Shown here piece by piece: positions 1-64,000 of a stretch of 64,000 nucleotides of DNA (positions within the stretch are counted from its first letter, which is position 1; every line of letters starts with the position of its first letter). The translations under genes were made by a program, and so were the position numbers. The notes beneath the pieces were generated by a model. It saw only the letters and a list, made by a program, of their open reading frames with translations. It did not search any database and was not told the origin of the DNA. This stretch comes from a virus (taxonomy: Duplodnaviria > Caudoviricetes), in the IMG/VR virus record IMGVR_UViG_3300049744_000068, positions 4,975-68,974 of that record. One strand, given 5' to 3'.

Positions 1-2
1 TC

Positions 3-404
3 AACCCGAGCAAGGCGGATGCACTGAAGGACGACCCGACGATCCAGGCCTGCTGTGCCATCGCCAGGAACCTCGGCAAGGACGGGATCGAAGTCGTCAA
101 CATGTACGCCTACCGGGCAACAGACCCGAAGGATTTGGAGGCCGCGGGCTACCCAATCGGGCCCGACAATCAGCAGTGGATTTCGCTGGCCGTCACGCAC
201 GGCGACAAGAACCCCGTCTGTGCTTGGGGGGCTGGCGCACAACCGGAGCGAGCGCGCGAGGTGTTGCGGTTCATCCGTGACCGCGGCGCCGTACCGCATG
301 CACTGAAGCTCAACAACGACGGCAGCCCAGCTCACCCGCTGAGTCGCGGCAAAGGTTTCATTCCGCTGACTACCAAGCCTTTTCCGTACGAGGTGGCGTC
401 GTGA
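3..404 (+). CDS. DUF1643 family protein (5' truncated by window)
   Basis: Open frame from base 3 reads NPSKADALKDDPTI...NMYAYRATDP...AWG...HPL, the DUF1643 motif pattern. Confidence 0.85.
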   Translation, partial: NPSKADALKDDPTIQACCAIARNLGKDGIEVVNMYAYRATDPKDLEAAGYPIGPDNQQWISLAVTHGDKNPVCAWGAGAQPERAREVLRFIRDRGAVPHALKLNNDGSPAHPLSRGKGFIPLTTKPFPYEVAS

Positions 405-478
405 CTGCAGTGCTCGTCGCATTCCCTCTCTGGCTAGCCACCGGCGCCTGCCTGTGGGGATTGAAGGTGCCGCAGTGA
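401..478 (+). CDS. Possible 25-aa hydrophobic peptide
   Basis: GTGA overlaps with both neighbouring genes; VTAVLVAFPLWLATGACLWGLKVPQ. Confidence 0.35.
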   Translation: MTAVLVAFPLWLATGACLWGLKVPQ

Positions 479-1026
479 CCGTCACGAAAGCCCAACTCCA
501 AGACCCGCGCTTTCATTCATATGAAAAGTGCCTGGCGACCGGTTGTAAGCCGATCGAGTGCAACTGCGGAAGGTGCGGCAGTCCGGCGCTGATCATGCCG
601 GCCCTCACGACGCAGACGCCGTCCACTGGCACACTGATCTGCCCGTCGTGTTGGCACCCGGTAATTGGCCGGATGCTGCTCACGGTCGCCAAGCAAGGCG
701 GGCGCTCCTACATCCGCGCCAAGAAGTGGCAGCCCTTCGTTCAACAGCTGCTGGACCTTGGTCTGCTGCGCGACGAAGGCGACGGCTACTATGCGCTGAC
801 CCCACCTGCCCTGTCTGTGCTCTGGGTAAAAGAGAAAGCAGGTTGGGAATTTGAGAATGCCCATGCTCGCGGCTGGTACCGCAGTGTGCGCCTGAACGGT
901 GACTGGGCCTCTGGTTACTGGTCGCACGGTGACACCGGGCACTGGGTGCACCATCGCTGGGGCCCATCCCGTAAGCCGTGGCCGATCAAGGGGCATGGGA
1001 TGCTTCGTTACGGAGATGCCGCATGA
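475..1026 (+). CDS. Hypothetical protein with CxxC motifs
   Basis: GTG start, CNCGRC and CPSC motifs, ATGA coupling to next gene. Confidence 0.6.
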   Translation: MTVTKAQLQDPRFHSYEKCLATGCKPIECNCGRCGSPALIMPALTTQTPSTGTLICPSCWHPVIGRMLLTVAKQGGRSYIRAKKWQPFVQQLLDLGLLRDEGDGYYALTPPALSVLWVKEKAGWEFENAHARGWYRSVRLNGDWASGYWSHGDTGHWVHHRWGPSRKPWPIKGHGMLRYGDAA

Positions 1027-1943
1027 TCGAACTCACCGAGTCCAAACTCAATGTGCTGCGCTACTTGGCGGAGCATCCCGGAAAGCATTCACTTACCGCG
1101 GTTGCGGGTGCACTTGGCTACACAGCGCCGTCAGGGCTTCAGACGCAGGTGCCTGCGCTGGAGGAGCTGGGCCTCATCACGTGCACACGCCTCAGGCAGT
1201 TCAAGATGCTGGAGATCAGCGCTCGTGGCCTTGAGCGATTGAATCAACGCGCCGAAGGTGCCGCAGAGGAACCGGCGGTGACCCCGGCTACGGCCGTATT
1301 GCACCCCAAGTTTTCCCAGGTGCTCGATCTGATCCGCGCACACATCTCGCGCCAAGGCATCGAGCCCACGGTCGGGTCGCTCGCCGCCAGCATCGGCCTC
1401 AACAATGTTGGCATTGCGCTGCGCTTGGAGGTGATGTGCGCGAGAAAACTCGTCAAGCGGCACACGTTCGGTAACCGCTCGTTCGTAACCCTTTACGGTG
1501 CCGAGTGGAGCGATCGGGCGCGGGCCGGCGAGGTCATCAATTCGACGGGCAAGCGTCGTGGCCCGTTGCCGGATGATGACGGCGACGCGTCTGCCAAGAT
1601 CGCGGCGGAACCGCCGGTGCAGCCCACGAAGCCGGCAGCCAAACCCGGCCAGCAATGGAAGGGTCGCACCGTGGACCCGGGAACTCCACTGACGCGAGCC
1701 GACCTAGCACCCATCTTCGAACGCCTGGGTGAGCTGGTAGCCCGCCTCGAAGCCGTTGAAGCGCGTCCGATTGCGACTGCCCCAGTGACGCTGGCCCGCG
1801 GAGGCAATTCGCGCCTGGAGGCTCTGCATTGGGTCAAGCAAATCCACAGCACATCACTCGGCCCACAAGACTTCATTGCGAAGCTGAACGCCGAGATCAC
1901 GCGCCTGATGCCGCAGCCTGAGCATCTTCGGAGGCAGGCATGA
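1023..1943 (+). CDS. Tandem winged-HTH (LexA N-domain-like) DNA-binding protein
   Basis: Two wHTH-like segments, second VLDLIRAHISRQGIEPTVGSLA resembles the LexA N-domain; no S24 peptidase motifs. Confidence 0.6.
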   Translation: MIELTESKLNVLRYLAEHPGKHSLTAVAGALGYTAPSGLQTQVPALEELGLITCTRLRQFKMLEISARGLERLNQRAEGAAEEPAVTPATAVLHPKFSQVLDLIRAHISRQGIEPTVGSLAASIGLNNVGIALRLEVMCARKLVKRHTFGNRSFVTLYGAEWSDRARAGEVINSTGKRRGPLPDDDGDASAKIAAEPPVQPTKPAAKPGQQWKGRTVDPGTPLTRADLAPIFERLGELVARLEAVEARPIATAPVTLARGGNSRLEALHWVKQIHSTSLGPQDFIAKLNAEITRLMPQPEHLRRQA

Positions 1944-2104
1944 TCCCCACGATCATCCTGTACCAAACGGTGGATCAGATCCGCGCCGTTCATGACGACG
2001 CGGCGGTGCAGCTGCTACGCGACCTGATCGAAAAGGCTCGCTACGAGCAGCCCGCAGAGGAGCGGGCCGGGGTCATTGCTGAAGGGAGCGCCAAGCAGCC
2101 ATGA
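1940..2104 (+). CDS. Small hypothetical protein (54 aa)
   Basis: ATGA overlaps at both ends. Confidence 0.5.
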
Positions 2105-2688
2105 GCTTGAACCCCGATGATCGCACAGACTTGCCGCCCGCAGAAACGCGGGAACAACGACGCTCACGCCGCAAGCGGGAGATTCGCGCAACGACGATCA
2201 ACATCAAGCGCATGACCAAGCGCGAGCTTGAGGTGGGGCGGGCAGAGTTTCCGCTGGAGCTTGGTTGGCGGCCGCTAACACGCGGAGACTGCGTCGATTT
2301 GGTTCGCCCGTGTCCGTTCGTGGCGTGTCGGTACCACCTGTTTGTGGATGTGTCGCCCGTGACCGGCGCGATCAAACTGAACTTTCCGGATCTGGAACCC
2401 GACCAACTGCAGCAATCCTGCGCGCTCGACGTGGCCGATCGCGGCGGCACGACGCTGGAGGATGTTGGCGCGATCATAAATTTAACGAGGGAGCGGATCC
2501 GACAGGTGGAAACGAAGGCCATGGCCAAGCTGGAGCTGGCGCGCGAGATGCTGGTCGTCCGCGAGCTGGTAGACGAGGGGCCTCACGGCAAACGTCGGCT
2601 GCCGATCTTGGTCGAGCCTGACGAGGACAGCGACGACGACTTCGAAACGGACACTGATTGGAACGAGGAAGAGGAGGTTGTCGCTTGA
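2101..2688 (+). CDS. Cys-rich, sigma70 region-4-like HTH protein with acidic tail
   Basis: [27 protein letters not shown] is a sigma-4 HTH; [12 protein letters not shown] and SCALD Cys/His cluster. Confidence 0.8.
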
Positions 2689-2954
2689 TCTGGCTCATCG
2701 CACTATCAACCCTTTCAGCGCTGCTCGTCGCCGTCTGGTTCGGCTTCAAGCTGGGGACCGAGCTGCAGGCCAGACACACAGCCAGGCAGGAGGCCCGCGC
2801 CGTGCAGTGGCGCAAGGACTACTTCGCCGTCCGTGATGCGCTGGTCGCTCTCACGCTGCGCACGCGTGCGATGCACCCGACGTTCCAGCCGGAGCAAATG
2901 ATCCCAATTCACGTCAACGGGCCGTTCACGATCTCGAAAGGCGGGAAGGCTTGA
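2685..2954 (+). CDS. Small membrane protein
   Basis: GAGGAGG SD, TTG start, N-terminal hydrophobic helix. Confidence 0.55.
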   Translation: MIWLIALSTLSALLVAVWFGFKLGTELQARHTARQEARAVQWRKDYFAVRDALVALTLRTRAMHPTFQPEQMIPIHVNGPFTISKGGKA

Positions 2955-3730
2955 TGGTGCGCTACGACTACAAGAAGACCGGTGTCTCGCGCACCGGGAT
3001 CAGCCGTGTTCCCGTGGAGCGACCAATCTTGTTCAGCGGACCCATGGTGCGCGCGATTCTGGACGGTCGGAAAACGCAGACTCGTCGCGTAATGTCTCCG
3101 CAACCAGTCCGGTCGTTGCCTAACACCAAGCCTTGGGTTGGAGGCCTAGACAACGGAACGATCCATTGCCCAATGGGATGGCGCTGGAAGAATCAATACT
3201 GGGCAGACGACAATGGTCTGAAAGGGAGAGGCCCGGTTGTCTCGCCATATGGCGGAATGTTTCAGCGGATGTGGGTGCGGGAGACGTTCGGTTTTCTCCA
3301 GTATCCTGGCGACCACGACGACATCGTTTGGCAAGCAGACAGAGCAGCCGCCCATTGCAATGCGGCTCGCGACGCGTGGTCTGGTGACGTCTTCTATCTG
3401 GAAGCAATCACTGAAACCAAGTGGCGCCCATCAATCCACATGCCCCGCTGGGCATCGCGGCTGACGCTGGAGATCACGAGCGTCCGGGTTGAGCGACTGC
3501 AGGACATCAGCGAGGAGGATGCGAAGGCGGAGGGGGTGACGCTCGACACGGTGCCAGCAACCATCAACGGCAAGCCTGGGACGTTCACTCCGATGACGCA
3601 CAAGGTTGCGTTTGCCTATCTCTGGAACCAGATCAACGGCAAGCGCGCCGGTTGCTCGTGGGCCGACAATCCTTGGGTATGGTGCATTTCCTACAAGCGG
3701 TTGGAGGTGGGCAATGCCGATCAAGCCTGA
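2951..3730 (+). CDS. ASCH/PUA-like phage protein
   Basis: RPILFSGPMVRAILDGRKTQTRR, WRPSIHMPRWASR, RVERLQDISEEDAKAEG, NPWVW. Confidence 0.8.
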   Translation: MMVRYDYKKTGVSRTGISRVPVERPILFSGPMVRAILDGRKTQTRRVMSPQPVRSLPNTKPWVGGLDNGTIHCPMGWRWKNQYWADDNGLKGRGPVVSPYGGMFQRMWVRETFGFLQYPGDHDDIVWQADRAAAHCNAARDAWSGDVFYLEAITETKWRPSIHMPRWASRLTLEITSVRVERLQDISEEDAKAEGVTLDTVPATINGKPGTFTPMTHKVAFAYLWNQINGKRAGCSWADNPWVWCISYKRLEVGNADQA

Positions 3731-4136
3731 AAACCGCCACCACTATGGGCCGGAATGGCGCGCAATCAGCAAGCGCATTCGCGAGGTACGCGCTGGCAAC
3801 AAGTGCGAGCAGTGCAAGGCGCCGAACGGTGAACCCATCGAGCGCGGTGATGGTCGCAACGCCGATACGTACCGGTTGCTAGCCACCGGCGAGGTGTTTA
3901 ACGCCGATGGTGAATCACTGGGCTATGCGCGTGGCGATGAATACGACACCGCAAAGCGGCCGATCGTCGTCGTGCTCACGGTAGCCCACCTCAATCACGA
4001 CCCCTCTGACAATCGCGAAGAGAACCTGAAGGCGCTATGCCAGCAGTGCCACCTGCGCCACGACAAAGACCAGCACGCCGAGTCAGCGCGCACCACACGG
4101 CGAGCCCGCAAGGTCGCACGGGAGCTGTTCACATGA
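3714..4136 (+). CDS. HNH endonuclease-like protein
   Basis: CEQC ... LTVAHLNHDPSDNREENLKALCQQCHLRHD. Confidence 0.85.
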   Translation: MPIKPENRHHYGPEWRAISKRIREVRAGNKCEQCKAPNGEPIERGDGRNADTYRLLATGEVFNADGESLGYARGDEYDTAKRPIVVVLTVAHLNHDPSDNREENLKALCQQCHLRHDKDQHAESARTTRRARKVARELFT

Positions 4137-4441
4137 GCGTCTCGCAACCATCCGCCGGCCTGATGGAGTTCGATGTGACCGTTTACTACGAGGTCAAGCT
4201 CACCCACGTCGTGACGGAAATCCGGGCTGCAGCCGTCACCAGGCAGGCGAAGTCCGCGCATGCAGCGATTGCCGATGCCATGCAGGAGGTCAGTCACGAT
4301 CTGGGCGTGCTTGCCACGCACGCTGAATGCACGGCGCGTCGGGATGTTCCCAAGGCCGCTGAGGAGGCGAAGGTCGAGAATCCGTGGATCTCGCTGGAGA
4401 CAGAGAACAGCGACAACTGGGACAAGGAGGAAATACCGTGA
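4133..4441 (+). CDS. Hypothetical protein
   Basis: ATGA/GTGA coupling with neighbours. Confidence 0.55.
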   Translation: MSVSQPSAGLMEFDVTVYYEVKLTHVVTEIRAAAVTRQAKSAHAAIADAMQEVSHDLGVLATHAECTARRDVPKAAEEAKVENPWISLETENSDNWDKEEIP

Positions 4442-4938
4442 GGACGGCGCTCTATTTATGGTGGCTGCGCGTCATCTACTGGTGGGCCTCGAAGCTGCCA
4501 ATGCGGGCGTACGGCAGTGAGAGTGGGACGTACCTAGAGCGCTACGTGCGCCGCGATGGCGATCCAAAGGATGGTGAAGAGATCAAGCGCTTCGCGTGGA
4601 ACAGCTACTTGCACCGCTTCTGTCGCAGCGATGAGGACCTCGACCTTCACAACCATCCTTGGCGGTGGGGCTTTGGGATCATCCTCTGGGGGGGGTACAT
4701 CGAAGAACGATTGATGCCGGATGGCTCGATTCGTGCGAAGCGTTTCGGGCCCGGCGCCTTCAACTTCGTGACGCGCAACACGTTCCACCGCGTCGACCTC
4801 ATTCGTCACGAGTGCTGGACGCTTTTCTGGACCGCGCCAAAGCGGTTCGATTGGGGATTTTGGAACCGGGAGACACGAGTGTTCACTGAGTTCAGGGAAC
4901 GCCTGCGCCAACGTGGGCTGGAACCGAGGGAAGAATGA
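4438..4938 (+). CDS. Cupin-fold phage protein
   Basis: LHNHPW...GGYIEE and FHRV metal-ligand motifs. Confidence 0.65.
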   Translation: MRTALYLWWLRVIYWWASKLPMRAYGSESGTYLERYVRRDGDPKDGEEIKRFAWNSYLHRFCRSDEDLDLHNHPWRWGFGIILWGGYIEERLMPDGSIRAKRFGPGAFNFVTRNTFHRVDLIRHECWTLFWTAPKRFDWGFWNRETRVFTEFRERLRQRGLEPREE

Positions 4939-5483
4939 TCAAACCGAAACGCAAAAAAAAGCGCGGCCAACGGATGGCTGCCAGCACCACGTCAAAACAG
5001 GACTACGGCACACCGACGGTCTTCACGGACGCTGTTCAGAAGCGCTTCGGCAAGATCGTGTTCGATCTTGCAGCCCACAACGATGGCAGCAACGCCGTGG
5101 TGGATCGCTGGTACGGCCCACGCGACAACTCGCTCGAGCAACGGTGGCACCGCATCTCGAAGCGGGGGCTGCTATGGCTCAATCCCCCCTTCGAGCGGAT
5201 CGATCTGTGGGTCAAGAAGTGCGCGGCTGAAGCGGCGCTCGGCGCTCGTATCGCACTGCTGATCCCAGCGAGCATCGACGCCGTGTGGTTCCGTGAGCAC
5301 GTGCTCGGCAAGGCGATGGTGCTGGGGCTGAGTCCACGGATCACGTTCGTTGGTGAGACTCACCCGTACCCCAAGCCCATGATGCTCGTCGTCTACGATT
5401 CGGGCATGCACGGGTTCGATCAATGGCGTTGGAAACCAACGCGCAAGGAAGCACAGGAGGCAATATACAATGCGATGCGATGA
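4935..5483 (+). CDS. Phage DNA N6-adenine methyltransferase (Dam-like)
   Basis: YGTP, FDLAA and WLNPPF motifs. Confidence 0.85.
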   Translation: MIKPKRKKKRGQRMAASTTSKQDYGTPTVFTDAVQKRFGKIVFDLAAHNDGSNAVVDRWYGPRDNSLEQRWHRISKRGLLWLNPPFERIDLWVKKCAAEAALGARIALLIPASIDAVWFREHVLGKAMVLGLSPRITFVGETHPYPKPMMLVVYDSGMHGFDQWRWKPTRKEAQEAIYNAMR

Positions 5484-6354
5484 CAAGGGCTTATCACTCA
5501 ACAAACGAGAACTGAACGCGCTACTGAGGTTTTGCGACGACGACCCAGAAAGCTCACTCGACTTCGTTCAATTCAAAATCGACGAGAAGTTCTGCGAGGC
5601 TTACGCGACCAACGGGTTTGCGTCCGTCCGTGCTGCTGGACCAAGTGTCAGCGACGAACGGATCGGCGAGTGGTTCGTGCACCGCGACTTCATTGCGCTG
5701 TGTGCCCGGACCCTGGAGTCCGATCAGGTGTTGGTGTTGGCATTCTCGGGCGCCAGCATCAGCGAAGCCACCATCATGAAGGATGGTGAGGAGGTCGGAA
5801 ACGTGGGGTGGCCTCGCGATGCCGCAATCGCGCAGAGCAGCATCAAGTTCCCCGATATCGCGACCCACATCCCCAAGGGCTCGCCCAAGGACGGGTGTGG
5901 GCTGCTCGCTGCGGGTGGCTCCTACCTCGCGCTGCTGGCCAAGGTCGAGCAGGCCGCCGATTGCACCGGCGTCGAGCTCTTCATTCCCAGCGATCCCGAC
6001 AAGCCCATCAAGTGCCGCGTGGGCGCCCACAAGGACACCGTTTGGACCGTCGTGATCTGCACGATGCGCCTCGCTGACCTCGGCAAGGAGCTCGAGAGCG
6101 AGCAGGAAGAGCGACGGACGAAGCGCGGCAGCAAGAAGCAGCCGTCGCTTCCTGGAACGGAAGACGATGTCGACGCTGCGGTCGCCGAGGCAGGCTCGAA
6201 GTTCAGAAGCAGCATGCAGGACATTGCCGACGACGCCGGCGCTGACATCTCGTTCACGTCTTCGGTTGGCGGCAAGAAGGTTGGCAAGAGCGTCACGTTC
6301 AAGAGCCGCACGAAGGCAACCAAGAAGAAAGCCGGCAAGCGCTCCAAGCGATGA
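5470..6354 (+). CDS. Truncated DNA polymerase III beta-clamp-like protein with charged tail
   Basis: YATNG (cf. ATDG), FPDIATHIP (cf. FPDY..VIP), YLALL...P...VICTMRL resemble clamp domains. Confidence 0.5.
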   Translation: MRCDDKGLSLNKRELNALLRFCDDDPESSLDFVQFKIDEKFCEAYATNGFASVRAAGPSVSDERIGEWFVHRDFIALCARTLESDQVLVLAFSGASISEATIMKDGEEVGNVGWPRDAAIAQSSIKFPDIATHIPKGSPKDGCGLLAAGGSYLALLAKVEQAADCTGVELFIPSDPDKPIKCRVGAHKDTVWTVVICTMRLADLGKELESEQEERRTKRGSKKQPSLPGTEDDVDAAVAEAGSKFRSSMQDIADDAGADISFTSSVGGKKVGKSVTFKSRTKATKKKAGKRSKR

Positions 6355-6518
6355 CGACTGTCTCTTTCGACCACGGTGAGGAACCGAGTTCATGGCCCAT
6401 CGCACGGCACTTGGCGAGGTTCTATCGGAAGCAGGGTTTCGACGCGAAAGCCCGTAGGGGCGTGTGCACCGTGGTGTTCCAAAAACCGAAACGCAAACAA
6501 CGAAAAAGAAAACAGTGA
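6351..6518 (+). CDS. Small basic hypothetical protein (55 aa)
   Basis: ATGA/GTGA overlaps at both ends. Confidence 0.5.
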   Translation: MTTVSFDHGEEPSSWPIARHLARFYRKQGFDAKARRGVCTVVFQKPKRKQRKRKQ

Positions 6519-7099
6519 CCCAATCGATCCGCTCCAAGGCAGTGCAGCTCGGCTTCGACGGCCGCAAACCCAAGGTGGTGGACCGCCCGTTTGATCGCCA
6601 TGCTGCGCTCGCCTTTGCGCGCGACGCGCTGACTCGCCCCCCGGTGGGTCCGTACGTCGTGCGCGTGGAGCCGGTCGGTGACCTCGTCGCTGAGTTCGTG
6701 CTGCCCTTGGAGCTGTGTCAGCCTCAGAACCGCAAGGGCAAGGCTGCCGCGTGGGCGCACGACCGAATCCAGCGTGATCTGTTCGCGACGATGCTTGCCC
6801 AATTCGGTGGGCGACGGCGAGAGAAGCCACTGCCCGGTCGCCCGCAAGTACTCTCAATTCGCTTCTCGTCGAACCAGCCCGACAAGTACGCGGACTGGGG
6901 GAAAGTTGCGACAGACCGGCTGTGCGTGCACGTCGAGCGCATCATGAAAACGAAGCGCGGTCGCAAGCGATCGCCAAACCTGAAACTCGGCATCATTCAC
7001 GATGACGCGCCCGAGTATGCCGATGTGAATCAATGGTGGGAGAAAGCAACCCAGGCGCAGGGCTGCGTCTACATCCGAGTTTTCACTGGAGAATCATGA
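6515..7099 (+). CDS. RusA-like Holliday junction resolvase
   Basis: PDKYADWGKVATDRL...IIHDD approximates the RusA PDxDNxxK...D...DD pattern. Confidence 0.55.
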   Translation: MTQSIRSKAVQLGFDGRKPKVVDRPFDRHAALAFARDALTRPPVGPYVVRVEPVGDLVAEFVLPLELCQPQNRKGKAAAWAHDRIQRDLFATMLAQFGGRRREKPLPGRPQVLSIRFSSNQPDKYADWGKVATDRLCVHVERIMKTKRGRKRSPNLKLGIIHDDAPEYADVNQWWEKATQAQGCVYIRVFTGES

Positions 7100-7428
7100 C
7101 CCTTGAAGAATGGTTAGCGGTCGCGCCACCCGAGATCACCGGTGAGATCAAGACCGTCGTTCGGTATCTCGTCACGCGCAAAGCAGACGAGCAAACGATC
7201 ATCGCAGCCGTGTGTGCTGAGCATGGGGTGACGTTTGAGCAGATCAGCGGAAGCAAGAAGCTTTCGAAACGGCTATCAGATGCCCGCCACGCGTGCCTGT
7301 TTGCGCTTGAGGAGGTTGGCTTCAGTTCTTGTGAGATCGGCGTTTTCTTCGGGTGTGACGGCTCAACAATCCGGCATGCCATCGATCGTCGCCGCGCTCG
7401 ATACTTGAGGGGGATCGCAGCCGAATGA
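7096..7428 (+). CDS. DnaA domain-IV-like HTH protein
   Basis: IIAAVCAEHGVTFEQISG...ARH...SSCEIGVFFGCDGSTIRHAI. Confidence 0.7.
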   Translation: MTLEEWLAVAPPEITGEIKTVVRYLVTRKADEQTIIAAVCAEHGVTFEQISGSKKLSKRLSDARHACLFALEEVGFSSCEIGVFFGCDGSTIRHAIDRRRARYLRGIAAE

Positions 7429-8348
7429 ACTTCGCCGACGAGGACTATGTCCGTTTCTACACGCGCGACACCACCACATGGAAGATGATGGGGTGGCAGG
7501 CGCGCTGCGTCATGGCGCTAATGCTAAAGGGCAAGTTCGATCGCTCCGGGGTATTCGACTCGGGCGGTCACAACATGTCACACGCCGTCACAGCCGTGAT
7601 CACGCTACCGCTGGAGCATGTCGAGGTTGGATTGGCTGAGCTTCTTCAGATGAAGATTTGGACTCAGAAGGGGGCGCTGCTGATATGGCCAAACTACGTC
7701 GAGGCTCAGAATTGCCGTCGCTCAGACCGCGCTAGGCAGGCGGAATCACGACGGAATCGGGCAACCGAGGCTATGGAGACTGGTGTGACAACTGTCACCA
7801 GCAGTCACACGCCGTCACAACATGTCACTCCTAGCCAAGCAGAGCCTAGCCAAGCAGAGCGATCTATTTCGTCGAGTTCGGGCAAGCCCTCACCCGACAA
7901 GAGAGTACTTAATGATGCGATTCGTCAGGTTTGGGAATTCTGGAAGGCCGACACACACCACCCCAAGGCCATCCTCGATCCCAAGCGAAAATCGTTCATC
8001 ACGAAGCGGCTCCACGAAGGCGCGACTGTCGAAGAACTGTGCGCGGCGATCCGCAATCGACGCAACGATCCGTGGTTGATGGGTTCAGGCGGCAAGGTCT
8101 TCGACAGCATCCTCACTTTGCTGCGTGATCGTGATCAGGTGGAACGACTCGCAGCGTTGACCGAATCGGCGACGGGTGAGTATCCAGCCGAGACACGCGA
8201 ACAGCGCGACGCGCGCGAGATGGATGCGCTTGAGCGCAAGGCTCGTGCTGGGAAATACACCGACAAGATCACCGAACAGGCCCGCAACGGAACGTTGAAC
8301 GTTGCCAAGCTCCACAAGTTCATGCGTGACAAGGGGATCCCAATATGA
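7425..8348 (+). CDS. Phage replication initiator (lambda O-like architecture)
   Basis: Position in early operon, Ser/Thr-rich linker carrying iteron-like repeats, C-terminal VWEFWK...A I.N...DPW domain. Confidence 0.7.
   Translation: MNFADEDYVRFYTRDTTTWKMMGWQARCVMALMLKGKFDRSGVFDSGGHNMSHAVTAVITLPLEHVEVGLAELLQMKIWTQKGALLIWPNYVEAQNCRRSDRARQAESRRNRATEAMETGVTTVTSSHTPSQHVTPSQAEPSQAERSISSSSGKPSPDKRVLNDAIRQVWEFWKADTHHPKAILDPKRKSFITKRLHEGATVEELCAAIRNRRNDPWLMGSGGKVFDSILTLLRDRDQVERLAALTESATGEYPAETREQRDAREMDALERKARAGKYTDKITEQARNGTLNVAKLHKFMRDKGIPI
7567..7591 (+). repeat. Three GTCAC motifs at 10-bp period (iteron-like)
   Basis: GTCAC at 7567, 7577, 7587. Confidence 0.7.
7785..7859 (+). repeat. Putative replication origin: four GTCAC at 10-bp period, one inverted copy, 15-bp tandem repeat
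   Basis: GTGAC 7785; GTCAC 7794, 7804, 7814, 7824; CCTAGCCAAGCAGAG at 7830 and 7845. Confidence 0.7.
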
Positions 8349-8971
8349 CGAACGATCACGAGCAGCGAGCAGATGCGATGGCGCGGTTTTACCAAAACTG
8401 GGAAGCGACCAAGCCACCACCGATCAGCGCTCCAAGGCAACCACCGGTCCTTGTCGATCACAATTGGCGTCGAGAATTGGATGAGCTTCACGAACTTGAG
8501 CGGGTGTGTGGTTCACTTGCTGTCGATGTTGTTCAGGTCTTCGACGGAACGAAGTTTGATGCAAACCGTGCCAACCGACGGATCAAGTTGCTAGGTAAAC
8601 ACGCTCGCAGGCTGATCGATGCGGCGCGTGAACTCCTCATCCCGGCTCGCGAAGTGAAGCGATTTGCGCTGCCTGATGGTCGGGTTCGACTGGTGTACAG
8701 CGACGGGCGACTCTTCACCACGAACGAGCCGGACACTGGGAAAGGCTTTCTTGTTGGGACGTGGTCGGACTGTCACGAGTACGAGGTGATCCGGTGGCAT
8801 CGCGTTGAGGATGGTTTGCCCGCGCAAAATCAATACGTCATGGTGGCATCGAAGCATGGTGCGTTGGTCGGGATACAGTTCCGTGACGGCGCATGGCTTG
8901 GCTCGAACGGTGTGCGCATAGCTTTTCCACCGACGCACTGGGCGCCTTACCCAAAAGGGCCACGCCAATGA
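8345..8971 (+). CDS. Hypothetical protein with C-terminal DUF551-like segment
   Basis: WHRVEDGLP...PTHWAPYPKGP. Confidence 0.6.
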   Translation: MTNDHEQRADAMARFYQNWEATKPPPISAPRQPPVLVDHNWRRELDELHELERVCGSLAVDVVQVFDGTKFDANRANRRIKLLGKHARRLIDAARELLIPAREVKRFALPDGRVRLVYSDGRLFTTNEPDTGKGFLVGTWSDCHEYEVIRWHRVEDGLPAQNQYVMVASKHGALVGIQFRDGAWLGSNGVRIAFPPTHWAPYPKGPRQ

Positions 8972-10059
8972 GCGTTCTCGTCGAGGTAGTTCCGGAAATC
9001 GCAGCTGAAGCGAACACCGTCGAAGTGTTGGCGAACGCGAGCAGCTACACGCCAGCGATTCAGAAGATGGTCGAGGACCTGATCGAGAGTTACCTCAGCA
9101 GCGACACCAGCGGTGGTAGTTCGAGTGGGTCTTCGTTCGGTGCCGCGCTCGAGCGCATGGCCGTGTACGGGTTTTTCAGTGAAGATTGCCCGCGGTGCGT
9201 GAAGTGGGTGAACCCTGTCACCTTCGATGTCGAGAAGAATCCAGCACCAGGTTTCACGAGCTCAGGCAAGGTGTGCTCACGGTGTAAGGGTCGCGCGGTC
9301 GTATCGGCGGTGCTCGACAAGGCCACCGAGGTCCCTGAGCTACGCACGGAAGAGGAGATCAATCAGTTCCGGATTCGACGCGCTGAGGTGAACCTCGTGC
9401 ATGCGAGGTGCCCGCACTGCCACGGTGCCGGGAACGTCCACCCGAAGCCTAAGACGTACCTGTACGAGAAGTTTGGGGCGAGTTTCCCGTGTGGACTCTG
9501 CGATCGAACTGGGTACGTCACACCCATCACCGCGAACCGCAGCATGGCGCCTCAACACGAGTCGAGCTGCACGATGAACGAGGCGGATGCTGAACGCAAC
9601 GGGGTGATCTCACGTGTGCTCGAGCACCTCGAGGTGAACGCGCCAAAGCAGCGTGAGGCGCTGGACCTGTACTTGGGTATCGACGGCGTGTACTGGCACA
9701 ACCGCGACGAGTTCGGGAAGCTCGCAGGCATTGAGCCATCGCGGTTGTTCTCATTGTGGCCTGCCACCATTGCGGGCAAGAAGTTGGTGTCGTCGGCAAG
9801 GAAGTTGGATCTGGCGCGCGCCGCTGAGCGCAATGTGAATCCGATATTCTCCGAAATGAACGACCACCACGTGCTCGAACATGAGGTGAAGGAAGATCGC
9901 GACGCTCCGCAAGACATGCGAACTGCGCTCATCAAGCAAGCCGATAGTGCGGCGCGCCTCCTGTGGGACTCAGCGCAGTCTGCAATCAGCGTCTCCGACA
10001 TTGCTACAGGTGCGAAACTCTTCTCGCTTGCGAAACGCGAAATGAAAGATCGGGAGTGA
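8968..10059 (+). CDS. DnaJ-type zinc-finger protein, candidate late regulator/antiterminator
   Basis: CPRC, CSRCKG, CPHCHGAG, CGLCDRTG; lies near end of early operon. Confidence 0.55.
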   Translation: MSVLVEVVPEIAAEANTVEVLANASSYTPAIQKMVEDLIESYLSSDTSGGSSSGSSFGAALERMAVYGFFSEDCPRCVKWVNPVTFDVEKNPAPGFTSSGKVCSRCKGRAVVSAVLDKATEVPELRTEEEINQFRIRRAEVNLVHARCPHCHGAGNVHPKPKTYLYEKFGASFPCGLCDRTGYVTPITANRSMAPQHESSCTMNEADAERNGVISRVLEHLEVNAPKQREALDLYLGIDGVYWHNRDEFGKLAGIEPSRLFSLWPATIAGKKLVSSARKLDLARAAERNVNPIFSEMNDHHVLEHEVKEDRDAPQDMRTALIKQADSAARLLWDSAQSAISVSDIATGAKLFSLAKREMKDRE

Positions 10060-10364
10060 CCAACGTGGGACGAAATCAGAGCACACAGCCACCCTTCGAG
10101 TTACGCCCCTGGTACCACCTCACCGACTTGGCGGAGTGGATCTTCAAAGACGGCGTGAAGCTTGAGGGGGTCGCTCCCGAGGATGAAAAAGACTCGCGGA
10201 AGCACTACTACGCGGCGCGTCGGTTCTTCATCAAAGAGGGGGTGCTGCAGAAGAACGGGGCGGGGTCTGTGGTGTGGACCGAGGACATGCGACAGAAGAT
10301 GCCAAAGCTGTACAGCTGGCTCTTCGGTCGAGAGTTAAAACGGTACCAGGGGCCAGACGTATGA
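10056..10364 (+). CDS. Hypothetical protein
   Basis: GTGA/ATGA coupling. Confidence 0.55.
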   Translation: MTNVGRNQSTQPPFELRPWYHLTDLAEWIFKDGVKLEGVAPEDEKDSRKHYYAARRFFIKEGVLQKNGAGSVVWTEDMRQKMPKLYSWLFGRELKRYQGPDV

Positions 10365-10975
10365 CCGTTAGTGAGTTTAGGGTTGAAATTAGACTCAAAA
10401 ACAACCGACTAGTTGTTGCTCGCGAACAGCTTAGGATGTGTCAGCGTGAGTTTTGTGATGCACTACACATCTCATTGCAGAACTACTGCGGGCTAGAAAC
10501 GATGCGAAATAGCCCTATCAACAATCGAGGAGAATGGTCGCCTGTCGCTAGACGTGTGGCTGAATTTCATGGGCTCGGCTTGGAATACTTGTTTCCGAAA
10601 GCCGCGCTGGCAGTTCGTAAGAACTTGTTGAGGATGTCACTAACAGAAGCACAGATTATTGGCATATTGAAGAACAGTCCCAAGAGCGCATTCCAGATCG
10701 TGGCAACTACTGAGTACACTGCTAAGGCTGTTGCAGCCTTAGGGTGTCTAAGTGCGCGAGAGCGCGAGGTGGTTCTAAATAGAGTTATTGATGAGAAGAC
10801 CCTGCTGCAGTCTGGTGTTCAAAGGAACGGAAACGGTGAGGTGATGAAAACTGGCGTCACCTCAAGGGAGAGAACGAGGCAGATCTTCGATCGCGCGATG
10901 TCGCGTCTAGGTGCGAGGTTTAGACAGGATTTCGAAGTGGACTTTCGTGAAGCCGGTGACCTGTTCGCTGATTGA
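10361..10975 (+). CDS. XRE-like HTH plus sigma-4-like HTH regulator
   Basis: REQLRMCQREFCDALHISLQNY and LSAREREVV...SRERTRQIFDRAMSRL; visibly AT-richer DNA. Confidence 0.65.
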   Translation: MTVSEFRVEIRLKNNRLVVAREQLRMCQREFCDALHISLQNYCGLETMRNSPINNRGEWSPVARRVAEFHGLGLEYLFPKAALAVRKNLLRMSLTEAQIIGILKNSPKSAFQIVATTEYTAKAVAALGCLSAREREVVLNRVIDEKTLLQSGVQRNGNGEVMKTGVTSRERTRQIFDRAMSRLGARFRQDFEVDFREAGDLFAD

Positions 10976-11013
10976 GGAAGAGGAAATCGCTAAGCAGGTC
11001 CGCTGGCCTAAAT

Positions 11014-11053
11014 TGTTGCGTAGCGTTGTGCGGTGTTGCGTAGCGTTGTGCGG
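11014..11053 (+). repeat. Perfect 20-bp tandem duplication
   Basis: TGTTGCGTAGCGTTGTGCGG twice. Confidence 0.9.
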
Positions 11054-11058
11054 TGTGC

Positions 11059-11083
11059 GGGGCTGAGCCCCTTATATTATTAT
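11059..11083 (+). terminator. Candidate intrinsic terminator before the late region
   Basis: GGGGC-TGA-GCCCC followed by TTATATTATTAT. Confidence 0.5.
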
Positions 11084-11120
11084 GGGGCGATCAGATTGGG
11101 ACGGACGGTGGCAGGTTGGA

Positions 11121-11375
11121 TCATCGAGCGATCCGTCGCTTGCCAATTCGTTGCCGCACCCGCTCTGCAGCCTTTTGCCTCATCGCTTCGCGGACGATTG
11201 CGATCGTGCCGCGCATCACAGGCGCGCCGAGCGCGACGGCGAGAGTCGCGTGCTTTGAAAGGCCGATCGTTTCGGCTGCTCGCTTCGTGCCAGTGGTTCG
11301 AACTAGTTCTGCCGCAAATACGCGGCACTCGTCGGGCGTGGCGACTGTCTTACCGTGGGTGACGTTGGTCATCAC
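11121..11375 (-). CDS. Small HTH protein, inverted
   Basis: AGGTG SD; KRAAETIGLSKHATL HTH-like. Confidence 0.55.
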   Translation of the reverse strand: MMTNVTHGKTVATPDECRVFAAELVRTTGTKRAAETIGLSKHATLAVALGAPVMRGTIAIVREAMRQKAAERVRQRIGKRRIAR

Positions 11376-11634
11376 CTATTCAGTAGCCGATAGTTCCTCG
11401 AAATCTGTGGAATGCGATTCCCTACTTTTGCGCCTTCCTCATTGCGTCACGAAATTGGTTGTGGGGGATCTTGAGCGTTCGGATCGTTTCCAAGTATCGC
11501 CGCGGAACCATGCCTACTGCCGCAAGGCAATTCGCTTGTGACAGCAGAACTGGGAAGAGTGGAGATTGGGTTATCATCACGACATGATTGATCATTTCAT
11601 AGGCCAATTTGCAGATTTCCGCTTCTGAACAGTA

Positions 11635-12201
11635 GTGAGTGAACACGTGGACCACGAAAACGTGCCCCAAAAGGGCCAGGAAGTGCTCGCAGAGGAGCGA
11701 CGCACAGAGGCGGTGAAGCTCCGAATCGCAGGGCACTCGTACCGTCACATCGCGAAGCAGCTGGGTATCAGCCTGGCCCAGGCACACAAGGACGTGCAGA
11801 CCGTTCTGAAGCGCACCCGGGACGAAGCCGACGAGGTTGCCGATGAAGCGCGTGACATCGACCTTGCTCGCATTGATCAGGGACTCAAGACAGTTCTGGA
11901 ATTCCTAGAATCAGCGAAGGACGACGAGCTGAAGCTCAAGGCCATCGATCGCTTGGTGCGACTGCAGGAGCGGCGCGCCAAGTTGCTTGGTCTCGATGCT
12001 CCAGCGAAGGGAGAGTTGAGTGGGCCATCAGGAGGGCCAATCCCTGTTGCTCAGACATCGGCAACGCCAGCAGAGGCAGCTCGACTGATTCGTGAAGCGT
12101 TCGGTGCGCATGCAATGCGCAAGGATTCGGATGAAGCTGACGCTGGGAACGCCGGACCCGAAGATCCTAACCAAGTATCTGGGGATCCTTCCGTCCACTG
12201 A
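11635..12201 (+). CDS. terS: Terminase small subunit
   Basis: N-terminal HTH (AVKLRIAGHSYRHIAKQLG), ERRAKLLGLDAP motif, directly upstream of terL. Confidence 0.85.
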   Translation: MSEHVDHENVPQKGQEVLAEERRTEAVKLRIAGHSYRHIAKQLGISLAQAHKDVQTVLKRTRDEADEVADEARDIDLARIDQGLKTVLEFLESAKDDELKLKAIDRLVRLQERRAKLLGLDAPAKGELSGPSGGPIPVAQTSATPAEAARLIREAFGAHAMRKDSDEADAGNAGPEDPNQVSGDPSVH

Positions 12202-13468
12202 GTACGCGGCGCTTGTTGCGTGGCTGAGCCAGTTCTACAACTTTCAGTTGCGATGGTTGCTTGAGCAAAGCAAGCGCGCAGCTTCAGTGAAGGCCAGGCA
12301 GATCGGGTGGAGCCACACGACAGCCGGCGCTGGTGTTCTGTGGGGAGCTTTTCACGGCGAGCACACAACAATCATCTCTAAGGGCGAGGAAGAGTCCAAA
12401 GAGGTGCTCGATAAGGCGAAGAGACACGCGGGTGTGTTGGCCGCATTGGGTTCGCGATTCGCAGAGCCGATCCAGTCCACGTTTGACCGCCTGGTATTTC
12501 GCAGCGGTGGCCGCATCATTGCGTTGCCAAGCACGGGCGGCCGAGGTTTTACCGGCAATCTGGTGCTGGATGAATTCGCCTATCATCAGCACGCCGACAA
12601 GACGTGGGACGCAGCAGTCCCAGCGATGCGACTTGGTGACTTTCGCCTGCGCGTGATCTCGACACCGAACGGAACGGGCAATGCGTTCGCGAACCTCATT
12701 GAGGCAATTCGAAAGGGTGATCTAAAAAAGACCGTTCTGCATGAGGTGACGATCGAAGACGCCGAGCGCGATGGCTACCCAGTGGATTGGGATGAATGCT
12801 GGGAAGATGCGCATGGCGATCCGCGCCTGTTCGATCAGTTGTATCGTTGCAAGTTCCTAGACGGTAACCTGCAGTACATTCCAAGCGACCTATTCAATTC
12901 GTCGGTTGTAGATGAGATCGACGACGACGGAGAGGCATGCGGCGGGCTTGATATCGGAGAGACGCGAGACCGCACAGTGCTTGCGATTGTAAAACGTAAG
13001 CGGAACCAGAAAACACTGGTTCACATTGAGGCGCATCAGTCCACGGACGACGCGCTCCTTGATCAGCTCGCTAAGAAAGCGTTCGAGCAGTACAACTGCA
13101 TTCGTCTCTGCGTCGACAAGACCGGCATTGGTGCGTTCCCTGCAAAGAGAATGCGGAAGCAATACGGCCGCAGGTTAGAGCCACTCGACTTCACGCTGAA
13201 GTCAAAAGAAGATCTCGCGACTGGACTCTATGACGCGCTCGCTACCAGTGAGTTGAGGATTCCGCGGTCCTACAACAAGGCGGGTATCGACGAGATCCCT
13301 CTCCTAAGGGACGACGTATTGGCAATTCGTAGAATCGTAACGGCAGCTGGCAATGTTCGCTACGATGCTCAGACAACCAGCAAGGGTCACGCAGACCGAG
13401 CGTGGGCATTGATGCTGGCACTACATGCGGCAGGTCGCATGTCTCGCATGTTCGCAGCGATGCAATAG
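12131..13468 (+). CDS. terL: Terminase large subunit (Mu gp28-like)
   Basis: KARQIGWS, LDEFA, ISTPNG, GLDIG, VDKTGIG, HADRAWAL; AAGGA SD before ATG 12131. Confidence 0.95.
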   Translation: MKLTLGTPDPKILTKYLGILPSTEYAALVAWLSQFYNFQLRWLLEQSKRAASVKARQIGWSHTTAGAGVLWGAFHGEHTTIISKGEEESKEVLDKAKRHAGVLAALGSRFAEPIQSTFDRLVFRSGGRIIALPSTGGRGFTGNLVLDEFAYHQHADKTWDAAVPAMRLGDFRLRVISTPNGTGNAFANLIEAIRKGDLKKTVLHEVTIEDAERDGYPVDWDECWEDAHGDPRLFDQLYRCKFLDGNLQYIPSDLFNSSVVDEIDDDGEACGGLDIGETRDRTVLAIVKRKRNQKTLVHIEAHQSTDDALLDQLAKKAFEQYNCIRLCVDKTGIGAFPAKRMRKQYGRRLEPLDFTLKSKEDLATGLYDALATSELRIPRSYNKAGIDEIPLLRDDVLAIRRIVTAAGNVRYDAQTTSKGHADRAWALMLALHAAGRMSRMFAAMQ

Positions 13469-13476
13469 GAAAACAC

Positions 13477-14085
13477 ATGAGCTACCCCGAGAAACTCGCC
13501 TGCACGAAGGCCAACAAGATCACCCTGGAGTGCATCGCAGCCACGGGCGTGAAGAACGTCGCGGAGATCGGCGTGTACCAGGGCCACACCTCGGTGGAGA
13601 TTGCAAAGCTGTTGCCCGAAGACGGCGCGCTCCACTTGTTCGACTACGAGGACCTCGTGCAAGAGGTGGCCGAGCGTTGTCGCGCGGTTGCTCGTTGTCC
13701 CGTGTTCGCTCACAGCAACAGTCGCCAGGTGAAGGACTCGTACAACTGGAGCCTGATGCGTCTGCTGAAGCAGAATGATGCTCCGATGTTCGACTACGTG
13801 TTCATCGACGGCGCACACACGTGGGACGCTGACGCTCTCTCGTTCCTGCTCGCCGATCGCATGCTCGTGCCTGGCGGCTACGTCGACTTCGACGACTACG
13901 ACTGGACGATCGCTGGCAGCAAGGCGATGCAAGAGTTCGAGCCCATCAAGGGCTGGTATACCGAGCAGCAGACGCAGACCAAGCAGGTTGCTCTCGTCGT
14001 GGAGCTGCTTGCCAAGCGTATGGACTACCGGGAGATCCACACGAACAAGATCTTCCGCAAGCGCGTTGCGAAGACCTCGGCTTAG
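13477..14085 (+). CDS. Class I SAM-dependent methyltransferase (Methyltransf_24-like)
   Basis: AEIGVYQGHTS, FDYVFIDGAH, GGYVDFDDY. Confidence 0.9.
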   Translation: MSYPEKLACTKANKITLECIAATGVKNVAEIGVYQGHTSVEIAKLLPEDGALHLFDYEDLVQEVAERCRAVARCPVFAHSNSRQVKDSYNWSLMRLLKQNDAPMFDYVFIDGAHTWDADALSFLLADRMLVPGGYVDFDDYDWTIAGSKAMQEFEPIKGWYTEQQTQTKQVALVVELLAKRMDYREIHTNKIFRKRVAKTSA

Positions 14086-14726
14086 TCCGACGAGCAGGGC
14101 ACAGCGCAAACCTGGCCGTCCACCTCGTGACGCGAGACGCTGAACGAGTAGCCATCCTCAGCGCGGAAGTAGCGCACCATCACCTGCCCATCGTTCTGGC
14201 CGATGTTGGTCACGGTGGCGCAGTTGTCGACCTGTGGGTTCACGATTTCGCAGTGCCCAGGTGAGCGGACTTCGAACCGGCCAACTACTCGGATGCACGA
14301 GTCGACCGGGATGTTGTACGCGGTGAAGCCGTCGCAGTCGGGCGCGTCGTAGGGCTCGAGCAGATCGACTTGGGGCTGGCCCGCGTCGCTCTCGTTGCCG
14401 CTGCCACCGATTGTTGTGGTCCCGGCGTCTCCCGTTGCTCCACCAGTTGATCCGGACGAGATGCCACCACTCGCATCCACCAGGTTGCTTGGGTCCTCGA
14501 AGCCACCATCCGCAAGAGTTCCGACCGTGCCACCCTGCGATGTGGCGTTGCCCCCGTTCGTGGATTGCCCACCACCATTGGGCGATGTGTGACCCGCGCC
14601 AGTTCCACCGCTCGAGCTCGGCGGTGACAGCACCCCACCGTCGCCGTCCCTGAACTGCAGCGTCCCTGTTCGGCTGTCGTCGTCAGAACACGCGAGGCAC
14701 AGCAGGCACACCCAAGAGAAGCGCAT
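14082..14726 (-). CDS. Lipoprotein, inverted in late operon (moron)
   Basis: MRFSWVCLLCLAC lipobox, Gly/Ser/Thr linker, Cys-containing C-terminal domain. Confidence 0.8.
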   Translation of the reverse strand: MRFSWVCLLCLACSDDDSRTGTLQFRDGDGGVLSPPSSSGGTGAGHTSPNGGGQSTNGGNATSQGGTVGTLADGGFEDPSNLVDASGGISSGSTGGATGDAGTTTIGGSGNESDAGQPQVDLLEPYDAPDCDGFTAYNIPVDSCIRVVGRFEVRSPGHCEIVNPQVDNCATVTNIGQNDGQVMVRYFRAEDGYSFSVSRHEVDGQVCAVPCSSD

Positions 14727-14733
14727 TGTTTCA

Positions 14734-14762
14734 AGGATAACCACCGAGCTGCAGCGCCGCAA
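14734..14762 (-). promoter_or_regulatory. Sigma70-type promoter of the lipoprotein moron
   Basis: TTGCGG-17 bp-TATCCT on minus strand, 7 nt before ATG. Confidence 0.55.
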
Positions 14763-14777
14763 GGGAGCCACCGGCTA

Positions 14778-15740
14778 GTGCCAAATCCGTCAATAGTTCT
14801 CGCTATCAACGCGAAGAACGAGGCGGCCGTCATTGGCCGATGCCTGCGTTCCGCTCTACCATTGGTCGACTGTGTTGTCCTGTGCGACACCGGGTCCACC
14901 GACGAAACGCAGGCCGAGGCCGTACGGGCCTGCCGAGAATTCTCGAAGCCGCTGGCCCTGCTCGAGCGCGATTGGGTGGACTGGGCAACCAACTACACCA
15001 AGCTTTTCAACAGCGCTCGCGACCTTGCTGACTACGTTTGGATCGCCGACGCCGATCACGAAGTAGCCGCGCCAGCGGAGTTCAGATTCGAAGGACTAAC
15101 TGCTGAGGGGTATCGCCTTTGCCGACTCGAGGGTGGGGACTGGGAAAACTGGTACCCCTGCCTACTGCGCTCGGACGTGGATTGGACATACACGGGTGCA
15201 CGTCACGCAATCCCGAGTGGCGGAATAACTGAGCGATTGACAGGGCTCGATATCGTTCACCGATGCGACGGGGCGAGCTCGCAAGTGAGTGACGAGCAAC
15301 GTCGTTCTCGCTTTGCTGCCGATGCCCTGTACTTTCAGGAGCGTCTCGCAAACGATCCAAACGACAGTCGAGCGGCCTACTACCTGGCCCAAAGTCTTCA
15401 GGATGCTGGCAAGTTCGACCAAGCTCTGAGTGCTTACGAGCACCGAGGCGCAATGCATGGTGGATTCGATGAGGAGCGGTACTTCGCGCTGCTGCAAGTT
15501 GCCCGGTACAAGCGCCACTTCTACCACCGCGCCGAGGACGTCGAGGCCGCGTTCATTGCTGCCCATGAATGTAGGCCTCATCGCCACGAGGCAATGGTTG
15601 CACTGATCAAGTGGTGGACTGCACGCAACGACTCGCGTGCGGCTGCGATGATTGAGAAGTGCCTCGCTACCGCAGTGTCTAACGACCGTTTTCTAGTTCA
15701 GCGAAGCGCCTACCAGTGGCGCCCAGAAAGCAGGAATTGA
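14778..15740 (+). CDS. GT2 glycosyltransferase with TPR domain
   Basis: KNEAAVIGRCLRS, DTGSTDET, DAD motif, TPR DSRAAYYLAQSLQDAG. Confidence 0.9.
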   Translation: MPNPSIVLAINAKNEAAVIGRCLRSALPLVDCVVLCDTGSTDETQAEAVRACREFSKPLALLERDWVDWATNYTKLFNSARDLADYVWIADADHEVAAPAEFRFEGLTAEGYRLCRLEGGDWENWYPCLLRSDVDWTYTGARHAIPSGGITERLTGLDIVHRCDGASSQVSDEQRRSRFAADALYFQERLANDPNDSRAAYYLAQSLQDAGKFDQALSAYEHRGAMHGGFDEERYFALLQVARYKRHFYHRAEDVEAAFIAAHECRPHRHEAMVALIKWWTARNDSRAAAMIEKCLATAVSNDRFLVQRSAYQWRPESRN

Positions 15741-15743
15741 ACC

Positions 15744-16148
15744 ATGGCCCTTGCAACCCGAGTCACCAAGAACCTCAAGTACACCCCACCGGGCGGCCCC
15801 GAGGTGACTACGCCAACGGTCATAAACGCAACTCCGGCGGATGAAAACATGGGGGTTGTGAACGTAGAGGCTGAGACACCCGACGAAACTCAGTTCCAGG
15901 TCCCATTCGGTCTGATCACAAGACCGACCCTGGTCAGGGTTACCAACAAGATGAATCAGGACATCAGGTTGTTCCTGAAAGCCGACGACAACGCCAACCC
16001 GTTCAAGCTTGCTCCAGGTGGCCAGTTTGAGCTGGCGATGCCAGTGCCTCCCTCAGACTCCCATTTGGACGGTGTGTGGTTCAGCACCACCGACACTGTG
16101 AGTGAATCCGGCACCGTCGAATACATGATCTTCGGCGATCCCGAGTAA
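15744..16148 (+). CDS. Hypothetical, probable beta-rich virion protein
   Basis: Clean ORF between GT and portal; beta-strand-like composition. Confidence 0.6.
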   Translation: MALATRVTKNLKYTPPGGPEVTTPTVINATPADENMGVVNVEAETPDETQFQVPFGLITRPTLVRVTNKMNQDIRLFLKADDNANPFKLAPGGQFELAMPVPPSDSHLDGVWFSTTDTVSESGTVEYMIFGDPE

Positions 16149-16188
16149 GCAAGCGATCGCGATCCCAAGCAAAGCACTGCCGTGACCT

Positions 16189-17847
16189 GTGGCTCAAACC
16201 AGCATCTACAAGGCTCTCTCGAATCTTTCGAGAGAACAACTGCTACGGAGCCTGGCTGGCATTCAGATCGATGCCTGGGCGAATGAAGTCACTGGTTTCG
16301 GCACCGCACGCGACAAGACCTCGTACAGTCACTTCACCGGCTTCAACCCACTCAGCGACATTGATCTGAGCAACCTCTACCACGGCGATGCGATGGCGTC
16401 GCGCATGGTGGACGTAGTCCCAGAGGAGATGCTGCGCGAGGGTTTCACGGTCGATGTTGGTGACGCGAATGCGAACGCCTGGCTAGAAGAGAAGCTCGAT
16501 AGCATCAACGCATGTTCCTCGTTGCAGGAGGGGTTGCGTTGGGGGCGCAACTACGGCGGCGGAATCGTTATCATGGGTGCCGACGACGGGCGCCCAGCAT
16601 CGGCCGAACTCATCCCCGAGCGCGTCAAAGCGCTGAACTATCTCTACGTTGTCGATCGACGCTTCCTCACGCCGTTCAGTTACTACACTCGTGCGGGACA
16701 CCCAAAGCTGGGAAAGCCCGAGACCTACATGGTCACGCCGTCGAATGCGTACGGCACCGATTCGATGCTCCAGGTGGTGCACGAATCGCGAATGATGATC
16801 TTCCGCGGCGCTCCTACGGGTGCGCACGAGCAGACGCAGCTCGGGAGCTGGGATTATTCGGTGTTGCAGCGGCCGCACGATGTGCTGCTTCAGTTCAACA
16901 CGGGTTGGAAGTCTGTCGAGGTGATGCTCACCGACGGAAACCAGGCGGTGTTCAAATCCTCTGGTCTTGGTGATGCGCTCGCCGCAGACCAAGGTCAGCA
17001 ATACTTGAAGAAGCGCATGGAGCTGATCGACATCTCCCGATCGGTGTTGCGCGCGATCGTGTTGGATGCCGGGACCAAGGAAGAACCCGGCGAAGAATTT
17101 GAGCGCCAAGTATCGAGCTTCGAGTCGATTCCACAGACACTCGACAAGCTCATGCTGCGGCTTGCTGCTGCAGTGCAAATCCCGGTAACCATTCTCATGG
17201 GACAGAGCCCATCGGGAATGAACGCAACCGGCGACAGCGACTTTCGGTGGTTCTACAACCGGATCAAGTCCGAGCAGAAAAACAACCTGGCCCCGCGCAT
17301 CCGGAAGCTAGTGAAGCTGCTGTTGCGCACGAAGGAATCGCCACTCAAGGACGCCAAGAAGATCGAGGTGAAGTTTCCGGATCTTTGGACCCTCGATCCG
17401 TTGCAAGACGGTCAACGCCAGCAAGCGATTGCTACAGCTGACGCGGCCTACGTCACAGCTGGTGTGTACACGGCCGAAGAGGTGGCGCTCGCGCGCAGTG
17501 CACCCGATGGCTTGTACAAGCCGATTGAGATCACAGAGGAATCGCGAAAGAGCCGCGAGGCGATAGTCAAGGCAGACCTGAGCCCAACCACCAAGGAAGG
17601 CGAGAGCAAGGCCTCGATCACCCCAAGCGATCAAGCGAAGGTGGTCACCGTCAACGAAGCACGCGCTGCACAGGGGTTGGGCCCGCTACTCGCGGAGGAC
17701 GGAAGCGAAAGCCCCAACGGCAAGCTGACTGTTTTCGCGTTCGCTGCGCTCAGCGAGGGACCAAAACCGGACCCGTTCAATGCCGATCCTACGAAGAAAC
17801 CGGACGAGGAAGCGCCGCCGGCGCCCACGGACACGGGCGCAACGTAG
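16189..17847 (+). CDS. Portal protein (DUF1073 family)
   Basis: LYHGDAMASRMVDVVPEEMLREG, IPVTILMGQSPSGMNATGDSD; position after terminase. Confidence 0.9.
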   Translation: MAQTSIYKALSNLSREQLLRSLAGIQIDAWANEVTGFGTARDKTSYSHFTGFNPLSDIDLSNLYHGDAMASRMVDVVPEEMLREGFTVDVGDANANAWLEEKLDSINACSSLQEGLRWGRNYGGGIVIMGADDGRPASAELIPERVKALNYLYVVDRRFLTPFSYYTRAGHPKLGKPETYMVTPSNAYGTDSMLQVVHESRMMIFRGAPTGAHEQTQLGSWDYSVLQRPHDVLLQFNTGWKSVEVMLTDGNQAVFKSSGLGDALAADQGQQYLKKRMELIDISRSVLRAIVLDAGTKEEPGEEFERQVSSFESIPQTLDKLMLRLAAAVQIPVTILMGQSPSGMNATGDSDFRWFYNRIKSEQKNNLAPRIRKLVKLLLRTKESPLKDAKKIEVKFPDLWTLDPLQDGQRQQAIATADAAYVTAGVYTAEEVALARSAPDGLYKPIEITEESRKSREAIVKADLSPTTKEGESKASITPSDQAKVVTVNEARAAQGLGPLLAEDGSESPNGKLTVFAFAALSEGPKPDPFNADPTKKPDEEAPPAPTDTGAT

Positions 17848-17890
17848 GCAGCAATCGGTTGCTAGAGCTGCCGGCGCAGAACTCTTCCTG

Positions 17891-18613
17891 ATGGGAGTAC
17901 TGCGGGCGCAGGCCGCGCGTTTCGCTACGCATGTGCGTGGGCGCTTGTATCCGATGCTCGATCGACTTGCCGAGGCCGATCGTTCGGAACGTGTCGACGC
18001 AGTACACGATGACTTGTACCGAGACACGGCTGCAGTCACACAGGGTAGTTTCTCGACTTCGGATGTTCATGCCGCAGCCACGAAGGTGGCGACACGCGTC
18101 GAGCATCATTCCCGCCTAGAATTCAAGCGGATCGGGATAAGTCTTGATGACGAGCCTGGTCTTGCGCCGTTGATCAAGGTGTGGCGCCGCGGCCTGGTGG
18201 AGCGTGTCCAAGGTCTGGAGAAAGAGCAACTCGATCGACTGGAAAAGATCTTGGAGGGTGGAGCCGGTCTTCGCGTTGAGTCGCTGAAATCCAAGATCGA
18301 TTGGTTGATCGACACGAGCTCGATGCGTCAAGCGGAGATGCTCGCGCGCAACCAAGTGGTGATGCTGAACCAGCAGATCACCGAATCGCGTATGCGTGCC
18401 GCTGGGATCGAGGAGTACGAGTGGACGTGCGCTGGCAACGAGAAGGTCAGCGATGCGCACGCAGAACTCGACGGTCAGCGATTCCGCTTTGACGACCCAC
18501 CCACCGACGCCGACGGAAACACCGGAAACCCTGGGCTGATTCGACCCAATTGCCAATGTCAGGCCTGTCCAGTAATCCCAGCTTTGGAGGATCAGGAAAA
18601 CGAAGCAGCCTGA
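17891..18613 (+). CDS. Head morphogenesis protein (Mu gpF/SPP1 gp7-like); start uncertain
   Basis: YEWTCAGNEKVSDAHAELDGQRFRFDDPP...NCQC. Confidence 0.85.
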   Translation: MGVLRAQAARFATHVRGRLYPMLDRLAEADRSERVDAVHDDLYRDTAAVTQGSFSTSDVHAAATKVATRVEHHSRLEFKRIGISLDDEPGLAPLIKVWRRGLVERVQGLEKEQLDRLEKILEGGAGLRVESLKSKIDWLIDTSSMRQAEMLARNQVVMLNQQITESRMRAAGIEEYEWTCAGNEKVSDAHAELDGQRFRFDDPPTDADGNTGNPGLIRPNCQCQACPVIPALEDQENEAA

Positions 18614-20742
18614 AAGAGATCCTCACTACCCATAGGCGCATCGCAGTTGTTGGTGGTCCGCGATGCGGGAAGACAACGTTCACTGAACGGGTGAAGGATC
18701 GCCTCGTCGTTCATACCGACGACTACAGGGAGCCAGAGTATCCCTGGGCTGCTGTTCCTGAAGCTCTCAATAAGGCATGCTGCGACGAGACCTTCTGTCT
18801 TGAAGGCGTGCAGGCGGCACGCGCATTGCGCGCTGGTCTCGAAGTCGATGCGGTCGTGCTGTGTCGCACAGCATTCGTGGATCGCACGAAGCAGCAGCGC
18901 GCGATGGCAAAGGGCATCGATAAGGTTTTCAAGGAATGGCGGAGCGCGGCTGGCAAATCAGTCCCCGTCTACGAACTCGGTGAAATCGACATGCCGAACG
19001 AAGCAAAGAACGAGACCAGCAAGCGGCGCTACGAACTGCTTAGCATCGACGAGCAAGACCGCAGTGCCGCAATCGTTGCGAGCACTGGCAATCCGGGTCT
19101 CACCTACGAGTACCAGGAGGATGGACCTCCGGTCGAGGTGTGGGAATCCATCGTTGGCTGGGACCTCGATCGTTTCTCAAAGAACGGCAAGATCCTTTGG
19201 GTGCACGCCAGTTACCAAATGCCGATCGGGTGGGCACTCGACGTCAAGTTCGATGATGGCAAGAACACCGGCCACCCAGAGCTCACCATGCGCGCAAAGT
19301 TCGCTGGTGAGCGTGAATGTCCTGCGTACGGCGACTTTCCAGGCGCTGAAACGATCTGGCGTGCCGTTCTCGGAAAGCTGATTACCGCTGTCAGTGTTGG
19401 GTTCCGTCGTAAGACAACTGTCAAGGAAGGGGTCCGAGACGGCAAGAAGTACCGCGACATCATCGCCGAACTCTCTGAGGTGTCGTTCGTTCCGGTTGGC
19501 GAAGATGAGGACGCTCTCACTGTGGAGTCTAGATCGCGTGGCGGTAGACTCGACTGCAAGGAGCAAGATCAGCGCTTCGATGTCTCGGTACTCAGTGGTG
19601 CCAAGAATCTGCAACGTACCCAGGTTGGCGGCATTCGTATTCCTGCCAGACTCGCGCGCGTGGGCGTGCTTGAGTATCGGGGTGCTGGTGGTGTCTATCG
19701 TGAGTTTCGTCCTCACGATGAGGTGAGTGACCGGGCTTCACTAGACACCTTGCAAGGTGCGCCAGTGATCGACTTTGTCGACCACGTGAAGCTGATCACA
19801 CCGGAAGACTTCCGCGGCAAAGCCATCGGTCACGTCGAGAACGTGCGCATGGATGGTGACTACGTTGTCGGCGAGCTAGTGATCAACGACGCAGACGCGA
19901 TCATGAAGATCGATGCGGGTGAGCGCGCTGACATCAGTGCCGGCTACGTTCGCAAACCAGAGCTTGTTCCAGGCACGTGGCGCTCAACGCCGTACGACTT
20001 GGTGCAGAGGACCATTCGCTACAATCATGTGGCGTTGTGTCCGCCGAACAGAGGACGATCCGGGCCCGAGGTGGGCATCCGGTTGGACAGTAACGACGCA
20101 TTTTGCGTCATAGGAGCAGAGACAATGAAGACCATTCGAATCGACGGCAAAGACTTCGAGGTCGGCTCTGACGCACACCTCGCCAAGATCGAGGAGATGC
20201 ACAAGGCCGTTCTCGACAAGAAGGACGAAGAGTTGAAAACGGCAAACGCTGCCAAGGACGGTCTACAAGCCAAGCTAGACGCCAAGGCCAAGGACGACGA
20301 GGACGCCAAGGCCAAGGCTGCGAAGGACGAGGAAGAGCGCAAGGTCAAGGAAAAGGAAGCAAGCGAGAAGACCAAGAAGAGCATCAAGAGCCGCGTGCGA
20401 TTGCTGCTGCGCGCGCTGCGTCTGATGGACGAAGAGGACGACGACGAGAAGTTGGATGCCAAGCTCGACGAACTCGATGCGAAGACCGATCGCGAGATCA
20501 TGCTCGATTGCATCAAGAAGAGCGACGAGAAGTTCGACGCAACCGACAAGAGCGACGACTATGTTGCTTCACGCTTCGACACCCTGGATGTGTCTTCGAC
20601 TCGTGGCATCGACAACGTCGTGCGCCGCATTGAGCGGGTGAAGCAAGAGGGTGGTGGTGGCGAAAACCCCATCGAGAAGGCGCGCCTCGACATGCAGGAA
20701 CGCAATCGTACCGCTTGGCAGGACAAGCCAGCTTCGAAGTAA
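18550..20742 (+). CDS. Fusion: P-loop domain + HK97-type prohead protease + DUF2213 protease-like domain + scaffold
   Basis: GGPRCGKTT; WVH...PIG...VSVGF...EVSFV; RVGVLEY...DH...ISAGY...NHVAL..RGR; charged coiled C-terminus; start uncertain. Confidence 0.8.
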   Translation: MPMSGLSSNPSFGGSGKRSSLKEILTTHRRIAVVGGPRCGKTTFTERVKDRLVVHTDDYREPEYPWAAVPEALNKACCDETFCLEGVQAARALRAGLEVDAVVLCRTAFVDRTKQQRAMAKGIDKVFKEWRSAAGKSVPVYELGEIDMPNEAKNETSKRRYELLSIDEQDRSAAIVASTGNPGLTYEYQEDGPPVEVWESIVGWDLDRFSKNGKILWVHASYQMPIGWALDVKFDDGKNTGHPELTMRAKFAGERECPAYGDFPGAETIWRAVLGKLITAVSVGFRRKTTVKEGVRDGKKYRDIIAELSEVSFVPVGEDEDALTVESRSRGGRLDCKEQDQRFDVSVLSGAKNLQRTQVGGIRIPARLARVGVLEYRGAGGVYREFRPHDEVSDRASLDTLQGAPVIDFVDHVKLITPEDFRGKAIGHVENVRMDGDYVVGELVINDADAIMKIDAGERADISAGYVRKPELVPGTWRSTPYDLVQRTIRYNHVALCPPNRGRSGPEVGIRLDSNDAFCVIGAETMKTIRIDGKDFEVGSDAHLAKIEEMHKAVLDKKDEELKTANAAKDGLQAKLDAKAKDDEDAKAKAAKDEEERKVKEKEASEKTKKSIKSRVRLLLRALRLMDEEDDDEKLDAKLDELDAKTDREIMLDCIKKSDEKFDATDKSDDYVASRFDTLDVSSTRGIDNVVRRIERVKQEGGGGENPIEKARLDMQERNRTAWQDKPASK

Positions 20743-20774
20743 CCGTAGCTCAAGAACAAAAACTCAACGCGCTG

Positions 20775-20806
20775 CACCCCTGAGCGGGAAATACCTGCTC
20801 GGGGTG
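20775..20806 (+). other. 13-bp RNA hairpin with AAATA loop upstream of decoration gene
   Basis: CACCCC-T-GAGCGGG-AAATA-CCTGCTC-GGGGTG. Confidence 0.65.
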
Positions 20807-20852
20807 GCGGAGCATTGTCACAGGCCAACCCAAACAGAGGACAAGAAAACCC

Positions 20853-21443
20853 ATGACCGCAATTCAAACGGCTGTAGGCGCTGCTCCGGCACGCGGCGTT
20901 CCGGGCCAAGAGTACGATGCCGGATACAACGACGTTGTCACCAAGATCGCAACGGAAGCAATCCCGTTCGGTGTGTTGGTGGCATGCACCGCTGCTGGCG
21001 CGTGCGAACTCCCAGACAGTTCTGGTGAGGTCGCCACCGCCGGAGGTGTTGGCATTGCCCTCATTGACCACAACAAGGCAAGCCAGGGCGGATACGAAGC
21101 CGGCGACCCGGTTCGCGTGTTGCAGCGTGGGCGCGCCTACGTGAAGGCCGAGGAAACCATCTCGCATGGTGACGCGGTGTACGCGCGTCACACAGCAAGC
21201 GGTGGCAATACCCAGAAGGGCGCTTTCCGCAACGACACGGACAGCTCGAATGCAGCTGTCCCGCCTGGCGTTCGCTGGTTCCAAGGCGGCGGCACCAGTG
21301 ATCCGCCGGTGCTCGAGATCGGCTACGGCGGTAGCGCAGGCTCCACTGGCGCAGCCGGCCCCACGGGTCCGACTGGTCCGACCGGCCCCACGGGTCCGAC
21401 TGGTCCAACCGGCCCCACGGGTCCGACTGGTCCATCCGCGTAA
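20853..21443 (+). CDS. Capsid decoration/cement protein with collagen-like C-terminal tail
   Basis: Between protease and MCP; AIPFGVLV...[10 protein letters not shown]; ends (GPT)8-GPSA. Confidence 0.85.
21357..21437 (+). repeat. Three 27-bp coding repeats encoding Gly-Pro-Thr triplets
   Basis: GGCCCCACGGGTCCGACTGGTCC(G/A)(A/T)CC x3. Confidence 0.95.
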
Positions 21444-21533
21444 CCAACCTGGTGATGTGCGGGTTCGCAGCTTACTGCCGCGGGCCCGCCGCCACCAATC
21501 GCTCAACACACACATTCACAGGGAACACCCGTT

Positions 21534-21554
21534 CTCTGGGGCAATACCCCGGAG
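21534..21554 (+). other. 8-bp RNA hairpin with CAATA loop upstream of MCP
   Basis: CTCTGGGG-CAATA-CCCCGGAG. Confidence 0.6.
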
Positions 21555-21599
21555 GTGCATGGCTGCGCCCTCCGCAACAACGAACAAGGAACAAGAACA

Positions 21600-22574
21600 A
21601 TGAAAGATCTGTTTTTCCAACGAGCAGTTCAGATCCTCGAAGGTCACGACGGGGTACGCCTGGACGCAAACGAGACCGCGTTCCTGGAACGCGAACTGAC
21701 GCAGCTGCGCACCAAGATTTTCGAGGTCGTGTACCCGGACATGTTGGGTCGTCGCTTCGTACCGATGGCAACTGACATTGCCGCGAGTGCAGAGAAGTAT
21801 GCGTTCAAGGTGTGGGACAAGGTTGGTAAGGCGAAGGTCGCCGCCAACGACAGCGACGATGCTCCGCGCATCGACGTGACGGGTAAGGAACTGAATGGCA
21901 AGGTGTATCCCGTCATCGCGTCCTACGGCTGGGGTCTGAACGAGTTGCGTGAAGCGATTCGCACGAATACTCCGCTGCAGTCACAGCGTGCCCTCGCTGC
22001 TCGGTCTGCGATCGAGACTGGCATCGATGAGATGCTGGCTAACGGCTACACCGACCAACCCGGTGAGACGAACCTGGTCACCAAAGGTCTGCTCAACAAC
22101 GCTGACGTCGAAGGCCTCGGCTACGCGACGCTGACCAACTGGACCCAGGCAACCGCAGCGACAACCATCGAGAATGAACTCAACGCCTGGATCAACGGCA
22201 TCATTTCTGGAAGCAAACAGAAGTTTTTGCCGACCAACGTGTTGCTGCCACCGTCTCGTCACGAGATCATCAACACCAAGCGCGTTGGCGTCGACAACGA
22301 CACCACTATCAAGGCGTCGTTCCTCAAGAACAACCCGCACATCAAGGCGATCGATCCTTGGTGGCGCTTGGAAGGGATTGGCACCAACAGCACGGGCCGT
22401 GGCCTCGTGTACCAGAAGGACCCGTTGGTCCTTGAGGGCGTGGTGCCCGTCGACTTCGAGCAGTTGCCTCCCCAGGCGCGCAACTTCGAGTTCATCGTCA
22501 ACTGCTTCGGTCGTTGCGGTGGCGTGAAGGTGTACCAGCCTCTCGCGATGAAGTACGGCGACTTCCCGGCATAA
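21600..22574 (+). CDS. Major capsid protein (DUF2184 family)
   Basis: FLERELTQLRTKIFEVVYP, GLLNN, AMKYGD; A-rich leader with AGGA. Confidence 0.9.
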   Translation: MKDLFFQRAVQILEGHDGVRLDANETAFLERELTQLRTKIFEVVYPDMLGRRFVPMATDIAASAEKYAFKVWDKVGKAKVAANDSDDAPRIDVTGKELNGKVYPVIASYGWGLNELREAIRTNTPLQSQRALAARSAIETGIDEMLANGYTDQPGETNLVTKGLLNNADVEGLGYATLTNWTQATAATTIENELNAWINGIISGSKQKFLPTNVLLPPSRHEIINTKRVGVDNDTTIKASFLKNNPHIKAIDPWWRLEGIGTNSTGRGLVYQKDPLVLEGVVPVDFEQLPPQARNFEFIVNCFGRCGGVKVYQPLAMKYGDFPA

Positions 22575-22577
22575 CAA

Positions 22578-22799
22578 ATGCTGCGAATTGAAGCGCCAAA
22601 AGAGATGACGTGGCAAGGGTACGGGGTCACTCTCGTACCCGGCGTCAACACGCTCGATCAGGAGATTCCACACGGATTGATGCGCTCGTTTGAGCGACAT
22701 CATGAAGCGGGGCTGATCAAGATCTTGCGTGATGAACCGCCAGTCACGTCGCCTCAGGGTCGTGCCGCCGCAGCACCACAGCGCCGGAAAGTCCGGTGA
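22578..22799 (+). CDS. Small head-associated hypothetical protein
   Basis: Position after MCP; VTLVPGVN motif. Confidence 0.6.
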   Translation: MLRIEAPKEMTWQGYGVTLVPGVNTLDQEIPHGLMRSFERHHEAGLIKILRDEPPVTSPQGRAAAAPQRRKVR

Positions 22800-22802
22800 G
22801 CC

Positions 22803-23084
22803 GTGGCGCTCACGGCAGCGAAGTTCCTCGTTCTGCACCCGGAGTTCGACACGGCTCCGCAAGAGATGGTGCAGAACGTCATCGCCGAGGCGAGTCGTCA
22901 GCTGAATCCGGACGTGTACGGTGACAAGCTCGACGACGCACACCGGTGGCTCACCGCCCACCTGCTGACCGAAACACCATTCGGCAAGACGCTGCGACAA
23001 GCCGACGACGACAAGCCGACCGTGTACTTCAAAGAGTACAACGCAATTCGCAAACTCGTAGCTCCACGAGTGATGGTGACGTGA
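22803..23084 (+). CDS. Head-tail adaptor (DUF4054-like)
   Basis: FLVLHPEF...LTAHLL; synteny. Confidence 0.75.
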   Translation: MALTAAKFLVLHPEFDTAPQEMVQNVIAEASRQLNPDVYGDKLDDAHRWLTAHLLTETPFGKTLRQADDDKPTVYFKEYNAIRKLVAPRVMVT

Positions 23085-23554
23085 CCTTCAAAGACCGCGA
23101 TCGAGGCTACTCGAAGCGGATAAAGTCCCTGAAGAAACTGGGTGCGAAACAGCACGCGGTGACGGTAGGGGTGCATGAGGAAGAAGGGTCGGAGCAGCAC
23201 GAGGAATCCGATCTCTCAATCGCGGACATTGCCGCGATCCAAGAGTTTGGCGCCGAGTCCGTTGGCATTCCGAGTCGCAGTTTCATTCGCGACTGGTCTG
23301 ACGAGAACGAGGCAGACAACAAGCAGACGCTGAAGACGCTGACCGAGGCAACGGTGGCGGGGAAGATCCCCGACATCGACACGGCCCTGGATCAGGCCGG
23401 CGCAAAGTTTGCTGGCGATGTGAAGAAGCGAATCATCGCCCACATCCCACCCGAGAACGCCCCTTCGACGATCGAACAGAAGGGGACGTCGACACCCCTG
23501 ATCGGGGAAACCACGCAGCTCTTGAGCGCAATCACCTGGAAGGTTGAAAAGTGA
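23081..23554 (+). CDS. Neck/tail completion protein
   Basis: VTVGV...IAAIQEFG...IPSRSFIR...NAPSTIEQKG..PLI. Confidence 0.75.
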   Translation: MTFKDRDRGYSKRIKSLKKLGAKQHAVTVGVHEEEGSEQHEESDLSIADIAAIQEFGAESVGIPSRSFIRDWSDENEADNKQTLKTLTEATVAGKIPDIDTALDQAGAKFAGDVKKRIIAHIPPENAPSTIEQKGTSTPLIGETTQLLSAITWKVEK

Positions 23555-24186
23555 TCAACTGGACCGATGTTGCGCCAGCGCTGGTGAATCTGATTTCGAG
23601 CCTCTCGCTCGACGATCCGCCCCAGAAGTTCCAAGCGAACTGGGCTCACAAGAGCCAGAAGATGGTCGTGCCCGAAGTCGGCATGGACCTGCTGCTGCGC
23701 GTGACCAGCGTGGTCGGCGTAGGGGAAGACGAGACCCGCAAGAAGACGGTCACGATCACGCCGACTGAGGGCGACCCGTATCCAGAAGTTTTCGAGACCG
23801 TCGTAGGTCACCGCAAGTTCGTCCTCGAGGTGCGCGTTGAGTCGCAGGTCCACGAGGAAGAAAAGAATCGGTGGGCAATGTCGATGCTCGATCGAATTCG
23901 CACGCGGATGCGCCGCACGCATTCGGTTGAAGCGCTGCAGCGTGTAAACGTTGCACTGCTCAAGATTGGCGCCAGCAACGACGTCACGTTCAAGGCCGAC
24001 AAGCGGAAGATTAATGCCGCCGTCATGGACATGACGTTTTACGCGGCGTTCTGTGACGAAGATCCGGTTGCGATCGGATGGTTCGAAAAGATCAAGCTCA
24101 CGGCGCGGATTCGCGGAGTGGATGACGAGCTACTCGATAGCCCGCCCAACTTCACGGACGAGTTGATTCAACTCGATTCCGAATAA
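23551..24186 (+). CDS. Tail terminator/neck protein
   Basis: Synteny immediately before sheath. Confidence 0.65.
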   Translation: MINWTDVAPALVNLISSLSLDDPPQKFQANWAHKSQKMVVPEVGMDLLLRVTSVVGVGEDETRKKTVTITPTEGDPYPEVFETVVGHRKFVLEVRVESQVHEEEKNRWAMSMLDRIRTRMRRTHSVEALQRVNVALLKIGASNDVTFKADKRKINAAVMDMTFYAAFCDEDPVAIGWFEKIKLTARIRGVDDELLDSPPNFTDELIQLDSE

Positions 24187-24250
24187 CCAGCGTCGCTTTT
24201 GACACGGGAGCCAATCGGCTCACCGAAAGAAACCCATAGGAGACAACTCA

Positions 24251-25561
24251 ATGTCGGGTCTGGACCACATCATTGAAGCGACGGTCAACCGTCAGACGCG
24301 TGCACCCACGCAAAAGGGCTTCGGCACTCCACTGCTGATTGCGTACCACGAGCTGTATGGCGATCTGCTGAGGGAGTATGGGGAGCTGTCCGAGCTCACC
24401 GACGAAGGGTTCAGTGCTGACTCCAGCGTCTATCGCATGGCCGCGGCGCTCAAGTCGCAGGACACGAGCCCAAAGACGTTTTGGGTGGGGCGCCGAAAGA
24501 CCGCATTCACGCAAGTTGTTCACCTCATCCCCCGCAACACCACGGTGGGTTTCGTTCACTCGATCACGATTGACGACATTGAGTACACCTACGAGGTTCA
24601 GCCGAGCGACACCGTTGCCCTGATCGTCGATGGGCTGCTTTCCGAAATAGCAGCAGCCGACGACGTCACCGCCACCGATGGTACGACACACGCGATCTGC
24701 ACCAGCGATACCGAAGGCGCGATCCACAAGTACAAGGCCAAGAAGGGCCTGGACCTGTACGACGCCACGGCAAACCCCGGTGGTTTCGCCCAAGATCTTG
24801 CGGACATCGCAGCCGACAATCCCGAGGCTGATTGGTACGGCGTGCTGCTCGACTGCAACTCCGAGGCGCAGATCACCCCGTTCGCCACGTGGCTGGAGAC
24901 GAATCTCGCCCTCGGCTTGGTTCAGTCTGCCGACTGGGACGTCAAGGACGCAGGCCAATCGGGCGACATCGCTACAGCCATGCGCACGGCCGCGTGGAAG
25001 CGCACGAGCGGTATCTACTGCGGACAGATCGGCATGTACTCCGCAGCGGGTTGGATGGGCGGTTTGTTGCCCCGCAATCCGGGTCGCGCCACGTGGGCCC
25101 ACAAGACCATCACCGGCATCGACACCGACGCTCTCAGCACGGGTCAACGCACGGCGATCGAGGACAAGAACTGGTCGCACTACACGCGCACGGGCGGTCT
25201 CAACGTCACGTTCGAGTCGAAGACGCCAGCGGGCGAGTTCATCGATATCATCCAAGGTGTCGACTTCTCGACGGCTCGCATCAAGGAAGCGCTGTTCGGG
25301 CAATTGGCAAACAACGAGAAGATCCCGCAAACCGAAGCGGGGATCACCTCGGTGCGAGGCACGGTATTGTCGGTGTTGAAGCAGTGCTCTGGCGCTGACT
25401 TTCCCATCTACGATCCAACCACGATCACGACGGAAGTTCCGAAGATCGACGAGATCCCAACTGCGGATCGCGCGAACCGCATCTTGCCGAACATCCGTTA
25501 CTCAGCGCGTCTCCAAGGCGCGTTCCACCGCTTCAAAGTCATCGGCAACGTCTACGTCTAA
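24251..25561 (+). CDS. Tail sheath protein (DUF3383 family)
   Basis: KGFGTPL, WAHKTITGI, GEFIDIIQGVD, KIPQTEAG, QGAFH. Confidence 0.9.
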   Translation: MSGLDHIIEATVNRQTRAPTQKGFGTPLLIAYHELYGDLLREYGELSELTDEGFSADSSVYRMAAALKSQDTSPKTFWVGRRKTAFTQVVHLIPRNTTVGFVHSITIDDIEYTYEVQPSDTVALIVDGLLSEIAAADDVTATDGTTHAICTSDTEGAIHKYKAKKGLDLYDATANPGGFAQDLADIAADNPEADWYGVLLDCNSEAQITPFATWLETNLALGLVQSADWDVKDAGQSGDIATAMRTAAWKRTSGIYCGQIGMYSAAGWMGGLLPRNPGRATWAHKTITGIDTDALSTGQRTAIEDKNWSHYTRTGGLNVTFESKTPAGEFIDIIQGVDFSTARIKEALFGQLANNEKIPQTEAGITSVRGTVLSVLKQCSGADFPIYDPTTITTEVPKIDEIPTADRANRILPNIRYSARLQGAFHRFKVIGNVYV

Positions 25562-25573
25562 GGAGCAACCCCA

Positions 25574-26008
25574 ATGGGCTTCGCTGTCTACAATTCGAAA
25601 CAAGTTCAGTGCCTCGTTGGTGGCGTCGACATCGACGGCGACCGTGGTGAGGAAGACTTCTGCGCCATCGAAAAGCTCGAGGAAGACGTCGTCGTTCACT
25701 CGAGCTCAGACGGCGGCGGTGCCGTTTCCGTCACCAACGACGAATGGCACAAGGTCACATTGACCCTGATGCACACGTCCAAGGGCAACGCGATCCTATC
25801 GGGCATGCGCGCGGCCGGTAAGCTGTTGCCGCAAAAGGTGCTCGTGCTGCCGCTGATCGTGATCGATTCTGGTAGCAACGGCAATTTGCTCGCGAGCGAC
25901 AAGGCTGTGATCGCCAAGATGGCTGATGAGACGTACAGCAAGGAGATCAAAGAAGTCGATTGGGTCTTCTACGTCTACGATCCGCTGCGCTTCATCGGGG
26001 GTCACTAA
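25574..26008 (+). CDS. Tail tube protein (DUF3277-like)
   Basis: YNSKQV...VTLTLMHTSKGNAIL; follows sheath. Confidence 0.8.
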   Translation: MGFAVYNSKQVQCLVGGVDIDGDRGEEDFCAIEKLEEDVVVHSSSDGGGAVSVTNDEWHKVTLTLMHTSKGNAILSGMRAAGKLLPQKVLVLPLIVIDSGSNGNLLASDKAVIAKMADETYSKEIKEVDWVFYVYDPLRFIGGH

Positions 26009-26469
26009 TGGGACGTAGGATCGTCAAGTTCCAGATCGAGGGTCACAACTTCGAGATCACGCAGCTTGGAGCCGTCGAAGGTCGCCAGCTGTCGATCTTG
26101 TTCATTCAGGTTGTTGGCCCACTCGTGTCTGGCCTGGTCAAGAACCAGGACATTGTCAAAGCGGTTAGCGCTGGCAAGGAGAGCGAGGCCGGGAACGCGA
26201 TCCTTGAGGCGATGGGTGACCTCACTGACGCTCTTCAGAACGTGGACCCGAAGCGTCTCGAACCGCTGTGGGACGCTTTCTCTGAGAACGCTTGGATCGT
26301 TGGCAACAATACTCGCCAGCAGGTCAAGGCCGTTTTCGATGAACACTTCGCTGGCGACGGGCAGTTTGCCATGTGGAGGTTTTTCATTGAATCGGCGAAG
26401 GCGAACTTCGCAGGTTTTTTAGCCAAGGCAGGCGGAAACGCCGCAAGCGCAAAGGGTCCGTCAGCGTAA
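26008..26469 (+). CDS. Tail assembly chaperone (G)
   Basis: Between tube and tape measure; carries slippery site. Confidence 0.8.
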   Translation: MGRRIVKFQIEGHNFEITQLGAVEGRQLSILFIQVVGPLVSGLVKNQDIVKAVSAGKESEAGNAILEAMGDLTDALQNVDPKRLEPLWDAFSENAWIVGNNTRQQVKAVFDEHFAGDGQFAMWRFFIESAKANFAGFLAKAGGNAASAKGPSA

Positions 26470-26642
26470 CGATTCCAGAGGGTCTCGACTGGTACGTCTG
26501 GCGGGTAGTCGGATCGAACCTGTGTAGCGGGCTGCACGAGATCGAAGAGCACTGGTCGCTCGACGACTTGGCGCAAGCCCACGTCACCCTGGATCTCCAC
26601 GACGACATTGAGATCGCGCGCCAACCGAAGCCGAGAAAGTAA
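26008..26642 (+). CDS. Tail assembly chaperone GT produced by -1 frameshift
   Basis: T TTT TTA at 26415-26421; the -1 frame stays open to TAA 26640 (…DWYVWRVV…HWSLDDLAQAHVTL…). Confidence 0.75.
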
Positions 26643-26648
26643 CCGCCA

Positions 26649-28397
26649 ATGGCCCTACGTGAAGTCCTTGCGCGGTTTGGCATCGACTTCGACTCGAAGG
26701 CCGTCGAGAAAGCGGACGCGTCCGTAGAGGGGCTGGTTGGCAAGCTCAAGAGCCTGTTGCCCATCGCAGCCGGCACGGCCCTGGTTACCGGGCTTGTTGC
26801 GCTAACCCGGTCGGTCGTTGACCAAGCCGACTCGCTGCGAGACAGCGCGATCGCCCTCGGTCTGAGCGTCGAAGAGCTGCAGGCTTGGAGGCATGCCGCT
26901 GGCCTCTCAGGCGTCGCTGCTGAGCAGTTTGACGGCGCCCTTACCAAGTTCAATCGGAACGTTGCAGAGGCAGCTAAGGGCACAGGGGCGGCCGCAGAGG
27001 CCTTCAAGGAACTTGGCGTCAGCGTCAAGGATACCCAGGGCAACATTGGCCAGCCGATCGAGCTTCTCGACGGGGTAGCCGAGGGGCTCAAGAACATTGA
27101 GGATCCGGCACGGCGCACCGCGCTCGTGATGGACCTGTTCGGTCGCTCGGGGGCGAAGCTACTGCCCCTCCTCTCGGAAGGCCCCGAGGGAATGCGCAAA
27201 CTGCGCAACGAGATCAAGGAACTCGGCGGCGGGTTCACGAAGGAATTCGCGGACGGCGCCGACGAGATGAACGACAACCTGTTGCGGCTCGACGCCGCAA
27301 CGCTGTCGCTCAAGATCCGACTCGCCAACTTTCTATTGCCGGTGATCACGCGCCTTTCGATGGGTGCGACTCGCCTCGTTTCCGGGCTCAACAAATGGGC
27401 CGACGGTGCGAGCGAGGTCATCAAGAACAGCAACATCATCCGCTCTGCCCTTCTGTTCCTGGGCGGTGTCGGCGTAGCTCAGGTCTTCCGCCTCATTGGT
27501 GGGTGGAAAGGCCTCGTTCGGATTTTCAGCAGGGCAGCGCTCATCCTCGGCAGGTTTCTGCTGCGGCTGGCGCTGCCTATTTTGCTAATTGACGAGCTGA
27601 TCACCACGTTCCAGGGCGGTGACACCCTGATCCGTCGAGCGATCGACTCGATGTTCGGTGAGGGGACGACTCAGCAGATCGTCGATTGGTTCAAGAACAT
27701 CATCCCCGACGCCCAGAAATGGATTGGCGACGGGATCCAGAAGTTCAAGGACTGGGGTGTCGGGATCGAAGACGTGAAGGTCGCGCTTACGATCTTGGCG
27801 TTCACGATCGGCTCCGTGTGGGTCGCCCTCAAGGTGATGCACGGGTGGACGATCGCCATGACCCTGGCGCAGGGCGGCCTGAACATTGCAGTGGCGGCCT
27901 ATCGTGGCATCGTTGCCGGTGTCGCTGCAGCGCAACTGCTGTTCAACTCCGGCGCTTCGCTGGGAGTGATCGCGGTCAACGCGCTAGCGGCAGCATTCGT
28001 TCCCCTGCTGACAACGCTTGCTGCTGTAGCTGCTGCCTACGCTGCGGTCACGCAGGCAATGAAGCTCTTCGACGAAGCAGGCGGCGCCGGTGGCATCTGG
28101 TCCGGCGTGAAATCGCTCGTTACAGAGGGTGACTTCTTCAGCGGAATCGACGACTACCAAAACCAGCAGGCACGAGAAGCGGCTAACAACCGCGCCGGTG
28201 CCTCGGTCTACCCCACGAGTGCTGAGGTGCCAGCGGCCAACATGAGCGGCGGCGCTTCAGTCGAACAGAACATCACCGTCAATGTGCCACCCGGTACGCC
28301 CGAAACCCTCGCAAGCCGGACAGCCAACGCAACCGCGAAGGCAGTCCGAAACGAAAACAACGCCGCATATGAAGCGCTCGTTCAGACCTCACGCTGA
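26649..28397 (+). CDS. Tape measure protein (582 aa)
   Basis: Ala/Leu-rich helical, hydrophobic C-half, position after chaperones. Confidence 0.9.
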   Translation: MALREVLARFGIDFDSKAVEKADASVEGLVGKLKSLLPIAAGTALVTGLVALTRSVVDQADSLRDSAIALGLSVEELQAWRHAAGLSGVAAEQFDGALTKFNRNVAEAAKGTGAAAEAFKELGVSVKDTQGNIGQPIELLDGVAEGLKNIEDPARRTALVMDLFGRSGAKLLPLLSEGPEGMRKLRNEIKELGGGFTKEFADGADEMNDNLLRLDAATLSLKIRLANFLLPVITRLSMGATRLVSGLNKWADGASEVIKNSNIIRSALLFLGGVGVAQVFRLIGGWKGLVRIFSRAALILGRFLLRLALPILLIDELITTFQGGDTLIRRAIDSMFGEGTTQQIVDWFKNIIPDAQKWIGDGIQKFKDWGVGIEDVKVALTILAFTIGSVWVALKVMHGWTIAMTLAQGGLNIAVAAYRGIVAGVAAAQLLFNSGASLGVIAVNALAAAFVPLLTTLAAVAAAYAAVTQAMKLFDEAGGAGGIWSGVKSLVTEGDFFSGIDDYQNQQAREAANNRAGASVYPTSAEVPAANMSGGASVEQNITVNVPPGTPETLASRTANATAKAVRNENNAAYEALVQTSR

Positions 28398-29152
28398 TGG
28401 CTCACCTGGAGTGGAAAGACAAATCTGGGCACGTCGTTGCCCTGCGTTTTGATAGCGTGAAAGTTGTCGAGCATTCGCTTACCGCGGATGTGACGACGCA
28501 CCCCGTGGAAAAGGGGCCAGACGTGGCGGACAACGTTCGGCCTGAGCGCCCGTCGGTCTCGCTCACCGGGCTTGTAAGTGCCACCCCGTTGTTTGCTGTT
28601 GCGTCGCTGCTCGAGCGAGACGGCAATCGCGAGGCCCTCGGTAGTTATCGCCAGGTCAAGCTCGAGAAGAGCCCTGGCAAGTCCGTCGCGAACGCCCTGC
28701 AGGGCGGCATTGTTCAGGCCGGCCTCGACCTGATCGCTGGCGCACTCGGCCCCAAGTCTTTCGACGCACTGGTCTTCGACAACATCCAAGGTCGCATCAA
28801 GGAAGCGACCACGATCCTCACAGAGGCGCTGAACGAGGCGCGCCTCGTGAAGTTCGTTGACGAAGCCGCCGACTACGAAGACATGGTTATCACCGGTCGC
28901 GTGGTGACGCGCACGGCTGAGGGCGGCAAGTGCGCAATCATTCAGTGCGAGCTGGTGCAGATCAAGATCGTCGAATCGAAGACGGTCGAATCACCAATCC
29001 CCGCGCAACTTCGTGGCGCTGGTCTCAATGCGTTGGGTAGCGTGGCAGCGCTTCTTGGTAACAACGGGAACGTAGACGAGAAGAAGCGCGAGCAAGTCAA
29101 GAGCATGGCCGCATCGCTCTATGACGGCGCCTTCGGGGGGCTTGTTCCGTAA
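28397..29152 (+). CDS. Baseplate/tail tube initiator-like protein
   Basis: TTHPVEKGPDVADNV motif; synteny. Confidence 0.75.
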   Translation: MAHLEWKDKSGHVVALRFDSVKVVEHSLTADVTTHPVEKGPDVADNVRPERPSVSLTGLVSATPLFAVASLLERDGNREALGSYRQVKLEKSPGKSVANALQGGIVQAGLDLIAGALGPKSFDALVFDNIQGRIKEATTILTEALNEARLVKFVDEAADYEDMVITGRVVTRTAEGGKCAIIQCELVQIKIVESKTVESPIPAQLRGAGLNALGSVAALLGNNGNVDEKKREQVKSMAASLYDGAFGGLVP

Positions 29153-29511
29153 TGGCAACGCAGCTCTCTGCAATCGCAGATGGTCGCCCGCTTGTCATTC
29201 CGACATCGGTCAAGCCCTGGACGCGGCAACGCATCAACCTCGACGGGCGCACGTTCACGATCGAGCTGATGTGGAACATGACCGAGGAGCGTTGGCACCT
29301 CTCGATCTACGACGCAGAGGAAGAGCCAATCGTACTTGGCGTGTGCGTCGTGGCGAACTGGCCACTGCTTCGCTACTCGCAGTTCGATCCGCGCATGCCG
29401 CCAGGAGAAATGCTGGCTCAGGATCTGACTGGTGATGGATCACCGCCTGGTGTCGACGACTTCGGACTCGGGAAGCGAGTTGAACTCACCTACTACGCGC
29501 AGAATTTATGA
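29152..29511 (+). CDS. Baseplate plug-like protein
   Basis: QRINLDGRTFTIELMWN...W.LSIYD. Confidence 0.75.
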   Translation: MATQLSAIADGRPLVIPTSVKPWTRQRINLDGRTFTIELMWNMTEERWHLSIYDAEEEPIVLGVCVVANWPLLRYSQFDPRMPPGEMLAQDLTGDGSPPGVDDFGLGKRVELTYYAQNL

Positions 29512-30347
29512 GCAGGCTGTTCGGTCGACGTTGGACCATAACGATCGACACGATTCAAGTGACGGAACTCGACATGAGTTTCCGTTGCAAGAAGACGATC
29601 AAGCCTGATCCGAACACGTGTGAACTGACGGTCTACAACCTGAACGCCGTCAACCGAGCTCACCTCGAGGAGCTGCGCCCCAAGAAGGACGCCCTCGTTG
29701 GGATCCCGGTCAAGATCGAGGCTGGGTATGCTGATGCGCAGAGCCTGATTTGGTTGGGCGATCTGCGTACGGTTGAGACCAAGCCGGACGGGTCCACCTG
29801 GGTCACTGAGCTATCGAGTGGCGATGGCGAGAAGGCTTGCAAGAAAGCGCGTGTTAGCCAGAGCTTCGGCCCGGCAACGTCGCCCGACACCGTTCTTCGC
29901 GCGCTCGCGCACGCGATGGGGATCGGCGTTGGCAACCTCGAATTCTTTGCACAGAAGCAGCTCTTCGATTCGCTCGCGCGGCAGATCACCTCGCAGGGCC
30001 TGGTCATTTCAGGCTCAGCTGCCAAGCACCTGACACGGTGGGCGAAGTCTTCGAATCTTGAGTGGTCGATCCAAGACGGCGCGCTGCAGTTCACCGACCG
30101 CGGCAAGCCGTTGCCCGGCAAGATCCTCCTGCTCAACTCGGAAACGGGGTTGATTGGCACGCCAACGGTGGACAACGAAGGGTTGCTCACCGTCACCATG
30201 CTGATGATCCCGGATGTGCTGCCAGGTTCGCTACTCGTGCTCGATAGTGAGCGCATCAAGGGTAACTATCGAATCCGTGAGGCTGAGTACGAGGGCGATA
30301 CAAGCGGGCAGCCCTGGTACATCACGGCGGTTTGTGAGCGGATCTGA
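29508..30347 (+). CDS. Baseplate hub protein
   Basis: LTVYNL, EAGY, WSIQDG, ETGLIGTP. Confidence 0.8.
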   Translation: MSRLFGRRWTITIDTIQVTELDMSFRCKKTIKPDPNTCELTVYNLNAVNRAHLEELRPKKDALVGIPVKIEAGYADAQSLIWLGDLRTVETKPDGSTWVTELSSGDGEKACKKARVSQSFGPATSPDTVLRALAHAMGIGVGNLEFFAQKQLFDSLARQITSQGLVISGSAAKHLTRWAKSSNLEWSIQDGALQFTDRGKPLPGKILLLNSETGLIGTPTVDNEGLLTVTMLMIPDVLPGSLLVLDSERIKGNYRIREAEYEGDTSGQPWYITAVCERI

Positions 30348-30985
30348 TGGCTGCCGAACGCTCAAAGGCGGAGGTGATCTCCGCTGCAATCGACGCGAAG
30401 CTGCTCGACCTGCACACGTCCATGCCTGGGCGCGTGCACAAATACGACGGTGACAACAATACGGTTGACGTCGAGCCTGTAGTGAAGCGGGCGGTACCGC
30501 GAGACGATGGCACGTACGCGGTCGAAGCGCTGCCAATCATTCATAACGTTCCAATCGCGTGGCCGCGCGGTGGTGGTTACGCCATCCGGTTTCCGCTCTC
30601 GAAGGGCAACGCCGTAACACTGCATTTCTCGGAGGTAGCCACCGCAATTTGGCGCACCACCGGGCAGATCTCGGAACCCGGTGACGTGGTTCGCCACGAC
30701 CTATCTTACGCGTGCGCGTACCCGGGTGGGGCTAGTCCGGACAAGGAAAAGCTCGCATCACCGGGCAACGCGATGGTGATCGACATTGTCGACCTACTGC
30801 GTCTTGGCGGGAATGACGCGAAGTTTGTTGCGCTCGCTGAGCTTGTCGACGACAACTTCCAGAGGATCAAGGACCTGTTCACGAACTGGACACCGGTCGC
30901 TATGGATGGTGGCGCGGCACTCAAGACGGCATCGGGCTCACTCAACTTCGACAGCACCGCGGCGAGCAAGGTCAAGGCGGAGTAG
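30347..30985 (+). CDS. Baseplate spike (Gp138-like)
   Basis: LHTSMPGRV, VPIAWPRGGG, RHDLSYA. Confidence 0.8.
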   Translation: MAAERSKAEVISAAIDAKLLDLHTSMPGRVHKYDGDNNTVDVEPVVKRAVPRDDGTYAVEALPIIHNVPIAWPRGGGYAIRFPLSKGNAVTLHFSEVATAIWRTTGQISEPGDVVRHDLSYACAYPGGASPDKEKLASPGNAMVIDIVDLLRLGGNDAKFVALAELVDDNFQRIKDLFTNWTPVAMDGGAALKTASGSLNFDSTAASKVKAE

Positions 30986-31552
30986 TTATTCTACCATTTT
31001 CCGAATCTCGCCCACGTGTTGTCGAATCCTCTCTCTCGCCGCCTCAGGATCTTTCCTGCTGGACTGCCAGTCGCCTCCTCTAGATAGGCAGTCCTTTAGG
31101 TAGCCATCGGACTCGAACGCCGTGGCTGAGTTGTAGTAGCGCGCCTCCATCACGACGTCAGAGCCGTCCTTCGGCTTTGGAAAGATGCAGGTTGCCTGAG
31201 GCGTGCGATCGGCGAATTGCTCAACACATTTCCTCGACAGAACTGTCTGCTGTTTCGTGACACGTCCGAGCAGTGTCTCTTCGAACTTGGTTAATTTAGC
31301 TGCCTCATCCTTAGGAACGGTCGCGGTAACGTCAACGCACTCGTCGAGTTGATCTTTTTTGAAAGACACGATGGATACGGTTCGCGACGCGGTCGTTGGT
31401 GCGGGTGGCGAAGCAGTGGCGATTGTGTGTTGCGCAGATTTCGCGTGAACGACTGGCGCGGGGGTACTCGTTCTTACGTGCTCATCGCGAGTGAGTCTCC
31501 ACGAGACGACGATGACCACGAGCAGCAGGCAAACAATAAGCAGGTTCTTCAT
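30986..31552 (-). CDS. Membrane-anchored/secreted 4-Cys protein, inverted (moron)
   Basis: MKNLLIVCLLLVVIVVSW signal anchor, Pro/Thr linker, four Cys. Confidence 0.7.
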   Translation of the reverse strand: MKNLLIVCLLLVVIVVSWRLTRDEHVRTSTPAPVVHAKSAQHTIATASPPAPTTASRTVSIVSFKKDQLDECVDVTATVPKDEAAKLTKFEETLLGRVTKQQTVLSRKCVEQFADRTPQATCIFPKPKDGSDVVMEARYYNSATAFESDGYLKDCLSRGGDWQSSRKDPEAARERIRQHVGEIRKMVE

Positions 31553-31624
31553 CCATGGGATGGGTAACGCGGGAATCGCTGCGGAATCAACGACATCGTC
31601 ATAACCACGGGAAACCCCAGACAA

Positions 31625-31999
31625 ATGGCGATCACACAAATCATCCCCGCCGGCGACCTTGCCCTGGAAAACGGCAACTTCGTCTGGATCGACGGGGTGC
31701 AGATGATCCGCCAAAACATCGCCGCTCGCTTCAAGTTTTTCCTCGGCGAGTGGTTTCTCGATCTGCGCGAAGGCATTCCTTACTACCGCGACGTCCTGGT
31801 TAAGAACCCCGATATCAGCGTCGTCACTTCGATCTTTCGACAAGTGTTGAAGGACACGCCAGGCGTTCTCGAGATTCGAAAGTTCATCCTGCGATTCAAC
31901 GCAGTGGCGCGCGAGATCACGCTCGAATTCAACTGCCTCGTGGACGGCGGCGAAGTCGTCGTTACACCCGAAGACACAGCATTCATCATCAAAGTTTGA
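31625..31999 (+). CDS. Baseplate wedge / sheath initiator (gp25-like)
   Basis: FFLGEWFLDLREGIPY motif. Confidence 0.8.
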   Translation: MAITQIIPAGDLALENGNFVWIDGVQMIRQNIAARFKFFLGEWFLDLREGIPYYRDVLVKNPDISVVTSIFRQVLKDTPGVLEIRKFILRFNAVAREITLEFNCLVDGGEVVVTPEDTAFIIKV

Positions 32000-32002
32000 G
32001 CC

Positions 32003-33181
32003 ATGGCAGGTCCGTACGGAGTCACACTAACTGGGTTCAATCGAAAGCACGTCACTGCCATCAAGGCGGACATTGAGGCTTTTCAACGCGCGGAGATCAG
32101 CCCAGCTCTCGACCTGTCTACGTACACTCCATGGGGTCAAAACAATGGCATTGTGTCGAATGAGATTGGCGTCGTTTGGGAGCAGCTCGAAATCTGCGCT
32201 CACGCGATGGATCCCGACGCCGCGCAGGGATTCCTGCTGGAGTCGCTCTGCAAACTTACCGGCACCGAGCGACGTGGCGCGAGTTACAGCGTGGTTCCGC
32301 TAACGTGTGACCTCGACGCGGGGACCACGCTCGAGAGTGCTATCCACTTCGCTGCAGTGGACGGAAACCCCGAAAGTCTTTGGACGCCAGTCGAGGACTA
32401 CACCGCGGAGACTGATGGCAACCAGGTTGTCCAGTTCCGGGCTGAAATCCGTGGTCCCGTGCCGGCTGCATCCGAAACAATCACGGTCATTCACACGTCG
32501 GTAGGTGGCTGGAACAGCGTCACCAACGACACGGACGACGTAGAGGTAGGCCGGGACATCGACACGGAGCAAACGCTACGGCAGCGACGTGAGGAACAAC
32601 TAACCGCACCCGGAAGCGGTACACCCGATGCGATCCGCTCCGATTTGCTCGATCTGGATGGCGTGATCACCGCCGAGGTTTTCGAGAACGACTCGGATGA
32701 ATGGGTCGACGGCATGTCGCCTCATTCTCTTGAGGCACTGATCTTCGACGGAGAGACTCCAGCAGTCGACAACGACACCATCGCTCAGGTCCTGTGGAAT
32801 GCGCGCGGGGGTGGAATCAAGACCATTGGTTCCGTGACCGGCAATGCCGTCGACGCCAAGGGCAATACGCGGGTCATGCGCTTCAGCAGGCCCACGTTCA
32901 AGCAGGTATACATTGAGATCGAAATCGAGACCGGCAGTGGGTACGTTGGCGACACTGCGGTCAAGGCTTACATTGCTTCCAAGTGCACAGAGCTGCACGG
33001 GATCGACGATGACGTGCGCGTGCGGCGAATCGATTCGCTGGTTTTCGACCTCGGTGGTGTCATCGACGTGACGGATTTCAAACTGGGTTTTGGTGCCTCC
33101 CCGGATGGCACCACGAATCTTTCGATCGGAGCCCGTGAAATCGCGTCTTTTGATACGAGTCGCATCACGGTGACAACGTGA
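32003..33181 (+). CDS. Baseplate J-like protein
   Basis: AQGFLLESL, ETEQTLRQRR-like segment, GSGTPDAI, MRFSRP. Confidence 0.9.
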   Translation: MAGPYGVTLTGFNRKHVTAIKADIEAFQRAEISPALDLSTYTPWGQNNGIVSNEIGVVWEQLEICAHAMDPDAAQGFLLESLCKLTGTERRGASYSVVPLTCDLDAGTTLESAIHFAAVDGNPESLWTPVEDYTAETDGNQVVQFRAEIRGPVPAASETITVIHTSVGGWNSVTNDTDDVEVGRDIDTEQTLRQRREEQLTAPGSGTPDAIRSDLLDLDGVITAEVFENDSDEWVDGMSPHSLEALIFDGETPAVDNDTIAQVLWNARGGGIKTIGSVTGNAVDAKGNTRVMRFSRPTFKQVYIEIEIETGSGYVGDTAVKAYIASKCTELHGIDDDVRVRRIDSLVFDLGGVIDVTDFKLGFGASPDGTTNLSIGAREIASFDTSRITVTT

Positions 33182-33747
33182 CGTTAGCGAAGATCGACAA
33201 CCACGTTGAAAGCGGATTGTCGAAGCTCCTCGAGCAGTTCAAAGAAAAGCCGCGTCTTGCCGCTTGGATCAAGAGCTACCTGCTGCAGGTCCAGGAGGTC
33301 GAGGACGCTGTTTGGGAGCTGCTCATTTGTCGGCTCATCGACGATGCGGAAGGTCAATGGCTGACTTGGCTGGGAAAGATCGTAGGTCAGCCGCGGCGTG
33401 AGGGGACGGACGATCGCTATCGCGTGCTCGTGCGCGCGCGCATCGCGGTGAACAAATCCCACGGCACCGGCGACGAGTTGCTAGGGATTGCCTCCCTTCT
33501 GCTTGGTGAAGACGTTGACTTCACCATGACCGAGTACTTCCCGTGCTCGATCGTCTTTCAGATCGACGACCCGATCGACTTCATTCCAACCTTCGAACTC
33601 GAGATGCTCGACGAGGCAGCGCTCGCCGGCGTCCGCGTCGACGTCCACTTTTCAGCCGAAGACCCTGACGACTGGTTCATGTTTGGCGCTGGCCCCGGTT
33701 GGGGCGTGGGCCATTGGATCGGAAACGTTTCGTATCACACCGCTTGA
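33178..33747 (+). CDS. Baseplate wedge protein (DUF2612-like)
   Basis: AEGQWLTWLGKIVGQPR...DDRYRVLVRARI. Confidence 0.8.
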   Translation: MTLAKIDNHVESGLSKLLEQFKEKPRLAAWIKSYLLQVQEVEDAVWELLICRLIDDAEGQWLTWLGKIVGQPRREGTDDRYRVLVRARIAVNKSHGTGDELLGIASLLLGEDVDFTMTEYFPCSIVFQIDDPIDFIPTFELEMLDEAALAGVRVDVHFSAEDPDDWFMFGAGPGWGVGHWIGNVSYHTA

Positions 33748-33759
33748 GCGAGCGCTTGA

Positions 33760-35142
33760 ATGAACATTCCCAAAGACCTTCCAACCTGGGCGACCGACCA
33801 GAACTACACGAACGGTCCGGACGTTGGTACGCCCACCAAGATCGTTCCGAGCTCTGGCGAACTCGCCGAAGGGAACATCCGTGGCACAGCACCGTCGCCG
33901 CAGAAGTTCAACTACTGGCAGAACAACGTTAGCGCGTGGATCGAGTCGCTTGCGCCCCTCGCTGCCAACAATTGGTTCCCTGTTTTCGAGATGGCTACAA
34001 CCGGGGAAACGACGGCCGCGGCGGGTGAGGAATTCTGGGCGTTCTCAGGAAGAAGCGGTGGCGGTTCGGAGCAATCGGTTGCCGCAAGCGGCAGGGGTTC
34101 GGCGATCGCTTTCATCGATCGTGCTGGTGGCACCACAGACGAGGGTAACCTGTGGGTCTCCTCTGGCCTGGGGTCGATCCCCGTACATTCCTCGGCCGAC
34201 ATGATCCTGCGCAAGATTTCACCCGGGTTCACGGACATTTCCGAGGCTTGCTTCGGACTGGACAATGGATCTGAAAGGCTGCTGATAATTCGCCAAGGTG
34301 CTGGCGGCGTGTACTCGTACACGATGACGGATCTATTCGCTGATAGTCCGTCGGAGACCCTCAAAGCGACGCTCGGTGCCGCTTACACTCGACTCCATTA
34401 CAGTCCGCTTTTCGGGCGCTGGTACGCGAGCAAGTTCGGCGCTGCGCAATCGTGCCTCGACACAGACCTATCCGACTGGGACGCCATTACAATCCCGGCT
34501 ACTCATTCGTGGACGAGCCAGTCGATCTACAGATTCGTAAATGGCGCGTCCGAGCAGACGGATGCTGGACAGGTGTGGCTGGCATGGGCGGGTGGCTCCG
34601 GAGACCAATTCCTATTCACCGAGGACGGCACAACCCTGATCGACGCTGAGATCGACTCCGGACTCAGCGGATACCAGATCAAGGGCGTCGCCTACTCTAA
34701 ATCGCGCGATTGCTTCGGTGCGCTTCTGCATGACGGAACCTCAGCAAAGTTCTATGTAAGCAACAGCAGTAATCCGTCTGATGGGTGGACGCTGCGTAGC
34801 ACTTGGACGATGGGGTCCAATGGGATTGCGTACGACGTGTGCGCCATAGGTCCGTGCTGGGTTGTCTCTCAGCAGCGGAGATTTCGCATCTCGTACGATG
34901 GTGGTGATAGCTGGAAGAACCTGTCCGTCCCGTGGACGCAGACGGCGGTCTGTCCTTCTGACATCGCCGACATTGATGGGCGTGGTTTCAAGCGACTCAT
35001 CCCGAGCAACGGAAGAATCCTTGCCGTCATGGCAGGAGTTCCAGTCCACGTCAGAAGTTCGGAAGCTGCCGATGAGGACGTGAGTCAGCACATGCGTATC
35101 CTTTCGTCGCTTCGCATTGGCCCCGTCGAGAACGAGTACTGA
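33760..35142 (+). CDS. Tail fibre / receptor-binding protein
   Basis: N-terminal PTWA...PQKFNYW fibre anchor; Asp-box ISYDGGDSW in C-terminal part. Confidence 0.75.
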   Translation: MNIPKDLPTWATDQNYTNGPDVGTPTKIVPSSGELAEGNIRGTAPSPQKFNYWQNNVSAWIESLAPLAANNWFPVFEMATTGETTAAAGEEFWAFSGRSGGGSEQSVAASGRGSAIAFIDRAGGTTDEGNLWVSSGLGSIPVHSSADMILRKISPGFTDISEACFGLDNGSERLLIIRQGAGGVYSYTMTDLFADSPSETLKATLGAAYTRLHYSPLFGRWYASKFGAAQSCLDTDLSDWDAITIPATHSWTSQSIYRFVNGASEQTDAGQVWLAWAGGSGDQFLFTEDGTTLIDAEIDSGLSGYQIKGVAYSKSRDCFGALLHDGTSAKFYVSNSSNPSDGWTLRSTWTMGSNGIAYDVCAIGPCWVVSQQRRFRISYDGGDSWKNLSVPWTQTAVCPSDIADIDGRGFKRLIPSNGRILAVMAGVPVHVRSSEAADEDVSQHMRILSSLRIGPVENEY

Positions 35143-35143
35143 C

Positions 35144-35539
35144 ATGCCCCAAGGTTTTGCACTCGAAGAAGCCTCGAAGCTCGAGGTGATCACTGCGTTC
35201 GCCGCGGCGCAGCAGAGCATCCCAGCGGTAGAGGAAGCGCCCGGCTGGTACGTGGTGGGATCGTTTTGGCTTCCGAAGTCGTGCCAGGCGCGACTGGACG
35301 TTGCGGGTAGCGTGAGCGCCGAGGGTCTCGCGCTGACCTTGCGCTTGTTCGATGTTGCAGAAGCGGCAGCGGTGAGCGGCTCGACCGCTTCCACGCAGGC
35401 CATCACACCGTCAACCCGGTTCCTGTCGGGCAAGCTCGATCTGCCGGGGCAACGCATGTACCAAATCCAAGCGCAGTGTGTCGGCGCTGTCGGCGATGAC
35501 AAGTTCGGCATCGTGAACACCGCAAGCCTTTCGGACTAA
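35144..35539 (+). CDS. Tail-associated hypothetical protein
   Basis: Clean ORF in fibre region. Confidence 0.6.
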   Translation: MPQGFALEEASKLEVITAFAAAQQSIPAVEEAPGWYVVGSFWLPKSCQARLDVAGSVSAEGLALTLRLFDVAEAAAVSGSTASTQAITPSTRFLSGKLDLPGQRMYQIQAQCVGAVGDDKFGIVNTASLSD

Positions 35540-35545
35540 CAAGCG

Positions 35546-36490
35546 ATGGCACAAAAGTACTTGATGCAAGCGCGTTCGTCGGAAGACGGACTGCTCTACG
35601 CGTGGAGCGCTGAATCCGCTGACTTTGAGGGCGCTGGGTTTCCTGGTCCGGGGTCCCCTGAAGAGGTTGCCGTATCCATCGCACCGAGCGGTGGTGGCGG
35701 TAGCGCCGACTTCCCCGGCATCTCCTTCCCCGGCATCTCCTTCCACGACACCACCCACACGAGTGTCCCGGCCGAAACCGGAACGGTGCTCGCCACCTAC
35801 GACTTCGACGAGCTGCCGAACGTCCGCGATTTCTACGACGAGCCCATGCAGTTCGGGCGGGAGCCGTACTTCTGCTCGGGCACCGTTGAAGCCCACGTCG
35901 TCGACATCCACAGCTCGTTCTATGGGACCTCCGAGCAGTACTACATCGAGCAGCAGGTCGAGCGGTACTACGGCGGAGACATCTCGTTGGTTGGCGATCC
36001 AGAGATTCGGACCATATCGAGCAACCCAGAGCTGCCTTCAAACATCGCCTTCGAGATCAACGACGATGGCAACCTGGAGCTTCGCTACGAACGCGGCTTG
36101 GATGCCCCCGGCTTCGTCACCCAGACGACGATCGGTAGGCTTGCCGACACAGCCGAGCAGGTGCCGACCGTGCAAGCTGCTACTTGGTGGCACGATAGCG
36201 GCCAGTACTACATCGAGCTGTACTTCGGGGACGTGGCACTCGATCCCGAGAGTCTCCCAAACCTGTCGTCGTACGATGCCAGCGATGCGGGTGTTGAGGT
36301 ATCGGGCTACGGGACGGGTGACTACTCGCCTGCGGCCAACATGCCAGTCGGCTACCTGTACCTGTTTCTTTCTGATGAGCCCGCGATCGACACACTCTAC
36401 CTGTCGTTCACCCGCTCGGGATCCCGACTGCGCAAGCTCCACGGGGCAGAGGTCGAGAACTTCACGAATCTGGTCGTTACCCTGGATTGA
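35546..36490 (+). CDS. Acidic beta-rich tail-associated protein
   Basis: Clean ORF; internal 15-bp duplication at 35711-35740 (FPGIS x2). Confidence 0.6.
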   Translation: MAQKYLMQARSSEDGLLYAWSAESADFEGAGFPGPGSPEEVAVSIAPSGGGGSADFPGISFPGISFHDTTHTSVPAETGTVLATYDFDELPNVRDFYDEPMQFGREPYFCSGTVEAHVVDIHSSFYGTSEQYYIEQQVERYYGGDISLVGDPEIRTISSNPELPSNIAFEINDDGNLELRYERGLDAPGFVTQTTIGRLADTAEQVPTVQAATWWHDSGQYYIELYFGDVALDPESLPNLSSYDASDAGVEVSGYGTGDYSPAANMPVGYLYLFLSDEPAIDTLYLSFTRSGSRLRKLHGAEVENFTNLVVTLD

Positions 36491-36499
36491 GGCACGAGC

Positions 36500-37564
36500 A
36501 TGGTACGAAAAGTCGCAAACTCGCGCACGGATCGAGCAAACCCGATCCGACGGACGTCAGCACCGCTTCTGACGTTCAATTACGAGGACGTTACGGTAGC
36601 CGATACCTCGCAGGAGATTGGCGAGATCGCTCCACCGCCCGGCTGCATGCTGGTCGGGCTGGAAGTGAAGGTCACCGGTGCGTTTGACTTGGGCGGTACC
36701 TTTCTCGTCGTCAGGGTATTCAGTGCGCTACACGAATCTGCTCTTTGCAGCATTCTGCTCCATCAGGAAGGCACCTTCCCGTCGCTGTTCGCTTCGGTCA
36801 ACCTCGACTTAGCCGGCCTGCTGCACGAAGAACTGAACGGCGATCCGTTTGCGGTGGGCGTGTTTGCGGCGGACGACGCCACCAACGTGGACACCCGAGA
36901 GAACCAAGGATCCTGCGAGATCTGGGGCCTCTACATCGACGCCACGCTGCCAGCTCAACCCAGGTTCTTCAGGGCATACACGAGCGAGGATGGGTCCCTC
37001 GTATATCTTGAGTCAAGCGGCGGGGACCTCGATTCTGTTGGCGGTGAACCAGACGGTCTTTTTGGTATCGGCGGGCCAGGCGTCGGCACCTACGACGGCA
37101 TCGACGGCACGAACGGTAACGTCATCGCGCTGGCAATGGATCCGGTCGTCAGTGAGGGCGACGGCAACATCTACATTGACTACTTCGGGGAGGTGGAAAA
37201 CTTCATCACCTCCGGCGGTCGACGCATGCAGAACGCATCGGAGCTGCCGGTAGAAAACAGGCGACCGTTCCCTCGGTGGATTTCCACCCTTGGTACCGAA
37301 ATCTATGTCGGGATAGGTTCGCAATACGAACGGCTTGCGCTGCAAGATCCAGGACAGTGGACGATCACTGGCTCGGCATCCGTCGTCACGGGTGGACACT
37401 CAGCCGAGAACGACATGCACCTGACACTCACGATCGACACGCCACTGTTAGAGGGCGAACTCGGTGTCGCCACGCTGGGATTCAGCGAGGGCAAAGACGT
37501 CATCGTTTCGCAGGGTAGCCGCACCCTCAAGGCGTTCAGCGGCAAGGTCATCGAAGCGGACTAG
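36500..37564 (+). CDS. Beta-rich tail-associated protein
   Basis: GAGG SD; clean ORF. Confidence 0.6.
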   Translation: MVRKVANSRTDRANPIRRTSAPLLTFNYEDVTVADTSQEIGEIAPPPGCMLVGLEVKVTGAFDLGGTFLVVRVFSALHESALCSILLHQEGTFPSLFASVNLDLAGLLHEELNGDPFAVGVFAADDATNVDTRENQGSCEIWGLYIDATLPAQPRFFRAYTSEDGSLVYLESSGGDLDSVGGEPDGLFGIGGPGVGTYDGIDGTNGNVIALAMDPVVSEGDGNIYIDYFGEVENFITSGGRRMQNASELPVENRRPFPRWISTLGTEIYVGIGSQYERLALQDPGQWTITGSASVVTGGHSAENDMHLTLTIDTPLLEGELGVATLGFSEGKDVIVSQGSRTLKAFSGKVIEAD

Positions 37565-37578
37565 CGAAGGGAATCCCA

Positions 37579-37944
37579 ATGCCAATCTCCATCCAGGAAC
37601 ACGCCGGCAAGGTCCGGTGCACAGCCTACCTGAAGGGCAGCCAGCGCTACTCCGTCGAGATCGACAAGCTGCCCGAAAAGACGCAGACAGCGGTCAAGGC
37701 TGCATTGCAGGCCGTATCCGAGCACGCGGAAGCGCAGATCGCCGAGCAAAACAAGGGCGCTCCCGTCGAAGGTCTCCGCGAACTGGGTGGCGAGCGAGGG
37801 CGGGCATTGCGTGAAAAGAGAGCCGCACGCCGCGCTGAGCACAGCAAGGCGCGTGAGGCCAGGCGAGCCGAGCGCAAAGCGAAGCAGGACAAGCAAAGGG
37901 CAGCGAAGCCCGCTGCTGCGGAACGCAAGCCACGCGGCAAGTAA
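37579..37944 (+). CDS. Small protein with Arg/Lys/Ala-rich tail
   Basis: AAGGGA SD; TAATG coupling to GT gene. Confidence 0.6.
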   Translation: MPISIQEHAGKVRCTAYLKGSQRYSVEIDKLPEKTQTAVKAALQAVSEHAEAQIAEQNKGAPVEGLRELGGERGRALREKRAARRAEHSKAREARRAERKAKQDKQRAAKPAAAERKPRGK

Positions 37945-38609
37945 TGCCGTTCACGCTCGTCACCACCTGCTGCAAGCGGTGGCACTTCCTGCAACGTTCG
38001 CTGCCCACGTGGGTGCGGATGCCAGGTCTCTCGCGCATTGTCGTCGTGACGTACGGGTTCGATGGCACTCCGCGGGATTGGTTGCCGGCGGACGTGGAGC
38101 TAGTGACGCTACAGGGCCCAGAGTTCATCCGCACGCAGGCGCGCAACGCCGGCGCTTTCGGTTCAGCCGACTCACGCCTGCTGTTCGTCGATTGCGACGT
38201 GTGTGTGGTGGACGCTGCCCGCTTCATGGCGTGGTCGGCATCGGCCGACTACGTGCTCGATTCGCCCCACGCGTTGAGCCGCCAAGGCACCCGAGATCCA
38301 GAGCGTACCGCCCCCGGGCTGCGAGGTACCCACTTCGTCACGCGTGAGTTGTTCGAGCGCGTGCAGGGGTACAACCCGCACATGCGCGGGTGGGGCGTCG
38401 AGGACATCGACCTCTACCGCCGATACGCCAAACAATCTGACGCCGTCGCCTACTACGACCGCTCTAGCCTCCGTCACCAGCCGCACGGCGACGCGCTGCG
38501 ACGCGAACTGCAGCTCTGCTCACTGCGGCAAAGCGTCCAGTCCAACAAGGCAAAGGCGCGCACGTGCAAGCCTTGGCTCCTGGCTGACCCTGCCAGCCGC
38601 GGCTGCTGA
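37944..38609 (+). CDS. GT2/GT7-like glycosyltransferase
   Basis: LLFVDCDV DxD motif; GYNPHMRGWGVEDIDLYRR. Confidence 0.85.
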   Translation: MPFTLVTTCCKRWHFLQRSLPTWVRMPGLSRIVVVTYGFDGTPRDWLPADVELVTLQGPEFIRTQARNAGAFGSADSRLLFVDCDVCVVDAARFMAWSASADYVLDSPHALSRQGTRDPERTAPGLRGTHFVTRELFERVQGYNPHMRGWGVEDIDLYRRYAKQSDAVAYYDRSSLRHQPHGDALRRELQLCSLRQSVQSNKAKARTCKPWLLADPASRGC

Positions 38610-38829
38610 CCACCCCGCAACAGATCCGCCCCGGCACGCACCCCGTCGGCCTCCTGTGACCGATGCGCGGGTTATGACGAGCATTGCGATCGCTGGCGGC
38701 GATGGGTCCACAATGAGCTACACGCCAACCGGGGCTCCACTCAGGACTTTGGGCGACGAAATCGAAGTAGCCGCATTCGCGGATTTCGAGATCGTGGCGG
38801 ACTGATCGCCACCCTGCGCGACCTCTAAA

Positions 38830-38900
38830 CCACACCCAACCTGTTCGCCACTCGGCTGACCTCCACGGGTGGCTTGAGCGGGACGGGTGTGGGCTTTTTT
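38830..38900 (+). terminator. Long hairpin plus T6 upstream of lysis genes
   Basis: CCACACCC (38830) / GGGTGTGG (38885), then CTTTTTT. Confidence 0.55.
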
Positions 38901-38922
38901 GAGTGAATTGAAAGGAACCACA

Positions 38923-39546
38923 ATGGAACTGCTACTGCAATTCAAGGCCTACCTGGCCAACCTGTACGAGACCCAGGCGCCGCTCTACTTCCTGCTCCTG
39001 GTCATCACCATCAACGTGGGCACGTGGGTGTCCCGCAAGGCCGTGCCGTGGTTTTGGTCGACGCTCGAGCTTGACAACCCGACGGGAAGCAAACTGCTGC
39101 AGTCGCTGCCGGTGGTGCTTGCGGGCATCGTACTGCACGGCTTGGGTGGCGCTGGCGTGGACGTTGCGGCCTTCTGGGGCGCGGTGTTCTCCGCGTTGGC
39201 CATCGTGCTGCACCACCTCGTGAAGGCCTGGAACTGGGGCCCTGCGAAGCTGTATCAGGGCGAGCTTGGCACGCTGATTCCGAAGCTGCTGGGCTGGCTT
39301 GCCAAGCGGGTGCGGGGTGCGCCAACGCTGATTGTACTGCTTCTAGCCGGGTGCGCGGGGGCGATGTGTCCGGCGTGCGGAACGCCAGCAGCGAAGTACG
39401 TCGACCCGGCCTGCGAACGTGAGATTGGATTGCTCGACGCTGCACGGGTTGCCGAGACGGAAGCGTGCACGACGCCCAAGTGCGTCGACGAAGTGCAGAA
39501 GCGGTACGACGAAAAGGTCGACGCGGCGTGCGGAGGTGCCCAGTGA
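38923..39546 (+). CDS. Holin-like multi-TM protein with internal lipobox and Cys-rich C-domain
   Basis: Three hydrophobic helices, then KRVRGAPTLIVLLLAGC; first gene of lysis cassette. Confidence 0.6.
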   Translation: MELLLQFKAYLANLYETQAPLYFLLLVITINVGTWVSRKAVPWFWSTLELDNPTGSKLLQSLPVVLAGIVLHGLGGAGVDVAAFWGAVFSALAIVLHHLVKAWNWGPAKLYQGELGTLIPKLLGWLAKRVRGAPTLIVLLLAGCAGAMCPACGTPAAKYVDPACEREIGLLDAARVAETEACTTPKCVDEVQKRYDEKVDAACGGAQ

Positions 39547-39713
39547 ACGATCTGCAAACCCTGTTGCAAGCCCTCCAGGTGGCCGAACCGCTCGCCAAGA
39601 AGCTGCTTGGTGGCGATGTGGCTGGCGGTGTCGTTGCGGCCCGCAAGGCTGCGTCCAAGCAGATGGGCGCAGCGCTAGCTGCCGACAAGAAGCGACGACT
39701 GGCGAAGAAGTGA
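39543..39713 (+). CDS. Small amphipathic lysis-region protein (56 aa)
   Basis: GTGA overlaps both ends. Confidence 0.55.
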   Translation: MNDLQTLLQALQVAEPLAKKLLGGDVAGGVVAARKAASKQMGAALAADKKRRLAKK

Positions 39714-39853
39714 TCCACAGTTCCATTGCCGCGCGCGAGGCCATTTCGTGCGCGTTGTGGGCCATCCCGAAGTTCCTCGTTGCCGGTTCATTGCTGGCGC
39801 TTGGCCTCGGGATTGTCGCCGTTGAATTCACCGCAAAGGCAATCAAAGGATGA
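39710..39853 (+). CDS. Small TM protein (47 aa)
   Basis: Hydrophobic FLVAGSLLALGLGIVAV; GTGA/ATGA overlaps. Confidence 0.55.
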   Translation: MIHSSIAAREAISCALWAIPKFLVAGSLLALGLGIVAVEFTAKAIKG

Positions 39854-40683
39854 CCCCCCGCCCCCTGCTCACCATCCAAGACCGCGACCCAGCCGTCCTC
39901 GAGATCCGCCGAATCCTCAAGCACAACGGCTACGATGTCAGCACCGAGGGTCCCGATCTCGACGTCCTGGACGAGCTGCTGTTCTCGCAGGTTGAGGTCT
40001 TTCAGCTGCAGCACCTGGGTCCTGATGGTGCCTTCCTTATCGGCGACGGCGAGACCATCGACGTCGACACCTGGTGGGCGCTCGATAACCCTGTCGGCGA
40101 GGCCCAAGAAAGCGGCCACAAGGCGATAGCCGACCGCGAACTCACAGAAGGCCGCTCCCGGCTGCTGGAGATGCTTGCGGCCGAGCACGCCAAGAACGTG
40201 CACGAAATCCCGGACGGATCGAACCGCTCGCCGGAGATTGACGGCTACTGGGGAAACACTGGCCTGCTGCCAAAGGACCCGAAGCAGCCGGGCCTAGCCT
40301 GGTGCTGCGCGTTCGTGTCGACCATGTTGAAGCGCACCCTTGGCTACTACCCGATCGGAGGCGTCCACCACGTTGGCGTCCAGCGGATGTTCCAGGCGGC
40401 ACGGGACACGGGGATCGTCGTGGTCAAGCCCAAGCCCGGGGATGTGTTCATTCAGATCAAGAGCCAGGGGCAGGGTCACACAGGGTTCGTGACCGGTGTC
40501 AGCGAGGACGGCCTGACTGTCGCAACGTGCGGCGGCAACGAAGGAAATCGGCTGAAGAACGGACGGCGCCTGGTCAGCACCATTCAGCACTTCATCGACC
40601 CGATCGACGACGGCCAAGGCCTGGACTTCACCCGAATCCCCAACGCGGCCGCGACGATCGGCGCAAGTGAGGCGACGCGGTGA
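39850..40683 (+). CDS. Endolysin: peptidoglycan-binding-like N-domain + CHAP domain
   Basis: WCCAFVS, GHTGFV, GGN catalytic motifs. Confidence 0.85.
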   Translation: MTPRPLLTIQDRDPAVLEIRRILKHNGYDVSTEGPDLDVLDELLFSQVEVFQLQHLGPDGAFLIGDGETIDVDTWWALDNPVGEAQESGHKAIADRELTEGRSRLLEMLAAEHAKNVHEIPDGSNRSPEIDGYWGNTGLLPKDPKQPGLAWCCAFVSTMLKRTLGYYPIGGVHHVGVQRMFQAARDTGIVVVKPKPGDVFIQIKSQGQGHTGFVTGVSEDGLTVATCGGNEGNRLKNGRRLVSTIQHFIDPIDDGQGLDFTRIPNAAATIGASEATR

Positions 40684-41504
40684 GCAGCATCCTGGTGTTA
40701 GCCATCGACGACGAGCGCCCGCTCCTCAACCAGCTGGCCCGAAACCTGGTCGAGTACGAGATCACTATCGTTCCGGCTTCTCGCTGGACGGACGCGGAAA
40801 AGGAACTGCGCGAGAACGACTTCGACTGCATCCTGCTGGATCTCAACCTCGTCGAATCGCGGGGGCTTGAGACGTTCTACCGGCTGCGAGCTCGCGTCCG
40901 CAGGGAGACGCCTATCCTGGTATTCTCCGGTCACATCGAGCGCCACATTGAGGTGACGCTGACCCGTGAGGGCGTCCGGTGCCTGACCAAGCCGTCCGAC
41001 CCGGAGACGCTGGCTCAGCACATCCGGGACACCATAGCCGAGCATGAGCAACGTGAGCTTTTGCGTCAGCGCAGCAAGTCGCCTCCCGGCATTGTGGCGC
41101 CACAGATTATGGAATTTGTGAGCAGCAATCTCGATGAAAAACTGGAACCTGTGGAGCGCAAGGTCAACCGGTTGCTCGACTGGATGAACGCTGAACTTGA
41201 GGCCAAGCGGATCGAAGCTGAAGAGAAAAGCAAGGACGAGGAACGCCGTCGCTCGTGGTTCAAGCTGTCGACCAAGCAGCGTGACAAGCTGTTCACGTTC
41301 GTGCTAATCGTGGTGGCCGTGAAACTCGGATTCGTGACCCCTGAAATGGTGGGTGGATTCTTCGGAGTCAATGCGACGAGGCCGCAACAGGAGCAGCATG
41401 CCGACCCCCAACCGCGTTGGCGCGGCCGCAACCGCGGGGCAGCAGAGGCCCCCGCAGCAGCCCCGTCCGCAGCCTCAACGCCACCCGCAGATCCAACCCC
41501 GTGA
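40680..41504 (+). CDS. Response-regulator receiver domain fused to coiled coil, TM helix and Pro/Ala tail
   Basis: IDDE, LLDLNL, FSG, TKP; TM LFTFVLIVVAVKLGFV. Confidence 0.85.
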   Translation: MSSILVLAIDDERPLLNQLARNLVEYEITIVPASRWTDAEKELRENDFDCILLDLNLVESRGLETFYRLRARVRRETPILVFSGHIERHIEVTLTREGVRCLTKPSDPETLAQHIRDTIAEHEQRELLRQRSKSPPGIVAPQIMEFVSSNLDEKLEPVERKVNRLLDWMNAELEAKRIEAEEKSKDEERRRSWFKLSTKQRDKLFTFVLIVVAVKLGFVTPEMVGGFFGVNATRPQQEQHADPQPRWRGRNRGAAEAPAAAPSAASTPPADPTP

Positions 41505-41713
41505 GGCCTGCGACTTCGTCCTGCCCGGGTGCTCCGGCAAGTCGACGCCGGCTGTCATCCTGACCCTTGTGATCAACGGCATCACGAGCGGGTGCTGTCT
41601 CAATTGTAGGCGTGCGATGATTGGCTGAGTCTGCTACATTGACCGAGTCATGATCGCGAACATCGCCACGGAGGATGCCATGTAACGCGCGCGCCTAACG
41701 AAAGGAGGCGCCC

Positions 41714-41809
41714 ATGCGTTACTGCTACTGGTGCGCGGTCGCGAGCCAACAGCTCGGAAGACCAACGCTCTGCCGGCCATGCTGGCGGAAGCTAAACAAG
41801 AGGCGCTGA
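41714..41809 (+). CDS. 31-aa CxxC-CxxC peptide
   Basis: AAAGGAGG SD; MRYCYWCAVASQQLGRPTLCRPCWRKLNKRR. Confidence 0.5.
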   Translation: MRYCYWCAVASQQLGRPTLCRPCWRKLNKRR

Positions 41810-41820
41810 GTGGCGCCCAA

Positions 41821-41862
41821 AGACCCCGATGGCCTCACGGCTGTCGGGGTCTTGTTTATTTT
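41821..41862 (+). terminator. Intrinsic terminator ending rightward transcription
   Basis: 14-bp stem AGACCCCGATGGCC/GGCTGTCGGGGTCT, 4-nt loop, TGTTTATTTT. Confidence 0.8.
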
Positions 41863-42041
41863 GTGGCAGCCCTCAGCACTCCCCGAATCCATACCATTCG
41901 CGTCATTCCGTGCGCGTGTGCGACATCCGCGTAACGCTCCCATTCGTCGTCCGATATTCCCGAGAGTGCCCGTAGCGCGTGTTTATGTTTGCCGGATGGG
42001 CCGGAGCGGGATCGCCCCTTTTTCTTTGGTGACTTTTTCAC
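41856..42041 (-). CDS. Ribbon-helix-helix-like DNA-binding protein
   Basis: SDDEWERYADVAHAHGMTRMVWIRGVL. Confidence 0.6.
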   Translation of the reverse strand: MKKSPKKKGRSRSGPSGKHKHALRALSGISDDEWERYADVAHAHGMTRMVWIRGVLRAATK

Positions 42042-42463
42042 GACTCACCCCACGGCTTGAGCCACGGCAACCGGTCAACCCTCCGAAACATTGCCGGCAG
42101 ATCAATCACTTTTGCTGGACCGCGAAGCCATACCGTGGCGCCGCAGCCAGTGGTCGGTTCGTCGGGCAAGCATCGGTCGACTTGCCCTGGAGACAGATGC
42201 AGCACAAATGGCTCGTCGCCGCCATCCTCCACCAGCCATTCTGTGCACAGCTCGCGATCGCTCCACTGCTCAGGCGCTAGTTGCGATAGAATCACGTACT
42301 TTGCTCCGCGCCGTAGCTCGTCGACAAGTTGCGCCATGGTGTCGGGCACGAGCAGCCGAAATGAGTAGGCGTTGATCGATAGATAGAGCAGACCATTACG
42401 CGCGTGCTCGGTGTCCCAGTAGTCGCTCAAGACGATTTGCGGGCCGTCGTTTTTGATGATCAT
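42038..42463 (-). CDS. Hypothetical protein
   Basis: Coupled to ibrB-like gene and RHH gene. Confidence 0.7.
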   Translation of the reverse strand: MIIKNDGPQIVLSDYWDTEHARNGLLYLSINAYSFRLLVPDTMAQLVDELRRGAKYVILSQLAPEQWSDRELCTEWLVEDGGDEPFVLHLSPGQVDRCLPDEPTTGCGATVWLRGPAKVIDLPAMFRRVDRLPWLKPWGES

Positions 42464-43086
42464 TCTGCTTCCCATGCCTCCGAGAATTCTCGATCCGAGA
42501 ACAGCTCAGCGAGCCCAGTGATCTGCTTGAGACGAAGCACCTCATCAGCATCCATACCCAACTCCTTTGCGATCTTTTCGTCGGACCAGTTTCGTTTTGA
42601 CAGGTCAGAAACGATCTCGCTCATGGCGGTTACCTGATGTTTCCCGCGAGCCCTGTTATGGCGGATTGTGGATGCCACACGATTGCATAGCTCGGATCGC
42701 GACTCGTTGATTTGCACAACAGGTAAATAGCCTCTGATGCGTTCCCTGATTGTTTTGACTTCGGTTCCGCAGCGGTATCTGTGAAATCCATCCACTACCT
42801 CGTAGCCGGTGCCTATTGAAAAACCAACCACTGGTTGCGTATACCCGTCTGACTCTATTGAATGCTGCAGCAGTCGCATCTCCGGCGGCGCAACGTGGTT
42901 AGGGTTATAGTCATTGGCGATTACGGTGTCAGACTTGACCCACCGAACGAAATCGACGGGCTCCGCTTTCATTGGGCTTGCTTCGTGCAGCAACTCACGC
43001 ACTTCGTTGAGTGCAGCGACGGCGTCATCCGTAGGCATTGCGCGGATCAGGTCGGCCAGGCGCTTAGCCAGCTCTACATGCCCCAA
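42460..43086 (-). CDS. ibrB: IbrB-like ParB N-terminal domain protein
   Basis: ANDYNPNHVAPPEMRLL, GYTQPVV, VVDGFHR, STIRHNRARGKH. Confidence 0.85.
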   Translation of the reverse strand: MGHVELAKRLADLIRAMPTDDAVAALNEVRELLHEASPMKAEPVDFVRWVKSDTVIANDYNPNHVAPPEMRLLQHSIESDGYTQPVVGFSIGTGYEVVDGFHRYRCGTEVKTIRERIRGYLPVVQINESRSELCNRVASTIRHNRARGKHQVTAMSEIVSDLSKRNWSDEKIAKELGMDADEVLRLKQITGLAELFSDREFSEAWEAE

Positions 43087-44267
43087 AGAGTCCTCCGTTT
43101 TTTCATGATCTTTTTGTACCTCTCGTAACTTTGACTCTTTGTCTGAGTAAAACTAAGCCCTTTTGCCCAATGGTCGTTGCGCAGGAGCATCTTACAAATG
43201 CGTGTCCAGCTTGGCTTGTCTTTGGCGTTGGCTGGTCCTGAATCAGGTATTCCAGCAGGATACCCTCGCACCGAGTACCACTTCAGAAAAACAGCGATCT
43301 TGTTTTCGTAGTGCTCCTTTGTATGTGGCGGCAAGGTATCGAGCAACAACCTGGAAAAGCTTTCCCATGAGTGACTATCCGGTTTGGAGATCTTGATCCT
43401 GCCAAGAATGTTTCCGGACTCTTGAGCGTACAAAGCGCCGGAATTTGCGCCGTTCACGCGGGCAACAACGCGGCCCCATGTCTCGGGCTCGATCACATGG
43501 TACAACCACAACCCGCGACGCTGGTCGTCGCCGTATGGCTGACAGATTCGCATCTGGTGGATCGATAGGCCAGCGTGATGCATGCGATCATAAAGCTTGT
43601 TGTATTCCGCTCCAAACTTTGCCGCGAATGTCCACAGATCTTCTGTGCGCCAGTCGTAGATCGGGTATGCGTTGAATACGGAGCCGCCTTTCCATGTCGT
43701 CCAAGCCAGATTCTTGTAGCGTCTCTTACGCAGGATCAGCGTGCGGTAGCGGTTTAGGCTTTCGTCGGCACGGATACCAACGAAGCAGCAGGTGGCCTCA
43801 CCGTTGCTGTACCAATGTGAAAAGTCGTCAATAAATTCCTCAAACTCCATGCCGCTGCAAAAAAACGGGAACGTGCTCTCGCTGGTAATGCTTAGCGATG
43901 AAGGCTGGCGCACCCAGCCCGCGTGCTTTTCTGGATCCCAGCATAGCCACTTGGGCTCATAGTTGCTGACTGCGTTGCGTAGGGCAATAGGCAGCGCCAC
44001 CCAATACGGATCGATGTGCTCAGCGTACTGCTTAAACATCAACTCAACGTGCTTGATCGTGAGTTGGTACTGTGCCTCTAAGTCAACAAATAGCACTCCG
44101 ACCTTGCGGCCACGACGGATGGCCTCGGCCATGACAAGATGCAGCATGACGGAACTATCCTTGCCGCCAGAAAACGAGACGTAGATCCGAGGAAAGTCGT
44201 CAAATGCCAGCTTAATGCGATCCATGGCCGCGATGAGCACGTCCTTGCCTAATCCTCGCTTAGCCAA
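43074..44267 (-). CDS. ibrA: IbrA-like PAPS-reductase/PP-loop protein with DUF3440
   Basis: SFSGGKDS, GIRADESLNR, YPIYDW, MRICQPYG, SWTRICKMLLRND. Confidence 0.85.
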   Translation of the reverse strand: MAKRGLGKDVLIAAMDRIKLAFDDFPRIYVSFSGGKDSSVMLHLVMAEAIRRGRKVGVLFVDLEAQYQLTIKHVELMFKQYAEHIDPYWVALPIALRNAVSNYEPKWLCWDPEKHAGWVRQPSSLSITSESTFPFFCSGMEFEEFIDDFSHWYSNGEATCCFVGIRADESLNRYRTLILRKRRYKNLAWTTWKGGSVFNAYPIYDWRTEDLWTFAAKFGAEYNKLYDRMHHAGLSIHQMRICQPYGDDQRRGLWLYHVIEPETWGRVVARVNGANSGALYAQESGNILGRIKISKPDSHSWESFSRLLLDTLPPHTKEHYENKIAVFLKWYSVRGYPAGIPDSGPANAKDKPSWTRICKMLLRNDHWAKGLSFTQTKSQSYERYKKIMKKRRTLWGM

Positions 44268-44653
44268 TTGTGCACAGTCCTTTCATCGACTTCTGTCGGC
44301 TGATTGTCTCGCACCCAGCAAAACCAACGTCGCCATTTCTTGCCGTCTTGCTGGTGGATTTCATAAATCTTGTCATCGTCCAGTGTGTACGAGTACGTCA
44401 CGCCTCTGTTTCCGTTACGACTGGCATCGGAGTAGTCGACGAGCGCTTTCAAAAATGAGCGCTCGAAGCCAAACAGATCATGAGGCCCAACAATTTCAGC
44501 GCACCACGGCGAGGGAGTCTTAGGGTAGTGTTTTAGCCACTCGCGGCGCCCGCGCGGGTCCTGTGGGCCAAGAAAAGTTCTCTCAAATCTCTCGTACTGC
44601 CGTAGCCATCTCAGGGCTTCGTGATTGCGAACCTCAAAAGTGAGAACGTACAT
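44249..44653 (-). CDS. Hypothetical protein preceding ibrA-like gene
   Basis: PWCAEIVG...FERSFL...DYS.A...G.RGV. Confidence 0.7.
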   Translation of the reverse strand: MYVLTFEVRNHEALRWLRQYERFERTFLGPQDPRGRREWLKHYPKTPSPWCAEIVGPHDLFGFERSFLKALVDYSDASRNGNRGVTYSYTLDDDKIYEIHQQDGKKWRRWFCWVRDNQPTEVDERTVHNWLSED

Positions 44654-45062
44654 TGTCCAATAAATCCCGCAGAGGACGTGGCGCAAAAAAGATCCCCTCG
44701 AATCGGCGTGCATTAGATATGCGCTCGTGAAGCGGTACCATTGTACCAAAAGCAGACGGATGGCGCCCAACTGGCGAAGCTAACCATCGAGCAATACGCT
44801 TGCTGACGTAATCAGCATTGACGCGACGCGCGAACGATTGGATTGCCACGGTAGCAACGGACCCCGCGTATTGCTTACACACCTCACGCGGTTCGATCAT
44901 GCGCATCGAGCCAAACGGACTATCTTCGATGTTGTCGACGAGCCCCCAGATGGATAGCGCGTGCTCCCTGGAGTCACACACGATGTACTTATCTCCGAGC
45001 GCAATGAGCCAAGAGTCAGAGTCGTTTACGCAAAAAAACAGGTTGGCCGTGGTCTTTGTCAT
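44634..45062 (-). CDS. Hypothetical protein, first gene of ibr cassette
   Basis: ATG 7 nt after a TATGCT -10 box. Confidence 0.55.
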   Translation of the reverse strand: MTKTTANLFFCVNDSDSWLIALGDKYIVCDSREHALSIWGLVDNIEDSPFGSMRMIEPREVCKQYAGSVATVAIQSFARRVNADYVSKRIARWLASPVGRHPSAFGTMVPLHERISNARRFEGIFFAPRPLRDLLDNVRSHF

Positions 45063-45069
45063 AAGACAC

Positions 45070-45097
45070 AGCATAGCGCGCGTAGATACGCGCGAAA
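45070..45097 (-). promoter_or_regulatory. Promoter with palindromic operator for the ibr cassette
   Basis: -10 TATGCT (45070-45075); CGCGCGTA-GA-TACGCGCG at 45077-45094. Confidence 0.55.
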
Positions 45098-45153
45098 CCA
45101 CAAATCGACCTCCCATCCAAAACACCCAATAAACCACGGGAAAACCAGACTTA

Positions 45154-45537
45154 TTAAGTGACTTTACCCGCCTTGAATGACCGCCCATTTGACGCCCCCT
45201 CGCAAGTCCCGATGGCTGCGGGAGTCCGTCGACATTCTGTCACCGGCGCCGATTGCAGGGCTGCGACGGCTCGCATGATACGGGCCTGCACTGGGGTGCG
45301 CTGCTCAAACTCGTCCGGCGACATATCGTACTCGGACCATATTGGAATGCACGCTAGGCAGGCATCGCGCAATTCGGTCAACTGCCGAAGCAGGGCGAGG
45401 GCTTCATCGCGGTCGCTGTCCCATGTCGACGGGCACTCGATATTGCTGTCAACTATCTCGCGGAATGCCAGTTCATCGAACTCGCGCAACGCACGACGTT
45501 TCCGTATCGCTTCGACAAGTTGTGCTGGGGTCGTCAT
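45154..45537 (-). CDS. Hypothetical protein
   Basis: Coupled chain of small leftward genes. Confidence 0.55.
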   Translation of the reverse strand: MTTPAQLVEAIRKRRALREFDELAFREIVDSNIECPSTWDSDRDEALALLRQLTELRDACLACIPIWSEYDMSPDEFEQRTPVQARIMRAVAALQSAPVTECRRTPAAIGTCEGASNGRSFKAGKVT

Positions 45538-45761
45538 GGCGGGTACCCTGCCGAAAGCATCCGATCGGCGATCCGCTTGGCATCTCTCAGCGTCGGTGCC
45601 GTCGTGTTGAACAGCGGACGTATCTCCGGGATTTTCAAAACGTCCCAGAGACGCCAACGCTTTCGGCTTTTCTGGATTCGCAACGGGCCCTTAGAATACA
45701 TGACTCGACCGCAACCACCGAAGCGAATCCAGCCATCTTTCATTAACTTCATTGGTGGCAT
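45534..45761 (-). CDS. Small hypothetical protein
   Basis: Coupled chain. Confidence 0.55.
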   Translation of the reverse strand: MPPMKLMKDGWIRFGGCGRVMYSKGPLRIQKSRKRWRLWDVLKIPEIRPLFNTTAPTLRDAKRIADRMLSAGYPP

Positions 45762-46177
45762 TTGGTCTCCAACTCCGCAATCCGCTCCCGTGCCTGACTC
45801 AGCTCTACAACAATCGCCCGCACAACACCAGGCACCATGTGAGGCAGCACCTGTGACTCAATGCCGGACTGATGTAGTACCTCGATGGTGGCAACGGTCA
45901 CCACGCGAAGTTCCTCTAGGCGCCCTTTGGTCTCGGCAAGCTCCAGCCTCAATCGCGTCGTCTCGTTCTGCGCGGCTCGACATTTCTCTGACAACTCATC
46001 CCGCTCCCGCTCAACGGAGGCGAGTTTGGTGGCGGCGAAGCGGTTGAGCGCGTCTAGCTGCTCAAAGCATAGGCTGGCATCTTCATCGACATTGCCGCCC
46101 ATCTTTTCCTGCAACTCACAAATTACGGTCAATGTCTGAGCAGCCGTTGTTAGTGGCGCCTTCGTTTCCTCACTCAC
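45749..46177 (-). CDS. Coiled-coil hypothetical protein
   Basis: GTGA coupling. Confidence 0.55.
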   Translation of the reverse strand: MSEETKAPLTTAAQTLTVICELQEKMGGNVDEDASLCFEQLDALNRFAATKLASVERERDELSEKCRAAQNETTRLRLELAETKGRLEELRVVTVATIEVLHQSGIESQVLPHMVPGVVRAIVVELSQARERIAELETKCHQ

Positions 46178-46389
46178 GGCTTCAACTCCACTAGCTCGAA
46201 ATCTGCGCACTCGCTAGCCGTCAACAGTTTTAGTCTGAACTCGTTCTGGCTGTCATGGTCGAACCCCCAGTGACCCTTGACGCATTCGGTTGACACGTCG
46301 CTTCCTGGTGTAAGATGGCTGTATCCTTGCTCGCCGCCGTCCCAGTTCCAATGTTTGCACATGATGCAGGTTCTGTTTGATTCACTCAC
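46174..46389 (-). CDS. Small Cys-containing protein
   Basis: CIMCKHW...C...C. Confidence 0.55.
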   Translation of the reverse strand: MSESNRTCIMCKHWNWDGGEQGYSHLTPGSDVSTECVKGHWGFDHDSQNEFRLKLLTASECADFELVELKP

Positions 46390-46714
46390 GGCTTCCTCCT
46401 TGCGCTTCGAGGGTGCGGATGCGCTGCTCAAGCTCTGCAATTCGTTTGACGCCATGAACGGCAGCCTTGGATATCTCGTTGTAATCGTTGCATGTAGCAA
46501 TGTCAGTAAGCCCAATTACGACGCTCTCCCACTGTTTGGTGCATCGCGCATCGCGCAATCGTTCACACTCATCCAGGAGAGCGACGATATTTGGAAGGCG
46601 CCCAGCGGCCCATATTGCAAGGCAATCAGAGCCTCCCCCGGCATCTCTGAGCCTTGATAATTCGACGCCGCGGTCTAACTGCTCCCGCGTCAACGCCTTG
46701 GCTTCACTTGGCAT
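46382..46714 (-). CDS. Hypothetical protein
   Basis: GGAGG SD; coupled chain. Confidence 0.55.
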   Translation of the reverse strand: MPSEAKALTREQLDRGVELSRLRDAGGGSDCLAIWAAGRLPNIVALLDECERLRDARCTKQWESVVIGLTDIATCNDYNEISKAAVHGVKRIAELEQRIRTLEAQGGSRE

Positions 46715-46949
46715 AAAACACCTCCGATGGTTCTACGGTTTGGCCACAGTCATCGCAAACATCGTGCGAGGCGTGCTGGCGATGTACGCTTGAGTAGTGG
46801 TGCAGAATTGGACCCGGAACCCAGATCACAGAACCCCATGGGCCCTCCTCACTATGCCCTGAATCATAGTTGAATTCCGTAACGTGCTCCTTGGTAACTA
46901 AGACCCTAGAGCGACTGGTTAGCGGGTGCGCGCAGGCTTCATTTGGCAT
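46704..46949 (-). CDS. Small hypothetical protein
   Basis: Fills gap in leftward chain; CDDC motif. Confidence 0.45.
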   Translation of the reverse strand: MPNEACAHPLTSRSRVLVTKEHVTEFNYDSGHSEEGPWGSVIWVPGPILHHYSSVHRQHASHDVCDDCGQTVEPSEVFYAK

Positions 46950-47121
46950 GGGGTCTCGCTTTCTTGGCTACTGGTTTGCCGCTCGCGCGGTTGCGCTTTC
47001 GGTATTCTCGGATGAGCGCCACAACCGTTTCGTAGTCGTCGCGCGTCGGCCTCATACCCCAGTTCATTCGATGCAACACCGCAGAGCGCCTTACGGAGCT
47101 TAGTGCTGGATCTGGTTTCAT
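46939..47121 (-). CDS. Small basic protein
   Basis: ATGA coupling. Confidence 0.5.
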   Translation of the reverse strand: MKPDPALSSVRRSAVLHRMNWGMRPTRDDYETVVALIREYRKRNRASGKPVAKKARPHAK

Positions 47122-47306
47122 CGTTTCCCCCGCTTCCCGCATCGTGGTTTGGGTTGCTTGGTGACGAGTGTGTATTCGTCCCAGCCAGTGAACGGTGTGG
47201 TTGACGCGCAGAACACCTTCACGTCGAAGTACGGCGGAATGCTGGCCTCGGTAATAGGCGAGCCCAGATTGAGCCACAGACGCAGGGGCTTCGGAGCCTT
47301 CGCCAT
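47118..47306 (-). CDS. Small hypothetical protein
   Basis: TAATG coupling. Confidence 0.5.
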   Translation of the reverse strand: MAKAPKPLRLWLNLGSPITEASIPPYFDVKVFCASTTPFTGWDEYTLVTKQPKPRCGKRGKR

Positions 47307-47524
47307 TACTCTGGCCTCCTGCGCAGCGGTTTCTTCAGACCGTGCGCCTTCGCGATCAGTCCCATGACGTTCTCCGAGAACTCCCAGTAGATGTCGCTTT
47401 CATCTGTTGAGTACAGGCGCAGACCGGTCGTGTCGCGGTAGCACTTGTATGCGTGTGCCAGGATTGAATCAGCCAGCGACCGACGCTGCTTGTCGGTCAG
47501 TACCTGTTTGCGAGCCTTCGCCAT
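47306..47524 (-). CDS. Small hypothetical protein
   Basis: AAGG SD; coupled. Confidence 0.5.
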   Translation of the reverse strand: MAKARKQVLTDKQRRSLADSILAHAYKCYRDTTGLRLYSTDESDIYWEFSENVMGLIAKAHGLKKPLRRRPE

Positions 47525-47537
47525 TACGGGGTGCCTT

Positions 47538-47909
47538 TCATAGATCCTCACCCTGCCCGTACTTCGGGTTCTCTCTTAGTTTGTCCAGTGCGCTGTAGGT
47601 TCCGTTGTCGTGGTCAGGGTCGAAACCGTCCTCCATCAGAATGATCTTACTATTGAAATCGTGCTCACCAACGGCGTCTTCGATTTGGTGTGTCAGTGAC
47701 TCGATGATGCTTTCAAACTTCCGCAATGCAGCGCCCTGAACATCCAGCGCAAACTCCCAGAGCAGCATCGATCGCTGGTCCTTCGTCATCTTCGGATCCA
47801 GAATCTGAGACACAATCTCGTTGATCAGGTCGTGGATGGCCTCGCGCGGGTTACGGAGCGGTGGTAGCATTGGTGGCTCACCGCCGCCCTGGATAGACTT
47901 CAGGGTCAC
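47538..47909 (-). CDS. Hypothetical protein
   Basis: GGAGG SD; GTGA coupling. Confidence 0.55.
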   Translation of the reverse strand: MTLKSIQGGGEPPMLPPLRNPREAIHDLINEIVSQILDPKMTKDQRSMLLWEFALDVQGAALRKFESIIESLTHQIEDAVGEHDFNSKIILMEDGFDPDHDNGTYSALDKLRENPKYGQGEDL

Positions 47910-48226
47910 AACCACCTCCAAACCCCATCGTCGCACCGGTGGTATTCGGCGGGACAACACTGGCACCGCGTCGGCTCGTGCTCGCGAATACTGGATGGCA
48001 TCAACTCATGTGAACCATATAGCGCAATCAGCTGGCACGTCCCAATCGCGGCCATTCGCTCGCAGAATTCGATGGCTTGACTGAGAGCATCGGCAAGACG
48101 CATGTTACAATCACTTCGGAAGGCAACGAAGAATTCGTAAGCCTCTTGGCTGGGCGCCCAGAGAAACAATCCTAGGCAGTCCCCGGGGCAGCGCTTCAAC
48201 TCCTCGGCAATCGCTGCGTAGTTCAT
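47906..48226 (-). CDS. Cys-rich protein, paralogue A
   Basis: Near-identical N-terminal 60 aa to 51982..52293. Confidence 0.75.
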   Translation of the reverse strand: MNYAAIAEELKRCPGDCLGLFLWAPSQEAYEFFVAFRSDCNMRLADALSQAIEFCERMAAIGTCQLIALYGSHELMPSSIREHEPTRCQCCPAEYHRCDDGVWRWL

Positions 48227-48468
48227 GGCCGCACCTGCAGCGCAGCCAGTCCGCTCTTCGTGATTCGATACAGGTATGAGGCGCGCAACCAACCGCCGCG
48301 CACCTTGCGCTCAACGAGCCCACGAGCAACAAGCCGACCAAGAGTAGCCGAGTGGTGAGAGGCATCGCGCCCGCCAACAAACATTGGAGTAAGCCATCCG
48401 CGCCACTTCGGCACCATGATTCGCGCCGACCTGAGCGCCTCCAGGCACTCGCGCTCCTTGTCGGTCAC
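48223..48468 (-). CDS. Small winged-helix-like protein
   Basis: HSATLGRLVARGLVERK...YRIT..G. Confidence 0.55.
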   Translation of the reverse strand: MTDKERECLEALRSARIMVPKWRGWLTPMFVGGRDASHHSATLGRLVARGLVERKVRGGWLRASYLYRITKSGLAALQVRP

Positions 48469-49295
48469 GCCTTCACCGCCCATTCTCTGAGCACGTTGTC
48501 GTAGGCCTCGGGTGCGTGGATGCGGTCGGTTCGTAGCCATACCTGCATTGCGTCACCATTGCGACGAAAGTGAATGCAATGCTGCTCGCGTGGCGCTGGC
48601 TCAAGTCTCAGGTACTCCAACCCCGCCCGCTCACATGCCGCACGGGCCAGGGATTCTGCGGGGTCTACGTTGAGCAGATTTGTCAGATCAATCCACGCCG
48701 CCTTCCAATTGTTACACGGACGACCGTAACGGGCTTCAATCTCTCTAGCCTTCCCCGCAATCTCCGCCCGCGTCCTTTCGTCTTGGTCGCGGCGGATGGT
48801 TTGCTCGTTGGGTATCTGTTGCAAAAGATTCAGCCAGTCCGGGATGTTCCTGTCACTCGGATACCCGAGGGCTCGGCCTAGCTGTTCTTGGTACTCGATA
48901 CGCAACTCCATCTCGCACTTCTCGCGCTCGTCGGCACGGATGGTTTGCTCGTTCAACGAAAGTTCTTGCACTTCAGGTGGCAGCTTCGCTTCGGGGCTTA
49001 CGGCGGGGGCGTCGGTAAGTATGAATTCAGCAAGGTCGATGCAGTAGCTGATTGATATCCAGTTGCCAGTATTTCGGCTGTACGCATCACGTTCTTTTTT
49101 CAGCGCCGCAATCAAATACGCCTTCCCGCCCACCGCTCCCGGCTGGGGTGGGGTGTAGTCGGAGGGGACGCGCTGGAAGAGGCGGCCAAATGTGTCGGCG
49201 TGTAACTCATGCTCCGGGCCTTTGATACGAACGCTCAGCCCGTTCTGCTCGCACTCGTACACCCCGGGCTTGGGGATTGCGCGGAAGGTGGTCAT
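48465..49295 (-). CDS. Hypothetical protein with short internal repeat
   Basis: NEQTIR occurs twice. Confidence 0.6.
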   Translation of the reverse strand: MTTFRAIPKPGVYECEQNGLSVRIKGPEHELHADTFGRLFQRVPSDYTPPQPGAVGGKAYLIAALKKERDAYSRNTGNWISISYCIDLAEFILTDAPAVSPEAKLPPEVQELSLNEQTIRADEREKCEMELRIEYQEQLGRALGYPSDRNIPDWLNLLQQIPNEQTIRRDQDERTRAEIAGKAREIEARYGRPCNNWKAAWIDLTNLLNVDPAESLARAACERAGLEYLRLEPAPREQHCIHFRRNGDAMQVWLRTDRIHAPEAYDNVLREWAVKA

Positions 49296-49498
49296 CGGTG
49301 CAACTCCAGCTTCATCAGCGGTTCGCCGCTGCTGTGAGTGGCGTGGGTAATCTGAACGATGCGCAGCCACTTCCCTGAGGTTGCCTCGATGGTCTCCCCA
49401 AGGTTCGGTGCTCTCGCGGCCACCCGTGGCCACTCCTCGCGCTTGTACTCGTCGAGGTTCGTGCGGCACTCGATGCGCACGGCGGTGAGCGGAATCAC
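49292..49498 (-). CDS. Small hypothetical protein
   Basis: GTGA/ATGA coupling. Confidence 0.55.
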   Translation of the reverse strand: MIPLTAVRIECRTNLDEYKREEWPRVAARAPNLGETIEATSGKWLRIVQITHATHSSGEPLMKLELHR

Positions 49499-50109
49499 AG
49501 CTGTTCCCCATCCGGCAAAAGGTCCACCGTGAACAATCCCGATACAGTGACACGCAGCCTCAAGCCAAGACGTTGAAACGTCACCTTGGTGCGCTTACTC
49601 TCTTCGCCGTCAATACCGTAGCCCCTGCAGAAGGCATCCGAGTCGCCATCGAATCCGCACCCACCTTCGGAAGTAGTGGAGTCGTCGCCCTTGCGTGGCA
49701 CTCTGAAGTGAATGTTGAACGGTGTCTTGCTGCCCGGCCTGTCCGCCACAATCTCGACGCGCGCACCACCGACAACAAGCTTCCCGCCAACGATTGCGTC
49801 GCTGTCCTCGCCCACCCACTTGCCGACGAGCGACGGGTAGTCCTCCGGCTTGACCGTCTGCCAGGTTGGTGGCGCCGGTTCGGGGTTGCCTGCGTCCGAC
49901 GCCTGGCGGTGCATTCTTGCGAACTGCTCGACCATCTCGGGTGGCACTTGCAAGGGGGCCGCGCTGGCACTCGGTTGCGCCTCGGCGCTCAGCGTGACCG
50001 TGTTGCGCTCGGTTGGCTTCATCGCCTCGCGGCCAAGCAGGAAGATTAGGGTGAAGATCAGCACGGATAGGATGATCCAGAGGCCTCGGTTTTTGTTGGT
50101 TGGGTTCAT
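49495..50109 (-). CDS. Membrane-anchored protein
   Basis: N-terminal TM GLWIILSVLIFTLIFLL, Pro/Ala linker. Confidence 0.65.
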   Translation of the reverse strand: MNPTNKNRGLWIILSVLIFTLIFLLGREAMKPTERNTVTLSAEAQPSASAAPLQVPPEMVEQFARMHRQASDAGNPEPAPPTWQTVKPEDYPSLVGKWVGEDSDAIVGGKLVVGGARVEIVADRPGSKTPFNIHFRVPRKGDDSTTSEGGCGFDGDSDAFCRGYGIDGEESKRTKVTFQRLGLRLRVTVSGLFTVDLLPDGEQL

Positions 50110-50119
50110 GGGGTTCCTT

Positions 50120-50404
50120 TCAATCAGCGAACATTCGCTTGGTGGTTCTGCGGGTGACGCGCCCGGGGCGCTTCGGTGCGCACTTCGGGCACGCATACTT
50201 GAGCAGGTCGCGGTCAGGGGTGCGCTCGGCGGCGCGCAGGCGTGTGCCGATGATCTTGATCCGCGTTCCGCACACGACGTGTTCGGCGTTCCAGATCGTA
50301 CCGTTGCCATGCTCGGCGATGTCGACCACCCGGAAGCCGAGGATCGTTCTGCCGGTCATGTCGATCTGGCCGACTCTGAAACGCTGTGGATCGCCGCGTT
50401 TCAT
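50120..50404 (-). CDS. Small Cys-containing hypothetical protein
   Basis: CG...CPKC. Confidence 0.5.
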   Translation of the reverse strand: MKRGDPQRFRVGQIDMTGRTILGFRVVDIAEHGNGTIWNAEHVVCGTRIKIIGTRLRAAERTPDRDLLKYACPKCAPKRPGRVTRRTTKRMFAD

Positions 50405-51048
50405 GCTGGCACCTTCAGCTGCAATTCGATCAAATCGTTATTGAGGCTGCGCACCCGTGCGCGTTCCTTGGCCAGCAGAGTAGTTAGCTGACTGACCTGT
50501 CTCCGGGCGCTCCTCAGCTCCTCGGAAATGTCAGGCACCTCGACGAGCAGCTTGCCCGGTATGCCCCGAGTCAGCGCCGTTGCGTGCTGGAGCCCCGTGG
50601 GCAGCTTGCCGCGGAACCCACCAGCCACGCGCCGCAGCTCGGAGATGAGCAGCAGCACTTCCTCGATTCCTGACCATTCGTCGAAGCGCTCCGCTGGTCT
50701 CTGGGTCGTCACTCGTGTGCCAACACCGGCGACAGACAGGTATCCAAAGCGCGGCTTGGGCGTGGATCCGTGGAGCAATGGCTGCACCAGCGTGGGCGGC
50801 GTCAGGTAGTAGCGCAGCTGCCCAACCAGGCGGTGTTCTTGGTGACTTCGCTTGTGCTGGTCTCTCAGGTAGTCCTCGACGGACACCTTGCACTCGACGC
50901 TAATCGACGTCCCGTCGTTGCGCCAGCCGATGGCGTCTGGGATTTGGCAGCCGTGCAAGGCGCCACACTCCGCCAGAATGACGACGCAACGCTGGCGTCC
51001 AAGCCAACGGGCAGCGCTCACAACCAGGTCGGCGTGGGTCAGCGTCAC
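50401..51048 (-). CDS. PD-(D/E)XK nuclease-fold protein
   Basis: IPDAIGW...VECKVS..DY..D...RYYLTP. Confidence 0.7.
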   Translation of the reverse strand: MTLTHADLVVSAARWLGRQRCVVILAECGALHGCQIPDAIGWRNDGTSISVECKVSVEDYLRDQHKRSHQEHRLVGQLRYYLTPPTLVQPLLHGSTPKPRFGYLSVAGVGTRVTTQRPAERFDEWSGIEEVLLLISELRRVAGGFRGKLPTGLQHATALTRGIPGKLLVEVPDISEELRSARRQVSQLTTLLAKERARVRSLNNDLIELQLKVPA

Positions 51049-51563
51049 GGCTGAAGCATCCCCACAATCTCGCGCATCTTGCGCGCCCGCTTGAACCTCT
51101 CCGGACTCGCCCAGCACTGGCCACCCAAGTGATACGCGCTGAACATCGCGGGCCCGAAGTTCTTGCGGTAGTGCTGCTTCAAACACCGATTCGCCGCCCA
51201 GACGAGCGTGGCGGTTCCAACTCGAATGCACTTGATCGTGCTCTCCAGGTCGGTGCCCGCCAGCTCATCCAAGCTCCCGGCGTAACGGTCCCAAAAACCG
51301 TTCGTCCGGTGGACTTGCATGAGGCACACCTCGCCAGCCGGGCCGCGAATGGTGCCGTCGTGGACGCCGCGCAGCATATTGGACTCGAAGTCGATGATCG
51401 TCAGTTGAGCGGCTGCGAGCGTGACCGGTGAGTCGGGCCACTGGGGCAGGAACTCGGCATGAACTTGGGCCAGCGCCTTGGCGGTTGTCTCGTAGCGCTC
51501 GTGCTCCGACGCGGGGGCGGGCATCAGGGCGAGCAACGTGGCAAAGATCAGGGCGGTGGTCAT
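51045..51563 (-). CDS. Secreted lytic transglycosylase (SLT)-like protein
   Basis: Signal peptide; FES catalytic Glu; GEVCLMQV (cf. GLMQ); AYHLG (cf. AYNxG). Confidence 0.65.
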   Translation of the reverse strand: MTTALIFATLLALMPAPASEHERYETTAKALAQVHAEFLPQWPDSPVTLAAAQLTIIDFESNMLRGVHDGTIRGPAGEVCLMQVHRTNGFWDRYAGSLDELAGTDLESTIKCIRVGTATLVWAANRCLKQHYRKNFGPAMFSAYHLGGQCWASPERFKRARKMREIVGMLQP

Positions 51564-51985
51564 ATCGACACGACCTCTCCGCCGATGCCGTAGCGCCTCG
51601 CCTGCCTGATGAAATCTTGTGTGCCACGGGATCCTGGCGCAGGGAACGCCCGGTACTGCACGTCGTGCCCGTAGTCTTTGAGCGTCAACCCAAACACAGC
51701 CATGTCCTCATTTCGCCTAGGCCCCGCGGCTCTCATTTGGCCCATCTGATCAAAAGCGGTCCACTTCGCCGGAAACGGAACGATGCAGACACCACAACGT
51801 CCGACTGCGTAGCGGTGGCACAAGCCATCCACGCCTGTGAGTTTGTTTTCGTCGAACACCCCATCACAGCCGCATGCACCATGGATCAGCATAGCGAACT
51901 CCAATGGGATCAATTCGTTGCGCACCTTGGTGACTTGCTCTGGCGTGAGTGACACGCGCGAACCAGAGACGATCAACACGTTCAT
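51560..51985 (-). CDS. YspA/DUF2493 SLOG-family protein
   Basis: VSGSR, IHGAC, FPAKW, AGPRRN, AFP...SRGT. Confidence 0.8.
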   Translation of the reverse strand: MNVLIVSGSRVSLTPEQVTKVRNELIPLEFAMLIHGACGCDGVFDENKLTGVDGLCHRYAVGRCGVCIVPFPAKWTAFDQMGQMRAAGPRRNEDMAVFGLTLKDYGHDVQYRAFPAPGSRGTQDFIRQARRYGIGGEVVSI

Positions 51986-52293
51986 ACCCACTGGCCTCCG
52001 TGGTATTCGGCGGGGCATTTCGCGCACGGATCGCCGTCCATTCGAACGAGGCCGCTCTGACCGTGGGTGCCGTATGTGTTGTGCTGCCAGCACCCATCAA
52101 TCGCGGCCATGCGCTCGCAGAATTCGATGGCCTCACTGAGTGCATCAGCAATCCGCATGTCACTGCCACTGCGGAACGCGACGAATAGTTCGTACGTCTC
52201 TTGGCTGGGTACCCAGCGGAACAAGCCGAGGCAGTCACCTGGGCATGTGCGCAACTCAGCGGCGATGGTGGTGTAGTTGACGGTGGGGGTCAT
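51982..52293 (-). CDS. Cys-rich protein, paralogue B
   Basis: Paralogue of 47906..48226. Confidence 0.75.
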   Translation of the reverse strand: MTPTVNYTTIAAELRTCPGDCLGLFRWVPSQETYELFVAFRSGSDMRIADALSEAIEFCERMAAIDGCWQHNTYGTHGQSGLVRMDGDPCAKCPAEYHGGQWV

Positions 52294-52556
52294 CCCTGAA
52301 GCTCCTGCACACGCTCACGAAGCGTAAGCACCTCGGGATCACGCTTGCTGTGCTCCGGTTGCAGGTCCCTGCCGCGCTCGCGTTCTACCTGCTCCAGTGG
52401 TTTTCCGGTGTGCGCTGCTTCAGCTTTGCACAGCAGATAGAACGCCTGTGTGCCGGGTCCGATGTAGTAGCCGAGATCGGGATCCGTCTGTGAGCGATCG
52501 AGAACGTACTTGACCGCTTCGTAGAGACCCTCTGTCGCTGGAGCGGTGGCAGCCAT
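52290..52556 (-). CDS. Hypothetical protein
   Basis: Coupled chain. Confidence 0.6.
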   Translation of the reverse strand: MAATAPATEGLYEAVKYVLDRSQTDPDLGYYIGPGTQAFYLLCKAEAAHTGKPLEQVERERGRDLQPEHSKRDPEVLTLRERVQELQG

Positions 52557-52982
52557 TCACCCCACCCCTTCTGTCGTCCCGCTCGGCAGCAGCATCCTCG
52601 GCTTGTCACCCTGCGTCGCTGCCCTGAATTGCTCCGCCAGCTTGCTCTGCGTCTCCGCGTCCTGTTGCGCCAGCTTCAAGTCCAATGCTTCGTTGTGCAT
52701 CCTGACCATTTCCTCCTGCCTGGAGACGTGATCGGCGTTCTCTTTTCGGCAGGCAGCATGCACCCCGTCTAGCAACTTCACGGCCCTCTCGTGGTGCTCC
52801 CGGCAGTAGTGGGGGCGCTCTTCAAATCCTTCTGGTGTCGTCACCTGGTAGCGAGGCGGCAACGAATGCAACTGGCGCGTGAGGCTCCAGCGGTCCAGCC
52901 ACGGGATTGAGCTGCGGGGCTTGCAGTGGGTTGCCTGATTGGGGCAACTCTGGACCGCGCAGAGCAAGGCGTTTTCGTTCAC
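52557..52982 (-). CDS. Cys/His-containing coiled-coil protein
   Basis: CAVQSC...YCREHH. Confidence 0.55.
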   Translation of the reverse strand: MNENALLCAVQSCPNQATHCKPRSSIPWLDRWSLTRQLHSLPPRYQVTTPEGFEERPHYCREHHERAVKLLDGVHAACRKENADHVSRQEEMVRMHNEALDLKLAQQDAETQSKLAEQFRAATQGDKPRMLLPSGTTEGVG

Positions 52983-53161
52983 GCCTGGCCCACTTTCGGA
53001 TCGGGTGGCGGGGCGTCGAAGATCACGACGGCGATACCCGTGGGCGTTGGTTCGCACTTGTAAGCGGTCTGGGTTGAGACGCCCAAACCCTTCGCCGCTT
53101 CCTGTGCAACCAGCTCGTTGACTTGCTCGGTCGTGTAGTGCGTGACCTTGTGGACTTTCAT
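52979..53161 (-). CDS. Small hypothetical protein
   Basis: GGAG SD; coupled. Confidence 0.5.
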   Translation of the reverse strand: MKVHKVTHYTTEQVNELVAQEAAKGLGVSTQTAYKCEPTPTGIAVVIFDAPPPDPKVGQA

Positions 53162-53769
53162 CGGGTCTCCTTGGTTGGTTGCTCTTGGTACGGGACGCTT
53201 TCGCGCAGCGCCTTCAGCCAGTCGTTTCGGCCGTTGGTGCGGGCGATTTCCTCGGTGTTCTGGGTGACACTCCGCTCCGCTCTGTTGTGTGCCTCGGTGA
53301 GCTTGAATCGCAACCAATCGGGACCGCCGCGCTTGACCGGAGGCGGGCTCACGTAGTCACTGACGCTCAGGTCCAGCTGCTCAAGCATGAACCGCTTCAG
53401 GCCCTCGTGTTCACTGGTTGGCGGTTGCCAGTCCGCGACCTTTGATCGCATCGCCAGAAAACGCGCGTTGTTGGTCGTGGTCTTGAGGTTGTAGGCTTCC
53501 GATCTGGCCAGCTCCCTGGCGTACTCTTCGGCCGCTTCTGTCTCTGCTTGTTCTGGCGTCAGAGCGGATAGTCTCACGATCTCGGATTTAGCTTCCGACG
53601 CCCACTTGGCGTACGTGTCACTGGGCTGAAACTCGTCCGGTATTGGCGCGCCGCTTGGCTCGTCTCGCATCAGTATTAGGGCCCCAAACGCGCGGGCACA
53701 CGACCAAACGAACTGCTCGAAGGTGTAGCTTTCGTGTTCCTCTATTGGGTAGGTGTATCCGGTTGGCAT
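53158..53769 (-). CDS. Phage hypothetical protein
   Basis: AAGGAGG SD; MPTGYT...CARAFGA..WQPPT.EH.GLK.FM. Confidence 0.75.
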   Translation of the reverse strand: MPTGYTYPIEEHESYTFEQFVWSCARAFGALILMRDEPSGAPIPDEFQPSDTYAKWASEAKSEIVRLSALTPEQAETEAAEEYARELARSEAYNLKTTTNNARFLAMRSKVADWQPPTSEHEGLKRFMLEQLDLSVSDYVSPPPVKRGGPDWLRFKLTEAHNRAERSVTQNTEEIARTNGRNDWLKALRESVPYQEQPTKETR

Positions 53770-53980
53770 TTTCCTCCTTCAGCTAATCAATTGCTCAGTT
53801 GCGCGCTTGTCGTTGGTGGTCAGGTTCTTGGTGTGAGGCGGTTGCTACTTGTTCGCGTGCTGGCTTTGGAGAGGACCACCCGCAGCGCATGACCCGGTGG
53901 CAGTCCCGGGTCGTTGATCCGCACGTCGCCTTCACGGACGACTAGGTCGATGCGGCCAGCTGTGATGGTGGTGGGGTCGG

Positions 53981-54766
53981 TCATCCCACCGCATTCCCTT
54001 TCCGGTCGTAGTGAATCGTTCGCTTGGTCGCGTTGTCGTAGACGCGGGTTGTGGGCTCGACGGCGCGTTGCAGCTCAGGCGACAGCACAGTGCCACCGTC
54101 GAGATCGTCAACCAGCTCCAGCTGCCGGAGCTTCGCAAGTGCAGACGCGAACCCACCAGACCCAGCAGACAACCCGGCGCGCTTCGCTATCTCGACGCGA
54201 TCAATGGGTCCAACTTGTGCCCGGTGTGCTTCTCTCAGGCCGCGCAGAATCTTGGCCGCACTCGTCTTGACCTTGGCGCACCAACTCTCGAACAGCTCGG
54301 ACCCTTCGGGCAATGGAGGCACATAGCCAAGCGCTTCCCTGCCGGCGCTGGTCAGCTCGTTGGAATCGCCGGCACTGGTCATGAAGCCAGCGGCACGACA
54401 GGACGCCATGCCAGAAGCGAACCCGCCACTCTTGCCGGACAGCCCAGATAGGATCGCGATTTGCTTTCGGGTCAGTGGGCGATTGTACTGGGCTAGCGGA
54501 GTCAGGATGCGCCGCTCAGTCTTGGTCAATTCGTCGTTCGCGTGGCCCTTCCCATTCAACGGAACAGGCTCCCTGGACTCGACCGGCTCCAACAGTGTCG
54601 ACCGCCTACGCGGCGGCTTGCTCGGTGGCGGGACACTTGGATCACGCGCCGCCAACTCCTGCGCGTCGACTTCCAGCAGGATGCTCTGCGCATGCAGGTA
54701 CGCCTTGCCGATGGTTCCGAAGACGGCGGCTAGGGCTTTGCGGGATTGGGCCGGTGTGCGGCTCAC
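53981..54766 (-). CDS. Tandem winged-helix protein
   Basis: Duplicated GLS(G/A)(K/G)SGGFAS motif. Confidence 0.6.
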   Translation of the reverse strand: MSRTPAQSRKALAAVFGTIGKAYLHAQSILLEVDAQELAARDPSVPPPSKPPRRRSTLLEPVESREPVPLNGKGHANDELTKTERRILTPLAQYNRPLTRKQIAILSGLSGKSGGFASGMASCRAAGFMTSAGDSNELTSAGREALGYVPPLPEGSELFESWCAKVKTSAAKILRGLREAHRAQVGPIDRVEIAKRAGLSAGSGGFASALAKLRQLELVDDLDGGTVLSPELQRAVEPTTRVYDNATKRTIHYDRKGNAVG

Positions 54767-54966
54767 AGGTTCACCCTGAACGTCCACCGCTTACGCCACG
54801 ACCAGTCAGGCTTGCGCTTCTGGCGGTGCTGCTGGTGGCAACCACAGCTCGAGTGGTGGACGTGCTGCGCGGGCTGTGGCTTCGCCGGGAGCAGCGTCGG
54901 GCACGGCGTCGGCTGGTAGACCCAGCCGAGCGATGCCACGAAAACGAGGACGTAGCAGGTCGGCAT
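54763..54966 (-). CDS. Small Cys/His-rich protein, possibly exported
   Basis: Hydrophobic N-terminus; GGAGG SD. Confidence 0.4.
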   Translation of the reverse strand: MPTCYVLVFVASLGWVYQPTPCPTLLPAKPQPAQHVHHSSCGCHQQHRQKRKPDWSWRKRWTFRVNL

Positions 54967-54967
54967 G

Positions 54968-56251
54968 CTACTCGGCCGCCTTTGGTTCCTCGCGCACGTG
55001 CCCGTCTTCGATCACGATGGCGGTCGGGTCGGTGGTGCGGGCGTCCTCGACCCACACTTGGCAGTCGTTCTCATCAGCCATCTTGGCGATGAGCGCGAGG
55101 CCGTCCTCGTCGAGCAGTGAGCCGTCGCGCACGAACAACACCCGCAGCTTCGGGTTCATGGCAATCCCGATCGCGAGGCTGACGCGTAGCTGTTCGGCAC
55201 GACTGGCCTGGCTGAACGGTAGTCCGTTGAATGTGACACCGTTGTCGTCGAGGCCGAGGCCTTCGACTGGGAACTTCACCGAAGTGAGCGTCGCTTGCTT
55301 CTGCTTGTCGAGTTCGTCGATCTGGGCCGTCAGCGTGGCCCACTTGGCATCCGCGTCCGCAACCTTCTTGCCGAGATCCGCGCGTGTCGCGTTGGCGCGC
55401 ACCTTGGAGTTAACCTCTTCCGCTTCGCCGATCTGATTCTCGATGTCAGTGGTATCGATTGCATCAATGCCAGCGAGCTGCTCTCGTACGCCTTGAACGA
55501 TCGCCTGCTCGCGTTGCATCGCTTCCTCGTGAGCAGCGATCTCGGCCTGGATCTCCGCCAGCTTGGCTTTCAGGTCCGCGAGGTTCTCCAGGTCCTTTTC
55601 GTGGTCCGTCTCGCCCTCGGCAATCCGTTCGACCATCGCCTGGCGCTTCTCGTTGTGGGTCTGCGCTTCCTTGAGACTCGCCATCAACTCCTTGACGCTG
55701 ACCTCCACGGCGGGTGCGTCGTCGTGCTTGGGCGCGGCCTCGTACTGCGTCCGCAGCGACTTCTGCTCGCGTCCGTGGTGGGTGCGTTCCTCGTACACGG
55801 CCGCCCGCTTCTGATTGATCAGCGTGAAGTCCAGGTTAGTGAGTTTGCGCAGCGTCTCGCCCTGCTTGCCTGGATCCTCGCTGACGAACTGCAGCGGGTC
55901 GAAGCTGATCGTGTTGAACAGCTGGTTCAGCACCGTCTGTGGGTTGCCCGCACGAAAGCCGTCCTCCTTGTTCTTGACGACGAGCTTGTCGGTGGTCGCC
56001 GTGATGACGCGTTCCACCACGGTGTCTCCCAGGTCGAGCACGATCGAGGCCTCGTCGCTGCCGTTGCGAATAGGTTTCGACGGTGTGACCTTCTTGCCAC
56101 CCAGGGCCATTTGGATGGCATTGAGCACCGACGACTTGCCGGCGCCGTTCTTGCCACCCAGGGTGATGACGTTGCCTTGTGGCGTGATCTCCACTGCGCT
56201 CAGGCGCAGCACGTTCTTGGCGTTGAACTTGACGATTCGCTTGCTGGTCAT
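54968..56251 (-). CDS. SMC/Rad50-like AAA ATPase
   Basis: GKNGAGKSS Walker A, long coiled coil, SRAEQ signature, LFVRDGSLLD Walker B. Confidence 0.9.
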   Translation of the reverse strand: MTSKRIVKFNAKNVLRLSAVEITPQGNVITLGGKNGAGKSSVLNAIQMALGGKKVTPSKPIRNGSDEASIVLDLGDTVVERVITATTDKLVVKNKEDGFRAGNPQTVLNQLFNTISFDPLQFVSEDPGKQGETLRKLTNLDFTLINQKRAAVYEERTHHGREQKSLRTQYEAAPKHDDAPAVEVSVKELMASLKEAQTHNEKRQAMVERIAEGETDHEKDLENLADLKAKLAEIQAEIAAHEEAMQREQAIVQGVREQLAGIDAIDTTDIENQIGEAEEVNSKVRANATRADLGKKVADADAKWATLTAQIDELDKQKQATLTSVKFPVEGLGLDDNGVTFNGLPFSQASRAEQLRVSLAIGIAMNPKLRVLFVRDGSLLDEDGLALIAKMADENDCQVWVEDARTTDPTAIVIEDGHVREEPKAAE

Positions 56252-56282
56252 GGTGGTCTCCTGTGATGGCGCGAAGTAAGGA

Positions 56283-56348
56283 CCCCACGCACGCGGTTGG
56301 CTTCTTCGGAAAGGGGGGACACCGAAGGAAAGACCCACGTGCGTGGGG
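56283..56348. other. Long intergenic hairpin
   Basis: CCCCACGCACG / CGTGCGTGGGG with inner CTTCGG/CCGAAG stem. Confidence 0.7.
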
Positions 56349-56357
56349 AAATCTGAT

Positions 56358-57338
56358 TCAGTCCTCGCCTGGCTCGCGCGTCGCCGGTTGCGACTGCTGT
56401 GAGTCTGAGGACTGAGCTGCCTGTGGTGGCTTCACGTCGTCCGAGACGTTGCCCCGCAGTTTCACCTTTTGGCCGTCTTGGGCGGGCGCGGTCGGTGCTG
56501 GAGGTGGCTCACCCTCCGGCTCGATACTCGCTTCAGAGGTGTCAATGTTGTTGGTTTCGAGCAACCCGAGCACCTCTGGATCCACGGCGCCGAGTTGGTT
56601 CTTGTGGAGCTCCAAGCTCTGATCGACCGTTTCGGCACGTGACATTTCCGCGGACTTGGGGAGCCAGCGGAACAGCCGCCGGATGCCTGTTTTCAGGCAC
56701 ATTGCCTCGTAGTCTGTAACCCACGGACCATCGTTCTTGGCTCGACTGCGACCGCGATACGACTCGATCTCATCGCGCGTCAGTACCGTGAAGACTGGCT
56801 CGCCGTTGTCGAGCTTCGCCACGGCGTAGACGTGGGTCAGATTCTCCTTGCTGTGTACGACGCCAGCCTTGGGCTTGTGCTTGATGCTAGGATTGAGGCC
56901 GATCTCGTAAGAAAAATCGTCGCCATTGTAGACCGGAAAGGCGTAGATATTGCGCACCGATCCGGACCGACGCGCCAGATCCATGAAGCCTTGGTAGCCA
57001 ATGACCAACTGGCAATCGACGGTGTTCTGTCTGCGATTGTTGAACGGGATCAGATAGGCCTGGCCCAACGGGGTATTGACCTCCAACCCCAGCTGGCTGG
57101 CCTGAACCACGCAGCCCAAGAAGCTGGCTGGCGTGCATTCCCGCAACTTGGGGTTTGTGCGCAATGCGGTAATGGCGATGCGCATCATCCGGTCCGCAGG
57201 CACGTGTTTGGGTAGCGCCTCCATGATGGCCGGCTGAAGTGCAACGAGCATCTGCTCCAAGGTCTTGGGGGCATTCGTTGCTGGCTTCCCTGCTGGTTGA
57301 ATGGCGGTCGTTCCCGCCCGTGCTGCTGCTGATGTCAT
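56358..57338 (-). CDS. recT: RecT-family single-strand annealing protein
   Basis: CTPASFLGCVVQASQLGLE...LGQAYLIPF...IGYQG...KTGIRRLFRWLPKS. Confidence 0.95.
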   Translation of the reverse strand: MTSAAARAGTTAIQPAGKPATNAPKTLEQMLVALQPAIMEALPKHVPADRMMRIAITALRTNPKLRECTPASFLGCVVQASQLGLEVNTPLGQAYLIPFNNRRQNTVDCQLVIGYQGFMDLARRSGSVRNIYAFPVYNGDDFSYEIGLNPSIKHKPKAGVVHSKENLTHVYAVAKLDNGEPVFTVLTRDEIESYRGRSRAKNDGPWVTDYEAMCLKTGIRRLFRWLPKSAEMSRAETVDQSLELHKNQLGAVDPEVLGLLETNNIDTSEASIEPEGEPPPAPTAPAQDGQKVKLRGNVSDDVKPPQAAQSSDSQQSQPATREPGED

Positions 57339-58462
57339 GTTCCTGTTCTCCTTTGCTCGAGCTTCTGGATCTCTTTGGTCTGAATGGCCCCAGCTGCGTC
57401 GAGCTTGGCCTGCAGGTCGCGCTTGGCTGACGCCCCATTGCCGCGCCCTGCGCGCTTGGCGACGTGTGCCTCGAGGCGCGACACACTGATGTCGATGACC
57501 TCGGCGAAGTCCTTGTCGGTGAAGCCAGACTCCTCGAGGATCGGCCACGTCTTGACGACGTCGAGCTCTCGCTTGTTTTGGATCTCGATCGTCAAGCGCG
57601 TCTCGTTGCCGACGATGTCACCGTTACGCAGAACGTGTGACTTGATGGCTTGCGACACGCGCTCGGCGTACTTGCTAACCAGCTTGGCCTTCTGTAGCAG
57701 CGAGACGATCTCGTCTGGCTGCATGGTGGCGAGCTGACTCTCGGCCGCGGCCACCAGCTGTTGGTCCGTGAATGCCGCGACGTCCCGACGCACCAACGCA
57801 TTCGCGGCGGCACACTCGTGTGAGCGCTTGCAATGCGCGCAATTGGTCTCGCTTGGACGGTAGACGCCATCCCACTTCACCACCGTGTTGAGCACCATCT
57901 CGATCCACGCGACCGCGCCCTTGCGCTTCATGGTGTAGGTCTCGACGTGGGCGGTACGCACCCACACGGCTGTGACCGTCACCTCGGTCAATTCGGGGTG
58001 CTTGTGGAACAGCAGCATTCCGTAGGCCTTGAGCTGCTCGCTGTAGTCGCTGTCCTTGTGGCCAGTCTTCCAGTCGAGCGCGCGTGCCACATTGCCGGCG
58101 ATCAGCACCGCGTCGATGTGCCCCGAAAGCTCGACGCTCTCGGTGAGCCCGATGATGATCTCCACCTCAGTCGATGCCCCCTCGAAACTGGCCGCGATCT
58201 CGGGCCAAATCTTCGTGGCCATCGCGCAGAGCATGCGAACCTCGTTGGTGTCGGCACCGTGCTTCTTGGCCACGGTATCGACGGCGCCAAAGTCAATGAA
58301 GCCCCGGATCGGGAGGTCTTGCAGCAGCTCGTGTGCGGCCGTCCCGTTGGCGGCTGCCTCGCCTGACTCGTTGATTGGAACGAGCACGGGCTGAGTTGAG
58401 CACGGGGCCACAACGGCCAACGGCATCGAGCTCGCGCGTAGTCGGATCAGCTGAGCGGTCAC
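57335..58462 (-). CDS. PD-(D/E)XK exonuclease (RecE/RecB-like partner of RecT)
   Basis: GTAAH, GHIDAV, ALDWKTG, QLKAYG, CAHCKRSHEC. Confidence 0.85.
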   Translation of the reverse strand: MTAQLIRLRASSMPLAVVAPCSTQPVLVPINESGEAAANGTAAHELLQDLPIRGFIDFGAVDTVAKKHGADTNEVRMLCAMATKIWPEIAASFEGASTEVEIIIGLTESVELSGHIDAVLIAGNVARALDWKTGHKDSDYSEQLKAYGMLLFHKHPELTEVTVTAVWVRTAHVETYTMKRKGAVAWIEMVLNTVVKWDGVYRPSETNCAHCKRSHECAAANALVRRDVAAFTDQQLVAAAESQLATMQPDEIVSLLQKAKLVSKYAERVSQAIKSHVLRNGDIVGNETRLTIEIQNKRELDVVKTWPILEESGFTDKDFAEVIDISVSRLEAHVAKRAGRGNGASAKRDLQAKLDAAGAIQTKEIQKLEQRRTGT

Positions 58463-59031
58463 GGCGTTGCCTCCCTCGGCGGCTGCTTGGAAAGCCACAC
58501 CTGGGCGCCCAGCTTGTAGAAGAGCTGGCCCGCCGCGGTGGCGTCAGTGTGCGCGCTGTGGGCTTTGCCGATCAGCTCGATGCCATGGCGCTGAGCCGCA
58601 ACCGTGAGCTTGTGACGACCCTTGCCCGAGACGAATCGGTCGACCTTGCGGACCAACGAGAGCGAGTCGACCCAGGGCCACGTCCAATCGTCACCGAAAG
58701 GCGGGACGAAGTTGCGATCGAAGCTGGCGTTGTAGGCACCTGGCTGCGCACCCTCGAGCAGGCGCTTCGTACGCGGATCTGAAAACCATTCCTCGATGGT
58801 TGGGGCGTCCTTCACCATCTCGTCGGTGATGCCGTGAATCTCCGTCGCGCTCGGCGGGATTGGCATCCCGGGGTTGATCTCGCACGCGCCCGAATCGACG
58901 ACCTTGCCACCCTCGAAGCGCACGACGCCGATCTGGACGCACTTGTCGTACCCAGCCTTGATCCCGGTGGTCTCAGTGTCGATCCATGCCGTCGGAACCT
59001 CGAGCCACGAATGGTTGAAGAATCGAATCAT
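58459..59031 (-). CDS. DEDDh 3'-5' exonuclease (DnaQ-like)
   Basis: IDTETTG, AYNASFD, HSAHTDA. Confidence 0.9.
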   Translation of the reverse strand: MIRFFNHSWLEVPTAWIDTETTGIKAGYDKCVQIGVVRFEGGKVVDSGACEINPGMPIPPSATEIHGITDEMVKDAPTIEEWFSDPRTKRLLEGAQPGAYNASFDRNFVPPFGDDWTWPWVDSLSLVRKVDRFVSGKGRHKLTVAAQRHGIELIGKAHSAHTDATAAGQLFYKLGAQVWLSKQPPREATP

Positions 59032-59240
59032 TACTGCACCACCGCAATTCCCGCGACGCGCGCGATCGATAGAAGGCGTGCACACTCGTGCGCCTCGCAG
59101 GCGGCCAGCTTTGGATCTCCCATGATGGCGAGCCGCTGCTGCCAGCCAATCACAAGCGCTGCCAGTTCCTTGCGCAGGGCGTTCGTCGAGAACTCCCAGG
59201 TGCGTGCGCGTGCGGGAAAGCCGAAGAATCCCATGATCAT
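59031..59240 (-). CDS. Small hypothetical protein
   Basis: Coupled chain. Confidence 0.45.
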   Translation of the reverse strand: MIMGFFGFPARARTWEFSTNALRKELAALVIGWQQRLAIMGDPKLAACEAHECARLLSIARVAGIAVVQ

Positions 59241-59707
59241 GCTGCCTTCCTGCGCTTCAGCGCGGCGATGGACTGCTCAATCGATTTGCCGTGAAACTTC
59301 ATCATCGTGCTGACGGACGAAGCCGACACACCTTCTGCTTTGCAGACGTCCGCGAGCCACATTCGTTGACCTTGCCAGGTCACGAACTTGCTATTGCTTC
59401 TGTTCCTGATGCTCTCGCGTTCTAGAACCCAGCGAACGTTGCCGGGCTCATAGTTGCCGTCGTTGTCGATGCGATCCAGCAACCACCGTTCGTCTCCAGA
59501 CGGAGGTCGCGGCCCTAGATCCAGCAGAAAAACTGAGAAGTCTCGCCAACGCGGATGGACGGAGATTCCGCGCCCACCATAGCGCGAATAGCGCTTGTTC
59601 CGCGGGTTGGTGCACCGGGCAACCATGGCCTTCCAAATCGCGTGTTCCGCAGGGAACCTCACGGTCAGACCTTCCTGTGAGAACGGTTTTCCATGACGCC
59701 TCGTCAT
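59237..59707 (-). CDS. HNH-family endonuclease-like protein
   Basis: WKAMVARC...YGGRGI...LDRIDNDGNYEPGNVRW. Confidence 0.85.
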   Translation of the reverse strand: MTRRHGKPFSQEGLTVRFPAEHAIWKAMVARCTNPRNKRYSRYGGRGISVHPRWRDFSVFLLDLGPRPPSGDERWLLDRIDNDGNYEPGNVRWVLERESIRNRSNSKFVTWQGQRMWLADVCKAEGVSASSVSTMMKFHGKSIEQSIAALKRRKAA

Positions 59708-59931
59708 GCCGCGCCCCTCATTTCCTCAGCCGCCAGCACATCCCGCGCGTAGGCTGTCACTCGGCACGCAATCGCGACGGCCATCGTCGACTGGCATTCG
59801 CACTGCCGGTAAAGCAGCACCTCGACACCGTCGTCCTGAATCTCACCGCCAGACGGTGCCGGCAGGGCCTCGTATTCGGCGTGCGAGTATTGGCGGCCGC
59901 AGCTGCACTGCTTGAATGGGGAGTGATTCAC
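59704..59931 (-). CDS. Small Zn-ribbon-like protein
   Basis: CSCG...CECQST. Confidence 0.55.
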   Translation of the reverse strand: MNHSPFKQCSCGRQYSHAEYEALPAPSGGEIQDDGVEVLLYRQCECQSTMAVAIACRVTAYARDVLAAEEMRGAA

Positions 59932-60143
59932 TGCACACCCCCGTCCGCATCGACGCAGATCCCGATGGGGCTCTCGCCGCACGCCACGCACCGCATCGAG
60001 CAACAGTCGTCTGCTGCGCTACACGCGGAACCCAGCTCCGAGCAGACCAACGGGTGAAGCCTCTGCGGGATGTCGCTGCAAGCCCAACCGTCGAAGGACA
60101 AGAGCAAGACCGCCACCAACGAGACCAGGCACCGACGGATCAT
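59928..60143 (-). CDS. Exported Cys-rich peptide with knottin-like spacing
   Basis: Signal-like N-terminus; C-x6-C-x5-CC-x3-C-x2-C-x7-C. Confidence 0.6.
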   Translation of the reverse strand: MIRRCLVSLVAVLLLSFDGWACSDIPQRLHPLVCSELGSACSAADDCCSMRCVACGESPIGICVDADGGVQ

Positions 60144-60340
60144 ACGGGCACCGCCTCGGAGGGCGTCGGGGTCGGCTTCTTCATGGACTCGAGTGACGCG
60201 ACCAGCTTTTGCGCCATCGTCGCGGAGATCGATCCATCGGGATTCTGGACGGTCCTGATCAACATCAGGGTGCCGTCGATCGTCTTGTCGCGAGCGCTAT
60301 CGAGCGCCACGATGATAGCCTTTTCTAGCTGATCCATCAC
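60140..60340 (-). CDS. Small hypothetical protein
   Basis: GGAGG SD; coupled. Confidence 0.55.
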   Translation of the reverse strand: MMDQLEKAIIVALDSARDKTIDGTLMLIRTVQNPDGSISATMAQKLVASLESMKKPTPTPSEAVPV

Positions 60341-60876
60341 GCCACCTCCGCGACCGGCAGCACGGGTGCCGCGGGAACAATCGTAGGCCGGGTGTGAACA
60401 TCGAAACCCTCACACGGCGTCACGCACGAGAACTCGAGGTAACCCCACGAGCTCTGGCAGCATGCGTAGCTGCGCATGAATCCACTGCGGGCTCGCTCGC
60501 AGCCAACCACTGGGACACACGCGGTGCGCTCCGCAATCGCGATCCGAGCCAGCCTCACCTGTTCGGCCTGCTCTTCCGTCAGGCAGTCGTCGTCGATGGG
60601 CTCGCCACGGTCGAGGTTCGCGATCGCGACGTACCCGCCCTTGCGGAATTCACGAAGCGCCGCGTCCCAACCCGGAATCTCCATGCCCTGGGCGTCCGCG
60701 ATGTCGCAACCGAGCCGATAGACCAGGTAGGTGTCGTCGGCGCGCAGCTCGGTCTCGCTGGGCTCGTCGCCATCGAAGCCGTAGTCGTGATCCCAGGGCT
60801 GGGGGCGGCTGCGCTCAACTCGAGCTGCGTCGGCCGCGTCCTCTCGGTCGAAGTCCCGGTTGTCGTGGTCGAACAT
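60337..60876 (-). CDS. Acidic hypothetical protein
   Basis: TAATG coupling. Confidence 0.55.
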   Translation of the reverse strand: MFDHDNRDFDREDAADAARVERSRPQPWDHDYGFDGDEPSETELRADDTYLVYRLGCDIADAQGMEIPGWDAALREFRKGGYVAIANLDRGEPIDDDCLTEEQAEQVRLARIAIAERTACVPVVGCERARSGFMRSYACCQSSWGYLEFSCVTPCEGFDVHTRPTIVPAAPVLPVAEVA

Positions 60877-61154
60877 TAGACCGTCCCCCAGACCAACCAC
60901 ACGTTGTGTGCGCCGCGATACCCGCGCTCGTTACGCACAATCTCTTGTGCCGTGCGCGCCGTGTTGACCACTCGCGACTTCTTGGGCGTGCGGACCGTCG
61001 AGCAGAACTTGCGCAGTGTGGTGTACCAGCGATCCGCCGAGTCACCGCATGCAGCGGTGATCATGATTTGCGAGCCGTAACACTCGATACTGTTGGCCGG
61101 GATGCCAAGCTGGCAGAGCTTGGCGCGCATCCGGTCTTGAAGCGTGGGGGCCAT
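60876..61154 (-). CDS. Hypothetical protein
   Basis: GGAGG SD; TAATG coupling. Confidence 0.55.
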   Translation of the reverse strand: MAPTLQDRMRAKLCQLGIPANSIECYGSQIMITAACGDSADRWYTTLRKFCSTVRTPKKSRVVNTARTAQEIVRNERGYRGAHNVWLVWGTV

Positions 61155-61336
61155 TACTTGACCCTCCGAGCCGGCAACTGGATGACCGGGGCCAATGCCG
61201 GAGTTTCCGAGACGGCGACACCCGGAACGTCAATTACACGCGATCGACGAAGCTTCTTCGGCAGCGTCTTGGGGCGCACTACCAGGATGACCCGCGAGTC
61301 ATCTGGAACATCCACATACAGGGCGAGTTTTGCCAT
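61154..61336 (-). CDS. First gene of pL operon (60 aa)
   Basis: ATG 9 nt after the pL -10 box. Confidence 0.55.
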   Translation of the reverse strand: MAKLALYVDVPDDSRVILVVRPKTLPKKLRRSRVIDVPGVAVSETPALAPVIQLPARRVK

Positions 61337-61345
61337 ACCCTGCTG

Positions 61346-61374
61346 AGTATGTTTACTTTTGCAAAACTTTGCAA
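61346..61374 (-). promoter_or_regulatory. pL with overlapping operator OL
   Basis: TTGCAA-17-CATACT on minus strand; perfect palindrome TTGCAAA-AC-TTTGCAA at 61359-61374. Confidence 0.8.
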
Positions 61375-61428
61375 GGTCAAAATATCAAAATCGACAGACC
61401 CCTGCTCAAGTGCCCAGAAGAACGCCCT

Positions 61429-61827
61429 TTATTCGTGGTCGCCCACGGCCTTGAGCTTGACCGGCTTATTTACCCAGACCGGCTCGTCTCCGGGCCCACA
61501 CATCAGCCAAGTGGGGTCTACTCCAAGGGCGTCGGCCAGCTTGATCAGCGACGGGACCGCCATCCCTTTCCACTTGTCGTATCCCTTTTTTGCTTTCGCG
61601 TCCTTCGCGTCGCTAAGCCATTGGCTAAAGGATCCGCCGTTGATTCCGGCAAGTTTTGCAAGTCGCGTCTGTTCGCCGCGCTCCCTGATGCCGTACGCTT
61701 TTCGGAGCCGAATCGGAAACCGTTGCCAGCAGTCGGGCAACACGACATTGCGCCGCGCACCCTTGCTCGCCTTGGCTTTCGGGTCCTTCGTACTTCCCAC
61801 AACGTAAAAATGCGGTTGTTTGCTCAT
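61429..61827 (-). CDS. CI-like repressor (XRE HTH, no S24 domain)
   Basis: QTRLAKLAGINGGSFSQWL...LIKLADALGVDPTWL; divergent from cro. Confidence 0.85.
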   Translation of the reverse strand: MSKQPHFYVVGSTKDPKAKASKGARRNVVLPDCWQRFPIRLRKAYGIRERGEQTRLAKLAGINGGSFSQWLSDAKDAKAKKGYDKWKGMAVPSLIKLADALGVDPTWLMCGPGDEPVWVNKPVKLKAVGDHE

Positions 61828-61852
61828 GGAAACAAGCGGGCTAATTTTGTTG

Positions 61853-61881
61853 TTGCAAAACTTTGCTCTTGCAAACATACT
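61853..61881 (+). promoter_or_regulatory. pR with overlapping operator OR
   Basis: TTGCAA-17-CATACT; TTGCAAAACTTTGCTC at 61853-61868 matches OL at 14/16. Confidence 0.8.
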
Positions 61882-61889
61882 GTCAAGGC

Positions 61890-62177
61890 ATGGCTAGTAC
61901 CAACACGGTGCCGTACGACTCCCTTGGGCGCCATCTGTTCCTGAGGGAATTGGGCGATCTGAAGCGCGGTAACCAGAGCAGGACCGCAGAATCGTACGGG
62001 ATCAACGCGGGCACATTTTCTCAGCTGCTGCGCGGGCGCATTGAAGTGGGCCTCAATACCGCGGTGAAAATCGAGCAGAAAACCAACGGCCGCGTACCGG
62101 CTAGCAGCTGGAGAAAACCGGCGCCGAAGCCGCCGCGCAAATCCCCTAGCCGCCCACCCGTCAAGAAGGCCTCCTGA
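61890..62177 (+). CDS. Cro-like repressor
   Basis: QSRTAESYGINAGTFSQLL...AVKIEQKTNGRVPASSW. Confidence 0.85.
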   Translation: MASTNTVPYDSLGRHLFLRELGDLKRGNQSRTAESYGINAGTFSQLLRGRIEVGLNTAVKIEQKTNGRVPASSWRKPAPKPPRKSPSRPPVKKAS

Positions 62178-62564
62178 AACCATGGCCCACACTAGCTCCA
62201 TCCAACGCCCCTCCGGACTGAAAGCAATGTCAGCTTCGAGCCTGTAACCGCGCGATCTCGCATCACCAATCCCCGTTGACACTCGCCTGCCGGTCCCCCT
62301 CCGCCTGGCGGGACGCGTTTAATCTGAGACTGAGACATTCCGCAACACTGAGACGCACCTGCACTGAACGAGAACGCAACAATTAACCGGCACGCAGATC
62401 ACGGATTATCAGTATGCAGCACCAAAACAGCCAGTCCTGTCGTCGCCCTTGGGTGGCCGGAAACGCTGCGCGGGCGTCCATCGACGTGAACAGCACTTCG
62501 AGGTGCAGATTATGTTGATTGGGGGTGCGTTGTGACTGCAAGCGCGGCCGTTTCTGCAGGCGCG

Positions 62565-62915
62565 ATGGATATCTTGGAGCCGCAGCACGTGCTCAAGGAG
62601 ACGGGCTGCAGGACCATCCGCATGGCGTGCAAGATGATCCGGGAAGCGGGCGGCTGGAACCGCGGGTTTGGTTGGCGAATCACGAGGGAGAGGTTCAACA
62701 AATGGCTAATCGCACGGGAATCCCAGGGGCGTTCCAACTCAATGGCGTCTGGTACATCCGGACCGACCCTGTTACCAGGCGGAAGCTCTCGTCGCAGCTC
62801 CGCGACGCGAAGGCGTTCAAGCTCTGGCATGCCGGACGACAGCGAATTGCCGCAGATCCGCGAAGCCAAGCCGCCGCGTCCACGACGTGCGAGTACTGGG
62901 GCCGCCGTCTCCTAA
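62565..62915 (+). CDS. Excisionase-like protein overlapping int
   Basis: Short HTH/wing-like N-half ending WRITRERFNKWL; overlaps int 5' end in another frame. Confidence 0.6.
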   Translation: MDILEPQHVLKETGCRTIRMACKMIREAGGWNRGFGWRITRERFNKWLIARESQGRSNSMASGTSGPTLLPGGSSRRSSATRRRSSSGMPDDSELPQIREAKPPRPRRASTGAAVS

Positions 62916-64000
62916 AAGCCAAGCAGGACGCGCGAGCGTCGGAGACCGCCGTTTTCTACGAGCGCAAGCTGCGCCAGGTCCTTCGGTTGCTCGGACGCGA
63001 TCGCCCCATCGGCGAGGTGACCCCCGATCTGGTCGACCAGGTTATCGAGCAGCGCCACGCAGAGGGCGTATCGAACATCACAATCGGTCATGAGCTCACC
63101 GTCATTGTGCAGATGTGCAAGCAAGCTCGACGCGGTGGAGCTTTTGCCGGTGACGTGGATGCCCTCAAGCCGGTTGGCTTCAGCATCGGCTATGTGCCCC
63201 GCACGCGCTGGCTGACTCGCGACGAGGTACAGAAGCTGCGCGCCCGCATGCCGGCGTGGAAGTTCGCATGGGTGGCTCGTGCCATCACAACGGGATCACG
63301 CGCTGGCGAGACCGATCGCTACCGCACCGGCGACTTCGACAAGGACCAACGCCTGGTGCTGGTGCGAGGCACCAAGACCAAGAAGAGCTTCGGCGTGCTA
63401 CCCGTCTTCGACGAGGTGTTCGGCGACCTACTAGACGTTGCCTTTGACGCGACCCCGCAGGCCTGGCCACGGGCCTCCAAGGAATTGCCCCAATGGTGCG
63501 CCAAGGTTGGCATTCCAGCGGCTTCGCCGAACGACTTGCGCCGCACGTTCGGGTCCTGGCTCAAGCAGGCGGGCGTGCCCGAGGAGATGATTCGGGACCT
63601 GATGCGCCACACAACGGTGAACACCACGCGGATGGTGTACGCCCAGGACCAAGCCCTGGCGCTTCGGTCCAGGGTCACAGCCAGCCTCACGGTCGCCGGC
63701 GCGGCCCTGTCGATTGCGCTCGCCACGGCATCTGTCCCAGAAACGTCCCACACTGAACAAGAAGGAAAGGGAAACGCGTTCGGCGTATACGACGATTCTA
63801 GCAGGAATCCTGCGGCAGTGGCCCCTGTCGGGGTCGAACCGACACTCCCTCTCGGGAAGAGGATTTTAAATCCCCCGCGTCTGCCATTCCGCCAAGGGGC
63901 CAGAACCGCTGGACTATCCCACATCGGCTGCGAAGAAAAGGCCGGCTGTGGAATAACGGCGGCATGCACGAGACGAAGAAGCATCCTCCGTTGCCGTTGA
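62702..64000 (+). CDS. int: Tyrosine integrase; C-terminal 60 codons come from tRNA antisense and host DNA
   Basis: GGAGAGG SD; TGSRAGE (R), GTKTK (K), NDLRR, MRH, VY catalytic pattern. Confidence 0.9.
   Translation: MANRTGIPGAFQLNGVWYIRTDPVTRRKLSSQLRDAKAFKLWHAGRQRIAADPRSQAAASTTCEYWGRRLLKAKQDARASETAVFYERKLRQVLRLLGRDRPIGEVTPDLVDQVIEQRHAEGVSNITIGHELTVIVQMCKQARRGGAFAGDVDALKPVGFSIGYVPRTRWLTRDEVQKLRARMPAWKFAWVARAITTGSRAGETDRYRTGDFDKDQRLVLVRGTKTKKSFGVLPVFDEVFGDLLDVAFDATPQAWPRASKELPQWCAKVGIPAASPNDLRRTFGSWLKQAGVPEEMIRDLMRHTTVNTTRMVYAQDQALALRSRVTASLTVAGAALSIALATASVPETSHTEQEGKGNAFGVYDDSSRNPAAVAPVGVEPTLPLGKRILNPPRLPFRQGARTAGLSHIGCEEKAGCGITAACTRRRSILRCR
63734..63750 (+). repeat. Candidate integrase arm-type sites
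   Basis: GTCCCA at 63734 and 63745 (11-bp period), ~70 bp from tRNA 3' end. Confidence 0.4.
63819..63901 (-). tRNA. tRNA-Leu(TAA), attachment site
   Basis: Acceptor GGCCCCT/AGGGGCC, anticodon arm GGGGA-TTTAAAA-TCCTC, long variable arm, T arm GTCGG-TTCGACC-CCGAC; CCA not encoded. Confidence 0.95.

Follow-up and report, generated by a model that had tools for sequence, protein, structure and literature searches.

Response regulators that consist of a receiver domain alone, such as CheY, Spo0F, DivK and CpdR, act by protein contact. Lysis timing sets the burst size and the fitness of a phage, and it is known to be controlled by clocks intrinsic to the holin and by a small number of antiholins that sense superinfection. 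Holins are small (~60–220 aa), the bulk of the protein being transmembrane (TM) helices (in class III, the bulk is periplasmic), and are usually encoded upstream of the endolysin. Among the antiholins and lysis regulators are RI and RIII of T4, which work with the holin T, and S107 of lambda; RIII acts from the cytoplasmic side. To our knowledge, no antiholin carries a receiver domain or reads phosphorylation. Further membrane proteins of lysis cassettes are XhlA of PBSX (PF10779), which has a soluble helical N-terminal part and a C-terminal membrane helix, and the spanins, of which the i-spanin has an N-terminal TM helix with a large coiled coil in the periplasm, while the o-spanin is a lipoprotein. 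In the Alteromonas phage R8W, a "PhoB" gene (G48) is located a few genes away from the endolysin (g43) and holin (g46) genes and was read as a phosphate-stress auxiliary gene (PMC8228385). The phage N4 encodes an antiholin/lysis regulator, gp62; the "Receiver domain" of N4 gp63 is a mere name for a holin segment and unrelated (PMC12642591). Our searches of the literature for lysis cassettes with a receiver or response-regulator gene turned up no described case, in agreement with an earlier note on this DNA that knew of none.

Here, we describe a gene for a receiver (REC) protein in the lysis cassette of a provirus. The window, which is the whole stretch of DNA described here, is 64 kb long and belongs to a provirus record of IMG/VR with a length of 68,974 bp. 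Like R8W, which is a cultured phage, it has a receiver-type gene near endolysin and holin genes. Like CheY, Spo0F, DivK and CpdR, the encoded protein has the full REC fold with the Asp/Asp/Asp/Ser-Thr/Lys set and no DNA-binding or enzymatic output and, since an output domain is missing, any action would be by protein contact. Unlike these proteins, it continues into a ~50-aa helix, a predicted hydrophobic anchor near the C-terminus and a disordered tail; it also differs from stand-alone receivers in being phage-encoded, in having no cognate kinase and in being co-translated with an endolysin. Compared with the literature, both the architecture and the context are new; the domain from which they are built is a well-known one.

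The provirus and its lysis cassette

The provirus record was rated 100% complete by CheckV, and the gene content of the whole ~69-kb record is phage-like throughout. A myovirus-type late operon is located on the + strand of the window, and the integrase lies further downstream:

12092, +: terminase
16189, +: portal
18550, +: protease/scaffold
21555, +: major head protein
24251, +: sheath
26649, +: tape measure
29508-33181, +: baseplate genes
37944, +: glycosyltransferase, preceded by fibre-like ORFs
62.5 kb, +: integrase, adjoining a tRNA-Leu

From 41.9 kb on, genes are found on the minus strand, among them an IbrAB-like ParB/PAPS-reductase pair, RecT and a nuclease. A domain search for HATPase_c, HisKA and Pkinase gave no match in the entire provirus of 68,974 bp, and the earlier remark that the window encodes no kinase thus extends to the full record. 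At 38.9–41.6 kb, an overlap-coupled chain of ORFs comprises orf219, orf56, orf47, the endolysin gene, the REC gene and orf76, and the operon ends at a terminator:

38923..39546, +: orf219, holin-like membrane protein with three TM helices by hydropathy; alternative GTG start at 38887
39543..39713, +: orf56, basic soluble protein of small size, its GTG coupled to orf219 by a start/stop overlap (GTGA)
39710..39853, +: orf47, 47-aa single-TM protein (simple dG 1.15)
39850..40683, +: endolysin with a PG_binding_1-like N-terminal domain and a CHAP amidase/peptidase domain (Pfam)
40680..41504, +: REC gene encoding receiver, linker, helix, hydrophobic helix and tail, 274 aa
41398..41628, +: orf76, small ORF overlapping the 3' end of the REC gene in another frame
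41820..41853, +: strong intrinsic terminator with a 15-bp stem and a T-rich tail, ending the late operon

The TM part of orf219 resembles a class I holin and is followed by an in-frame signal-peptide-like helix with the lipobox LAGC (Cys codon at 39352, internal GTG at 39310); the C-terminal part is a Cys-rich domain of ~60 aa. The same architecture recurs on two contigs that carry relatives of the REC gene (L001, 7083-7709; L083, 5494-6228), and no Pfam or PHROG family was matched by orf219. Neither did orf56 match any family, nor orf47 any Pfam entry. The GTG of orf47 overlaps the stop of orf56 (GTGA) and its own stop overlaps the ATG of the endolysin gene; the single-TM product is a candidate holin or antiholin. 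The endolysin matched CHAP with an E-value of 7.8e-09 and, weakly, PG_binding_1 (0.0077). By hydropathy it has no TM helix, signal sequence or hydrophobic segment and is, therefore, a cytoplasmic endolysin; orthologues in L001, L003, L004 and L083 are 54–62% identical.

The reading frame of the REC gene (40680-41504, +) is open and encodes 274 aa. As first described, it is coupled to the endolysin gene by a GTGA overlap, the GTG start at 40680 lying on the TGA stop of the ORF at 39850-40683; a Shine-Dalgarno sequence (GAGG) is found 6 nt upstream and a promoter-like site of its own was not found for the gene.

The Shine-Dalgarno sequence (AGGAG) and ATG of orf76 are located within the conserved QQEQHA codons of the REC gene. 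This ORF was found in the window, in L001 (10686-10916) and in L003 (2885-3121) and is missing from L004 and L083. Its non-overlapping part has a third-codon-position bias with 13 synonymous versus 10 nonsynonymous codon changes. A Pro/Arg/Gln-rich N-terminus is followed by a conserved four-Cys block (C-x6-C ... C-x2-C), which suggests a small zinc-binding module; the predicted fold is of low confidence. The arrangement is like that of lambda Rz/Rz1, with a gene after the endolysin and a small ORF starting inside its 3' end in another frame. Unlike in Rz/Rz1, the predicted topology has a cytoplasmic large domain and a C-terminal anchor, and orf76 has no signal peptide; with its four conserved Cys and its absence in several members, orf76 was rejected as an Rz/Rz1 partner. 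The Rz family (PF03245) had no match in the provirus. The stem sequence of the terminator also occurs in L001.

Architecture of the receiver protein

The domain anatomy given by the earlier note for the ORF at 40680-41504 holds, and its parts are the following:

40695..41027, +: receiver (REC) domain, residues 6-116 (Pfam PF00072)
41070..41090, +: linker RSKSPPG with the motif R-x-x-S-P (family alignment)
41100..41258, +: long helix, residues 141-193 (AlphaFold2, conservation)
41289..41339, +: C-terminal hydrophobic helix, residues 204-220, predicted tail anchor (hydropathy; 198-215 in AlphaFold2)
41340..41501, +: disordered Pro/Gln/Ala/Arg tail with the conserved motifs QQEQHA-P-PRW-R-R (pLDDT <50, alignments)

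The receiver matched PF00072 (Response_reg) with an E-value of 2.3e-15 and 57.2 bits versus a cutoff of 30.2 over the complete model (1-111 of 111). An alignment to the receiver of NtrC1 (1zy2), which is the closest solved natural sequence, placed D10/D11, D54 (in LLDLN), S83 and K104-P105 on the canonical positions; the codon of the phospho-acceptor Asp54 is GAT at 40839-40841. An AlphaFold2 model was built from an alignment of eight family sequences. It has a (beta-alpha)5 receiver fold with five strand-helix units over residues 2-131, the pLDDT being ~90 for residues 1-131, and Foldseek matched it to viral receiver proteins at a probability of 1.00. The domain is thus a genuine receiver, and from the intact active-site set it is predicted to be competent for phosphorylation. 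Pfam and PHROG searches found no DNA-binding or other output domain in the protein; a receiver with all key residues and no DNA-binding output had been read from the letters before, and this reading is borne out.

The model breaks at residues 132-140, i.e. at the R-x-x-S-P linker, and continues with helices at 141-193 and 198-215 and a disordered tail. The R, S and P columns of the linker are invariant in the C-terminal alignment, with T-P in one member, and P135 is invariant among nine members. Helix 141-193 has a hydrophobic seam of 3-4 spacing from L151 to L173 and a conserved W-M-N-A motif, followed by a Glu/Lys/Arg-rich stretch. Of the coiled coil proposed earlier, the seam within a predicted helix stands, but the helix beyond it is charged and a coiled coil is only partly borne out.

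The hydrophobic helix of the window protein (residues 204-220) is TM-like, with a simple Hessa dG of -0.16 and a KD17 of 2.44. It is flanked by a basic cluster on its N-terminal side and by acidic residues (Glu) on the other, which fits a tail anchor with the N-terminus inside and the C-terminus outside. In the relatives, the simple dG is +2.1 to +6.3 and the KD17 1.2–1.8; P0002, P0005 and P0154 have an acceptable TM segment (+2 to +3), P0025, P0099, P0153, P0018 and P0146 a weak one (+4 to +6). For comparison, the cassette's own TM helices have values of +1.2 to +1.8. The C-terminal TM helix of the earlier note is convincing as a prediction for the window protein but appears marginal in about half of the family. 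The tail was rightly called Pro/Ala-rich; it is disordered and contains Gln and Arg as well. Past the hydrophobic helix, it is poorly conserved, with a length that varies between 13 and 65 residues among the members, which speaks against a periplasm-spanning (spanin-like) role.

The anchor had also been called holin-like and the whole protein likened to XhlA. As statements of homology, neither is supported. No holin family in Pfam or PHROGs was matched by the REC protein, and with 274 aa, ~200 residues predicted to be cytoplasmic, one terminal hydrophobic helix and a gene downstream of the endolysin it is unlike holins in size and topology. The likeness to XhlA is one of architecture only, a helical soluble part followed by a C-terminal membrane helix in a lysis cassette; unlike the REC gene, XhlA precedes holin and endolysin and has no REC domain, and PF10779 had no match in seven C-terminal halves or in the six-frame translated provirus at E<=10.

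Homologues and their endolysin neighbours

A word-indexed search of 5.8 billion proteins revealed a single true homologue. HMMER, run in full on 1.84 billion representatives, together with a profile search led to a family of nine full-length members and one contig-truncated fragment, all metagenomic and 24–40% identical to the window protein. All remaining matches in these protein searches span the REC domain only. For the full architecture, a pattern scan of 185,579 species genomes (GTDB) gave generic receivers only and no cellular homologue, a pattern scan of IMG/VR found no relatives, and a metagenome pattern scan found generic receivers and one extra copy of P0005. Neither the window protein nor P0005 had a tblastn match in 50,697 phage records, and the C-terminal half had none in the ESM Atlas. 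Shorter homologues consisting of the C-terminal module alone were not found in a region-restricted search. P0023 (110 aa), which was considered as a stand-alone helix-anchor module, is a truncated member at a contig end: the contig begins 41 nt upstream, and up to this edge the reading frame stays open and encodes residues of the REC end. Two further candidates were rejected. A hit in a Pseudomonas phage record (H5) is no relative, as it sits in DNA that looks like host DNA (transaldolase, DusA), and a coil-TM-coil protein after a distant CHAP endolysin (L087) is unrelated, with an hhalign probability of 1.3% against the C-terminal profile.

All family members are located on phage-like contigs and come mostly from one phage lineage. 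One of the contigs, that of P0025, was binned to a MAG of the Polyangiaceae, a hint that hosts may be found among the Myxococcota. The REC domain, the R-x-x-S-P linker, the helix and the hydrophobic segment are common to the nine full-length members, and a Pro/Gln/Arg tail is present in seven, the remaining two having a short tail of 13–16 residues. The REC domain is the best-conserved part. D11, D54 and K104 are invariant in all nine, the acidic pair is kept throughout (D or E at position 10), and position 83 is Ser or Thr in eight and Ala in one.

In each of the eight contexts that could be recovered, the REC start overlaps the stop of an endolysin gene by 4 nt (ATGA or GTGA), and the partner endolysins are of three kinds:

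Window, L001, L003, L004-7, L080 and L083-84 (six contexts): CHAP endolysin
JGI contig of P0005 (one context): Glucosaminidase, PF01832
L081 (one context): Peptidase_M15_4

The homologues bear out the link to lysis genes that the earlier note drew: 8/8 contexts are endolysin-coupled, with three unrelated catalytic families. The small neighbour genes differ too, L081 having its own lipoprotein and a protein with an N-terminal TM helix after the REC gene. The adjacency to an endolysin gene and the translational coupling have thus outlasted its replacement by unrelated enzymes, at a REC identity of only 24–40%. Since the coupling persists with unrelated endolysins, the function is argued to be tied to the lysis step and not to one enzyme, and a direct recognition of the catalytic domain is argued against. 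Because most members share one phage lineage, the eight contexts are not eight independent events, and part of the synteny is inherited and not independently selected. Endolysin-adjacent gene order fits both a protein that regulates lysis and one that is merely expressed late. Comparative genomics supports a lysis-linked role of the REC gene.

Possible roles of the receiver protein

Our main reading, to which we give a probability of roughly 0.4, is that of a tail-anchored single-domain response regulator which modulates the holin/endolysin step according to the phosphorylation state of the host. Since it is co-translated with the endolysin, the REC protein is made late. The receiver would then lie on the cytoplasmic face of the inner membrane, beside the holin-type proteins orf219 and orf47, and the phosphate on Asp54 would come from a histidine kinase of the host, from a phosphotransfer (Hpt) protein or from acetyl phosphate. 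Phosphorylation would alter the dimerisation or interaction surface of the receiver, the helix would relay the change to the membrane segment or to a partner, and the relayed change would restrain or promote holin triggering and, hence, endolysin release. The time of lysis would follow the signalling or energy state of the host. In this role, the protein would be like antiholins a non-essential, membrane-associated cassette protein that sets the firing time of the holin, and like T4 RIII its REC domain would act from the cytoplasmic side; to antiholins it has no relation in sequence or fold, and it is a member of no lysis-protein family. For the regulator we count the canonical REC domain as best-conserved part, the coupling to endolysins in eight of eight contexts, its persistence through endolysin replacement, the overlap-coupled membrane-protein genes, the strong terminator, the charges on either side of the hydrophobic helix, the lack of a phage kinase and the occurrence of all members on phage-like contigs. 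Against it we count the marginal TM segments of relatives (dG +4 to +6), the bias to one lineage and the Ala at the Ser/Thr position of one member. Phospho-control of lysis is plausible on these grounds. That the tail-anchored receiver acts directly on holin or endolysin release and picks the lysis moment, as a lysis clock gated by two-component phosphorylation, is a doubtful proposition, at well under even odds.

The main rival, raised in the earlier note as well, is a phosphate sink or decoy, a tethered receiver that late in infection would vie with the response regulators of the host for one or more of its histidine kinases and thereby silence a host pathway (envelope stress, development, sporulation or an abortive-infection signal), without acting on lysis proteins. 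Single-domain receivers of the CheY type that serve as sinks are an established class, and the Polyangiaceae, to which the MAG of P0025 belongs, have very many two-component and Ser/Thr kinase systems; both count for a sink, as do a REC-only protein with an intact active site and no output, a membrane anchor that would put the receiver beside membrane kinases, and a phage that encodes no kinase itself. We nevertheless hold it to be rather unlikely, as it leaves unexplained the overlap-coupling to endolysins of three classes and the conserved helix, W-M-N motif and R-x-x-S-P linker, and the benefit of a sink would be greater in early infection than at the time of lysis.

The same endolysin synteny could also be read as that of a lysis accessory independent of phosphorylation, with the REC fold as a scaffold (chaperone or tether of endolysin or holin) and an Asp pocket that is conserved for the sake of the fold or of a bound metal. 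Receivers that work unphosphorylated (pseudo-receivers) are an established kind, and the member without Ser/Thr would fit. But D11, D54 and K104 do not vary and 9/9 members have the acidic pair, which is unusual for scaffolding receivers, and the partner endolysins have no common domain that could be bound; such a scaffold is clearly unlikely. Less probable still is a passenger of the late operon (a moron) whose function is unrelated to lysis or to host signalling at lysis and which was kept by descent in one lineage. The last position in an operon is a common site for accessory genes and the family is very small and mostly of one lineage, but the 4-nt translational coupling in every case, the lack of an own promoter and the adjacency kept with non-homologous endolysins on otherwise different cassettes make this very unlikely. 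A protein in the spanin slot, which together with orf76 or the lipoprotein part of orf219 would bridge or disrupt the outer membrane in place of Rz/Rz1, is highly improbable, and with it the spanin activity considered in the earlier note: the position directly 3' of the endolysin gene, the small out-of-frame ORF that overlaps the REC gene, the lack of an Rz-family gene in the provirus, the lipobox lipoprotein of the cassette and a likely host phylum that is diderm are outweighed by a predicted topology opposite to that of i-spanins (large domain cytoplasmic, anchor C-terminal), an outside tail of 13–65 poorly conserved residues on the periplasmic side, an orf76 without signal peptide that is absent from several members, and the separate N-terminal-TM protein after the REC gene in L081.

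For the reading as a phosphorylation-controlled lysis regulator, the fused architecture offers a testable handle in Asp54, the R-x-x-S-P linker and the anchor, and the pairing with three endolysin classes gives a bioinformatic rule for finding further such modules. If the reading is true, the protein would be a rare case of a membrane-tethered response regulator without output, and it would be the first route to the lysis decision of a phage for ordinary phosphorylation signalling of bacteria, or for acetyl phosphate as a read-out of the energy state.

Gene coupling and the overlapping orf76

Six genes stand in a row on the plus strand (window 38923-41628) and are joined by 4-nt start/stop overlaps, orf76 by an embedded start, which implies, as judged from the sequence, that the whole lysis module would be co-translated at a fixed ratio. 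Overlapping the 3' end of the receiver (REC) gene in another frame, orf76 (76-78 aa) recurs in two contigs with REC-gene relatives, L001 and L003:

window 41398-41628, +, orf76
L001 10686-10916, orf76-like ORF, overlapping the REC gene 3' end in another frame
L003 2885-3121, orf76-like ORF, overlapping likewise

The AGGAG and ATG of orf76 sit within the REC-gene codons for the conserved QQEQHA. Its C-terminal 42 aa, outside the overlap, are conserved more strongly than the REC protein, substitutions in the non-overlapping part are third-position-biased and four cysteines are invariant (C-x6-C ... C-x2-C); orf76 is probably a small zinc-binding protein. A counterpart is absent from the related contigs L004 and L083.

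Small basic, cysteine-containing ORFs with the N-terminus MH-KRR-RR-GG-KG and a C-x-M-C motif were found 3' of the REC gene:

L001 ~11070-11248, +
L003 ~3250-3428, +
L083 8908-9072, +

This ORF was not found in the window, which has a different small Cys4 ORF at ~41.7 kb, upstream of the terminator.

A holin-like and lipoprotein-like gene

The arrangement of orf219 is kept in three phages:

window 38887-39546, +, orf219: TM helices, then lipobox and Cys-rich domain
L001 7083-7709, matching architecture
L083 5494-6228, matching architecture

The front part, with three TM helices and a basic cytoplasmic end, resembles a class I holin. It continues in frame into an apparent lipoprotein signal peptide with a lipobox (LAGC, LAGC and VSAC, respectively) and a Cys-rich domain (60-100 aa in the three phages). 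No Pfam or PHROG family matched this arrangement. A possible internal start (GTG 39310) could yield a holin plus a separate lipoprotein; alternatively, cleavage by signal peptidase II could yield both.

Neighbouring genes

A papain-like Peptidase_C1 gene lies 5' of the CHAP endolysin within the lysis region of some relatives:

L004 5932-6726, precomputed Pfam match (L004-7)
L001 7757-8503, candidate, without match in a Pfam scan

A distant PG_binding+CHAP endolysin (30%) is encoded in another IMG/VR phage, L087, and the late operon of the window is convergent with an IbrB/IbrA-like pair:

L087 4659-6374, +, 62-aa TM protein, endolysin, 165-aa coil-TM-coil protein
window 42460-44267, -, ParB_N protein and PAPS_reduct+DUF3440 protein

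Kinship of the 165-aa protein, which follows the L087 endolysin as the 62-aa protein precedes it, with the C-terminal half of the REC protein was rejected, as hhalign found no relation.

The receiver linker

An invariant R-x-x-S-P motif (window 41070-41090, +) lies in the flexible linker joining receiver and helix. Its sequence resembles the sites that basophilic or proline-directed Ser/Thr kinases recognise; a structural hinge would be an equally good reading. Myxococcota are rich in eukaryote-like kinases, and the resemblance would be notable if they are the hosts.
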